A stretch of DNA of 64,000 nucleotides from contig OZ024755.1 in the NCBI GenBank assembly GCA_964016885.1, forward strand, positions 7,750,001 to 7,814,000, in the 5' to 3' direction. The notes under the pieces are model-generated. The model saw only the letters and a program-made list of their open reading frames with translations. It did no database searches and was not told where the DNA came from. The stretch comes from Eledone cirrhosa (lineage: Eukaryota). Each line of letters opens with the position of its first letter. Within the stretch, counting starts at the first letter, position 1. The position numbers and the translations under genes are program-made. Shown one piece after another: positions 1 to 64,000 of the stretch.

Positions 1-769
<769 letters not shown>

Positions 770-1724
770 TTAACTTCGATAAATACTTTTTCATCAACAA
801 CATACAAGATGATAACCTCTTTTTTCCTTTGTTTCATTTTAGTTATATATTCCTAGATAATGATTTATTGGCATGTAGAATTTTTGAAAATACATTGTCA
901 AATTTTTTTCTGTTATTTTTGTTGATATTTTTTAAAATGTTGTTTTTTTTCAAATGTTCTCTTTGTATTTTTAAAGACAAATTTAATTTTCTTTTAAAAA
1001 CATTGGATCAAGAGTCATTACGATATAATCTTTCAGTTCAGTACCACCAACATCCCCTGCTGAACTATATTACCCCAAACCTACTGAGTGGCTAAAATCA
1101 AATATATTAAGTGGGAGAAAATTCTGGCAGCTGCTGTAACGTTAGATTTCCATAGAATCAGATGAAGTCGAAAGCTTTCCGAAATAAAGGAACTGAAACG
1201 AAACCCATACAGAAAGTCTTTTTTTTTTCTTTTTTCTTATTCTTTCAATTTTTATATATTTATTATTGTTGTTACTATTATTATTATGTGTGTTATTCTT
1301 TATTTATTTTCGGCATCATTCACTTCTGGCATCAAGTGTACAATACACTACTACTACTGATAATAATAAAAAGAACATGTATAAAACTAAATATAATCCA
1401 TTATGTTGTCGAAACAAGTGAAAATGTGTTTAAATGGGGTGCAGACATGGATGTATGGTTTGGGAGTTCACTTCGCAACTACGTGGTTTTATGTTCGGTC
1501 CAACTGCCCATTTGACCAATGCTTTGTAATAAAGAAATTCAATAGATGGAAACTACATAGCAGATGAGTACACACACATATTATATATATATATATGTAT
1601 ACTCATAGGATGCGCTTTTTTGTGGCATAAAAACATAGGCAAAGGCTTCCACATAGATGTACCACAGAGATTCGACAAAACGGGAGAGACAAAACAAGCA
1701 CCAAAATTGAAAATTTAAACTGTT

Positions 1725-1790
1725 AGTCCCAGACTCTGAATGAAGCTGTTGAAACGACAATAGCTCAGCCGTCGAGCCCCGACTCTTTCT
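1725..1790 (+). mobile_element. Degenerate relative of fold-back/hammerhead family A (3' half of ribozyme)
   Basis: gttgaaacgacaatagctcagccgtcgag resembles family A gtcgaaacggcttgagctcagccgtcggg; lies between TA tracts. Confidence 0.5.
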
Positions 1791-1801
1791 AACACACACA
1801 C

Positions 1802-1868
<67 letters not shown>

Positions 1869-1954
1869 TTTGCAAATTTAAAAATATATGCATATCTACA
1901 GAGAGAAGAAGGGGTTGAGTGTAAAAGAGAAAGTTGTCTCACTCTTTTTCTCTT

Positions 1955-2014
<60 letters not shown>

Positions 2015-2581
2015 CAGTCACATAATTTTCTTGTCTTTCTAACAAATACAGATAGATGATCACGAATAGTGAAACTGACTGGAGTTTTGACTTCTGGTCA
2101 AACTGTATATAAACAAATTATGGACATCACACAGAAATTTATTTCTGGAACATTTTCTGCATCGCCATTTCTGAAAGCCATCATTTCTGATGCATGTCTT
2201 ATTCATGATTATGTTGGCCCCTTTGTACTCTTTTTCTTCTTGACAACAGTTCTGTTAGTAATATCTTTTTACTTCTCTTATTGTTTACATATCTATCTAT
2301 CTAGATGTATGTCTATGATGTCTTTTATTCTCATTTCAGTTATTTTTATCTCCCCTTGCTCTGGCATCTACTGGTGGTACTCTGCTTAGGTAACTATTAT
2401 TAATCCACATTTTTCAGTATTCCTCTATTCTTTATTGTACACATTTTCTATTATATAGTTGTAAAATATTACGATTATTGTTACACTTTGCCTCTCAGCG
2501 GAAATCTATCCCTAAAATATGGTTATAAATCTAGGAGCCTTTGATGTAGGTAAATATTCAGCAGAAGTTGCACAATCCGAA

Positions 2582-2651
<70 letters not shown>

Positions 2652-2795
2652 GTGTGTGTGCGTGTGTGTGTGTGTTTGTATGTGTGTGTAATTGTGGGAC
2701 TAATCTAAACTTAAGGTATTTTTATACGGAGGTAACATACATGAGATTTAACGGAGAACAACAGTCCTTTGGACTTCATTTAAAATGTGTTATAC

Positions 2796-2842
<47 letters not shown>

Positions 2843-2946
2843 ATGTGTATGTGTATGTGTGTGTGTACACATGCATTTCCATTCAAAACATTATACAGAG
2901 CAATCTTTCACACAGCTATCTATAGTTCCATGTATATAATAATAAT

Positions 2947-2988
<42 letters not shown>

Positions 2989-3403
2989 TTATGTAACTGT
3001 CCTCACAGAACCAGACACTATGTAGATATGTAATTGTGTGTGTGTATTGTTATGCTTCTCGCACTCTCCCTCGCTCTCTCTCTACACACACAAACACGAT
3101 ATATCTATATATATATGTGCACATAAACATGCGTTTGGGTTGCTGCATTTGTGCTCGAGAACATCCGTATCTTTGTGTATTCAATAGAGGCAGTGATGAT
3201 CAAAGGTTACAGAAAAACGAAAACTTGAGACCGAGGGAGAGAGGGAGAAAGGAGAGGGGGTTTGAGAGAGAGAGGGACACACAGACACACGCTGAGAGTT
3301 AGAACTGGTAGTGACGTTGATATATAAATAGACACACTAACAAAAGAGTACTTGGACTGGGTGAAATTGACCAATAGTTTGTAAATACAAACACAGATAG
3401 CTT

Positions 3404-3441
<38 letters not shown>

Positions 3442-3458
3442 CACACACATATATATAT

Positions 3459-3489
<31 letters not shown>

Positions 3490-3512
3490 TATACACACAT
3501 ATACACACACCT

Positions 3513-3626
<114 letters not shown>

Positions 3627-3902
3627 TAAGAGAACTACTGGAATAAACTATATTACATCTTACACAATAGCGTAACTCTTGTTATCCCATTCTGATCAAA
3701 ATGTTCGAAAATAACTTGAGTTTGACATGTGGTTTATTATACAAAGTAACTGAGACAGTCATGACAAAGAGATACAGAGAAGATATATACAGGGTACAAA
3801 TGAAACCAACAAGAATAGAAAATATTAACACGATTATACGATTACATAATATGAGAAGATTGATATAATCATACGAAACCAAAGATATTTCGTACTGTAT
3901 GC

Positions 3903-3939
<37 letters not shown>

Positions 3940-3955
3940 AATCAATGTATGCATG

Positions 3956-3997
<42 letters not shown>

Positions 3998-4055
3998 AAT
4001 GAATGTATGCATGTATATATATATATATGTATAGGATGAATGTATGCATATATAT

Positions 4056-4124
4056 ATATTGTTATACTTGGGAGTATAACAATATTTTTTTCGACACACG
4101 ATTTCATATCAAAAACCTCGCAAC

Positions 4125-4130
<6 letters not shown>
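4056..4130 (+). mobile_element. Family D fold-back mini-element fragment in (TA)n
   Basis: Hairpin atattgttatact-tggg-agtataacaatat followed by a tail similar to 15520-15587 (agtataacaatat...acacacg...aa-ct-gc). Confidence 0.55.
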
Positions 4131-4187
<57 letters not shown>

Positions 4188-4240
4188 GGGATTCCTGATG
4201 ATTTCTAAAGAATGAAACAGTTCTAGTCCTGTAGAATCTC
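4188..4240 (+). ncRNA. Type I hammerhead ribozyme (family B, Penelope-like pLTR relic)
   Basis: Stem I gggattc/gaatctc; core CTGATGA 4195-4201; stem II t-ttc-taaa-gaa-t; GAAA 4214-4217; stem III acag/ctgt; cleavage triplet GUA (cut after 4233). Element spans ~4185-4325 with TA on both sides. Confidence 0.75.
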
Positions 4241-4667
4241 ATCTATATTAAAACTTTTATACTCTGCATTGTATTGAGTACCTTACTTACTGTGGTTACC
4301 TCCGACTCAACCCGGAATAAAGTATATATATATGATTAAATGAATGTATGCATGTACATATATATGAATGTATGTATAAATCTATGAATGCACGTAAGAA
4401 TATATGTGTACATATCCATTTACATACGTACGCAAATATTCAACATAAATTGAATAGACGGAAACCGTTTGGAAACCCGTGAGATAAAAAGTACCATCAA
4501 TTTAAACGTCCAGTCTCAACCTATTCTGTTACTTAAATGTTTTACACTTTGGGTAAAAGACAGGTTCTACAAATAGATGTGTCAAAACTTCTACCAGCTC
4601 ACACGGATGGACAGAAAGATAGACGGAAACACACAGATTGATAGATAGATAGATATATAGATATATA

Positions 4668-5197
4668 ATTTTCTTTTTATTTGCCACCAGGGCATCAAAA
4701 AGTGGGACAAGTACAATGGGGGGGAGTTTACATAACAAGGCGTCCTCAATAAGGAGGGGGCAATAACAAAATATAAAAATAAAATAAAATATAACAAGAT
4801 AAAATTTATAACAAAATCCTCAATAGAGAGGAGGCGCCTTGGGGGGTCGCACACACCCCCGAAAAAAGTGTGCAACCCTTCTCCTCAGGAGCACAGAGAA
4901 GGGGTGCTCCCTTGGTCTTTCATCTTCCTCACCTATAGTCTGATGTAGAGTGAAGGCCCATTCACACGGGCCATTCTCGCCACTTTCACCCATCTTTCAT
5001 AAAAACGGCTGGGGTGCAGCACCTTTCTCTCCATCCTGATCCTTCTTCCGAAATGATATCGGAAGAAACGGATCAGTTGTTGGCCATAGGGAAAGGTGTC
5101 TGACCTCAGTCCTTTCAGACGCGTCCACCATACAACCTCTTTCGCCATGGCTATTACGCACAGAAACACCGCCTCTCCTTCGTTTTTGAAGAGGGGA
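4668..5197 (-). mobile_element. 5'-truncated Tx1-clade LINE copy (diverged subfamily)
   Basis: 4933-5197 encodes AVFLCVIAMAKEVVWWTRLKGLRS...ARMARVNGPSLYIRL, homologous to the ORF2 C-terminus of the full-length element. Homologous 3'UTR with AATAAA; GATA repeats on both sides. Confidence 0.92.
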
Positions 5198-5392
5198 GAT
5201 AGATAGATAGATTGATAGATAGATGGATGGCTAGATAGACAGACAGTCAGAGACAGACAGACAGACAGATGGATGGATGGCTAGATAGACAGACAGTCAG
5301 AGACAGACAGACAGACAGACAGATGGATGGATGTTGGATAGAGAGATAGATAGATGGATGGCTAGATAGACAGAGATATGGATTGATGGTTG

Positions 5393-5443
<51 letters not shown>

Positions 5444-5445
5444 GC

Positions 5446-5490
<45 letters not shown>
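5197..5490. repeat. (GATA/GACA/GATG)n microsatellite, left flank of the full-length element
   Basis: Read directly. Confidence 0.95.
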
Positions 5491-5491
<1 letters not shown>

Positions 5492-5705
5492 TTCTTTATT
5501 TACCATAAAGGCATAAAAAGAAGGGACAAATACAAAGGGGGAGTTTACATATAATCGAGTAAAAAGGGTGTAACATGAAAATAATCGAATATAACCTCAA
5601 AAGGGAGGGGACGTGATGGGGGTTGCACACACCCCCGAAAAAGTGTGCAATCCTTTGCCCGGGGAGCACATGGAGAAGGTGCTCCCCTCTCCTTTACTTC
5701 TTTAC

Positions 5706-8700
5706 CTACAGGATGGTATACAGAGAAGGCCCATTTACACGAGCCATTCTCGCCACTATCACCCACCTTTCATAAAACTGCCTGTGGCCAAGCACCTCTC
5801 TCTCCATTCTTATCCTTCTTCCGAAGTGATATCGGAAGAAGTAGACCAGACTATGGCCAGAGAGGAAGTTGCCTGACCTCAGACCTTTCAATCGTGTCCA
5901 CCAAACAACCTCTTTCAACATGGCTATTACGCACAGAAAAACCGCCTTTGCTTCCTTTGTGAAGAGGGGAGGCGGTTTGATTGTCATCACGGACTCGGCG
6001 GTCAATTTAATCGGCGCCACCCGCGACAGCAGTTGTTCGGCGTAGCCCCACAGATCAGCCACGCCAGGACATTGCACCAATGCGTGCGCCACGGTTTCTT
6101 CGTGACGCACGCATCTAGGGCAAATCTTTTTTGAGGGATCCCTGCCCGGGCGCCCGTGTCTGTAGAGCCTCTCTCGAACGGGTAGAGCCCCTCGGTAGCA
6201 CTGCCAGGCCAGTGACTTCTGGAAGTTGTCCATTGGTCCTGGGCCGAAAGTCCTACCGAACAGGCTGGCCAGTTCGTCTTCTTCCATGTCCAGCGACTCT
6301 CCAAGGGTGTCATCGCCCCTGCTAGCCACCAGCCCTCTATAGAATGATGAGGTGGATTCTCCACCGATGGCCCGGCCCGCTTGCCAGAGAGCCCTGAGCG
6401 CCTGAGCACACTCAGTGTGCCAGTCTCCCAGTTTTCCGGATCTTTGCTTGACCCAGGACTGTAGCTCGGTGAGTGAGACGAGTCTCGGAAAGGCTCGTTT
6501 CACGAACGGAGCCCACACCGGTTGACCAGTGAGGAATACCTGTAGGTGCCGTAGCCTTAATGCGTGCCTACGCATCATCAACCACGGCATCCCCAGTCCT
6601 CCTTTCGAAGGTTGTTGGCAGCAGATGGATCTTCTCACCATAGGAGGACGCTTCTTCCAAAGAAATTGGAAGAGCATGCGTTCCATGGTGGTGAGTGTTT
6701 CCTTAGGGCAAGGCACGACAGTCAGGCGGTAGTAAGTGACGGACGCTATGTAAATGTTCGCCACCTCCGCCCGGCCTTTTAGGGACAGCTTACACTTGGC
6801 CCATTTCTGGGTTAGTGCAAACACCTTGTTCGTAACCTCGTTCCAGTTCTTTTCCACCTGGAGGTCCGGTCCAAACCAGACCCCAAGCAACTTTACCGGG
6901 CCCTCCGTCCAGTGTCCGACGACACCGTCAGGAGGCATCGGTTTGCCTCTCCACGTTCCGAGTTGCAGCCCGATGGATTTTTCCCGGTTCAGTTTCGCTC
7001 CTGACAACCTTTCGTACTCCTCCAGTAGGGTACCGATCGCCTCGATCTCCGAGTCGGTTGATACCATTACTGTTACGTCATCGGCGTAGGCCGACACCGC
7101 TTTGCTCAATCCTGGTTCCAGGGGGATACCCTGCAACAACTCCAACTTCCTCAGTAAAGGCTCGAGAGTCAATACGTACAGAAGGGAGGAGAGAGGGCAC
7201 CCCTGTCGAATGGATCGTGTGATTTCGAACGGCTTCGAAAGGTAGCCGTTCACCTTGATCCTAGAACAGATGTGGTTGCTATGTAGGGCAGTGATCCAGC
7301 CTCTGAAAACAGGACCGAACCCAGCCGCCGCTAGCACCGCATCCAGGTAACCATGGTCGACCCTATCGAAGGCCTTAGACTGATCCAAGTTGATCAGGGC
7401 CCCACCGAAGCCGGGTTTGTTGCCAACCCTCTCTATGATGTATCGCATGAGGTGGAGGTTATCGTGAATGGACCTGGATGGGATAGCACATGTCTGCGCA
7501 TCTCCCACCAGGCCACCCACGACAAGCGCCAACCTCTTTGCTAACACCTTGGCCAAAATCTTTAACTCTGTGTTTAGCAGGGTTATGGGCCGAAAATTAT
7601 TTATACTATCCCCCTTGTTCTCGTCCTTCCTCACCAGCGTGACTACGCCCTTGGCTACAGAACAAGGAATTCTCCCGTTCTGCTGCCAATTGCAGTAGAC
7701 CGCTTCGAGGAGTTCGGAGAAGAAGACCGGCATTGCTAAATAAAGTTCGTAAGGTATACCATCGAGACCTGGAGATTTGCGTCTGCTGCATTGGCTCAGC
7801 GCATCTCCGATCTCATCAGCCGAGATTGGTCCCTCGCAGGACTCCGCCTCTTTGTTCGAGAGACGCGGCAGGCCGTCGAGGTATGGACCGAAATCCACGC
7901 CCCGGCCCGGACCCTCGCCTCCCCCGAACAATCGGGCAAAGTGCTTTTGAAAGGCCTCGCACATCTGCTTAGGCTCCCGGATCACTCGTCCATCTTCGTC
8001 TTGCAACGACCGGATGGTGGATCGATTTCCACTTTTAGCTTCTGTCACGCGGGCCCATCCAACGGCTTTGGCCCCCTCATTACCTAGAGCACGTATTTTA
8101 CTTCGAATGACGCAGCCTTCATGCTTTGCATCGAAAAACTGGTTCAAGGCCGTCCTCGATGCCAGCACTCTGGCCACATCTTCGCTCTTGATTGCCTCTT
8201 CTAATTTACCTGTTAATTCTTTCTCGTTTCTATTCCTATTGGCAGCTAACATCTTGCTATAACTTATTGATTCTGTTCTAATCTCTCTTTTGAGAGATGC
8301 CCACCATCGGTTGTTGACGATTGCACCCGTCAACCTCTCCTTAACTAATCTGCTAATCCGGTTTCTGTAAGTCTCTTTTGCCGGTAAAGACAAATTAAGT
8401 TTCCAGTAACCGGGACCCTGTCTATGTGTTTTCTCGAGATTGACCACGCAGGTCACTAATTTGTGATCCGTGTAGCCAACCGTGCGCATTTCTGGACAGC
8501 TTAATATGTCCCTATCCTTACTTCTAACTAAGAATCTATCTAAGTACGATCTAGATTGACCACTGTGGTTTCTCCAAGTCCAGGTAGGCACAGTTGGAAA
8601 ATCTAGTCGATATCTATCGACCAAGTTAAAACGGTCGAGTAACCCCTTGAGGCTGTTACACCCCCCTCTATTAGGACATGCTCCTGCATAGTCCCAACGT

Positions 8701-9143
8701 GCATCTAGGATGTCATTCCAATCCCCCGCTAGAAGCAGGGAACGCGACGTTCCCAGAAAAGTCTCCAAACGCTGGAAGAAGTCGGGCCGTTCAGCTCCGA
8801 AAGGGGAGTAGACGGCGACCAGTCTCAAGGCCGCACTTTCACTACTGCCAACGTCTAGCACCAACAAACGACCCTCCGGGTCCGAGTGCACAACCTGTAC
8901 GGCAAGACCCAGGTGTTTTTGCAGCAGCACGACAACCCCACCCCCACCTCCAGGTTGACAGAGAGATGCATGCACCTCAAAGTCATCGAAGGTGGGGGCC
9001 AGCTGCTGCATGACGCTGATTCGAGTCTCACAGATAACCATTACATTTATACTACATGACCTGAGGTCATTTAGAAGCTTTGCTTGCTTCCAAGTTGAGC
9101 CCAGGCCACGTGCATTCAAACATCCTACTCTTAACACATCCAT
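5706..9143 (-). CDS. ORF2: APE endonuclease + reverse transcriptase + C-terminal CCHC zinc finger (1145 aa)
   Basis: APE motifs GCLNARGL, ICET, AVYSP, AGDWN, YLDRFL, TDH. RT motifs KSPGLDG, NFRPITLLN, LDQSKAFDRV, IRQGCPLS, YADD, LLGV. Linker GPGYWKLN is typical of Tx1. C-terminal CPRC-x8-H-x4-C. Confidence 0.97.
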   Translation of the reverse strand: MDVLRVGCLNARGLGSTWKQAKLLNDLRSCSINVMVICETRISVMQQLAPTFDDFEVHASLCQPGGGGGVVVLLQKHLGLAVQVVHSDPEGRLLVLDVGSSESAALRLVAVYSPFGAERPDFFQRLETFLGTSRSLLLAGDWNDILDARWDYAGACPNRGGCNSLKGLLDRFNLVDRYRLDFPTVPTWTWRNHSGQSRSYLDRFLVRSKDRDILSCPEMRTVGYTDHKLVTCVVNLEKTHRQGPGYWKLNLSLPAKETYRNRISRLVKERLTGAIVNNRWWASLKREIRTESISYSKMLAANRNRNEKELTGKLEEAIKSEDVARVLASRTALNQFFDAKHEGCVIRSKIRALGNEGAKAVGWARVTEAKSGNRSTIRSLQDEDGRVIREPKQMCEAFQKHFARLFGGGEGPGRGVDFGPYLDGLPRLSNKEAESCEGPISADEIGDALSQCSRRKSPGLDGIPYELYLAMPVFFSELLEAVYCNWQQNGRIPCSVAKGVVTLVRKDENKGDSINNFRPITLLNTELKILAKVLAKRLALVVGGLVGDAQTCAIPSRSIHDNLHLMRYIIERVGNKPGFGGALINLDQSKAFDRVDHGYLDAVLAAAGFGPVFRGWITALHSNHICSRIKVNGYLSKPFEITRSIRQGCPLSSLLYVLTLEPLLRKLELLQGIPLEPGLSKAVSAYADDVTVMVSTDSEIEAIGTLLEEYERLSGAKLNREKSIGLQLGTWRGKPMPPDGVVGHWTEGPVKLLGVWFGPDLQVEKNWNEVTNKVFALTQKWAKCKLSLKGRAEVANIYIASVTYYRLTVVPCPKETLTTMERMLFQFLWKKRPPMVRRSICCQQPSKGGLGMPWLMMRRHALRLRHLQVFLTGQPVWAPFVKRAFPRLVSLTELQSWVKQRSGKLGDWHTECAQALRALWQAGRAIGGESTSSFYRGLVASRGDDTLGESLDMEEDELASLFGRTFGPGPMDNFQKSLAWQCYRGALPVRERLYRHGRPGRDPSKKICPRCVRHEETVAHALVQCPGVADLWGYAEQLLSRVAPIKLTAESVMTIKPPPLFTKEAKAVFLCVIAMLKEVVWWTRLKGLRSGNFLSGHSLVYFFRYHFGRRIRMEREVLGHRQFYERWVIVARMARVNGPSLYTIL

Positions 9144-9176
9144 GTGGGCGGCAGAGCCAAAGGAGAGTGTAGAGAC

Positions 9177-11057
9177 CTACCTTTCCGCTTCCCGGGGTTC
9201 GGGTTGCACGACTTCCATGGGGTCGGGGGTGTTGGGTGAAGGGGTGTCTTGTGGTGGTGTGGGGTCGTCGGTGTGTGGTGGGGTTGGGGTGTTTGGAGTT
9301 GTGTTGGGGAGGGGAAGGGGAGGGGGAAAGCTTTTTAGTAGGACGCGGTTTATGGGTTTGACAGAGGGTGGTCCTACGTCCTCCTTAAAATCCTTTTTTA
9401 GTTTTTGGTAGAGGTTCATTGGGATTTTTATTAGTTTTAAATGTGGGTGGTTTTCTGATGAAACAAAGTTTACACCTTCGGTTTGTACCGAAGGATTATT
9501 GTATATGAGTTCATTTAATTTATTATTGTTTCTGTTGATGTAAGTATAGTGTAATGTCTTTTTTTCCGATGGTGTGAGTGTTTCGAAGAGGGGAGGGGCA
9601 GGTTTGGTTTTGTTTGTTGCTGGAGGGGTGTTTTCTGTTTTGTTAGATTGTGTTGCGATTTGGGTGGGGGTTGTTTGTCCTTGTGTGTTTTGCACATGTT
9701 TTCTTTTTTTCCTTTTAATCTGTCTGAAGGACTCCGTTTCTTCCTCCGAATTCGTTGGGTTATCTTCAGTGTTGGAGGGAAGAGGTATGTTTGCTGGTAA
9801 TGTTTCCGTGTTGGTTTTCTTTGTGGGGGAGATGGATGTCACTATGTTAGACTGTGTTGTGTGTTGTGTCTGCGGTGGTTGTGTTGTTTTATTGAGTGAG
9901 AGGTTGGGTGGGCCTGTATTTTGTTTTGGGGTAATGTGTTGTGACTGTTTGTGTTGTGGTGGTGTTGTGGTGTTACTGAGGGACGGGTTGGGTGGGACTG
10001 AGTTTTGTTGTTTGTTTATCTGTTGTGGTGGTGGTGGTGGAGCTGGTGTTGGTAGCAGGGTTTTCTTTTTGTTGAGTTGGGGACAAGCGGCCTTCAGGTG
10101 CCCTCTGCCTGCACAGATATGGCAGGACGGCCTTCTCCCCTCCACGCTAATGTTTATATACCCGTGGTCCTCTAATAGGATTCTGTCGGGTATTTGGGCG
10201 ATGCGTTCAGGCTTCATTTGTACTACCAGCTCTATACCTGTTCCACTGAACGCATTGCCTGTGGTTTTCCCAATGGAAATCACGTTGTCATTCACTGGAT
10301 CGATGAAGCCAGCTATGAGCCAGCAGTAGTCCACATCTGGCATCATTGCATCCAGCCATATGCGTTGAGTTTTTTTCCCCATATAAGATGGATAAAAGGT
10401 GAAATTTTTCGAACGAATCGGTGACAAAGCACATTTTTTTGCCGCCGATTCGTTCTTCATGATAATTGCTAGGCTTCCATACAGTCTGTCTTTTCTTATG
10501 AAAGTTGTTTCATTCAGTACTTCTGCGAGTACTGTTTTGATATCTGCTTGAGAAGGCTGTTCAGGTTTTTTTGTACTGTTGTTGATGGTCCGAAACTTGA
10601 CCGTTCGGCTTTCAATGTCTTTCGTGAATTCTTGAGGCATTTTTACCAATAAAATACCATTCTCACCTTCACTTATGTATTGTTTTGCGTCCGTGATCCT
10701 TCGTACCACATCTGAAATGTTTTCCGCTATATAAGTCAAAGATTTCTTTGTTTTCTGTGCAAAAGAAATCTTGTCGTCTGCTTTGTTTTCTGATATTATG
10801 TTATTTTCAACTGTTATTTTTTTGTTTGTTGTGTCTTTGTTTGTGTTATTAGTATTGTCATGCAATTTTTCAAATTTTTTTTTTTCGTTGTTTTCGTCAT
10901 TTAATTTTTTTTCCTCCGCAGATTCGTCCGTTTTTATTTTCATTTTTCCTTCCTTCTCTATGACGTTAGTTGGGAAGGAAGGGAGGACTAAAGCGTGCGA
11001 GCTTACAACTCTTACCGCTGTCCCCCCACCACTATTTTCGTTCGCTGCGTTTAACAT
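9177..11057 (-). CDS. ORF1: gag-like nucleic-acid-binding protein (626 aa)
   Basis: Long ORF upstream of ORF2 on the same strand; CHICAGRGHLKAAC is a CX2CX4HX4C knuckle; long P/T/N/Q-rich tail typical of Tx1 ORF1. Confidence 0.9.
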   Translation of the reverse strand: MLNAANENSGGGTAVRVVSSHALVLPSFPTNVIEKEGKMKIKTDESAEEKKLNDENNEKKKFEKLHDNTNNTNKDTTNKKITVENNIISENKADDKISFAQKTKKSLTYIAENISDVVRRITDAKQYISEGENGILLVKMPQEFTKDIESRTVKFRTINNSTKKPEQPSQADIKTVLAEVLNETTFIRKDRLYGSLAIIMKNESAAKKCALSPIRSKNFTFYPSYMGKKTQRIWLDAMMPDVDYCWLIAGFIDPVNDNVISIGKTTGNAFSGTGIELVVQMKPERIAQIPDRILLEDHGYINISVEGRRPSCHICAGRGHLKAACPQLNKKKTLLPTPAPPPPPQQINKQQNSVPPNPSLSNTTTPPQHKQSQHITPKQNTGPPNLSLNKTTQPPQTQHTTQSNIVTSISPTKKTNTETLPANIPLPSNTEDNPTNSEEETESFRQIKRKKRKHVQNTQGQTTPTQIATQSNKTENTPPATNKTKPAPPLFETLTPSEKKTLHYTYINRNNNKLNELIYNNPSVQTEGVNFVSSENHPHLKLIKIPMNLYQKLKKDFKEDVGPPSVKPINRVLLKSFPPPLPLPNTTPNTPTPPHTDDPTPPQDTPSPNTPDPMEVVQPEPREAER

Positions 11058-11289
11058 TTCTGTTAGACGATTGAAATTTTTTACACAAAATTTTTTAAAA
11101 CAGGTTTTTCACCTCTAGGAGGGGTAAAGATGAGCTGACCCACCGCCTGACAGTTCAGACGGAGGGTCAAGCTACACAATTGTATCAAAATTAAGTTTGA
11201 ACTCACAAAATTTCCTCAATAAATTTGAACAAAACTTCTGTGCGAAGTGAATGACATCCACACTGTAGAACAGACGACAGCTAGATTTA

Positions 11290-11290
<1 letters not shown>

Positions 11291-11379
<89 letters not shown>

Positions 11380-11412
11380 GCATAGATAGATGGATAGATA
11401 GATAGTTAGATA
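11291..11412. repeat. (GATA)n microsatellite, right flank of the element
   Basis: About 21 GATA units, then GATGCATA. Confidence 0.95.
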
Positions 11413-11559
11413 GAGAGAGAAATATGGGAGAGAGAAAGAAAGTAAAAGGGCGAAAATGAGAATGAAAGACAAAGAGACAGAGAAAGTCATGGCAGAGTGA
11501 GAAAGGGGGATAGGAAAGAGTAAGAGAGAGGGACAAATGAGAGTGAAAAAGGTAGTCAG

Positions 11560-11745
11560 TGAGAGACACAGAGGAGAGTGAGTGAGAGAGAGACAGAGGA
11601 GAATGAGAGAGAGAGAGAGAGAGACAGAGGAGAATGAGAGAGAGAGAGAGAGAGACAGAGGAGAATGAGAGAGAGAGAGACAGAAGTGAGAGAGTGAGAA
11701 AGACAGAGGAGAGAGAGTGAGAGAGAGAGAGAGACAGACAGACAG
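11560..11745. repeat. GA-rich minisatellite (gagagacagaggagaatga units)
   Basis: Read directly. Confidence 0.8.
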
Positions 11746-12179
11746 AGATGGGAGGGGAAGAATTGATCCTACGAGCGACCATATAAGGAATTCATTGATG
11801 GTGGTTCATTATTATATTTATTACGATGATGTTATTGATATGATATAGTGGTGAACATTGTCAGTGACAACAACACATAATACTGATAATGAGCCAAGTT
11901 AATCCTAGTTTCAGGGCGTTAACTGAAACAATAAGATAGTATCATCAATAGCAATGGCAATAAACTAGTGATGGCAAGATGTGATAGTAACTTTGAGAGA
12001 GTTTAAATTGATCCAAGTTAAGTCTCTCTCAATTATACTCAATCTGTCTCATTTTTATCCTTGTGAATGTTCCTGAGACATTATTACAGTTGATGAGATT
12101 GGGAATTCTGTGAATTGGCTTTGAATATGTTTTATAGTTACATCTGTAGTCCCTACAACTCTATGAAATTGTATGGGCG

Positions 12180-12180
12180 T

Positions 12181-12266
<86 letters not shown>

Positions 12267-12388
12267 ATAGTAACAGTAGTAGTAGCAGTAGTAGTTGCTG
12301 ATTCTGTTGTTGTTGGGTCTCATGTTGTTCCTACAACTCTATGGAATAGTATGGGCGTTAGTTGCAGTAGTGGTAGTAGTAGTAGTAT

Positions 12389-12437
<49 letters not shown>

Positions 12438-12440
12438 TGC
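12180..12440. repeat. (TAC)n/(TAG)n trinucleotide repeats with a duplicated spacer
   Basis: TAC run flips to TAG at ~12217; cctacaactctatg-aat-gtatgggcgtta occurs at ~12152 and ~12330. Confidence 0.9.
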
Positions 12441-12480
12441 TGATGTTGCTGTTGTCCTATAAAAAAAGTGTGTCTCGAAC

Positions 12481-12745
12481 CTAGAGATTCATCTGGCCGG
12501 TAGTTATCCAGGTTTCTGTGGCATGAAATGACTGAGAGTTGAAGAGTTCCTCCTGGACAGGACGGCAGTCCATTACAGGGTTAAACTCCCAGCTATTCTT
12601 GGTACCCATTTTCATGTGAGTATACAGAAGCAACATGAAATAAAATGTTTTGCTCAAGAGCGCAACACACAACCCGAGCTGATATCGATCCCACGACATT
12701 ATGATCGTAAGTCGAACAGACTTGCCACTAGGTCTAGCTCTTCCA
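12481..12745 (-). mobile_element. tRNA-derived SINE with CORE/V-type body
   Basis: Minus strand: tRNA-like head (cctagtggc...gggatcgatatc), ctcttgagcaaaacattttatttca, then aaccctgtaatggactgccgtcctgtccagg...catgccacagaaacc. Diverged relative at ~25565-25795 (-). Confidence 0.75.
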
Positions 12746-12974
12746 CTTGTTAGGACTGTTTATTTAGAAGTCTATGACTTGGTATAAGCGTTGTTGAATT
12801 TTAGTCGTCGTTGTTATTCGTAGCATATCTCGAATTCATACTTTTACTGTAGACGTTACCAGGGGTTAGTATCTATTTTGCTGTTGTTCCTTACTCCCTG
12901 TTCATTTCTTATCGAGCAGCGATATGTTCAAAGGTATTCCAGTCGCAACTATACAGCCTTTGTTTCGATTACTT

Positions 12975-13130
12975 AATCCCTAGTACTTGACTGGTACTTT
13001 ATTTCATAGATGCCTGAAAGATGAAAGGCAAAACTGAACTCTGTGGGATTCGAACTGGATATAACAAAAAAACAGAGCAAACTATCGCAGAACAGTTTGA
13101 TCGACGGTCTAACCACCCTAACAAATACAG
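12975..13130 (-). mobile_element. Diverged Deu/Nin-domain SINE
   Basis: ctggtacttttatttcatagatgcctgaaagatgaaaggcaaaactgaactc...ttcgaact is the reverse complement of a diverged Nin domain plus B-box. Confidence 0.65.
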
Positions 13131-13662
13131 CGCTCTAGTTAGAGACCAATATAAATTGGAGACTACAGATGCTAATCAAATATAACAATCTATCATGATG
13201 CCAGCAGTTGTGGGAAGATTTATTGATAATGGACCTAATAATAAAGACAAAAGTGAAGTGAAAATGTCTTTAAAAAGATATTGCTTTGTAGATGGTCAAA
13301 CAAAAATTAATAGAGCAAATTCTATACCTTATCTTTAATCTTAACCCTGTTTTGATACCAAACCGCACGAATCCGCCTTTCTGTATAAAACAGAACTTCC
13401 ATACAAAACTGTACATTTTAAAGTATATTTATCTAAAAACCTTCCATCATAGTTTTATGTAATACTAGTTTTGCGTTCGGATGCCCTTCCTAACACTAAC
13501 CAATTTTATCACCTCATACGACACGCAGTAATACTGTGTACGTAGATTAAATCCTATACATACAGCATGTCTGCTTTATATATAGCCATGCATAAGGACA
13601 GATAAACATTGAGTATAGAATATATTTCTTAAGTAAGTTTTGATATTTTGACATATATACAT

Positions 13663-13719
<57 letters not shown>

Positions 13720-14179
13720 CACCATCACCCCTATCACTACCAACATCAATCTCATCATCACCACCATCCCTACTACTACCACCAACATCATCATCATAAT
13801 CATCAACACAACCACCGTCAAAACCACCAACATCATGGATATATAGTTATCTCACATAAGTCTATTAGCATATATATATTGTGTTTCCGTGTTCTTCAAT
13901 TTAATAAAGATTAGAAATAATTCTTCGAGATACTCTTCCAGTCCCCATCCTAAATAACCATTTCTTTTATTCGGATTAAGTACAAGATTTATCATGAAAT
14001 TATCAACTTAATATTTTTATAATCTGATAGAATTTTCCAGATTAATGAAGAATTTTCGCTGATGGTTTCCCAATTTTAACAAAATATATAAAACAAGGAA
14101 TCTATTTCAATTATATGTAAAGGATTCTAATTTTTGTTTTGTTAGACACGACAATTTTACAGCTACAACAACAAAAAAG

Positions 14180-14700
14180 AAATTATGACTATTGTTGTTG
14201 TTATTTTTACTGCCACTATCATCATCACTACAACTAATACTACCAGTAGTACCACCATTACCACTATTATTATTGATATTTTTAATACCACTACCACCAC
14301 CACTGCTAATACTACCTCCATATATACAAGCACAACCACCAACACAATTGTGCTACCACCATTGCCACTAATATTGTTATTTTTAATACCACTACCATCA
14401 CCACCTCTACTAATACTACCAGTATATCTATCACCACCACTACTATTGCTACCAGTAAAACTACTAACACTACCACTAATAACACTACCAATAAAATTAC
14501 CAGTATTACCACCACTACTACAAATACTACCATAATATCTACCACTACCACCACCACTACTAATCCTAGCACCACTGCCGCTACCATTAACACTCCCACC
14601 AAAATTACCTTCACTATCACCTCCACTACCACAACAATGACCATAACTACAACCATTACTACCACAACCACACCAACCTAACCACTACAGACACAACTAC
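14180..14700. repeat. Degenerate (ACT/ACC)n low-complexity tract
   Basis: Source of the poly-T/V ORFs; no coding signal. Confidence 0.85.
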
Positions 14701-14950
14701 ATGCATAACTACAATATAGTTCTAATTATACCAGTTTATAAGAAAAACAAAGAAATTTCAGCAGAAATTTTAAAACTAAATTTTAGTATTTCCTCCTCTC
14801 TTGTTTGCTTTTTTATATTTTAAAAGTAAGAAACAACATTTTCACACCACAATAGTTATTAACTGTTATCATAATTATCTGCATTGCGGCGACTATATTT
14901 TCAATTTATTAATGCTTCGAAGGTTATCCAATTGCATGGAATCCATTCGA

Positions 14951-15007
<57 letters not shown>

Positions 15008-15340
15008 TAGAGAGAGATTGTCTCCCAAAAATGTATTCACACTTAAACAGCATTCTAATAAATATTTCCTGTACAGGTAATCAAAGTGTGTATATTTTTG
15101 AGGGACAACATGTATATATATATGTATATATATATATATATATACAAAATATATATATATATACAAAATATATATATACAAAATATATATATATATATAT
15201 TTAAAGGTTAAACAAGATTCAATGAATAAATCAAAGAATGAGTTTTACAATAGATTGGAAGCACTCAACAAATTTGGTTTTCCGGAGTTATTAATATTAT
15301 TTCAAAATATTAACAAAATAGATATTCTGGTGATCAAGTA

Positions 15341-15407
15341 TATTTTATTATACATATTTCAGAGGTACTGAGTTAACTTCAACAGTACGTCCTCATCAGA
15401 TAAAATA
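15341..15407 (-). ncRNA. Type I hammerhead ribozyme with minimal palindromic stem III (family C)
   Basis: Minus strand reads tattttat CTGATGA ggacgtactg-ttgaagttaact-cagtacctct GAAA tatgtat a / ataaaata. 8-bp stem I; ~140 nt tail runs into TA at ~15200. Confidence 0.7.
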
Positions 15408-15409
15408 AG

Positions 15410-15587
15410 ATGATGCATGACATACCCTGACATAGTAGATGGTTAAGATTCAGTCATACCATGACTGAATCTTAACCATCTACTATGTCAGGGTATATCA
15501 TGCATCATGATCTTCCCAAAGTATAACAATATCGGTTTCAACACACGTTTTCAGATAAAGAATCTTGCTAAACAAATTCAGAAACGA
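15410..15587 (+). mobile_element. Family D fold-back element: 48-bp-arm palindrome plus tail into (TA)n
   Basis: Arms 15410-15457 and 15461-15508 with one mismatch; 3-nt loop. Confidence 0.75.
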
Positions 15588-15647
15588 TATATATATATAA
15601 ATATATATATATATATCTTTACAAAACATATCCAAAGAGCACAGACA

Positions 15648-15719
<72 letters not shown>

Positions 15720-15720
15720 A

Positions 15721-15878
15721 TATAAGGAAAAAAGATGAAATCGAAAATGCAACTGGAGTCTTTTTTTTTTAAATGACTCCAGTTGCATTTTCGATTTCAT
15801 CTTTTTTCCTTATACTTTTACTCGTGTAGGACACCTCGTTTTTTTTTTTCATTTTGTAAAAAAAAGCTCACTTTCTAA
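15721..15878 (+). mobile_element. Family F fold-back element: perfect 40-bp inverted arms plus tail into TA
   Basis: Arms 15721-15760 and 15775-15814. Confidence 0.65.
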
Positions 15879-16694
15879 TATATATAGTTTATCTGTGCTC
15901 TTAAAATGCATAAAAGACTAGAAAAATATATAATAGCGTCTCTACGACAGACTAAATCCCTTCAAGTCGTTGGCCAAGCATGGTCGCAATCTAAAGACTG
16001 AAACCAGTTAAAGAACATTAGTAAGGTGAGTTTTACTTGATGTCATTTTGTCTGAGACCCAATAAACTGCAGAAGAAAAGCTAAAAATTACCATAAAGAC
16101 GAATGAAATAGTTTGACTGGGGAAAAATAAGATTTGTATAAAGAAGCAAATGAAAGTACAGACCATAACTGATGGTCAGTCTCTATAGAGCAATAGAAAA
16201 AAATCATTCATCGAGGGACTTTGTGATAAAAAAGGATAAATAAAAATAGAAAACACTTCATATCATTGCCTATTTTGTTCACAGCTTAAACGTTTAATCT
16301 CTCGTAGGTTCATAAAACTCTTTCCCATTTCCATAACATATAAAAAAAAAATCTAAGCTCCCTTTCCTTCCTCTTATTGCTGAACATTTATACGACCAAT
16401 TACCCTGGTGGTGGTAAAACTTGCTTCTTTTTTATTGATTAATTCACTGACCCATATTGACCCTATTTTTACCATGTGCTGTGGAAGCTCGTAAGAAAGA
16501 AACATTAATAAGTCAGCAACTTCCCTCTGGTTACCAAAGGAACTGTAAGCAGAAAATCCTTTCAGTATATATTTGTTGTTGTGTTTGTTTCTTTCTTCTT
16601 CTCTATCGAACATCTGCTGCTGTCGCTGTAATATGATCAGTGTTTTAGACATTCTATATAGGAAACATTACATTTCCACAGCAACTGGAATGGA

Positions 16695-16880
16695 CTTACA
16701 TCGGTTTCGACGACGACTGTTCCATATTTTCGATCAGCGGAATACCCTGCTCATGAAATTAAGGTGTGAGTGGCTGAGTATTTTACAAACACGTGTAACA
16801 TTAACGTAATTCTCAGCAGGATTCAGCGCGATGAAGTGTGACAAGTTTGGCTCCTTTAATTACAGGTAAAGTCCATCGGG
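16695..16880 (-). mobile_element. SINE 3' tail fragment
   Basis: Reverse complement (ttgtcacac...ctgagaattacgttaa...tactcagccac...ttaatttcatgagcagg) matches the tails of the SINE copies at 19955-20250 and 28900-29245. Confidence 0.7.
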
Positions 16881-17169
16881 CAGTCTTCCATCTATCAACA
16901 TTTAATCTTAAGACATGAGTCAACGTCTCAGGCTGAAGTCGAAGCAGCACAGTTAAAATGCACGTAGGGGCATTTTTAATCATCGAGGAGCTAATCTTCC
17001 AGGTGTGGGGCACATTTTTCTTCTTTTGAGAAAGAAAGGGTTTGAAAGGAAGGTTGAAACGCTAAGCTGACCTCGGCGTGATTTGAACTCAGAGCGTTTT
17101 CTATTATAACTCCCATTCTAATAACACTGCCTGTGTATGTGTGTGTTTTACATGCACACGCACACACAA

Positions 17170-17206
<37 letters not shown>

Positions 17207-17391
17207 CGAACTTATATGCTTATATATATATACACTTATGTATATGTTTAAATATATAAATAAATATATACATATACTAACTTATATGATTATATATACA
17301 TATATATAAATACCTTATGTATATGTTTATATATATATACATACCCTTATGTATATATATATACCCTTATGTATATATATATACCCTTATG

Positions 17392-17445
<54 letters not shown>

Positions 17446-17867
17446 CATACATACACACGCACACACCGTGTTGTTTCTTTGCACTCACACAGAAATTCAT
17501 ATTTTCTTTGCAAGGACTTTAACGTAACAAGTATGAAAAGTTGCTTGGAGTTACTATGAGGAGAAACATTAGCAGTGTTCGTTAGTGTTAAATTGGCAGA
17601 AAGTTCAGGGGACACACACATCCCTTGTCTATCATATATTGAAACAAGTGGACTCTATTGGGAAATGGACATGTCAAATATTAAGTAGCTAAACAAATTG
17701 AATTATCACGACTGAACCATCTTGTTTCATAGCAAACGTTTCATGTTACAAAATATTTTATAATCTCAAGGAACACGGTCCGTCTGTAAATTAGCGCAGT
17801 TTCTTTCTCGCGATATTTTGTTTTCGTAATGTTTATATTCGTAGTGTTTGATATCGTTTTTATTTTA

Positions 17868-17898
<31 letters not shown>

Positions 17899-19066
17899 CT
17901 TGTTACCTTTTAAATATATGTTTGTTTTGTTTTTTTTGTTTGCTGAAAATTAGTATACATATTTGGATTTAGTTTTTATTTTGTTTAGTTTGCAGGAAGG
18001 GGGTATGACCAAAGTTTTCCAAGCCCTCTGAGACCGGTGAGATCGTTAGGGTTAATTTTCGTTTTAAAGATTTGTAATACGATGGATGTAGAAGAAATAT
18101 GAGCAGGGAGGGGGTAATTACAGAGGGGTGAATGTTCTAAGGTAAAAAAAAAAGCCCAGGCGTATGGGATAACTAGAATGTGGAAATTAATATCAAACAC
18201 AATCTCTTTGATAATTATAGGTGCTATATTAATTGTCTAAAAGGACACAAAATACAGAAAATAAACTGAACTACTTACATACGTCCAAAATAAACAGGAG
18301 TATTAGGCACTGCACGTATATTCCGAAGTCAACCAGCAATAGAAAACACAAAGCCAAAACGAATCATGTAGTAGAAATATTACTAAAAAATACAATATGT
18401 GTAAAGCTATCTTTCATGGGCTGATTTTCTGTCTTCCGCAAGGGAGAGGACTTTCTGAAAAATGTAACTCTTATTTACTCAAATCAGAAGAATCATATAT
18501 ATATTGTATGTATTTATAATTACTAAATATTTATATTCGTATAATACAATTGTGTCCGCTTCATGTAGTTTCTTTAGTACATATTAACCAGAATTCAATA
18601 ACTAAAACCCATGTTAAATTATATTATCCATGGTTAGTGAAAGGAGTACACATTTTGAGAGTGATATATAAAACAGGTATACATAATTCTACTATAACCT
18701 CGAGTTGACCAACGACTTGTGAATGGAATTTGTTTTGTTTATTAATGTAGTATATTTCACTCTGCTGAAAATAAATTGTAGCTGGGAGTTAGACCTGCTA
18801 TGAAGTGGGGTTATCTCTAGAGAGGAGGCTTCTATTTTCAGTCCCTTAATGACAATGAAACCAATGTGAGTCCTGTGCAATCGTATCATTTGATTCATGG
18901 CCTTTATATTAATAAAGGTTTGAGGATTAGATAAAGTAACTATATTATTTCCGAGCACCTAAAAAGTAAGCGAGATAGGATGATGTGATGCAGATTCTTG
19001 AATCGGGTTTCAGGGTAACGAAAGTAAGGTTGTTTGAACAGTTATCTTACGATTTGTATTGTCTAG

Positions 19067-19313
19067 CCCTTTAGCATTTAAACCGGCCATATCTGGCCAG
19101 AATTCTCTCACCTCTTTCTGTTCAAACCAGCTGTAACCAGCCACACATACTTATATTAAGGTATTGTTCTCAAAATGAATAATATAAAAATCTCATAGAT
19201 TCGATATTATGTGAGATATTATGTAAAATACAATAGTATATAGAGTAATGTAGACAATAGTATATATAGAGTAATATATAGAGTAGTATATATATAGAGA
19301 GAATGCTAAAGGG
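19067..19313. mobile_element. piggyBac-like MITE
   Basis: Perfect 12-bp TIRs CCCTTTAGCATT / AATGCTAAAGGG with CCC..GGG termini; degenerate TTAA-like flanks. Confidence 0.7.
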
Positions 19314-19690
19314 TTAGAGGTTGTTATCACACACTTGCTGTTTTAGAAAAGGTCACTCGCTTCTGAACATCGACGGGCTGGATGTTAAGTGGGAAGGTGG
19401 CAATTGCGGAAGATATACTAACAGCACAATGTTGGTTCAAGGTTGATGGTTAAAACGAGTCTTTCCATAGATGGTTCATACTAATTGAAATGCCTCCCGT
19501 TGGAAAGAAAGATGATGATGATGTTGGGGATGAAGACGACGGTAGCAACGATGATGATGATGATGATGATGATGGCGATTTTATATTTACTGTGGATGAA
19601 AGATAAATTTGCTTTTCTTTATATGTACATACACGCACACACACATTATGTATATATATATAAAGAATTAATGTACAAACACAAATATAC

Positions 19691-19736
<46 letters not shown>

Positions 19737-19954
19737 TATTTGCGTGTGTACATTAATTCTTTGCTGAGGGAGAAAAAGGGATACACAAAGAATGAATTTT
19801 ATTGCATTAGATACAAAAAAAAACTTATTAAAACATATCATGTGAGAATTGTACAAAACAAATAAAAAGATTCTGATATCTGATATATGGTTGAATTTAT
19901 GAGGTTGTTCCGTACATATAAAATCTAATATAGTACAGTACTATGTGAAGATTC

Positions 19955-20250
19955 GTAGCTTAGTGTGGTTAGGGTATTCGGCTTACGATCGTAAGTTAGT
20001 AAATTCAATCCCGGGTAACGTGTAGCGTCTTTGAGCAAGATACTTTATTTGATATCATTCCAGGCAAAACTGAATTGTACCGTAATTGAAATGACCAGCT
20101 TTGTCTAACAATATTCCACACTGTATCTTTCTGAGAACTACATTAAATGTACACGTGACTGTGGAGTCACTTGTACATTAGTTTCATGAGCAGAATATTC
20201 TTTTGATCGAACAACTGAAACACTCCCCCTCGAAACCGACTGAGGTCCAA
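19955..20250 (+). mobile_element. tRNA-derived CORE-type SINE
   Basis: A-box-like tagcttagtgtgg, B-box-like aattcaatccc, CORE-like tctttgagcaagatactttattt, shared 3' tail. Confidence 0.7.
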
Positions 20251-21211
20251 CACAGTACTAGCGCACCCGTCATACACATAGTTTCTAAGTTTGTAAAACA
20301 TGGTAGAGGAACATATTAGGCAGATTGGGTGGAAAATAGGATTAGAATTGTATTTAGAAGTTGTATTAGTTTTTTTTTTGGGGGGGGGGGGTAGTTATAT
20401 TACTTGATGATGTTTTATATTTTCAAACTTTAAAAGTAAAAATATAAAATTGTTGCAAATTGTGGAGCAATTTTCGAAAGCAAAGCTGTATATGTTGACA
20501 TCGATATAATATTAATAGAAATTAGTGTTTTTTTACAAATTGAATATTTTGCTTCGATGCATAAAACGGCCTGAAATGAAAAAAACAACAAAAAGCAAAA
20601 CAAAACAACAACAACATAATAATAAATAATTAAATAAATAAATAAATAAATACAGGAATTTTCAAAAGCATCTGAAATACAGTGTGTTTGTCTCTTTGAA
20701 GAAATAAAGAAATTAAAACCAAACGGTATGGAGGAAAAAGTCAGAGAGGCAGATTCAGAGAGATACAGATAGAGATATAGAGAGGGAAGGGGTAGATAAA
20801 GAGACAGGCAGACAGACAGATAGGGACGGTGTGGGAGAACAAAAGGCCCAAACAGAAGGACTTCGGACGTCATAGATCAGGAACTGCATTGAAAAGAGTG
20901 TTTGCGCTACATTGGTCACGTTGCAATGACTTTAAACCGAAAAGACGAGGCTTTGTAGTTTGGCAGCAGCACCACATCCACCAACACCCATCCACATATC
21001 CACACACACCACATTACCAACACTACCACCACCATCACCGCATCATTACCAGCAGCAATACACTCTCCACACTTTACAAGATACTTTGCTGTTGTCAGTC
21101 ATATTAGAGGATAATTTGTCGCAATAACAGCGAAAATTTTATCAGAGACATCAAAGATATGACACAAGACTTCTCGCTCTTTTCAATCGACACAACTACC
21201 AAACATGGCTT

Positions 21212-21257
<46 letters not shown>

Positions 21258-21899
21258 TCTCTCTCCCTCTCTGGCCCTCTCTATCTCTCTCTCTCTCTCT
21301 GGTTCTCTTTCCTTACTAGCAAAACTCCTTTGAGCTGCAGAACAAAAACACAATTATCTCTGCGTGTGTGTATATGATTGTGTTTTTATGTGTGCATGTA
21401 GTGTATGTATGTATATATGTATGTATATGTGGCCATGTGGTGTGCACGCATGTATCTGTGTGTGTGCATGTGTCTGAAGTGTGTGTGTGTATGTGTGAGG
21501 TTTCTGTGAGTGTATGTATTTGTGTCTAATCTGTTTATCTAGAGTGTCTGTAGTTTCTGTGAGTGTATCAGTGTATGTATGTATTTATGTATATATATGA
21601 TGTGTGTTGTGTGATGTATATTGTGTGTAGAGGTGGAGTAGGCCTCCAGTGGGTACATGTGTTAGTGTCAGCAGTGTGTGTGTGTGTAGAATATGTGTGT
21701 AGAGTGTGTATGTATAAATATATATAGCGAATTTATGTTTGATCGAGGACATGGAAAGAGAGAGCGAGAAGAGAGAAACCATGGAAGTGTGCGAGTGTCA
21801 GTTTGAATGTATGTGAACATCTCAAATATGGTCTGAGTGAGAGGATAGATATCAGTATGCTACATACATATATATCTATATATTTAACTATATCTATAC

Positions 21900-22072
<173 letters not shown>

Positions 22073-22249
22073 TATATATATATGAGGGTTAGTATGGGTT
22101 GGTGAGCAAAGATACAAATATATGAACCCATGTATGTCCATGAGTATCAAGTAAAAGAAAAACAGGAGATAGAGAAGACGGAGGGTGTAGATAAATACAA
22201 AGTGTATATCTAGAAACAGACACACACAAACAATATATATATATATAAT

Positions 22250-22280
<31 letters not shown>

Positions 22281-22285
22281 ATGTA

Positions 22286-22357
<72 letters not shown>

Positions 22358-22654
22358 GGGAGGTGCCCCAGCATGGACTCAGCCGGATAGCTGGAACAGG
22401 TAAAAGAGCAAAAGAGTATATATATATATAATGTGCTCAAGCGCAGAAATGCTCTAAAGATAGCATATAAAATAACACCCTTAAAAGATGGAAAAAGAAG
22501 TTGCTGTCGGCCGCCATAAGGAATTGAACCGAATAATTTCCAGACTTTCATTATACTATATGTATACTTTATACATATATTCTCAGCGCTTCAAAAAGCC
22601 GAAAAATCTTGTTCGATGTTTACCCTTGGGTCCCCTGCTGGATGGTTATGTCCG

Positions 22655-22741
<87 letters not shown>

Positions 22742-22794
22742 AGCCAAAATGAAACGAAATTTCATTTCCCACTCTTAGTACGGCTGTTACTTAA

Positions 22795-22907
22795 ATATAA
22801 GTATGTATACGTACATACATATATGTATACAGACATACAGTAGTATGTATATATATATATACATACTACTGTATGTCTGTATACATATAAGTATGTACGT
22901 GTACATA

Positions 22908-22914
<7 letters not shown>
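22795..22914. repeat. ~120 bp palindrome centred on (TA)n
   Basis: tataagtatg...cagacatacagtagtatg(TA)n catactactgtatgtctg...catacttata with two mismatches. Confidence 0.85.
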
Positions 22915-22970
<56 letters not shown>

Positions 22971-22974
<4 letters not shown>

Positions 22975-23418
22975 AAATATGACCCCGACGGCAGAGCTGA
23001 AGCCGTTTCGACGGCTATTTCTGGACTAAATTAGAATTTTTAGCCTGGTGAATAAATAGCCGAACTTGTCAAGGGGGTACAACGCTTGACCGACTCCACT
23101 CACTCCCCATTGTTCTACAGGCAAGTTCAGCCACCCCTACCTCCACCAAATGCCATGATAGACTTATTTGTGTTTACAACAAAATTTAACCAATCGTCTT
23201 GACAACTACAATCTTCCCATTTAAGGAAGTACCCCCTTGACGAGTTCGGCTATTTATTCACCAGGCTAAAAATTCTAATTTAGTCCAAAAATAGCCGTCG
23301 AAACGGCTTGAGCTCTGCCGTCGGGGTCATACTTTTTCCTATTTCCCACTCTACTACCCTAAGTTTGGAGTAATCTGGTGCGTTATGGTCCATCTGGTTC
23401 CTTACCACAATTCCTTGG

Positions 23419-23420
<2 letters not shown>
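22971..23420 (+). mobile_element. Family A fold-back element (longest copy): ~110-bp inverted arms, ~148-bp spacer, fixed 3' tail into (TA)n
   Basis: Arms ~22971-23080 and ~23229-23338; tail cctatttcccactctactaccctaag...ccttaccac...gttATA shared with four other copies. Confidence 0.85.
23231..23327 (+). ncRNA. Type I hammerhead ribozyme, U3 variant with extended stem II (family A)
   Basis: Stem I cccc/gggg; core TTGACGA 23237-23243; G10.1-C11.1 plus cggctattt/aaatagccg; GAAA 23300-23303; stem III acggc/gccgt; GUC triplet (cut after 23322). The mirror copy at 22982-23078 (-) has core TTGACAA. Confidence 0.75.
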
Positions 23421-23482
<62 letters not shown>

Positions 23483-23823
23483 TCATACACATCTATACAC
23501 AATCACATAACTAGCTGTATGTGAGTTGTTTGGTGGTATATTTGTGACAACTGGAAAAAGTGGAAAAAGGTATTTTATGATATATGTGTGTCTCTGAACA
23601 TGTGTGTGTGTATATATAGATACATGTCTTTGTATGTGTGTCTTTATGTGTCACGTGCTGTACGTGTGTTAATGATGTAGTAAAGAACATCAATTACCGA
23701 AGACATTAAAAGCGAGTTATTGAATTAATCCACATCAACTTCGTTATGTTGGCTCTCACTGCTTCATTATACTCTAACTAATATGGGCCTCTTTATATAT
23801 ACAAACAAATTATATACATACAT

Positions 23824-23877
<54 letters not shown>

Positions 23878-23900
23878 ATGTATACATATATATTCGTGTG

Positions 23901-23950
<50 letters not shown>

Positions 23951-23991
23951 CATATATATATATGTATACATACATATATATATATATATAT

Positions 23992-24025
<34 letters not shown>

Positions 24026-24035
24026 GTATACATAC

Positions 24036-24109
<74 letters not shown>

Positions 24110-24136
24110 TATACATATATATACATATATATATAT

Positions 24137-24204
<68 letters not shown>

Positions 24205-24327
24205 TATACATATATATACATATATATACATATATATACATATATATATATATACACACATATATATATATACGTATACATATATATAGATATATATATA
24301 TTCATATACATATATATATATATGTGT

Positions 24328-24358
<31 letters not shown>

Positions 24359-24359
24359 G

Positions 24360-24536
<177 letters not shown>

Positions 24537-24552
24537 TATATATATATATATA

Positions 24553-24588
<36 letters not shown>

Positions 24589-24606
24589 TATATATATATA
24601 TATATA

Positions 24607-24641
<35 letters not shown>

Positions 24642-24701
24642 TTATATATATATATATATAGTATATATATATATATATATTCTTATATATATATATATAT
24701 A

Positions 24702-25082
<381 letters not shown>

Positions 25083-25196
25083 GTGTGTGTGTGACTGAAA
25101 CCAGTAAAGAAATATACATAAGTAAGTATATGTGTGTGTAAGAATGTATGTATAATCGTATACGTGCTGTAAATGTTGGTGTGTGTATATATGGGT

Positions 25197-25251
<55 letters not shown>

Positions 25252-26046
25252 ATATATATATATATATACATCTGTGTTTGATTGATTATATAGCTTTCGC
25301 CGTGTGCACGTGTGTTTTGAAGGAATTTCGCAAATGTTTCTATCAATGTCAGAAATTTACTATTAATCAAAATTCATGTTAAAAGCTTGTCTTTCTCTAG
25401 ACACTCTATTATGACTGCAGTACTTAAGATATAGGCAGAATGTAATGCTGATATCGAGTGGCCGAGTGGATGGAGGAATTATCTTCAGAACTCAGAGAGT
25501 CTGTACAATTACTCCAAAGCATTCCTTCCGACGTCTTATAGTTAAGGATATAGTCTCTCCCGTTTCAAGAATCTAGTCGGAACAGAGCTTATCTCGGTTT
25601 TATTGAAGTTAAACAACTGAAAGTACAATTTCTCCTCTGTATAGGACACCAGTCAATCACAGTTTAATCCAAAGCTGCTATTTGCTGAGTGAATTATGGA
25701 AACTTGAAATGAAGTGTCTAGCTCAAGAGCCCAACGCATCACACAGTCTATGTATTAGGTTCATGACTTTATGGATAATGAATCCTATAGCGGATCCAAT
25801 ACACATATCGAAAACTGTTTGTGAAAGTTGTTTACGTGTCTTCCGCGTAAATAACTTGCAGCTAAAGATGCACTTGTGAGCGTTACCTGTTTGGGTTGAC
25901 CGTATATTATGTATATGCGTGTGTGTTATTTTCATAAACTCTTAATTCCTGGTAGAATCGCAGAGACATAGTCGTAATATACTGGGTGTCTTGACCATTT
26001 AAAGTGGAGCCTATCTCTCCAGGTCTTAACACAGCCTTCTAATGAA

Positions 26047-26104
<58 letters not shown>

Positions 26105-28341
26105 CGAGATCAGAAAGAGAAAGAAAGAGATATATAGAGGAGGAATTGATCCAGGTAATTGATTGATGCTTCATCAACCTCGGAAGAATGTAATGCAACG
26201 CTGATCCAAGAGGGATTTGTACTCTGATTACACAGAGCTGGAAGGAATACTGCAACCCATAGTGCACGACATTTCAATGCTAATTATGTGCCTTGTGTTG
26301 TTACCATAAAGACAGGGGCATAACCTACGACATTGGGATCGTAAACCCTTCATTATAACCACTAGGCCGCAAGCCCTCACATATATACTATCATATTTTC
26401 GTGCTTCTCAATGAGGCAAACGAAGAACAAGTTTTTGTGAGATAAAGTGTCTTTCTATTAAATTTAATAAAATCTATCATATCTATAGGAAACTACAAAC
26501 CAGCCCTCCGTCACACTAATAAGTAAGCAAGACTATATACACAATTCTTCTTACAGCACGTTTTTAATATAGTTTTCTCATTCAGTTTATTAACAACGAA
26601 CTTTCAAACATTCATAGAATTGGAATGTTACTTTATTTACATTGACATTAAAAAGAATCTTAAATCCTTAACTTTTTTTCAGCAAAATTTCAAATGAATA
26701 AACACCATTTATATGAAAAATACAAATATACAATAAATGTGAAAATGCATTATTGTCTGGGGATGATATATCTCCGAAACCGAATTCCGTCTTGTACAGT
26801 TCCTATCGATTTTTTTTATATCTTGACGCAAACAAATTTAAGATTGAAACTTTCATTTCTTTGATCAATCTATTTGTTGGAAGTTGTTTACCATATTACT
26901 TAGTCTAGTCTTCTGAACATTTTGTACATAGTGCAATGTCTCTTCCTCTGGGAATGTATTTATTAGCAACCCTTTACAGCAGAGTGTAGTACACCTAGTT
27001 AAATGAAAGAACTCGATTGGGAGATATACGAAGGTTTTTGCTTTTAGTACTTTATAAAATTAGTTTATTGTTTTATTGCTGGTGATAATACGTAAAGTTT
27101 CACGGGTGTAGTAAATTATTTGCCTCCCTATAGAGGATAATAACTCGACAGAAGTTTTCTTAACGTTGCAAGATGTTATTTCCCTCAGCTCGCCACATTG
27201 CATCTCACGTTTTGACGGGCCCAACCTCTCGTCAAATTAAGTTTCCTTTGCGCAACTTTGCTTCAATAGATGTGAATGCTCCAACGGTTTTGAATAACAT
27301 TGCTTCTGTATTCTCTTATTAGTGAAAAGCAATCAAAGAAAAATAACCGCCAGTAGTGCCACGGAGATGAAAGATCACAGTCAAAGTGAAATTGATTTTT
27401 TCCTTTTTAACTCAATGCAGAGAACCTTCTTAATACGAAATATTCTAGCTTCCTCTCTCTCTCCCATATCTCTCTCCATATCCCTCTCTCCATATCTCTC
27501 TCTTTACTCTCCTCTCTCTCTCCTCTCTGCAATTGCTTGGTTCCGTTACACTTTTTCTCACTGTTTCTTTCATTCATTTTCTCCTCTTTCTTTTCTCATT
27601 CTCTCAATCCTCTCGTGTTTCTTATTCCCTCCTTTCCTTACACACTCCTTCTTTCACTGTCTATCTCTCGCTCCCCCTCCAATATATCTCTTAGTTTTTG
27701 TTTGTCTGTTTCTTTCACCATCTTTCTCCCTGCCTTTCTCTTTCTTTCTCCCATACTTCGCCATACTCTTCTTTTCTCTTTCTTTCTCCCATACTTCGCC
27801 TTACTCTCCTTTTCTCTTACAATTTCTCTCCTCTCATTTCACCACTAATATAACTCCATGCTGTTTGCTTGTTTGTCTCTATTTCTTCCAGTACATTTCT
27901 CTATATTTCCTCCATTCACTCACATTGCCTCCTTTTCTCAACTCTCTCAAACATTCTTCTGTTCTCTATACACTGCAGTGAACCTTAAATGCACATCAGC
28001 AAGTAAATATAAAAGAAACAGTGTTAGTAATAATATTTTCATCTCTTCAGATGTCAGATATAATATTGTTTAATGTTATCAAGATATTTCTTGCAGATTT
28101 TCTTCATTTTCATTTGGGATAAATCGGATTCAACATCTTGGTCTGAACTATCGATCTATTTGTTATTAAATGAATTAATAGCTTGTCTGGATTTTCACAC
28201 TAATAAAATGACTCACAATTCCGATGGTTAATAATCGTTGTGTCAGTTATACAAGACTTTTTAAAACAATTCTTAACGACTAAGTGCGATTATATAGATT
28301 GCTAGAACAAAAAACTATGACATACACTCTTCCTGGTTTAA

Positions 28342-28772
<431 letters not shown>

Positions 28773-28899
28773 CTAGTATGTGTTAGTTAATCTCCGACAT
28801 TTCAGTATGCATGGTAGAAACGACGGAACTTGCTCAAGAACCTCTGACCACAGTTGTATGTCCAAGACGCCGACCACTAGTGTATATTTTGTATACAAA

Positions 28900-29245
28900 T
28901 TTTGGTTGGGTGAGTAAGATATTTTATCGCAATTCTAAGGTGCTGGGTACGATCCTAACTAAGTGGCATCTTGCTTTAGTGTCTTTACCATAACCTCAGG
29001 TCGACCCTCCCTCGTGGGTGAAATTGGATATATGAAAACTATTTTGAAGCACGTCGGATGGAATGTACCTGTCATTCAAAGGCTTAGTTGTATCACATAT
29101 TATCAGACTCGTCCGACTTGGAATTATCTTAAGGGTACAGGTGTCTGTGGAACTCTCAATTACTGAGGTGTTAATTCACGAATTGAAAATTCAGTCGATT
29201 GACCAACTTAATGATCATCGTCAAAAGTGACGGAAGATCCATCCC
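28900..29245 (+). mobile_element. Diverged tRNA SINE
   Basis: Head ctgggtacgatcc; tail ttaagggtacaggtgtctgtggaa...ttaattcacg shared with 20140-20200. Confidence 0.55.
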
Positions 29246-29277
29246 CATCTGCATATATTAAATACTGGTAGTAAATA

Positions 29278-29492
29278 GGGCGGTTGATTGGCAGTATCAG
29301 TGAGCGTCAGGCACCATGCTTAACTGCATGGAGTCACGGCCCTTTACGTTATGAGTTCAAATCCCACCGAGATTAGCTTTGCCTTTCATCGTTATGAGGT
29401 CGATAAAATAAAGCACCAGTATGCACTGGGGCTGATTTAATCAACTTTCCTCTCCTCTTCAAATTGCTGGCCTTGTGCCTAACGTAGAAACC
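29278..29492 (+). mobile_element. Deu/Nin-domain tRNA SINE
   Basis: B-box gagttcaaatccc followed by ttgcctttcatcgttatgaggtcgataaaataaagcaccag (Nin domain). Confidence 0.85.
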
Positions 29493-29740
29493 CTTAATTA
29501 CTGAGAGTGAAATTATTAACAAAAGGAATATCTGAGTAAAAGACAGACAAAATATAATATCCTATTTAAACCCCAGCTCACTTGTTTGTTTTGTTTTACA
29601 TAGAATGAGGTGCCCTCCTCAGCCGTAACTCTCACACTGTCAGGTGATGCTGTGAGGCTCATGCATTTTTTAGAAGTATTTTGTAACTATAAATGGAGTA
29701 TATACATTCAGTCTGTGACACTATGTAATACATTAGGTAA

Positions 29741-29910
29741 TAAATGTTTCTACTTTTGGCACAAGGCCAGCAAATTACCCAGTACATTACTGGTACTTTA
29801 TTTTATCGACCCCCGTAAGGATTAAAGGCAAAGTTAACCTCGGCGGGATTTGAACTCATAAAGGGCAGTAACTCTTTGCTGGAAAGCATGGCGACCGACC
29901 CTCTACTGAT
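29741..29910 (-). mobile_element. Deu/Nin-domain tRNA SINE
   Basis: actggtactttattttatcgacccccgtaaggattaaaggcaaagttaacctcggcgggatttgaactc. Confidence 0.88.
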
Positions 29911-31905
29911 CTAGATAATATTTATATAATATATGCTGCTATATATCACATTGCTAAATATATTGTATATTATTTTCAGTTCATATATCATGCAAATGTC
30001 ATTTAAAAGAGAACGTATCATATATTACCATTAAGATACACTGCAGTATATATTTGAGTAAAGAGACGTCATATATTATTGTATAAAAGCAAACATCTTC
30101 ATATTGAACTAACAACGTTTGTATTTTTGTGCCTAACAGATGGAATCTCTTCCGACATTAATCCCCTCAACCCTTCCGCCTGACCATTCATAAATATTAC
30201 AGTCACGAATTGAAAAATAAATGCTGTAAATAACAGTTGAACTCAGATCTCCTGCTTAAATTAGCTCTCTCTCTCTCTCTCTCTCTCTCGCCCCCCCCCC
30301 CCCCCGTCCTTTTATTTTATATATATTTCCCTTCTTTTTTTTAACTCCCATTTCTTACATTATTCCTGTCTTTCTTTTGTTCTCTTTTTATCTATCCATG
30401 TCATCAGAAATTGATATGAGAAGGCCAAAATTTACTGACGATATAAAAGACGCCGAGAAGAGATAGAAAACGGCCAGCAAAGGGTATCTGGAATAATCGT
30501 ATTTGACTTCATCGTCAAGAGGTTGCATTAAGTTTTATAAACCGCCATTTCCTTCGAGGAGAGCAGATAAAAATCTTTTGATAGCTTTGCCTGCATGATA
30601 TGTTGGTGATTGTAAAAGCCAGTGTCTAGATTGAGATTGGAGAACTCCTTATAAACAGTGCTGGAGGAGGGAGACTCTAGAATGAAAACGCAAAAATCAA
30701 CTGACACTATTAATTGTACTTTCAAATCTGCTTCCTATCTCTGTTGCGGACATGATAGAATAATTAATACATTTCTGATAGTATGGTTTATAACCGGTTA
30801 ACTATAATTGAGGCATTCTTTATTCTTTATAATATTATCATATCTTATTTTATTTTAAATTTGTTTTATTCTTCGTTTTTCGTTTATACAAAACATCAGT
30901 TCCCATATTTTAATTGACCTAGCTCAACATTTATTTAAGCATCAACTAACGTTTGTATAAAGAAAAATAAATAGAGATAAATAATTACAAAATTCTGTAT
31001 AAACTGGATAATGATAAGGAAAGAGTGTGCAGATGATTTTCATGTATTTCCTGGACTATTTCGTAAACAACAGATTCTCATGTTGTTAGACCCATTGTAT
31101 TTTTACACGTTTTTGCAGATTTAATCAATGCTCGGTTGAGATTCAGAAGAAAATATCCCCAACTAGAGACCTTGTTTATTTATGACGATATTCACCTCAG
31201 TCAAACCCATAAGTCATTATTTCACATGTATAGAACAGTCTGAAGTTATTGTTCTCTATCTAAAACATATTACAGTAATCCTATCGTGTCCACACGTATC
31301 ACATACACATCTTACAGCAAAAAATTTCTATATTAAGAGTTGACCTTTCTAAACCCTTTCGCTATTTAATACGGTTTATATATACATATATATATGCGTG
31401 TGTATGTGTGTGCGTTTAGATGTGTGTATGTATTTACATACACACATATAAACGCACACACATGTATACTTATATTTCTCTGAAATATTTTCATATATAT
31501 GGGTAACTGAATAAGCAAGTGTGCTTTTTCCTTTTTTTTTCTCCGTTTCTCCCTCTTCTTGCCCTTTCTTCTTTTATTTTATCTTTTATTTCTAACTATA
31601 TCCTTTGATGAAGGACCAGTATCCGAAATGTGAAGACACTTTACCTGCTATTTCAAGCGTTAAACTAATATATTTCTTCAATGTGCACTCTCATTTGCCT
31701 AGATATTTCTGTTTACATTTTACACACACGCACACACGCACACATACACACACACACACACAGATATATATATATAAAGATAGAGAGAGGGACAGAGAAA
31801 TTATAAATATATATACATAAACATTTAGGGAGAAATTCTATATATATATATATCTATGTATATACATACACACACACATACATATATATATATAGGAAAA
31901 ATATG

Positions 31906-31955
<50 letters not shown>

Positions 31956-31959
31956 AAAC

Positions 31960-32038
<79 letters not shown>

Positions 32039-32979
32039 CATATATATACACCATCTCTTTTGTATAAATACGTTCACATACAATCTGTTCGAACATAAAC
32101 GAATGCCCCAATACATGTATTCATACAAAATTATCCTTGCATTCTCCTACAGACAATTTTATACAAACACATCTACACAATATTCACACATCAACATACG
32201 CTTCTACGTGTATTATTAATAAATTATACACAACACCTTTAAATGAACAAATACTGGTGGTGACTGTAAGCAACTGAGAGATAGAAAGAGGTGAAAGGCT
32301 CAGCAGGGTGCATACAGTGGTGAGTGGCAGGTTAAAAGCCCCCAAACGACAGATCAACACATTTGACTGTCTGGTAGAAATCAAAGCCAAAACACTGGTC
32401 ACAATAGAAACGTATTGACTTGATAAACACCATTTCATGTCGGCCATTGTTGTATACTTTACATGGCTTCACTGTTAACAGACATCATCTGATATTTCCA
32501 CTATGTCTATACAGCTGCCTTATTCTTCTTTTTTAGTCTCACTCCTTTGTTTTCTTTCCTTTCTTTCAGACATTTTTTATTCATTATTTGCCTTTTTTAT
32601 TTGGTTCTTTCTTTCTTATTTTCTTTCTTTCCCTTTCCATTCTTTTTTTCTTCCTTTACTGAATTTTAACATTTTTGTTTTCTTTTTTCCTATTTATTTC
32701 AATTTTTACTACAGTTTTTCTCCCTTTCGGCGGTTCTGTACTTCTTTCTGTCGTTCGTCTCTCCTCTCTTGTTTTCGTCCTTTCTCTCCGTTTCGTCTCC
32801 CACGATCGTTTCTACTCTTTTTCTCTTTCTTCCTATATTTCTTACCTTTTGTTCTTCTCTGTCTTCTTTTTCTTTCCGTCTAACCAGCCATCTATGCATC
32901 CATCCACCTATCTCTCCATCTCTCCATCCATACATCTCTCCATTTCCCCCACTTGTTTAACAACTAAACCATTCATCTG

Positions 32980-33015
<36 letters not shown>

Positions 33016-33112
33016 CATATCTATCTACTCTTCATTACTCTTACTTCTCCACTTCCTTCATTTCCGTCTAAAGGTTTTATCCTACATTTTTCCAGTATTA
33101 TAAAATATTCTA

Positions 33113-33190
<78 letters not shown>

Positions 33191-33239
33191 ATTTTATAAA
33201 ATAATATTTCTATCTATTTATTACTAATCTATTTTTTCA

Positions 33240-33352
33240 TGAAATAAAGTGTCTTGTTCAAGGACATAACACATCACCCGGTTTGAGAATCGAACTCCCA
33301 ATCTCTCGAATGGAATGCAAGTCAAACTCCAACCACTAAGTCATACGTCTTC
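33240..33352 (-). mobile_element. CORE-type SINE head fragment
   Basis: Reverse complement: gacttagtggttgg...gggagttcgattctc...gtccttgaacaagacactttatttca. Confidence 0.7.
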
Positions 33353-34092
33353 ACATATACACCGGTAACCCATAAATAAATCAGCACTGATTACCAAAGT
33401 ACTTAATAAGTAATTTGAAGTGAGGTCTACATGATACAACTCTACAATCTCTGGTGGACTGCATTTTACATTTTGACTGGAACAACTCCAAGATTGTGTA
33501 GGTTTCCATTCTACATCTAGCTTGCACCACTTTGCACAGGCATGTGTGTGAGTGTGAGTGTATTCGAGTGTTTATTTGTATTGTATCAAATCTGCCTCTA
33601 GTATCCCTTACTGTCTGTCTTTGCTCTTTCTTGTTTTCGTTCTTTACTACTTTCTACAATAGTTTGTGAAAAATTGGTTGTCAACCTTTTTACATGAATT
33701 TAACTACGCGACTCAATAATTTACGTGAAGCATGTCTAAGATAAATTCTATCCTGTACAGACCGCTATTATGCCGTAAATAAATTTCTACATAATTTTGA
33801 GCACATATGTCTTACAGATAATACATATGAATTAAAACAATTTAGAAATACATGGAAACAACTGCAACCGATTTTAATTTGTGGCAATACAGAAGTATCT
33901 CATTAATTACACATTCAGTCAAACCATCTGTCTTGTATTCTAGTATAGTTAATTCATAACAAGTACGGTTTATAGCAATATTTCTTCAAGTGAAATCCCG
34001 ATAAAATTCTGTCGTCCCACACGAGATAGAGTGACATTTAGTAGAATTTTCATAAAATTTCATCATATATATATATATATATATTTATATAT

Positions 34093-34238
34093 AATACTTA
34101 GGGTAGTAGAGTGGGTAATAGGAACATGTTTAACTGTTTAACCTATTTAAACATTTTCCTATTACCCACTCTACTACCCTAAGTATTGAGTACTCTGGAG
34201 CGTTATGGTCCATCTGATTCCTTACCACACTTCCTTCG

Positions 34239-34240
<2 letters not shown>
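34093..34240 (+). mobile_element. Family A fold-back element (short)
   Basis: Arms 34093-34133 and 34147-34187; same fixed 3' end ccttaccacacttccttcgttATA. Confidence 0.88.
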
Positions 34241-34306
<66 letters not shown>

Positions 34307-35395
34307 ATAAATGTATATGGGTAAATTCTCTCTCTAAGACACAGATTTCCTTTAATTAATGTCTTATTAAAATTTGGGTACTAAAGAATTTCAGTAATTT
34401 GTGTGGTAAAGGTTTTCGATTAGATGTAAGGGGTTGCTTCACTATTCGTTTTAAAAATAGTTCATCTGGTTAATAGTTCATTGTAAACGAACTGTTAACC
34501 AGAAAGCAGCGGAGACGAATTGAATATATTCATACTAGCATCCATGCTGTGGTTTACAGAAAATATCTGAAAAAGTCATATAACCTATGACATTAAAGGA
34601 CGTGTCCTCTGCAAAATTCCAGCTACCTAGGCGGAAAAAAAAACTATGAATCTAAATACTCGTATATATATTAAGATTATATATTCGGATATCTAAGCTA
34701 TTTATTTTATTTTCCCTCTTCTGAAGTATGTCATACTAAATGTTTGATAGATGTACCCTACTATACCATATAACAATACATATATATTCTCATCTGTGTC
34801 CAAGTAGGTGAAACATGATAGACTGGTGTTTATAACGACTACAAAAAAGTATCTTTCAGCTGCTTAGTGCTGTGAAAGCTAGGACAAGATCCATCAAATT
34901 TACAATACAGCTCTCTCCATTGAACGACAGTTGCATACAAACATCATAATTAAAACCAGATTCAATTTAAAAAAAAAACGGATGACTCCGAAAATTGTGA
35001 GACTGGTGATAGATGGTTAGTGTCGCCATGGATGAAATTGTAAATATCCGCAAACGAAGAATGTGTTAGAGTGTTGTGAATGTAATTAATACAGTTTCAT
35101 TTAGCTATAACTAAACAGTCACCGCTCATAACATTAATATAAAAAATAACGAAACATTTCTCAAGTTAATCGGCACAAACTCATTCACGTTAACTCTAGC
35201 CTACAGACACACTGTCTCCTTCTTTTACTGTTACTACAATTGATCCTGCTCTTCGGAGCAAGGTGGATACTTAAAACCATATGCCAGGCGCTCCGGACTC
35301 ACTCGTCCCCGCCTTATGGTCTACAGAAGAAGACAACACGCCTGCATACCATAAGGGGGGACGTGATTATATATATATATAATCTCGTCTTCCCT

Positions 35396-35423
35396 TAAAC
35401 AGTTCTAGTCCTGTATAAAAAAT

Positions 35424-35469
<46 letters not shown>

Positions 35470-35665
35470 ATTTTTCATAAAGGACTGGAACTGTTTCCTT
35501 CCAAAGAAATCATAAGGAGGACTCTCCTGATGATTTCTTACGAATGAAACAGTTCTAGTCCAGTAGAAGTAATTTCTATTATAAAACGAATATACCTATA
35601 CGCTATTAACGTATTAAGTACTTTTTTTGACCGTGGTCGCCTTCCGATTTACAATATATATAAAT
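35396..35665 (+). mobile_element. Family B fold-back element with degenerate hammerheads in both orientations
   Basis: ctcCTGATGAtttcttacgaatGAAAcagttctagtc at 35524-35560; inverted copy at ~35466-35519; further sense fragment at 35397-35427; tail homologous to 4240-4320. Confidence 0.75.
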
Positions 35666-35900
35666 ATATATTTCCCTTGGTATCTGGTTATCGCTGAAGT
35701 AGAATTCAAGCGAATGGTAGCATATAGTCATAGGTATTTACTTATCTACGGTAGGATCAATAATACTGTTAGAGCTTCATGTAGCGTAGATATGAGTTTC
35801 CGAATAAAATACGGTGAAAGAAGGCTTTTGTTTTTTTGTCGAAGAAAATTAGCATATTAAACTTTTTTGAATTTTCCAATGAACTACAGAATCATATATA

Positions 35901-35975
35901 CAAGGTGTCCCCCAAAATGTATACATATGTTTATTAGAATGCTGTTGAAGTGAATATGCATTTTTTGGGACACCC

Positions 35976-35977
<2 letters not shown>
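35901..35977. mobile_element. Tc1/mariner-like MITE, ~77 bp
   Basis: TA-caaggtgtcccccaaaatg ... cattttttgggacaccctg-TA: imperfect TIRs with TA flanks. Confidence 0.7.
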
Positions 35978-36023
<46 letters not shown>

Positions 36024-36389
36024 TGTAACTATACGAACATTTAGATATTTTAAGATACGAAATTCATTGTACTTTTTGTGTTTATCATTAAAATCTCTCT
36101 CTTTGTTTACGATTGTTGGTCTAAACCTTTTCTTTATACTCTGGCCAACATTTCTGTCCCTCATCACAGACAAATCTCAATCTCTGCTCAACACCACACC
36201 ACAACCTACTTAATCCCTCCATCTGCTATTCCTGGCCATACTTAATCTGCTGATGAGAGAGAGATAAACACTTTTGACCTGTCACATTAATTTCTCTCTA
36301 AAATTCCTCCTTAAACACACTTCACACTCTACTCGTTAGTTAAGGCGGCAGACCACTGACATCACTGTACACCACCATACCAGCATCTT

Positions 36390-36690
36390 ATACACTACTA
36401 CTGCTGCTACTACTTCAGCTACTGCTGCTACTGCTGCTACTACTGCTGCTGCTATGCTGCTACTGCTTCTTCTGCTGCTGCTACTTCTGCTGCTGCTGCT
36501 ACTGCTATTACTACTACCACTACTGCTCTCCCACAAGGAAGAAGACCCACCGCCACCACCACTTTCACCACCACCCCTATCATCACCACCATCACCACCA
36601 CTATCATCACCACCACCGCCATCATCACCACCACTATCATCACCACCACCGCCACCATCATCACCACCACTATCACCACCACCACCGCCT
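36390..36690. repeat. (CTG/CTA)n and (CAC/CAT)n tracts
   Basis: Source of the poly-L/poly-P ORF. Confidence 0.85.
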
Positions 36691-36731
36691 CAGTTCAGGA
36701 AATAAAATATATATTTTCCATATAGAAATAA

Positions 36732-36938
36732 TAGACACAAGTCCAGCAATTTTGGGGAGGGGAAAGTCGATTAAAGCGACACCAGTGCGTGCCTGGTACT
36801 TTATTTTATCGACCCCATAAGGATGAAAGGCAAAGTTAATCTCGGCGGGATTTTAACTCAGATCATAAAGGGCCGTAACTCTATGCTGCAAAGCATGACG
36901 TCCGACCCTCTACCGATGTTGCTAATCCACTTCCCTTA
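36732..36938 (-). mobile_element. Deu/Nin-domain SINE with 17-bp target-site duplication
   Basis: Nin domain on the minus strand; tttccatatagaaataa at 36715-36731 and 36939-36955. Confidence 0.88.
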
Positions 36939-37118
36939 TTTCCATATAGAAATAAAATCTGAGAGAATCCTTTTTGAGAATATAGCTTTTCACTTCAGAT
37001 CCCTTTAAGATCGAAGTCAGAGCCGTGTGTTGCAACATGCGTACATTACATGTTAATTACGTCATTATAATGTGGTTACATCATTGGAAATTATCTGTCT
37101 CATTATGAGGTCATTACA

Positions 37119-37409
37119 GGGCGGTGGATTGGCAGAATCGGTAGAGCGTCGGACAACATACTTAGCGGCATGTTGTCCGACATGCTTAGAGTTATGGCCC
37201 TTTACGTTCTAAGTTCAAATACCGCCGAGTTTAAAGATTCGAATTTGGCTTCCAATTCTCTGAAATTGTTAGGATAAGCAGTAGGCATGACTTGCAACGG
37301 CTTTGTCTTCCAAGGTCGATAAAAAAAGTACTAGAAATGCACTGGGCTCGATTTAATCGACTTTCCCTTTTCCCCAAACATTTGTTGGCCATGTGCCTAA
37401 ATCATAAAC
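37119..37409 (+). mobile_element. Deu/Nin-domain SINE with internal insertion
   Basis: Head gggcggtggattggcagaatcggtagag, B-box aagttcaaatacc, ggtcgataaaa, tail ggccatgtgcctaaa. Confidence 0.8.
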
Positions 37410-37558
37410 ACGTATAAGATCATTACGTTACAATATCAGCGTTATTGCGTTTTATGTCACGATTACCTCATTACAATATGTGATTATAGCATTGTAGTAT
37501 AGTTATGACATCATAGCATGATGTACGACATTAATACATGGGGTAGGTAATTATAAAA

Positions 37559-37744
37559 TAATTGTTTCTACGTTTGGCACAAAGCCAGCAATTACTCAGT
37601 GCATTACTGGTACTTTATTTTATCGACCCCGTAAGTATGAAAGGCAAAGTTAACCTCGGCTGGATTTGAACTCAGAATGGCATGGGCCGTAACTCTATGC
37701 TGCAAAGCATGGTGTCCGACCCTCTACCGATACTGCCAACCCAC
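37559..37744 (-). mobile_element. Deu/Nin-domain SINE
   Basis: Near-identical to 54733-54921. Confidence 0.9.
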
Positions 37745-37960
37745 AAAATCGTCACGCCACAAACATACATATATAGATACAGACACAAGCATATGTATAT
37801 ACATATATTTATATTTATATACTTACACACGAACTACTGACCAAATAATATTTGGTATCAATGGGCTAAAGACATCTGTCAAATGAAATAGTGGTGAAGG
37901 TGGTGTGTGTGTATATATATATAGAGATATAGAGAGAGAGATAGATAGATAGATACACAC

Positions 37961-38340
37961 ACGTGAACGACATCACAACATTTTGTTTTGAAAATTTTGA
38001 AAGTAGGTTTATAAGAATGAATTTTCATAAGATTTTAGTAGTTGTCTCTGTGGCCTAGCGGTAGGTACTAGAGACGGTGGAGATCCTGATCTTGGGTTCA
38101 ATTCTGGTCAATAGTTACGTGTAACCTTTTTCAGTTTTCCTTTTACAACCAATAGAAAAAAAAAACTAAAAAGATTTACCGAGAACCCTACACGCGACGA
38201 GGATCGAACTTCATACCAGGTTCACCACAGCCGTGATTCTTCCAACTATGCCACAGAGACAACTACGAAAGTATAATGAAAATTGATAATTATAAACCTA
38301 CTTTCAAAATTAAAGTTGAAAAGATGACGTGTCGTCCATG
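37961..38340. mobile_element. Inverted-repeat element with two convergent tRNA-like Pol III units
   Basis: Arms share attttgaaagtaggtttataa and gtagttgtctctgtggc; each arm has an A-box and B-box pointing inward, followed by T-runs. Confidence 0.7.
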
Positions 38341-38889
38341 GCTTATCTAGAGCGAGTAGTAATATTTAGGGTCGACTTCTGGTCATTATTGAAAGTCTGG
38401 ATTTCGCAAAATACATATTTTTTATTGGAGAAGGTAATATTTTCCCGCAAAAATTTGATTGCACTGTTTTGTTTCTACTGATGTATTTTTCGAAAATGTT
38501 ATTTATTCATTATAAAAAATTAAATGATAGCATTCTATATGTAAGTGGGCTCCCTTCATCTCCTGGCAACCAATATCTTTAGACCCAGTCTAAACACGTC
38601 ACTACACCATGAACTCGGCACTACACCACTGCCAGCAATTTGAAGGGAAGTGAGAAGTCGATTAAATATATTAAAATATATTTGTTACTTTATACAAATG
38701 TAAAACATTCACTATCACTTTCTTATAGTTTAAAAACTTCCTAGGTTACTAACCAGAGTCAGTTGATTTGAAATAGTTGATTCAGCATCGGGAAGAATGT
38801 GATCAGATATTCGTATCGGAGCCCTGTTCTCTGCTTTCAAATGCTGCAGGGGTGTACTTTGCTTTCTCTCATTCTCGACTTCCTAAACA

Positions 38890-39220
38890 TGTTGGGTCTT
38901 TCGCGAGGTTAAAGGTGAGAAGATCGAGAGAGACCCTGTCTTCTTGTGACTAGGCAAAACCATTAGCTGAATCGCGGTATATGTTACTAAGGCATTGTCA
39001 ATTGTGAATGAGAATCATAATATTTCAAATGACCAGTTTGTCATTTCTGGTCGAACAATTTTACTAATAACATTGAAAAATCTCATTTCGATTATTCTAA
39101 TGTTTGAGCACTTTAGAAAATTCAACTGTGGAAAACTTAAGAATGGAATCTCTAAACAGTTGACCCCTCTCACTCGAGACATTAGTCTTTTTAGGAGAAC
39201 TACGAATAATTTTGAATGAA
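38890..39220 (+). pseudogene. Decayed LINE reverse-transcriptase relic
   Basis: NENHNISNDQFVISGRT...LKNLIS resembles the RT motif NNLLSDNQFGFRSGRST..TNLL; frame disrupted. Confidence 0.35.
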
Positions 39221-41159
39221 TTTTTGACACTGCCACGTGTTGGTAAATTTGACACGTGTCAGTGGATGGTGCCTGCTATTTACCATACAACCTCCACAGT
39301 TTAGTGAATGATGGGTATTGTTGGGAGTGGAGACTTGCTTGGCTCACCTCACTCTTGAGCACCCTCTCTGATAAGTGTGAGTAAATATAGAGGGGAAAAT
39401 AAAAGATAAACCTCTCTCTATTGTATTTTCAGTAGTTGGAAACAATAAACTAAATAGACAAGCGATAAATGCGAGGATTATACAATGATATTATGAGTAA
39501 TAACCACAGATGTCACAAGTTCAGGGGCGGCTTTTCGTTTCGCATCCACTTCTATTCACTGTGCTTGTCGACAGGGCCACGTGTCGCAGTAGTTAGACAC
39601 GATTCTCGCCTGAAACACGATCTAAGATTAACCACTGACATAACTCACTATTCAGCAGATGTCATACAGAGAAGTTTAACCGCGACCATATAAACAATAA
39701 CAATAACACTAAACAACAATAACTATAACAACTATAAGAACATCAGAACTATTGTCTTAACTAAACTAGAAAGATGACTTTATGTTTGTTGCATAAATTA
39801 ACGTGGCGAACAAGCTGACCACCTTGACAAAGTCTGGGGTGGTTGGTAGGTAGTTGGTTTTTGATAAATTACTTAAAACGTAAATTTCTGTTTGTACATT
39901 GATTCCGAACCACGAGCGTCTTAGTGGTTAAAGTGGCCCTTCCCTCACACTAGAGAATTGTAACTGGAGTGATTTGTGATGGACGAAGACAGATTACAGA
40001 GAGACAGCATTGGTACGTGTATATATATATATATACTGTACATATATATACTGTACATATATATATTGTTATGTTGTTATATTTGGGGAGGGTCATATTG
40101 TTATAATATTGCCAGAAATAATAATATAACACACTCACTGTTTGGTTTCGGTTGGTTTTCGCTTCTGTATCTTTTATATCTCCATAGTTAATTTATTTGG
40201 CAATCAATGTTTATCATTGATTGACCAACGGCTAAAAATATATACATATATATATATGGTGATATATATTATCAAATGATTCTATGGACATACTTTATAG
40301 TATATATATATATATATATATATATACAATATACATATATATACATTTATATATACAATACATGGCAAAATGGCTTATACCTGCCTAGGTAGTCGGAGTT
40401 TCTCGAAGTAAGCTGATATTATTGTTCGTTCGTTGGCCATTGGAAAGTTTGTCACTGCCGGTGATACTTCAGTAAAGTTCCTCTTGATAAAAACTACCTC
40501 TTTGGAAATGTGTAAATTATATAGTATATTTACCTCGATATTTACATATTGTGGGCTATTTTTAGTGAGTACCACTGCACATTCAGGCAACGATACGATA
40601 TTTTCTCCTATGCTGGAAACACTGAAAGGTACTCTATCCAATATGATATTTTCTTAAACTGTTGGCTGTGATTTCAGAGAAATTTAGCTACTATTGCTAG
40701 CAGATGATACGAAACCGTAGAAGACCACTCGATCAGTCGAAATATAACTAATGCCAGAGGAAGGAAGGACTTTGAAGTCTTTGAAATCTTCTAGAGGTTT
40801 CGAAACAAAATATATAATGTAAAGTGAGGTTAATTTCTGTGATGCTGTTGATCAAGTTTACAGTGAGGAAGGAAGTTACGTTATTGGTTTAGTCACAATT
40901 ACATTAGCTATTGTTAACATAACTCACACACACATACATACGAACACAAACACGCATACACACGCACACAAACACACACACGCACACATACGAACACAAA
41001 CACACTCAGACACACTCGTACACACACAGACACACTCGTACACACACAATCACACCTATGTCTCCCCTTCTATGTATACACATACATATAGTCATACCCA
41101 TGTCACCTCTACACACACACATACAGACACACGTATGTCTCCCCTCTCACACATTCAGA

Positions 41160-41696
41160 CACACATACTCTCTGTCATATACTATGCTTATCTCTCTCTC
41201 TCTCCTTCTGTCACATACTATGTTTATCTCGCTCTATCTCCTTCCCTCTCTGCCATATACTATACTTATGTCTGTATCTATCTAGCTCTCCCTCTCTGTC
41301 ACATACTATGTTTATCTCGCTCTCTCTATCTCTCTCTCTCTCTCTCCCTCTCTGTCACATACTATGTTTATCTCGCACTCTCTGTCTCTCTCTCTCTGCT
41401 ACATACTGTATTTATCTCGCTCTATCTCCCCCTTCTATCTCTCTCTCCCTCTCTGTCACATACTATGTTTATCTCGCTCTCTCCCTCTCTCTCTCTCTCT
41501 CTCTGCTACATACTGTATTTATCTCGCTCTATCTCCCCCTCTATCTATCTCTCTCCCTCTCTGTCACATACTATGTTTATCTCGCTCTATCTCTCTCCCT
41601 CTCTGTCACATACTATATTTATCTCGCTCTCTCTCTCTCTCTGTCTCTCTCTCTCACATACTATATTTATCTATCTCTCTCTCTCTGTCACATATT

Positions 41697-41735
<39 letters not shown>

Positions 41736-41770
41736 TCTGTCACACACTATATTTATCTCGCTCTATCCTT
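41160..41770. repeat. Minisatellite, ~40-50 bp unit ctctgtcacatactatgtttatctcgctct(ct)n
   Basis: More than 10 tandem units with variable CT runs. Confidence 0.92.
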
Positions 41771-42594
41771 CTCCTTACTCGCTATTATCATTGTCTGAGA
41801 CACATTGCTATAACATCTAACGTTTGCTATACTTATGTTACTTCATTATATTCTCTGGAAATGTGCCTAGTGTTGTAATATCTACCTCTTAAAGTTTCCA
41901 CATTTACAGGTGTATTGTCGCTTTAGCCGAATATGCAAGCAGGCCGCCAAAAATGCTTGCACCAGAAGCTAATATTAACAATTTTGGCTCCATTAATACA
42001 AGCAGTAATGGCGCTCCCGCTACGAAAAGAACTTTCACATTATATGAGATCAATCGACGTTGCCAATTTTCTGTGAGGCATTTTCACTGTTTCTATCCAA
42101 CACTAATATTAATTTATTGGATATAAATTCTGCTAATGATATCAAATTGATGGAGGAAATTTGTTTAACACATTTACAACTGTGTATATTGTATTCTCGC
42201 TGAAGGAATTAAGTGTTATTGTAAAATAACTAATAATAATAATAATAAAAATAACAATAATAGCTCCTTAATAGCTGCTATTGACTGTATATATATTATA
42301 CTTAATATATTTATCGTTTGGATATCGTTAAAGACTGTCAATAGATTCACCATTGTAGTCAAATGTCTCTGACCGTTTGATGTAGATTTCTTCTTGAGTA
42401 GTGAAACACTAATACTACATAAGGGCGCAGACATAGTTGAGTCGTTAAGAAGCTTGCTTCACAATAAACAGCTTCAGGGTTCGACCCCAGTGTGTGACAT
42501 CTTAACCAGTGTTTTTACGGTAGTAACATGATTAGATAGACGGCAAATTCACAGAATCATTAGAACAGTGGTTCTTAACCATTTTGTATAGCAA

Positions 42595-42770
42595 CACCCT
42601 TAACGAGATCTTCTGAAGATCCCGTTAAGGGTGAAAGCAGCGATTCTTTGCTTAAACTTTAATCTGTTATTTTAATAAATATTTGCTCTATGATTCTTAT
42701 ATATTTTTTATATATATCCTTATCGAGGCCTCTTTGGATTTTAGTCTTCACATTTATTATTATTACTATA
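42595..42770 (+). mobile_element. Family E fold-back element with hammerhead core
   Basis: CTGAAGA 42613-42619, stem II t-ccc-gttaa-ggg-t, GAAA 42633-42636, stem III agcag/ttgct. Palindrome 42595-42633 is centred on the core. Tail ends in (TA)n. Confidence 0.75.
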
Positions 42771-43518
42771 TATATATATATATATATATATAATTTGATA
42801 CTTGAAATTCTGAGCTTTAATCTTATCGAGGTTGAAATATATAGTAGAGAGACAAACTGAAAATAGTAAACTGGTGATGTGTGTGAACGCAAGCATGTGT
42901 GTGTGGGTGTGTGGTTAGAAAATATAATCTGGCCATTATTCAAAAAATGCCCGGTGTTAGAGCCAAGACATAAATTCATAATAAAATTCCTAATTGCATA
43001 ATAAAGCAATTGTTATCACAAAGAGGCCATATTTGGTTTTCAATAAATTACCTCCCAGAAAGAACCCATAAAATATAAGTCTATTTAGAATCAATTATCT
43101 ATCAATGCTGGAGATGCTTTCAGTCATAAACTTACGATTATATATAAGAAAAATCGCCAAGACGAGGCTTCAATTGAATGCATTACTACAACAAGAACCC
43201 GAGAGACACTTTATTTGTTTTGTGCCAGGATAAGAATCATCTTACGAATTATTTGTCTTGAAAGAGGAAACGTTTAAAAAATGTCTCCAACTGTTTTCAC
43301 GATGAATGGACAAGTTGTTCAATGACACGGAATAGGGCCTGAAATTAACGTGTAAGTTGCTGAGGTACCCATGATATGATTTCTCGGGAAGATTCAGTAT
43401 TTCACAGTGTCTAACAAGGTCAACATTGAAATGCAAGCAGAGTTTATTAGATAAGCTTCTACGTGTTTCCCACTATCCAATTTCACTCTCAAAGCATGGT
43501 TATATATATATATATATA

Positions 43519-43889
<371 letters not shown>

Positions 43890-44287
43890 ATTGGTTTAGT
43901 ATTATATATATATTAATATATTCGAATAAAAATTTTATTTTCTGACTTTATGTATATATGTTCATGTATTCATGTATTGTAAATAAAGAACTACTACATA
44001 CATGCATACACACATAAACACTCATACATACATGCATGCATACATACATACATACACGTGTGTCCATATGTATTTGGAATTTCTTTGTCTGTTGTTGTTT
44101 CAATGTTTGTTTAATATGTGTGGACAGAGTTATTCTATTCGGAGTCTTTGTGAAGAAGCAATAAAATTATAATACAGTATTGTAATAACGATAGAAATAT
44201 ATTCTGCCTGTTTGTTGTGGAGTTATTTATTGTACCATACATCGTGTGGCATCCATTGTAAATATATTGTCACAGCTCATTAATATA

Positions 44288-44472
44288 TAATTGTTTCTAC
44301 TTTAGACACAAGGTCAGCAATTACCCAGTGCATTACTGGTACTTTATTTTATCGACCCCGTAAGGATGAAAGGCAAAGTTAACCTCGGCGAGATTTGAAC
44401 TCAGATCGTAAAGGGACGTAACTATGCTGGAAAGCATGGTGGCCGACCCTCTACTGATACTGCCAATCCACC
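44288..44472 (-). mobile_element. Deu/Nin-domain SINE
   Basis: Same family as 37559 and 54733. Confidence 0.9.
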
Positions 44473-44647
44473 AATGACACATATGTATGGACGTGTCATT
44501 CCCCTTCATAATCACAACACCTACATACAGAACCGATGCTACCATCAAGGCTAACAAGGCAGCCCTCAAGGGCGCAAACCTTAGGAGAGCTAATTTCTGA
44601 AACGTAAAGGATCAGGATGTTATTCAAATTTCCATGATACACTTATA

Positions 44648-44679
<32 letters not shown>

Positions 44680-45229
44680 GTTTCCTGCGATCAGTAAACA
44701 TCTCACTAAATATCATTGTTGGTGTGCTATAGAGTACTACAATCTCTAATATTAGTTACTATAATATACATTAGATTATGTAGCCCTAGATACACTATGT
44801 CTGAATAAAAGATGGGATTGTGATAGGTAGAATATCTTTGATCATATGTCTGTCAGGATTAGGACTGACCTTGGGCTAAATAGCATCAGTAACATCCATA
44901 GTCACTAATACCAACTACTCATAAAATGACAAATGACATAGGTTCCATTAAGGCCAACTAGGTCACCACCTAAAGTACAAGATTCAGAGTTGTGCATTAC
45001 TGAATCATCAAATTTGTATGATTTAATTAAATGGGATTAAGAAATAGACGTTATGTTTAGTACAGGGACTGAAGGGTGGACACAATATGGGCGACAACAT
45101 GGAACTAACCAGCTTCGGGGAATAGTAATAGCAGAACATGCAGAGAGATAAGACATCATGCCTGTAGGCAGAGGCTCGAGTGAGTTCTTCAGAAACTTCG
45201 TACTATCTGTCAGGTTGAAGTTCTCTTGA

Positions 45230-45420
45230 GGCGGTTTAGGATGTTTGTGTGTAAAGTAACAGCACCAACCTAGATATGAGAAAAATTTGCACTGTAGGTT
45301 TCAACTAAGCTTTGTAGAGGCTTAGTAGTTTGATAGGGTCTTGTTAATGGCTGTCTTCACCAGTACAGTAATATTTGAAGTGTATGCTATAGGGTGATAT
45401 TTAGAAGAATCAAATATGTT
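45230..45420 (-). pseudogene. Decayed LINE RT relic
   Basis: Minus translation DSSKYHPIAYTSNITVLVKTAINKTLSNY*ASTKLS*NLQCKF resembles the RT motif NYRPIALTS...L..YLE...L...QYGF. Confidence 0.45.
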
Positions 45421-47029
45421 GACCTTAATGAAGCAAAAGTTAAGCTCAAAGTGAGATGAGAAACCCTTATCCTGATTTCATTTCCTGGCAAAATATAAAA
45501 TCACTTTATGTGAATTACACCAACAATATCTTGGTAAAAGTGTGAACGCCACATTTCATTTCTTCCAGCCTATAAATCTGATAAGTAAAAAAACTAATAT
45601 ATTTATCATGTTTATTCCATAAATATTGAGCACTATGGGAAGCAATATACAACATTAATGTAAATAAAAACTATGGAAAAGCTGTTTATTAGTATGCGAC
45701 TGTAACTAAAATATCTGACTTCCAAACTCGATCATCTTGAAAAGTCGTTTATTCAGCTAACAAGATTTCGCCTAAAAAGCCTGCAACTACGTCTCCCTAG
45801 ACACAGCCCCACATATGTACAACGTTGATGGGTTGCTTCTTTTATTGCACCTTCTTCTATCTCCTTCCTCCCTACTTGCTTACTCTCTTTCTCTCTCTCT
45901 CTCTGCTCTTATTTCTTTCCTTCACCTCTCAACACTCTCCTTTCAGCCTCTTAAATCTCTGTCTCTAAACTCTCTGCATCGCAAATCTTTCTTTCTCAGT
46001 TCTCTCTGTCTTATCTCAACCCTCTTCCTCCTCTCAACTATCTTCCTCTCTTTTCAGCTTTCTATCCTTCCCCTCTCAGCCTTCTATCTAACTTCAGCTC
46101 CCTTCCTGCTTACAATTATCTCCCATTCTTTTGAACTCTCTTTTCCTCCCATCTCAGCTTTCCCCTTTCCTTCTCACTCCTCTCTCATTTCTCTCCCTCT
46201 CACTCTCTTTCTTTTCCTGTCATGCCTCTCAGTTTTCTTTCCCTAAACTCTCATCCCTTATTTTCTCTCTTCTCATAACCTTCCACCCTTTCTGCCCTGT
46301 CCCATGCTCTTTGTTGTGTGCAACGAAAATCTTTTGGCATTCCACGCCAAACATCTTGTAGATTACTGATAAACGAAGCTAACATTTGTTTGAACTGATC
46401 TCCTGAGTCTAACAGCCTCCGGTAAACATGAAAGCAAGAAATAATAAGAAAAAAACCCACATTACAACAAAAATATAAAAGCAGCAACAATATATAAACA
46501 AAAGACATGAAAACTAAAAGAATTTGTTCCAGAAATCAGCGATGTTCAGTGACTAGCATGACAAACAGTTAGAAAAACGAGAAATTACAATTTACCCTAA
46601 ACTTTTTACAATTGAATTCAACAATGTTTCGATTCTTGATTTACTTATATACATTAATACATTTACTTACATTCATATATGTATATATGTACTTATGCAT
46701 GTATGTACGTATGTGCGTATATATGTAGGTATACATATGAATGTACATATATACATATATATATATGTGTATATATATATACCGTTTGTGTTGTTATTTC
46801 TGTTTACCTTTTACATACATATATACAGATATACATATATACATATATATGTATAAATACATACATATATATATATTTGTATATATATGTTTATATTTAT
46901 TCATATATATGTATAAATACATACATATATATATATTTGTATATATATGTTTATATTTATTCATATATATGTATAAATATATATATATATATATATATAT
47001 AAATATATATATATATGTATATATTTATA

Positions 47030-47080
<51 letters not shown>

Positions 47081-47081
47081 A

Positions 47082-47212
<131 letters not shown>

Positions 47213-47253
47213 GAAAGGTATAGAAATTGTTGTAGCGAGAAGCTAACAGTATT

Positions 47254-47331
<78 letters not shown>

Positions 47332-47775
47332 TACACACATATAAATGCATATACATATATATAGGTTCTCCAGATCTATACTTCCTTTTCACTGTTATTA
47401 TCATATTTCATTTATATCGTTTCGTAAATTTCCATTTTACTATGGCGGCTGTGGAAAAGTAACTATAACGGAAGCTAAGATGGCGAACACTTAACTTGTT
47501 CAGTGTCAATTTTCTAACACTCAGTGAACCGTACGGAATATTGTTAGTGGTAGAACATGCTGAGAGGCTATGTGGTGGTGGTGTTGGTGGTGGTGTTGAG
47601 GGGTTAGGGTTTATTGATAAAACAACAGTCATCGTCTCATTATTTATTTTTGTTTCCTCTCTTCAACTATCTATGTATTTACATACCCTGTCTAGCTATA
47701 CATATGTGTGTGTGTGTGTGTGTGTGGAGAGAGAGAGAGAGTGAGAGAGAGAGAGAAACAAACTGAAAACGTCGC

Positions 47776-47816
<41 letters not shown>

Positions 47817-47879
47817 TAAATATATATGTATATATATATGCATCTGTATGTATATATATGTTACTAGATATGAATTCTT

Positions 47880-47927
<48 letters not shown>

Positions 47928-48016
47928 ACATATAATATATATATCATATATATATATATATGTATACATATAATATATATATCATATATATATATATGTA
48001 TACATATAATATATAT

Positions 48017-48087
<71 letters not shown>

Positions 48088-48664
48088 TATATATATCATA
48101 TATATGTGTGTGTATTTGTGTATGTGTATGCTTAAACTTCAAGATAAGCCCTCATCTCTCTCTCACTCTTTTTCTCTCTCTGTGTATATATTTATCTCTA
48201 TATCTATATCTATATATATATATACACACACACATAATTACGTATCTACATACATATATACATAAATACATACATACATACATACATAAATACATACATA
48301 CACACGATAATCTATCTCTTCATTTATGATTTCAATTCAGTTCTGTCTCTTTCCACCAACCGGTGTTTCGAAGATCAGAGAATTGGTCAGGTGAAACAGA
48401 GACATTAAGTCATTATTAGTTTGACTCAATGCTGGACATAGTTGTCTACATTTGTGAAATGGAACGATTATAATGGGGTGGAGTGTAAGGTGGTGTGGGT
48501 TGAGAGGGAAGTTGGACAATCAGGCTGAATACGTTGTAAGAAACCCTCAGGGAGATTTAAGATGATGAATATTAAGTTGCTACAACCATCTACGTTTTTA
48601 GCATTCAAATATATCTTCTTAAAAAAAATACAACTTTATTTTCTTCCGCATCTCTGACCATATA

Positions 48665-48666
48665 AG

Positions 48667-48704
<38 letters not shown>

Positions 48705-49105
48705 ATATATCTATCTCTCTATCTATCTATCTATCTATCTATATCTATCTCTCTATCTCTATCTCACTCTCCACTATCTCAGCCTCTCTCCTTTCTCTCA
48801 TTATCTTACTCTATCTCCACCCTATCTCACTCTCTCTCTCTCTCTCTCTCTCATATTCTCCCCTCTAACTCACTCTATCTCTACTCTATCTCCCCCCTCC
48901 CTCTCTCTTATATTCTCCCATCTATCTACACTCCATCTCACTTTCTCCCCTCTCTCTCTCTCTCACTATCTCACTTTCTCTCCCTTTCTTGCTGTCACTA
49001 TCTTACTTTCTCTTCCTTTCTCACTTTCACTCTCTCTTCCTTTTTCTCTCTCCCTATCTCACACTATTTCTATCTCACTCTATCTCACTATCTCACTTTT
49101 TCTCC

Positions 49106-49184
<79 letters not shown>

Positions 49185-49195
49185 TTTCTCTTTCA
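48665..49195. repeat. CT-rich low-complexity / (TC)n tract
   Basis: Read directly. Confidence 0.9.
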
Positions 49196-49738
49196 CATTA
49201 GTTTGTCCACATAAAACGAAATAGTCGATAGATTATATATATAAAGAGACTGTGTGTTGAGGAAATACACTATATTCTAATGAATGTAAATAGAACCATT
49301 GTCGCTATTTAGATGTCAATCACATCTGAAATTTGTAAAAGAATAAAATATTTTTCCTGTAATTAAGTAAAACTACCGAAGTTTCTGTCTCTGGAATTAA
49401 TATTTTTGTTTTCCTTCTTTTAAATTTATAATATTTTGAAATTAACTTAGTGATGGTGTGACGGATTTGAATTTTTCAAGTTAGAGACCCTTGTTCTATG
49501 GGTTGGGCGGTGTGTTAGCTTAGTCATTAGGGGTGTTGCATATAATGTTTTGCGGTTATCTTCGCCTTGGATTCAAATTCTGCCAAAATCATATTGGGTG
49601 CATATATATTGTGTTTTTATGCGCCGAAACATCCAAGGTACGGAGTAAACAGGTGACGTGAACATTTTCATCTCTTGTCTGTGTCCCGATTACCTTATAA
49701 TACTTCGTTTTCAGTAACCACACAGCCTTGCCTCTTAC

Positions 49739-49815
<77 letters not shown>

Positions 49816-49880
49816 CTTATTCCTAATTAAACTATTTTTCACTGTGAACAATTTGTCAGCATTTTCTATTCCGTTTACCA

Positions 49881-49913
<33 letters not shown>

Positions 49914-50575
49914 TATGGCGACCAGCTCAAGGAACGATCTAAGCATCCAACACCAATTATATATATATATATATATTCTAGATACATATATATGTGTGTT
50001 TGTGTGAGCGTGTGTGCTCCTGCTTGTCTGTCTCTGTGTGTGTGTGTGTGTATAAATGTTATTAATTGTATCTACACACCCAACCAACCACAGACCAAAA
50101 ATATATTTTCACTTCAGGAAAATATTTTGTCATTCAATTGCTAAATACGTTGGGCATCTTAACTAAACTCTTTGCAGAAAGGAAGAATTTTATTTCCAAT
50201 CTAGTCATCCATCATTTTGGCATCCCATTTTCAATATTATTTTTCTTCACTAAATTGTCTTGAAGATTTTGTCATGAAGTCTTCCATTCACATCACATGT
50301 GTCGTTCAGTTAGAAACAGAGAGTAAAATGAAGGCTGAAAGGCTTGATGATAAATTTAACATGGACGCTTCTCATACCCTTTCCGTAAATTGCCAGCAAT
50401 CAATCATATGCAGTTCGCATTTCATTTATTGAAATCAATGAATGTTAGTTAGTCTATGCAATACTTTCGTATGCGGAGGCTCGTGACTTAGTGGCTACGT
50501 TGTTCGGCTCATGGTCTGAAGGTCTTAAGTTCGGTTCACAGTAGCACTATTTGTCTTTCTTGTCCTCTAGAAGCC

Positions 50576-50661
<86 letters not shown>

Positions 50662-50852
50662 CAAGAAAAAAAGAGTGACGTGGTTCGCTATACAATAAGG
50701 GCTTTATTACATAGAAATCACCGCGAACTCGCAGCATCATTATGGAAACGTCTTGTTGAGTCAAACTAAGTCACACGTTAATACTATCCACTACACGGAG
50801 TACTCTAACTGGACTACATCTAAGTGGACTGCCTATAACGATAACCTGTTAT

Positions 50853-50902
<50 letters not shown>

Positions 50903-50907
<5 letters not shown>

Positions 50908-50972
50908 TAAAATAACAGATTAAAGTTTAAGCAAAGAATCGCTGCTTAGTCTTCAAATTTATTATTATTACT
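50903..50972 (+). mobile_element. Family E short rearranged copy
   Basis: Inverted stem III/tail segment joined to ttagtcttcaaatttattattattactATA. Confidence 0.75.
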
Positions 50973-50990
50973 ATATATATATATATATAT

Positions 50991-51065
50991 AACAAAGGGG
51001 TGTGGTAAGAAACCAGGTGGACCATAACGCACCAGAGTACTCAATACTTAGGGTAGTAGAGTGGG

Positions 51066-51069
<4 letters not shown>
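50991..51069 (-). mobile_element. Family A 5'-truncated copy (tail only, no fold-back)
   Basis: aacaaaggggtgtggtaagaaaccagg...cttagggtagtagagtgggtaat between TA tracts. Confidence 0.85.
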
Positions 51070-51142
<73 letters not shown>

Positions 51143-51689
51143 AATATATATATATGTGTGTGTGTGTGTATGTGTGTGTGGGTATATGTATGTGTATGTG
51201 AATAAATTCTCTTTCTAGAAATATTTGTAGTAGTGGTGGATATATAGGTAAGGAATCAGCATGTTTTGGAAGATTGCTCAAAGATTGTTCGATAAAGAAA
51301 AAAAAATAAAACGTCTAAGAACCACGGGTATATGCCATGCAAGACTAAGAAAATGATTCTGCATTTATCTAACTAGCAATAGTTATAAAAACAGATATTT
51401 GAAATACTGGAGAAATTCTTCACCTCAAACGGGACTGTTGAATCTGTCGCTCTGTCTTCCTTTTCTTTATTTTCTTTATTTAATTGTATTTCTTTTTCTT
51501 TTTCTATTTATTACAAACATTATATAACCCAATTGAAATTTCTTGAGTAAAATTTATCTGATTTAGTCCTAATATATGTAGGACGATAATTATATAAATA
51601 TGACTCAGTCGATCTACAGAAAGTTAACGAGTTACACTTGTACGAGGACTTAATGTAATGACAGGAAAAATAGACGCTGGGTGTTTATC

Positions 51690-52090
51690 ATATTTACCAG
51701 ATTTTGGCAATAAAATAATAACGATTTCTAATATTGGCTTCTGGCCACAAATTATTGTCTGTTGTTTGCCGCCCTACACTAATAACAATAATATCTGAAA
51801 TGGACCTCCGTCAGTTTCGACTCAGTAAGGTCATTCGCGCCTTTAATATTGTTCTCTATTTTAAATTATTAATAACATCGTTTGACAAAGAATCCTGCAT
51901 TGCCATGGGTCAGTTCTCTGATGATAATTTGGCCGGAAGACAACTCTATCTCAGACAGTGTCTGGCAAGTTGTGACCCTATTTGTATAAATTTGCTGGGT
52001 CAACTGAGAGTCGTCATTTTAAAGTTGCTCTTTACTTACACTCTTAATTCATCTGATGATGAAAGCTGGTTAGAAAATCTAACTGTATGA
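51690..52090 (+). pseudogene. Possible decayed CR1/L2-type RT relic
   Basis: RAFNIVLYFKLL...LAGRQL resembles KAFD.V....LL...L.GRQQ; weak. Confidence 0.3.
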
Positions 52091-52471
52091 AAAATCAAAG
52101 GATTTGGTGATAGGATCTAAAATAGTGCAGATCTAAAATTCACAGCCATGGGAGGTAACCATAGTTTGTAAGGAACTCAATATATTAGAAGAGTGTAGAT
52201 ATCAAGTTCAAAATGAACATTTATACCTGAGAGTGTGCAAGTGTGTGTATGCATGTTCATTTTTGTATTTGTCCTTGGTGTGTGTGTATGTATGTGCATG
52301 AGTGTTTGTGATTTGGGTGTGTGTGCATATGTGTGCATGCCTGGGTGTGTCCTTAGAAAAACTGAAAATCACACGCACACACACATATATATTGAGAGAG
52401 AGAGAGAGAGAGATACTCAAACTAAAAAAATCATTTATCCGTCGCTCTAACGACTCTGTCAATCCACCGCC

Positions 52472-52502
<31 letters not shown>

Positions 52503-53145
52503 TAATAATAATAATAATAATAATGATAATAAAAATAATAATGATAAGAGATATTTGTTATTGAATGACACATGTACAATATACTTTCTATTGTATTTCC
52601 ATCTATAATTGGCTCTAGTCCAACTTTGGGAGAAAACACGAGCCAAATATTTGCTTTTATTGCACACAACCTTTATGTTTGTTTGTCTGCTTCCGAATAG
52701 AATCACTCCTTAATAAGAAGGTCTAATCAGTTGAAATTAATTATATAACTACTTAATGGGTGTATCTGTCTTGCTTCGGAACGAAAACTAAAACCACAGA
52801 TATCCCAACTATGAAATATAATTGCTGGTTGTTCGACAGAAGAGAGAAAGAGAAAGGAAAGACTATAAAAAAACTATCACAAAAGCTATTAATAATCTCT
52901 CCAAAGAACAAATAGATATAAACAAAGCAAGAGGAATGAATATTTTCTTTTAATAACTGCAGCAAATAAAAGTGGAAGTTGAATTAGCTAAATACTCATT
53001 AGAAATATCGATTTAGTGTTTTGAAACAACCGAATTATAAAAACAACTAAAGAGTGTATAGAATTATTTCCATAAAAAATTACTGAGAGAAGTTAAAAAT
53101 ATAGAGACCGGTGTGTATACATACATACACACACACACACACACT

Positions 53146-53214
<69 letters not shown>

Positions 53215-53421
53215 ATACAGTATATACATATATATATTATATATATAGATAGTATATATTATATATAAATATAGTATATACATATATATATAGTATATAT
53301 ATATTTGAATTATATATATGTATATATATATGTATGTATGTGTGTGTAGATATATTCACAGAAAGATAGAGGAAGGGAGGGGGAGTAAGAGAGGCAGATA
53401 GATAGATAGATAGAGAGAGAG

Positions 53422-53514
<93 letters not shown>

Positions 53515-54602
53515 CAAGCGGAATATCAGGAGGCAATTACTATTAAATCAGTGTTCTTTTATTCGGAGATTTTATTTACTCACTCGTCCAAATAACACAA
53601 CATTTAACCTTTTGATTTCAAAATATTTGCCATTGTTTCTTTCTTTCTAATATGTTTCTTGTTAAAGTTGGTTTTGATTTCATAGGCAGAGAAGCTTAAT
53701 TACATTCCTAGGAACAAACTCAAACCGTATCCAGTAAAGTATGTCTTACAATATTCATTTAAATACTTCATAATAAGCTAGAGGGATGTTTAAGGATCTG
53801 TGAATTTTTACACCAATGAAAGATTTAGTTAAATCCTTATAAAACCTTACAGATGTTTCGCTGCTTCTTTGTATGGAGAATCACGTTTGATTGTCGTCTT
53901 CTGTTGAGGACACAGTATAGTCGGATGATTAATAAATACATTTCGAAATCTGAAGGTTCTGGATTCGATTTCATCTATGGAACCTTAGACAAGACTCGAT
54001 CCATGCCTAGTAAAAAAAAATGAGAATTTCTTCCGGCCTCCACTGACTTGTCATTTTATCATGTACCATTCGATACTTCATGGACCAAGAAATAAATTAC
54101 AATACAGTTCTTGGGCTAGATTATGTCATTTTCTATCAAACCACTCCTCCGAATAAGCAAAGTTACATATTGATCGTAGAAGAGCATTCAGTGCATTTCT
54201 TTTGCTCCGAAATATAGAAGTGTTTAGTGGAAGGTTAGCTATGTTCCATCCATTCACTATTGGAACTAACTAAAGTTAGCCTGATGTGCTATACATAACA
54301 GAATGAAGATAAAGACGTATGTTATCTATAAAATATCCATATATCTGACTATATATTTCTGCTATGGATTTAGTGGTTTGTGCTATTGTAACAAATATAT
54401 TTTCTCTCATTTTTAACAATCCATCCAACCAGAGAAACTAACCCCTTAATCTGGAAATTCCCAAAGCCATGACTTGTTTCTCAGAATCTATCCCCCCATA
54501 AGCTGTGGGAAATTGCCATGCAACAGGCTACTGGACAATTGTAAATAAGTATAGCTTCTCAGTCGCGCGTGTGTGTATGTATGTGTGTGTGAGAGAGAGA
54601 GA

Positions 54603-54642
<40 letters not shown>

Positions 54643-54732
54643 TATAGATATATATACATATATATACATATATCTATATATATACACATATATATATACA
54701 TATATATATACATATATATATACATATATATA

Positions 54733-55427
<695 letters not shown>

Positions 55428-56025
55428 GATATAAAATCTCTATATGTGAATATATTTCCTATTGATTTCTTCGTCAGATAATGCTTCAATCTGCGTTAAT
55501 GTCTCGATATATTTTAAACACCTATACATTCCTATAGACATAGATATATATGTGTATGTATATGTATAAATGTGCGTATACTTATATATCTGCGCGTTTG
55601 TATATGCTGTATATATATATATATACATTGTATAGATATACATATATATATCTGTGTTTTTATTGGTGTTTAAGATATGGTGTGCCCATGTATAAATGGC
55701 GGCTAAATATGGAACTAGAATGTGCAAGCTTGTTTTAGAAAATAACTGCACGTTTCATTTATTCACATGATTATTATATATATTCATATTGCCTTACTTC
55801 CTCTCCCCTTACCCTTTTTTTTCCCCCATATACTGTTTGTTTGTTTTTGTGTGATATTTTTGCCATATAATTTCCTGTTGTTTTTTGTTTCATATTTCCT
55901 TCAATATCTGGTCTGGAATTGATTTACAATAAAACACGTCTACCAGTTATAAAAAATCACTTCTGCAGGAAAATGGTTTCCACTGACCGCAAAGAGTGTG
56001 TGTGTGTGTATGTATATATACATAC

Positions 56026-56103
<78 letters not shown>

Positions 56104-56227
56104 ATATATATATATATTAATGCATGTATGTGTTATATTTGTATATGGACGAATGGATTAGCATTTACGGTCGAAAGAAACCATTTGCTTAAAAAACTGA
56201 ATAAAATATATATATATATATATATAG

Positions 56228-56280
<53 letters not shown>

Positions 56281-56981
56281 TTTATGTATTTACATACAGC
56301 CATAAATCAATATAAATATATGACTTGTTGTCATTATCTTTTAAAATATTTGCAAGTGATTGGAAATAATTCAACAGAAAACGTACTTCAATTGATTTGT
56401 ATGAAATAGCTTCCGATAAATATATTAACTCGTCCAAAAAATGGTAAAATCTTGATAAGAATGATGGTGGTGGTGGTGGTGGTAACTATGTAGTTATGTT
56501 TTTAGGGGGTAGTTGTTACGTTTTAGTGGTACGTGTTGATAGTGTTTGTGTTATTGGGAGCGTGTGTCCCAGTATTTATTGTGGTGGTGTTGGGTTTTTT
56601 TGTTTTGTTATTTGGGAGATGGTTGTTGTTTAATTCCCAGGTTCGTTCACCGTCAAACATGTTCCAGTCAGGACTAATTCCTATTTTAAAACAAGATATC
56701 GCACGATTTAAAGACAGTTTTGGTTGCAATTCCCAGCAGATTCAATGAACAACATAACGACTCTCCCTTCAGCTTGTATCGCTGAAGGTGAAACTAACCG
56801 TATTGGCTGTGGTGATTCTATGCAAATATAGGTGTACTAGTAATGTACTTACTTAAGTTTGCTATTTAGCCGTAGGTAAAACCAAGTTATATATACAAAG
56901 TCATTCCAAAAATGAATAACTTTCTTTCTTTTTGCTCTAGACCTACATAATCTGTTATGTATTTCCCATCTTAATATATTA

Positions 56982-57295
56982 GGGTAGGATTGTCAGTATC
57001 GCTAAACCATCGAACAACATAGTTAGCAGCATAGTATTACGACCCTTTACGTTCTGAGTTAAAATCTTACCATTCCCCTTCAAATTGCTGGCCTTGTGCC
57101 TAAAGTAGAAATAATAATAATTGTTTCTACTTTTGGTACAAGGTCAGCAATTACCCAGTATATTACTGGTACTTTACTTTATCGACTCCGTAAGGATTAA
57201 AGGCAAAGTTAACTTCGATGGTATTTGAACTCAGACCGTAAAGGGGCGTAACTATGCTAGGAAGCATGGCGTCCAACCCTCTACCGATACTGCCA
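56982..57295. mobile_element. Tail-to-tail pair of Deu/Nin SINEs (56982-57113 +, internally deleted; 57118-57295 -)
   Basis: ...tgcctaaagtagaaataataataattgtttctacttttggtacaagg... Confidence 0.85.
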
Positions 57296-57436
57296 GAATA
57301 ATAATTGTTATTATTATTGATAGCAATAATAATAATAACCACCTATACTAGGTTATATAGAAGAGACATCAATATTTCTAATCTAACAATATCCAGGCAA
57401 TTTGTGTAATAGAATTCTCGTTCCGAAACAGTTTTA

Positions 57437-57602
<166 letters not shown>

Positions 57603-57765
57603 GGGTGGAGGGTTGCTTGGTGGCTCACTTGGCGGCTTGCTCAATGCATTCAGCTAATTCGGAAGTGGTGAGGGGCTGGGATTGTTGAAGTTGGACTGGG
57701 TTGGTTCGGTGAATTTGGCAGAGCCATATAAATAATTCAATTGTACGTCGCTGGAAGATGATATA

Positions 57766-57879
<114 letters not shown>

Positions 57880-58047
57880 TACATATATACATACATATAT
57901 GCATATAGGACAGCAATTTAAGTCAAGCATTTATTCATTTACATATTTTATTCAGTAACAGTTGCTTTCTTTTCATCGTTCTGTATGACCAGCGGTCAGT
58001 TGATATTGTACAATGGATTTATCAAGAAGGAGAAAGAAAGAGAGTAA

Positions 58048-58200
58048 GAAAGAAGAAGAAGAAGAAGAAGAAGAAGAAGAAGAAGAAGAAGAAGAAGAAG
58101 AAGAAGAAGAAGAAGAAGAAGAAGAAGAAGAAGAAGAAGAAGAAGAAGAAGAAGAAGAAGAAGAAGAAGAAGAAGAAGAAGAAGAAGAAGAAGAAGAAGA
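58048..58200. repeat. (GAA)n microsatellite, ~50 units
   Basis: Pure run; source of the poly-E/S/L ORFs. Confidence 0.95.
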
Positions 58201-58457
58201 GGAGCTAGGCGTGAAAAGTTGGAGTCGTCTGTCTGGCAGCGAATACGGAAGCCATTTCTTAGTGACCATGTTTGACATAGACTAGTATCACATACGTCTG
58301 AGAGAGAGAGAGAGAGAGAGAGGGTGAGAGAGAGAGAGAGAGGGGGAGAGGGAGATGGGGGAGAGAGAGACAGAGAGAGAGAGAGGAGGTGGATTACTGT
58401 CCACTTCATTTATGCAATGCATGACTTATATCCATCATCTGCCCGTTTTCCTAATGC

Positions 58458-58539
<82 letters not shown>

Positions 58540-58557
58540 GTATGTATTATATGTACA

Positions 58558-58613
<56 letters not shown>

Positions 58614-59272
58614 CTTATGTATATGTATATATATATGCGTGTGTGTATATATATGTGTGCATGTGTGCATCTGTGTGTGTGTGTGTGTGCTTGTGTTTAA
58701 TCGAATGTGAGCATGTAATATAGATCCAAACACAAACACAAACACACCCGCATACATACACACACACAGAAAATGCACATATACACACATACACATCTGT
58801 CCATATATACACATCCATACATACACGCACACACAGGCAGACACACATACATACACATACACTCACACACATACACATGTTTACAAGATGGTGTTTGCAT
58901 AGCAAGCTAAATACGTAAATATGTATAGAAGCTCAATTTTAACGTTGTTTCCTTGAATTTTGGTAATCACCGCTGGCGAGTGTCAGACGTGAGTATGATA
59001 CCTTCGGGCTTCCATAGACCCACATCACTGTTACATATTCATTACATCACATGTACACGCTACAAACACACACATGTAAACACTCATACACACAGACAGA
59101 TATCTGTGGTGCTTATGAAGTTATGGATGTATAAGCTACACATGCATAAGTTGGTGTAAATACATCTATAAGTAGAGATTTGGTGAGTCTGTGTGTATGT
59201 GTGTGTATGCTATACATGTGTATACGTATTATATATATATACATACATATATATATGTATATATATAAATAT

Positions 59273-59313
<41 letters not shown>

Positions 59314-59399
59314 TACATCAATTTATATACATATATATACGTATATATATCGATACAATTATATATATATTTACATGCAGTAGAAATCGAATTTAAAGA

Positions 59400-59760
59400 A
59401 TAGTTATATCTATATAGTATAATTTTATATCAATATATATCTATATATGTCTGTTTTATATCTCTATATATCTATATGGCATAGTTTTATATCGATATAT
59501 ATCTGTTTTATATCAATATATATCTATATGTAATAGTTTTATATCGATATATATCTATATATTATGGTTTTATATCGATATATATCTGTTTTATATCAAT
59601 ATATATCTATGTTGAAGTTTTATATCGATATATATATCTATATATTATAGTTTTATATCGATATATATCTGTTTTATATCAATATATATCTATATGTTTT
59701 AGTTTTATATCTATATATATATATATATATATATATGTTTTATATCGATATATATATATA
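59400..59760. repeat. AT-rich minisatellite (gttttatatcgatatatatct units)
   Basis: Tandem ~21-24 bp subunits, alternating atcgat/atcaat. Confidence 0.88.
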
Positions 59761-60154
59761 TATGTTATATTTAATTGTTTTCTATGTTCATTTATTCAGC
59801 TGTTTACGTTCGACCAAGCAGAACATATTGTAGAAATTGCAGTTATTTGCCATACACTTCCAGATATATTCATTTAATCATCTATCAATCGATTTATTTA
59901 TCTATATATCTATCAATTCATCAATCAGTTTATATTCTTTTGCATATCTCTTTTCTTTCTTTCTCTCTGTTTATCTGTATATCCATCTATCTATCTATGT
60001 ATATCACAGGCTATATCTATCTATCTATCTATCTATATATATATACATACACACATATATATATATACGTTTGTGTGTGTATGTGATTATATATATATTT
60101 TCAAACTATATGCTTACATATGTATAAGCATCTCTCCCTCTTTCTATGTATATG

Positions 60155-60219
<65 letters not shown>

Positions 60220-60233
60220 TTATTCTATATATA

Positions 60234-60407
<174 letters not shown>

Positions 60408-60609
60408 GATATCTAACTATCTAGCCATTAATCTCTGTATTTATCCATTTATCTTATTTATTGTTTCGCTCAACCATTTCTTCCATTCTTTATTTATCCA
60501 TATTTAGAGACAAAGCAGTCAGGGATTAAAAGAAAGAAACAAACAAATATGTGTATATGAATAATTGATTAGTTGAAGCATATATTTGAATCTTTAGCTT
60601 ATATGAACA

Positions 60610-60691
<82 letters not shown>

Positions 60692-60722
60692 CACACACAC
60701 ATATATATATATATATATATTA

Positions 60723-60809
<87 letters not shown>

Positions 60810-61735
60810 TCTATAAACTGACGAAAAACAGAATTTAAAAAGAGACCTTTTTAGAAACATTTATAACAGATGAGACCGTAATAGAAAACAGAGAGTAATA
60901 TATTTTGATATTAGTGGAGGGCGGGAAATTTGGTCAAATACGATAGTGACGAGGGAAATATTGAAGATATATATTTTGAATTAAGGAGAAAGATAGTTTA
61001 TGATTTAAAACACCGAGCCAGCATTCTCGTGTTTCAATTTAGTTGTGATTTCTTGCTATTCAGATCAATTTTCAGATGAAAAACTACTTAATAGATTTCC
61101 ATTAACAAAGATACTAGGACAACGAATGGGAGCGAATGAAGAGAAACTGGTGGAGAAATGTTTGCACCGTACTGACCTTTCCTGCTGTTTTGGAATGTTT
61201 ATTGTATCAACATGACATAACCAGCTAATTCTTATGATCTACAGTTGCCAATGAGCAGTTAGTTATCAAGAAAAGATAGAAGTTATCATCTATTCCCATT
61301 TTTTTTTTTACGCTCGTTCTTGCCAGTCATCGGTAGCTCTCTTCTATATTATATCGCCCCTGCTTAGCTGAAGACGACCTTTGCTCCTTCTGTTATGATC
61401 ATAACTCATTGAGATACAACAGGAGGTTCTCGTTTACTACAGTGAATCTTACTCACAACTGATGTTTTCCCCCCGGCACATGTGAGGATCAATATCGGAG
61501 TCGATTACAGAAAGAACGCCAATGATTTTAACCCATTCCCTAGCATATTTCTAATGAAAGACACTCCCTATGATTTCCAAATCAGTTAGAAAATCAATAA
61601 CAGTGTGAAGTGATTTAGTAATATAACTGACTTGCTCATCATAAAGCTGGTGTTTGTAATACGAAAAACATTGCCTATGATGTTCAAATCATTTTGAAAC
61701 TCATCAAGAAATTTGAATATAAGTAACATTCTCAT

Positions 61736-62067
61736 ATTGGCAGTATAAGTAGAGGGTCAGACGACATACTTTGCAGCATAGAGTTATGGCCCTTTATGGT
61801 CTGAGTTCAAATCCCGCCGAGGTTAACTTTGCCTTACAGGGTCGATAAAATAAAGTACCAGTAATGCACTGGGATAATTGCTGGCATTGTGCCAAAAGTA
61901 GAAACAATTATTATGGGCGTGGATTGCTAGTATCGGAAGAGAGTCGGATACCATGCTTTGCAGCATAGAGTTACGGCCCTTTATTATCTGAGTTCAAATC
62001 CCGCCGAGGTTAACTTTGCCTTTCATCCTTACGGGGTCGATAAAATAAAACACCAGTGATGCACTGG
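61736..62067 (+). mobile_element. Tandem pair of Deu/Nin SINEs (61736-61910; 61915-62067)
   Basis: Both contain gagttcaaatcccgccgaggttaactttgcc...gtcgataaaataaa. Confidence 0.88.
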
Positions 62068-62478
62068 AAAGTTGTTTGGAACATAAAGGTTCTAACAAAA
62101 TTATGAGGTACGGATTTTAGATAAATATAAACAGTTTTAACCAGTTTTGTATCGTAGAATTAAGGACAGTTATCACGAGGATGTATTCGTTAAAAAATAA
62201 TAAGATTTGACTTCTGTAGCACACCTACAGATTATCAGCTATATACACATGTCTTGTAGCAAAGTTTGGAAGCCTCACTATTATCCGATGAAAGACCTAT
62301 GTTCGAAACTTTCCATTTCTCTGAGACTGAATTTGATAATAAGAACATTCTTCGTATTAATTCTTCGTTTTGTTATTTTCATGATATTGATTTCATGTGT
62401 ATACTATGTCTGTCTGTTTATCTGACTCTCTGTCTATTTGTCTGTCTGTATGTATGTGTGTGTGTGAGTGTGTTGTGG

Positions 62479-62579
<101 letters not shown>

Positions 62580-62602
62580 CATATATATACACATATATAT
62601 AT

Positions 62603-62702
<100 letters not shown>

Positions 62703-62933
62703 ATATATATATATAATGTGTGTGTGTGTATATATATATGTGTATATATATGTATATATATATATGTATATATATGTATATATATATATGTATATATATA
62801 TATGTATATATACATATATATATGTATATATATATACATATATATATGTTTGTGTCTGTGTGAGTGTCTGTGTATGCATGTGTGTGTGGTTATGTATTTA
62901 TATGTATTTACATATATATATATATATATAAAT

Positions 62934-62987
<54 letters not shown>

Positions 62988-63718
62988 GCATATATATATA
63001 CAGTATATATATATATATATATTATTGTCCGAAGACTTGCGAGATAAAAAAATTATAATAACTAAAAGCAAAGTGTTATTTTAGAAAAGTACTGTTGATA
63101 GTTTTTGAAAAGGTGTTTTAGGACAAATAAAAATCACTATAAAAAACACGTTATAGTTTGCTTTTTACATTTTTGACATCTATGGCATTGAAGTAAGTGA
63201 AAATTGCTGAATTTATTCCCCAAGAGAAACCATATTCTATTGAATATGTGGATGCAGTAACTAATGGTATTTTGAATTGTATCTTTCAGTCTCACATTGA
63301 CAGATTGATATAACTATCTATGGGATATTATGGCAGATTTACTAAATCTTGCAAATTTTCCTCTATATTTTTTTTTGTCTACGACTTATAGATTTTTTGC
63401 TTTATTTAATTTCGTTTTATTTCCATAAAGAATTTTTTTTTCGTGTTCGTGTTTATGTTTGTGTAAATGTTTGATTCTAGCCATTTTTAACTGATGTAAT
63501 TTTTTTTTTTATTATTATTATCATTATTATTGTTATTATTATTATTATTATTTTTATTATTGTTGTTGCTGTTGCTGTTGTTGTTGTTGTTGTTGTCGTC
63601 ATTGTCGTATACTTATATTTTTCCATTGTTTTTTTCTTCTTCTTTGTTCATAAGTATTGTTGTTGTCTAACTTTTTTCAAAAGAACGGTCTCTCTCTCTC
63701 TCTCTCCTCCTCTCACTG

Positions 63719-63834
<116 letters not shown>

Positions 63835-64000
63835 ACTCATAATACCTATATGTATAGGTGCGCATACACACACAGACACACAAATTCACACACACTCATA
63901 TATGTGTATATTTACACAAACACATATACACATACACATATACATATATATATATATTTACACACATACACATATATATATATGTGTGTATGTATATATA

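What the first reader, a model, noticed from the sequence alone, without database searches (positions are those of the whole stretch)
22982..23327. Hammerhead with a U3-A8 / U3-G8 core and a ~56-nt stem II, present on both strands
Seen: the right arm core is UUGACGA and the left (minus-strand) arm core is UUGACAA; stems I, II and III, GAAA and GUC are intact in both. Known: positions 3 and 8 form a tertiary Watson-Crick pair (normally C3-G8), and U3-A8 is the compensatory alternative. The left arm therefore carries a structurally coherent rare variant that CUGANGA searches miss. Stem III and GUC are kept in the 24774 and 43519 copies while loop 3 (around GAGCUC) varies slightly. Either strand's transcript could self-cleave, in competition with the 110-bp arm duplex.
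Basis: partly seen in the sequence, partly recalled or inferred. Interest (0 to 1): 0.75.

Follow-up and report, generated by a model that had tools for sequence, protein, structure and literature searches.

The report
Penelope ribozyme enclosing its own promoter
This is a short, mirror-image leftover of a common animal jumping gene whose self-cutting RNA motif is an already described variant; the more interesting point is that most copies of the family stop inside the motif's unusually long arm, likely because the element's RNA starts there.

Summary
The motifs are there as described, but they are the 3' end of a Hydra-clade Penelope-like retrotransposon inserted in (TA)n with its usual inverted, 5'-truncated second arm; this explains 'both strands'. 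U3-A8 is not rare: 2,878 of 4,453 genomic core matches have it, and it is published for Penelope-like hammerheads. The right arm's U3·G8 is a private mutation (38 of 4,453 have G8). Positions 3/8 do not covary: A8 is fixed and a C3·A8 lineage made 1,537 copies. A transcript across both arms is predicted to form the arm duplex, not a ribozyme. More interesting: 60 of 73 direct and 57 of 67 inverted arms end within 7 nt of one A inside stem II (23282), which has an initiator-like context, a TATA-like word 29-31 nt upstream and an excess of extra G. Most likely the long stem II houses the transcription start. A small peak of ends at the cut site suggests occasional cleavage. Nothing was tested on RNA. 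The scan noted the Hydra assignment, unequal arm ends and start-inside-ribozyme idea before on other DNA of this genome.

The parts
22967..23080 (-). Inverted, 5'-truncated arm of the retrotransposon; holds a whole hammerhead with U3-A8 (core 23072-23066, C17 22987); its outer end is the short family end point (no tail), abutting (TA)n
23081..23420 (+). Direct, 5'-truncated arm: end of the 3' UTR, hammerhead and 78-nt tail of a Hydra-clade Penelope-like element; followed by (TA)n
   Evidence: 95% identity to long RT/GIY-YIG-coding copies from 23081 on
23224..23236 (+). Stem I 5' strand (CCCC 23233-23236; predicted extension GUA and AGGAA pairing with 23330-23340)
   Evidence: prediction
23237..23243 (+). 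Core UUGACGA; G8 (23242) is a private change from the family's A8
23244..23299 (+). Long stem II (56 nt)
23251..23258 (+). TATA-like word in the stem II 5' strand, 29-31 nt upstream of the pile-up site in nearly all full copies (TATTTATT, TATTTAAA, TATTCATA); function inferred
   Evidence: TATA consensus and spacing recalled
23280..23285 (+). Initiator-like TT(A)GTC; the A at 23282 is where most family copies end 5'; inferred transcription start
   Evidence: initiator consensus recalled
23300..23322 (+). GAAA, stem III (5 bp, 9-nt loop with GAGCUC palindrome) and GUC; predicted cut after 23322
   Evidence: small peak of copy ends at this bond
23339..23342 (+). Short end point (inferred second reverse-transcription start): outer end of inverted arms
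   Evidence: 57 of 74 inverted arms end exactly here; 18 of 18 long pairs
23343..23420 (+). 78-nt tail, present as a rule on one arm only; in tandem copies it runs on into the 5' UTR and start codon
24774..24982 (-). Fold-back mini copy of a sister subfamily; both arms stop at the stem II site; half hammerheads only
43518..43740 (+). Fold-back mini copy; both arms stop at the stem II site; half hammerheads only
34096..34240 (+). Very short copy, tail plus a short inverted piece
51001..51070 (-). Tail-only copy between TA repeats

Best explanation
The locus is a dead, two-armed insertion of a Hydra-clade Penelope-like retrotransposon in a TA repeat, and its hammerhead motif with the family-wide U3-A8 core likely has a long stem II because that stem likely carries the element's transcription start. 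Shown: the element, the insertion in (TA)n, the two fixed outer ends (23342 and 23420 equivalents), the allele counts, the pile-up of 5' ends at the A of TT(A)GTC inside stem II. Inferred: the RT-endonuclease cuts both strands of a TA repeat and each end primes its own cDNA, one from the tail end and one from the short end point; the two cDNAs are joined head to head, giving hammerheads on both strands. When priming happens in the 5' repeat of a capped transcript that starts at 23282, both cDNAs run off after about 60 and 140 nt, giving the tens of thousands of ~200-bp fold-back minis with half hammerheads; when it happens in the 3' repeat or on a longer-than-unit (tandem or circular) RNA, the arms keep the whole hammerhead, as here. 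The ribozyme is predicted to be weak and switchable (a competing hairpin hides GAAA) and mostly uncut on the RNAs that are copied. This particular copy is predicted not to self-cleave: the arm duplex dominates and the right arm has a broken 3-8 pair.
For: Long relatives encode RT (YRDD) plus C-terminal GIY-YIG with RWR, DKT, CxCX5C, CxxC/CxH and no CCHH, the Hydra features of PMC8557442 section 11; at least 27 of the 30 best copies are followed by TA repeats. Outer ends: one short, one long in 18 of 18 long inverted pairs among 22 loci, with either arm the longer. Tail 30-mer: 27,920 matches against 4,453 with the 5' core. In the first 100 tail matches, 60 of 73 direct arms that reach GAAA end at -6..+7 and 57 of 67 inverted arms at -7..+7 of the A at 23282; only 10 direct arms go beyond -18. 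Base before that A in non-T copies: 10,152 matches, first 100 = 45 G, 47 C, 8 A (hand count); G in 10 of 17 arms ending exactly there against 14 of 54 at other ends, p=0.02; several insertions have the extra G on both arms (L225, L247, L329). TATA-like word at -29 to -31 in nearly all of 124 full copies. RT passes the stronger stem III and 9-bp stem II helix with few stops, and a 591-bp tandem family with an equally long stem II shows no such stop. N7 takes all four bases among subfamilies while GAAA, stem III, GUC and GGGG stay. Ends joined directly to TA peak at the cut site: 14 at +41 against 2-4 at each neighbouring position among 65 distinct loci (hand count; Poisson about 1e-4 to 1e-6).
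Against: No RNA evidence of start, cap or cleavage was obtained. Of 19 ORF-linked copies that reach the upstream repeat (of 30), only 4 end near 23282 and 15 read through both it and the cut site, so capped transcripts from this start cannot be the only template. The G excess is modest and part of it can come from the partner arm (4 of 15 filler-free junctions); about a third of arm ends are called at -1 to -7, upstream of the inferred start (some by chance likeness of the partner arm or T runs). The TATA-like word is a poor match in the C3·A8 subfamily (TATTCATA). The +41 peak could be an RT stop at the foot of stem III. A C3·A8 mismatch lineage amplified to 1,537 copies, so catalysis may be weak or dispensable. 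Two sampled insertions carry the tail on both arms (L223/L224, L277).
Confidence: 0.65

Rival explanations
1. Same element, but the pile-up inside stem II is a reverse-transcriptase stop or fold-back at the distal hairpin, or an RNase cut in the hairpin, not a transcription start; the long stem II has a structural role only.
For: The site lies on the 3' strand of a predicted 7-bp hairpin; ends spread over about 14 nt; most ORF-linked copies come from RNA that runs through the site (15 of 19).
Against: RT passes stronger helices just downstream; both independently primed arms stop at the same base; extra G on both arms in several copies; no stop in another long-stem-II family; arm lengths exclude simple fold-back copying because the tail-less arm is often the longer one.
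Confidence: 0.22
2. The motif is a catalytically dead or vestigial hammerhead kept for another job (promoter, protein-binding or RT-start signal).
For: A8 fixed while position 3 went U to C and back to U along the tree; 1,537 C3·A8 copies; hammerhead fold 3-3.5 kcal/mol above the minimum-energy fold; 15 of 19 ORF-linked copies read through the cut site and none ends there; in the anole element catalytic mutants did not affect insertion in vitro (PMC11167929).
Against: N7 is the free position, as in working hammerheads; the youngest clade is back at U3-A8 (99/95 support); ends peak at the scissile bond; U3-A8 cores are reported active (PMC3088659).
Confidence: 0.3
3. One reading: this locus is a two-stranded self-cleaving unit in which either transcript cuts itself in competition with the arm duplex.
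For: Both arms hold all core bases; the isolated left arm folds stems II and III with probability above 0.9; a transcript starting in the 150-nt spacer would escape the duplex.
Against: On either strand the antisense arm is transcribed first; duplex -225/-256 kcal/mol; right arm U3·G8 and left loop change are private mutations; the layout is the standard insertion product found thousands of times.
Confidence: 0.05

Closest known systems
Hydra clade of C-terminal EN+ Penelope-like elements (Craig et al. 2021, PMC8557442; section 11, passages, supplement parts 1-2 read)
   Same: Protein motifs, (TA)n targeting, hammerhead near the 3' end, partial tandems, inverted 5'-truncated arm, one-sided tail; Penelope-13_HM is listed with a hammerhead on both strands.
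   Different: All Hydra hammerheads in file S2 have CUGANGA, stem II regions under about 25 nt and short stem III; here YUGANAA, 56-nt stem II, 5-bp stem III with 9-nt loop, 78-nt tail (30-40 typical), unit about 3.06 kb. The listed Hydra-1_oBim hammerhead is a different sequence.
U3-A8 minimal hammerheads of Schistosoma Cercyon elements (Cervera and de la Pena 2014, PMC4209133; parts 1-2 of 4 read) and natural U3-A8 cores (Perreault 2011, PMC3088659; passages read)
   Same: U3-A8 core, G10.1-C11.1, short stem I, palindromic loop 3.
   Different: Those have 7-8 bp stem II and minimal stem III; no C3·A8 lineage or start inside stem II is described in the parts read.
Poseidon element of Anolis (Frangieh 2024, PMC11167929; parts 1-2 of 4 read)
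   Same: Both strands cut and extended, AT-rich target, two internal RT start sites that define the tail, hammerhead dispensable for insertion in vitro.
   Different: There the hammerhead overlaps the start codon and no reads ended at the cut site; here it lies about 230 nt upstream of the ATG and genomic ends peak inside stem II and weakly at the cut site.
Drosophila virilis Penelope promoter (Schostak 2008, PMC2377424; passages read)
   Same: Transcription starts inside the upstream pseudo-LTR.
   Different: TATA-less internal promoter with an intron, start upstream of the hammerhead; here the inferred start is within the ribozyme.

Membership tests
Hydra clade PLE | Single ORF, RT with C-terminal GIY-YIG | tested here: met
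   L207, L201, L038 translations: YRDD RT then VIY..YIG; read by eye, Pfam gave 0 families for 3 of 3 pieces
Hydra clade PLE | RWK motif and DKT in place of DKG | tested here: met
   RLRWRT (R for K) and HSDKTG
Hydra clade PLE | CxCX5C linker; no CCHH; CxxC and CxH around conserved E and N | tested here: met
   CNCPDRSTC; CNLCSEE...LNKK...CKH
Hydra clade PLE | Insertion into (TA)n | tested here: met
   at least 27 of 30 copies followed by TA repeats
Hydra clade PLE | Short (generally under 3 kb) | tested here: inconclusive
   tandem spacing 3,057 bp in L201, at the upper edge
Hydra clade PLE | RT phylogeny with published Hydra proteins | not tested
   published proteins were not obtained
Naiad/Chlamys | N-terminal GIY-YIG | tested here: not met
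   endonuclease is C-terminal
Type I hammerhead ribozyme | Core U4 G5 A6 N7 A9, G12 A13 A14, A15.1-U16.1, H17 | tested here: met
   both arms; N7 variable across subfamilies
Type I hammerhead ribozyme | Watson-Crick 3-8 pair | tested here: inconclusive
   met in left arm and 2,886 of 4,453 copies; not met in right arm (U·G) and 1,537 C·A copies
Type I hammerhead ribozyme | Three stems around the core | tested here: met
   can form, 3-3.5 kcal/mol above the minimum-energy fold; no clean compensatory pair changes seen among close subfamilies
Type I hammerhead ribozyme | Self-cleavage after H17 | not testable with these tools
   only indirect: peak of copy ends at the bond
Non-LTR retrozyme | Non-coding tandem repeat with one hammerhead per unit | tested here: not met
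   unit is a ~3-kb coding element; this copy is an inverted pair

The most novel reading that the evidence does not exclude
The promoter sits inside the ribozyme, so a new transcript begins with only half a hammerhead; that half can be cut only when it borrows the core and the 9-bp stem II strand from the copy at the far 3' end. Cutting at both ends removes the cap and yields a unit-length circle, the template for full-length, longer-than-unit insertions, while uncut capped RNA yields the mini fold-backs. The split hammerhead is energetically plausible (-29.7 kcal/mol against -13.2 and -3.6 for the halves).
Probability: 0.25. Interest if true: 0.78.

Novelty: new variant of a known kind. Interest (0 to 1): 0.48.

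Why it matters
What hammerheads do in Penelope-like elements, and how their inverted and tandem copies arise, is open (PMC8557442, PMC11167929). This family leaves about 28,000 genomic footprints with a sharp 5' stop inside the ribozyme, two fixed outer ends and a faint peak at the cut site, which turn those questions into simple tests (CAGE, circle RT-PCR, cleavage of natural U3-A8 against C3·A8 copies).

Tried and rejected
Rfam on the whole window: only low-complexity microRNA-type matches among the 150 of 336 rows shown; none on the element. The repeat finder was swamped by TA repeats. Pfam: 0 families for 3 protein pieces. Alternative core register (CUUGACAA with an extra U) rejected because 4-C subfamilies give a clean U3-A8. 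Idea that C3 arose twice with G7 (shifted register): the tree shows one C3·A8 grade, so it is not supported (the first tree, held almost only one subfamily). Simple fold-back copying rejected. A single non-autonomous mini family rejected: junctions differ copy by copy. Covariation of stem pairs: subfamilies too close, only slips that keep pairing; one row of alignment A1 was mis-placed and no counts were taken from it. Bacterial promoter scan uninformative. Lunse et al. (PMC5785218) is not held; known only through a review's passages (PMC6765202) and may describe further core variants. Searches that found no paper on a start or cap inside a Penelope hammerhead; on C3U/G8A; subscription journals, Repbase and 57 of 59 parts of the Craig supplement were not seen.

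Full report
Observation. The right arm carries UUGACGA at 23237-23243, a 56-nt stem II region closed by G-C, GAAA at 23300, a 5-bp stem III and GUC with C17 at 23322; the left arm carries the same on the minus strand with UUGACAA. The arms are 95.6% alike over 114 nt and the unit lies between TA repeats. The 24774 and 43519 copies hold only the 3' half of the motif. Rfam finds nothing on the element.

What it is. The right arm has thousands of relatives in G000 (2,614 candidates, 40 scored). Long ones encode an RT with a C-terminal GIY-YIG nuclease and the motifs RWR, DKT, CxCX5C, CxxC and CxH, without CCHH, which are the features given for the Hydra clade (PMC8557442 section 11). Copies end in (TA)n. 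In tandem copies the order is hammerhead, 78-nt tail, about 90 nt of 5' UTR, ATG. The window's 23081-23420 is a 340-nt 3' fragment and 22967-23080 an inverted shorter fragment; inverted 5'-truncated arms and a one-sided tail are described for these elements, and one published Hydra consensus has a hammerhead on both strands.

The core. Exact 20-mer counts: U3-A8 2,878; C3·A8 1,537; G8 38, of which 8 C3-G8 and 30 U3·G8 (the patterns fix the other core bases, so their constancy there is by construction). G8 at 0.85% fits scattered mutation in copies about 4% diverged; the right arm is one such case. There is no compensation (p=0.09). A tree of the nuclease region of 57 copies places the window's U3-A8 subfamily apart from a grade of C3·A8 subfamilies, within which the shortest-branched clade has U3-A8 again (99/95; midpoint root, order inferred from branch lengths). 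N7 takes all four bases. U3-A8 is published for Penelope-like hammerheads (PMC4209133) and as a natural, active covariation (PMC3088659). Other families in this genome have U3-A8 or long stem II too, including a 591-bp tandem family with 7,244 matches.

Would this locus cut itself? The hammerhead fold lies 3-3.5 kcal/mol above the minimum; a hairpin AGCCGU-CGAA-ACGGCU competes in the right arm and in two sister copies. A transcript across both arms folds into the arm duplex (-225 and -256 kcal/mol), and on either strand the antisense arm is made first. Self-cleavage here is unlikely.

Where copies end. A tail 30-mer has 27,920 matches, six times the number with a 5' core. I fetched the first 100 in genome order. 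Of 73 direct arms reaching GAAA, 60 end at -6..+7 of the A at 23282, and of 67 inverted arms 57 end at -7..+7; 10 direct arms go beyond -18; 27 direct arms are shorter than GAAA. Junctions differ per copy, so these are separate events. The site reads TT(A)GTC or TC(A)GT, like a Pol II initiator (recalled), with TATTTATT, TATTTAAA or TATTCATA 29-31 nt upstream in nearly all of 124 full copies. A non-template base precedes the A in 10,152 copies; the first 100 are 45 G, 47 C, 8 A (by hand). C is partly templated in one subfamily and partly the partner arm; G is partly the partner arm, but several insertions have it on both arms, and it is enriched over other ends (10 of 17 against 14 of 54, p=0.02). 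An extra G is the expected trace of copying a cap (recalled). RT passes stronger helices downstream, and the 591-bp family shows no such stop. Against a single template: of 30 ORF-start loci, 19 reach the upstream repeat, 4 end near the site, 15 read through it and through the cut site, none ends at the cut site.

Outer ends. In 18 of 18 long inverted pairs (22 loci examined, 4 uninformative) one arm ends at the 23342 equivalent and the other at 23420, and either may be the longer; 57 of 74 inverted arms in the sample end exactly at the short point; two insertions have tails on both arms. This fits two cDNAs primed from both cut strands at two RT start sites, as shown in vitro for the anole element (PMC11167929).

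Trace of cleavage. Among copies joined to TATA within 9 nt of the cut site (191 raw matches, first 100 listed, 65 distinct loci), 14 begin exactly at the first base after C17 against 2-4 at each neighbouring position, with 8 more ambiguous at +39/+40 (by hand). This fits occasional cleavage, or an RT stop at stem III; such copies are a few percent at most.

Mechanism. Shown: element identity, allele counts, end distributions. Inferred (0.65): transcription starts inside stem II; priming in the 5' repeat of that RNA gives the minis, priming in the 3' repeat or on tandem/circular RNA gives copies such as this one. More speculative (0.25): the 5' half-ribozyme is completed by the 3' copy (-29.7 kcal/mol), cutting off the cap and making a circle. 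No paper on a start inside a Penelope hammerhead came up, within the library's limits. Earlier notes of this scan on other DNA of the genome reached the Hydra assignment, the unequal ends and the start-inside-ribozyme reading; I read them after reaching these points, and they are not independent support.

Verdict. Real motif, known kind of element, known core variant; the long stem II with a probable start site and the C3·A8 lineage make it a new variant. Interest 0.48.

Noticed in passing
window 5706-11108 (-): Two long open frames (643 aa, then 1,156 aa with what look like AP-endonuclease and RT motifs, by eye): an apparently intact L1/Tx1-type LINE.
   Followed up: no
L033:3762 (-), L055:815 (+), L343-L372: A separate ~591-bp tandem retrozyme-like family with U3-A8 and a ~58-nt stem II, 7,244 matches, also in inverted pairs with two fixed outer ends.
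   Followed up: partly
G000, C3·A8 subfamilies, e.g. L111-L140: 1,537 copies with a mismatched 3-8 position formed several successive subfamilies before a return to U3: a natural test of whether catalysis matters.
   Followed up: partly
window 23245-23321: CGGCU and GCCGUC each occur twice, so stems II and III can swap partners and hide GAAA in a hairpin; near-equal energy suggests a switch.
   Followed up: partly
L226, L229, L274, L057: Long A/T runs at the junction exactly at the stem II site, like untemplated A tails on cDNA ends.
   Followed up: no
L002, L004, L012, L013, L025, L026, L035, L040, L045, L059, L176: Many other hammerhead families (C3-G8 and U3-A8, short and long stem II) lie near these insertions; other Hydra-like ORFs in L033, L035, L037.
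   Followed up: no
G000:C1:65546482 and 65547561: An inverted pair whose two cores belong to different subfamilies; if one insertion, its arms came from two RNAs.
   Followed up: no
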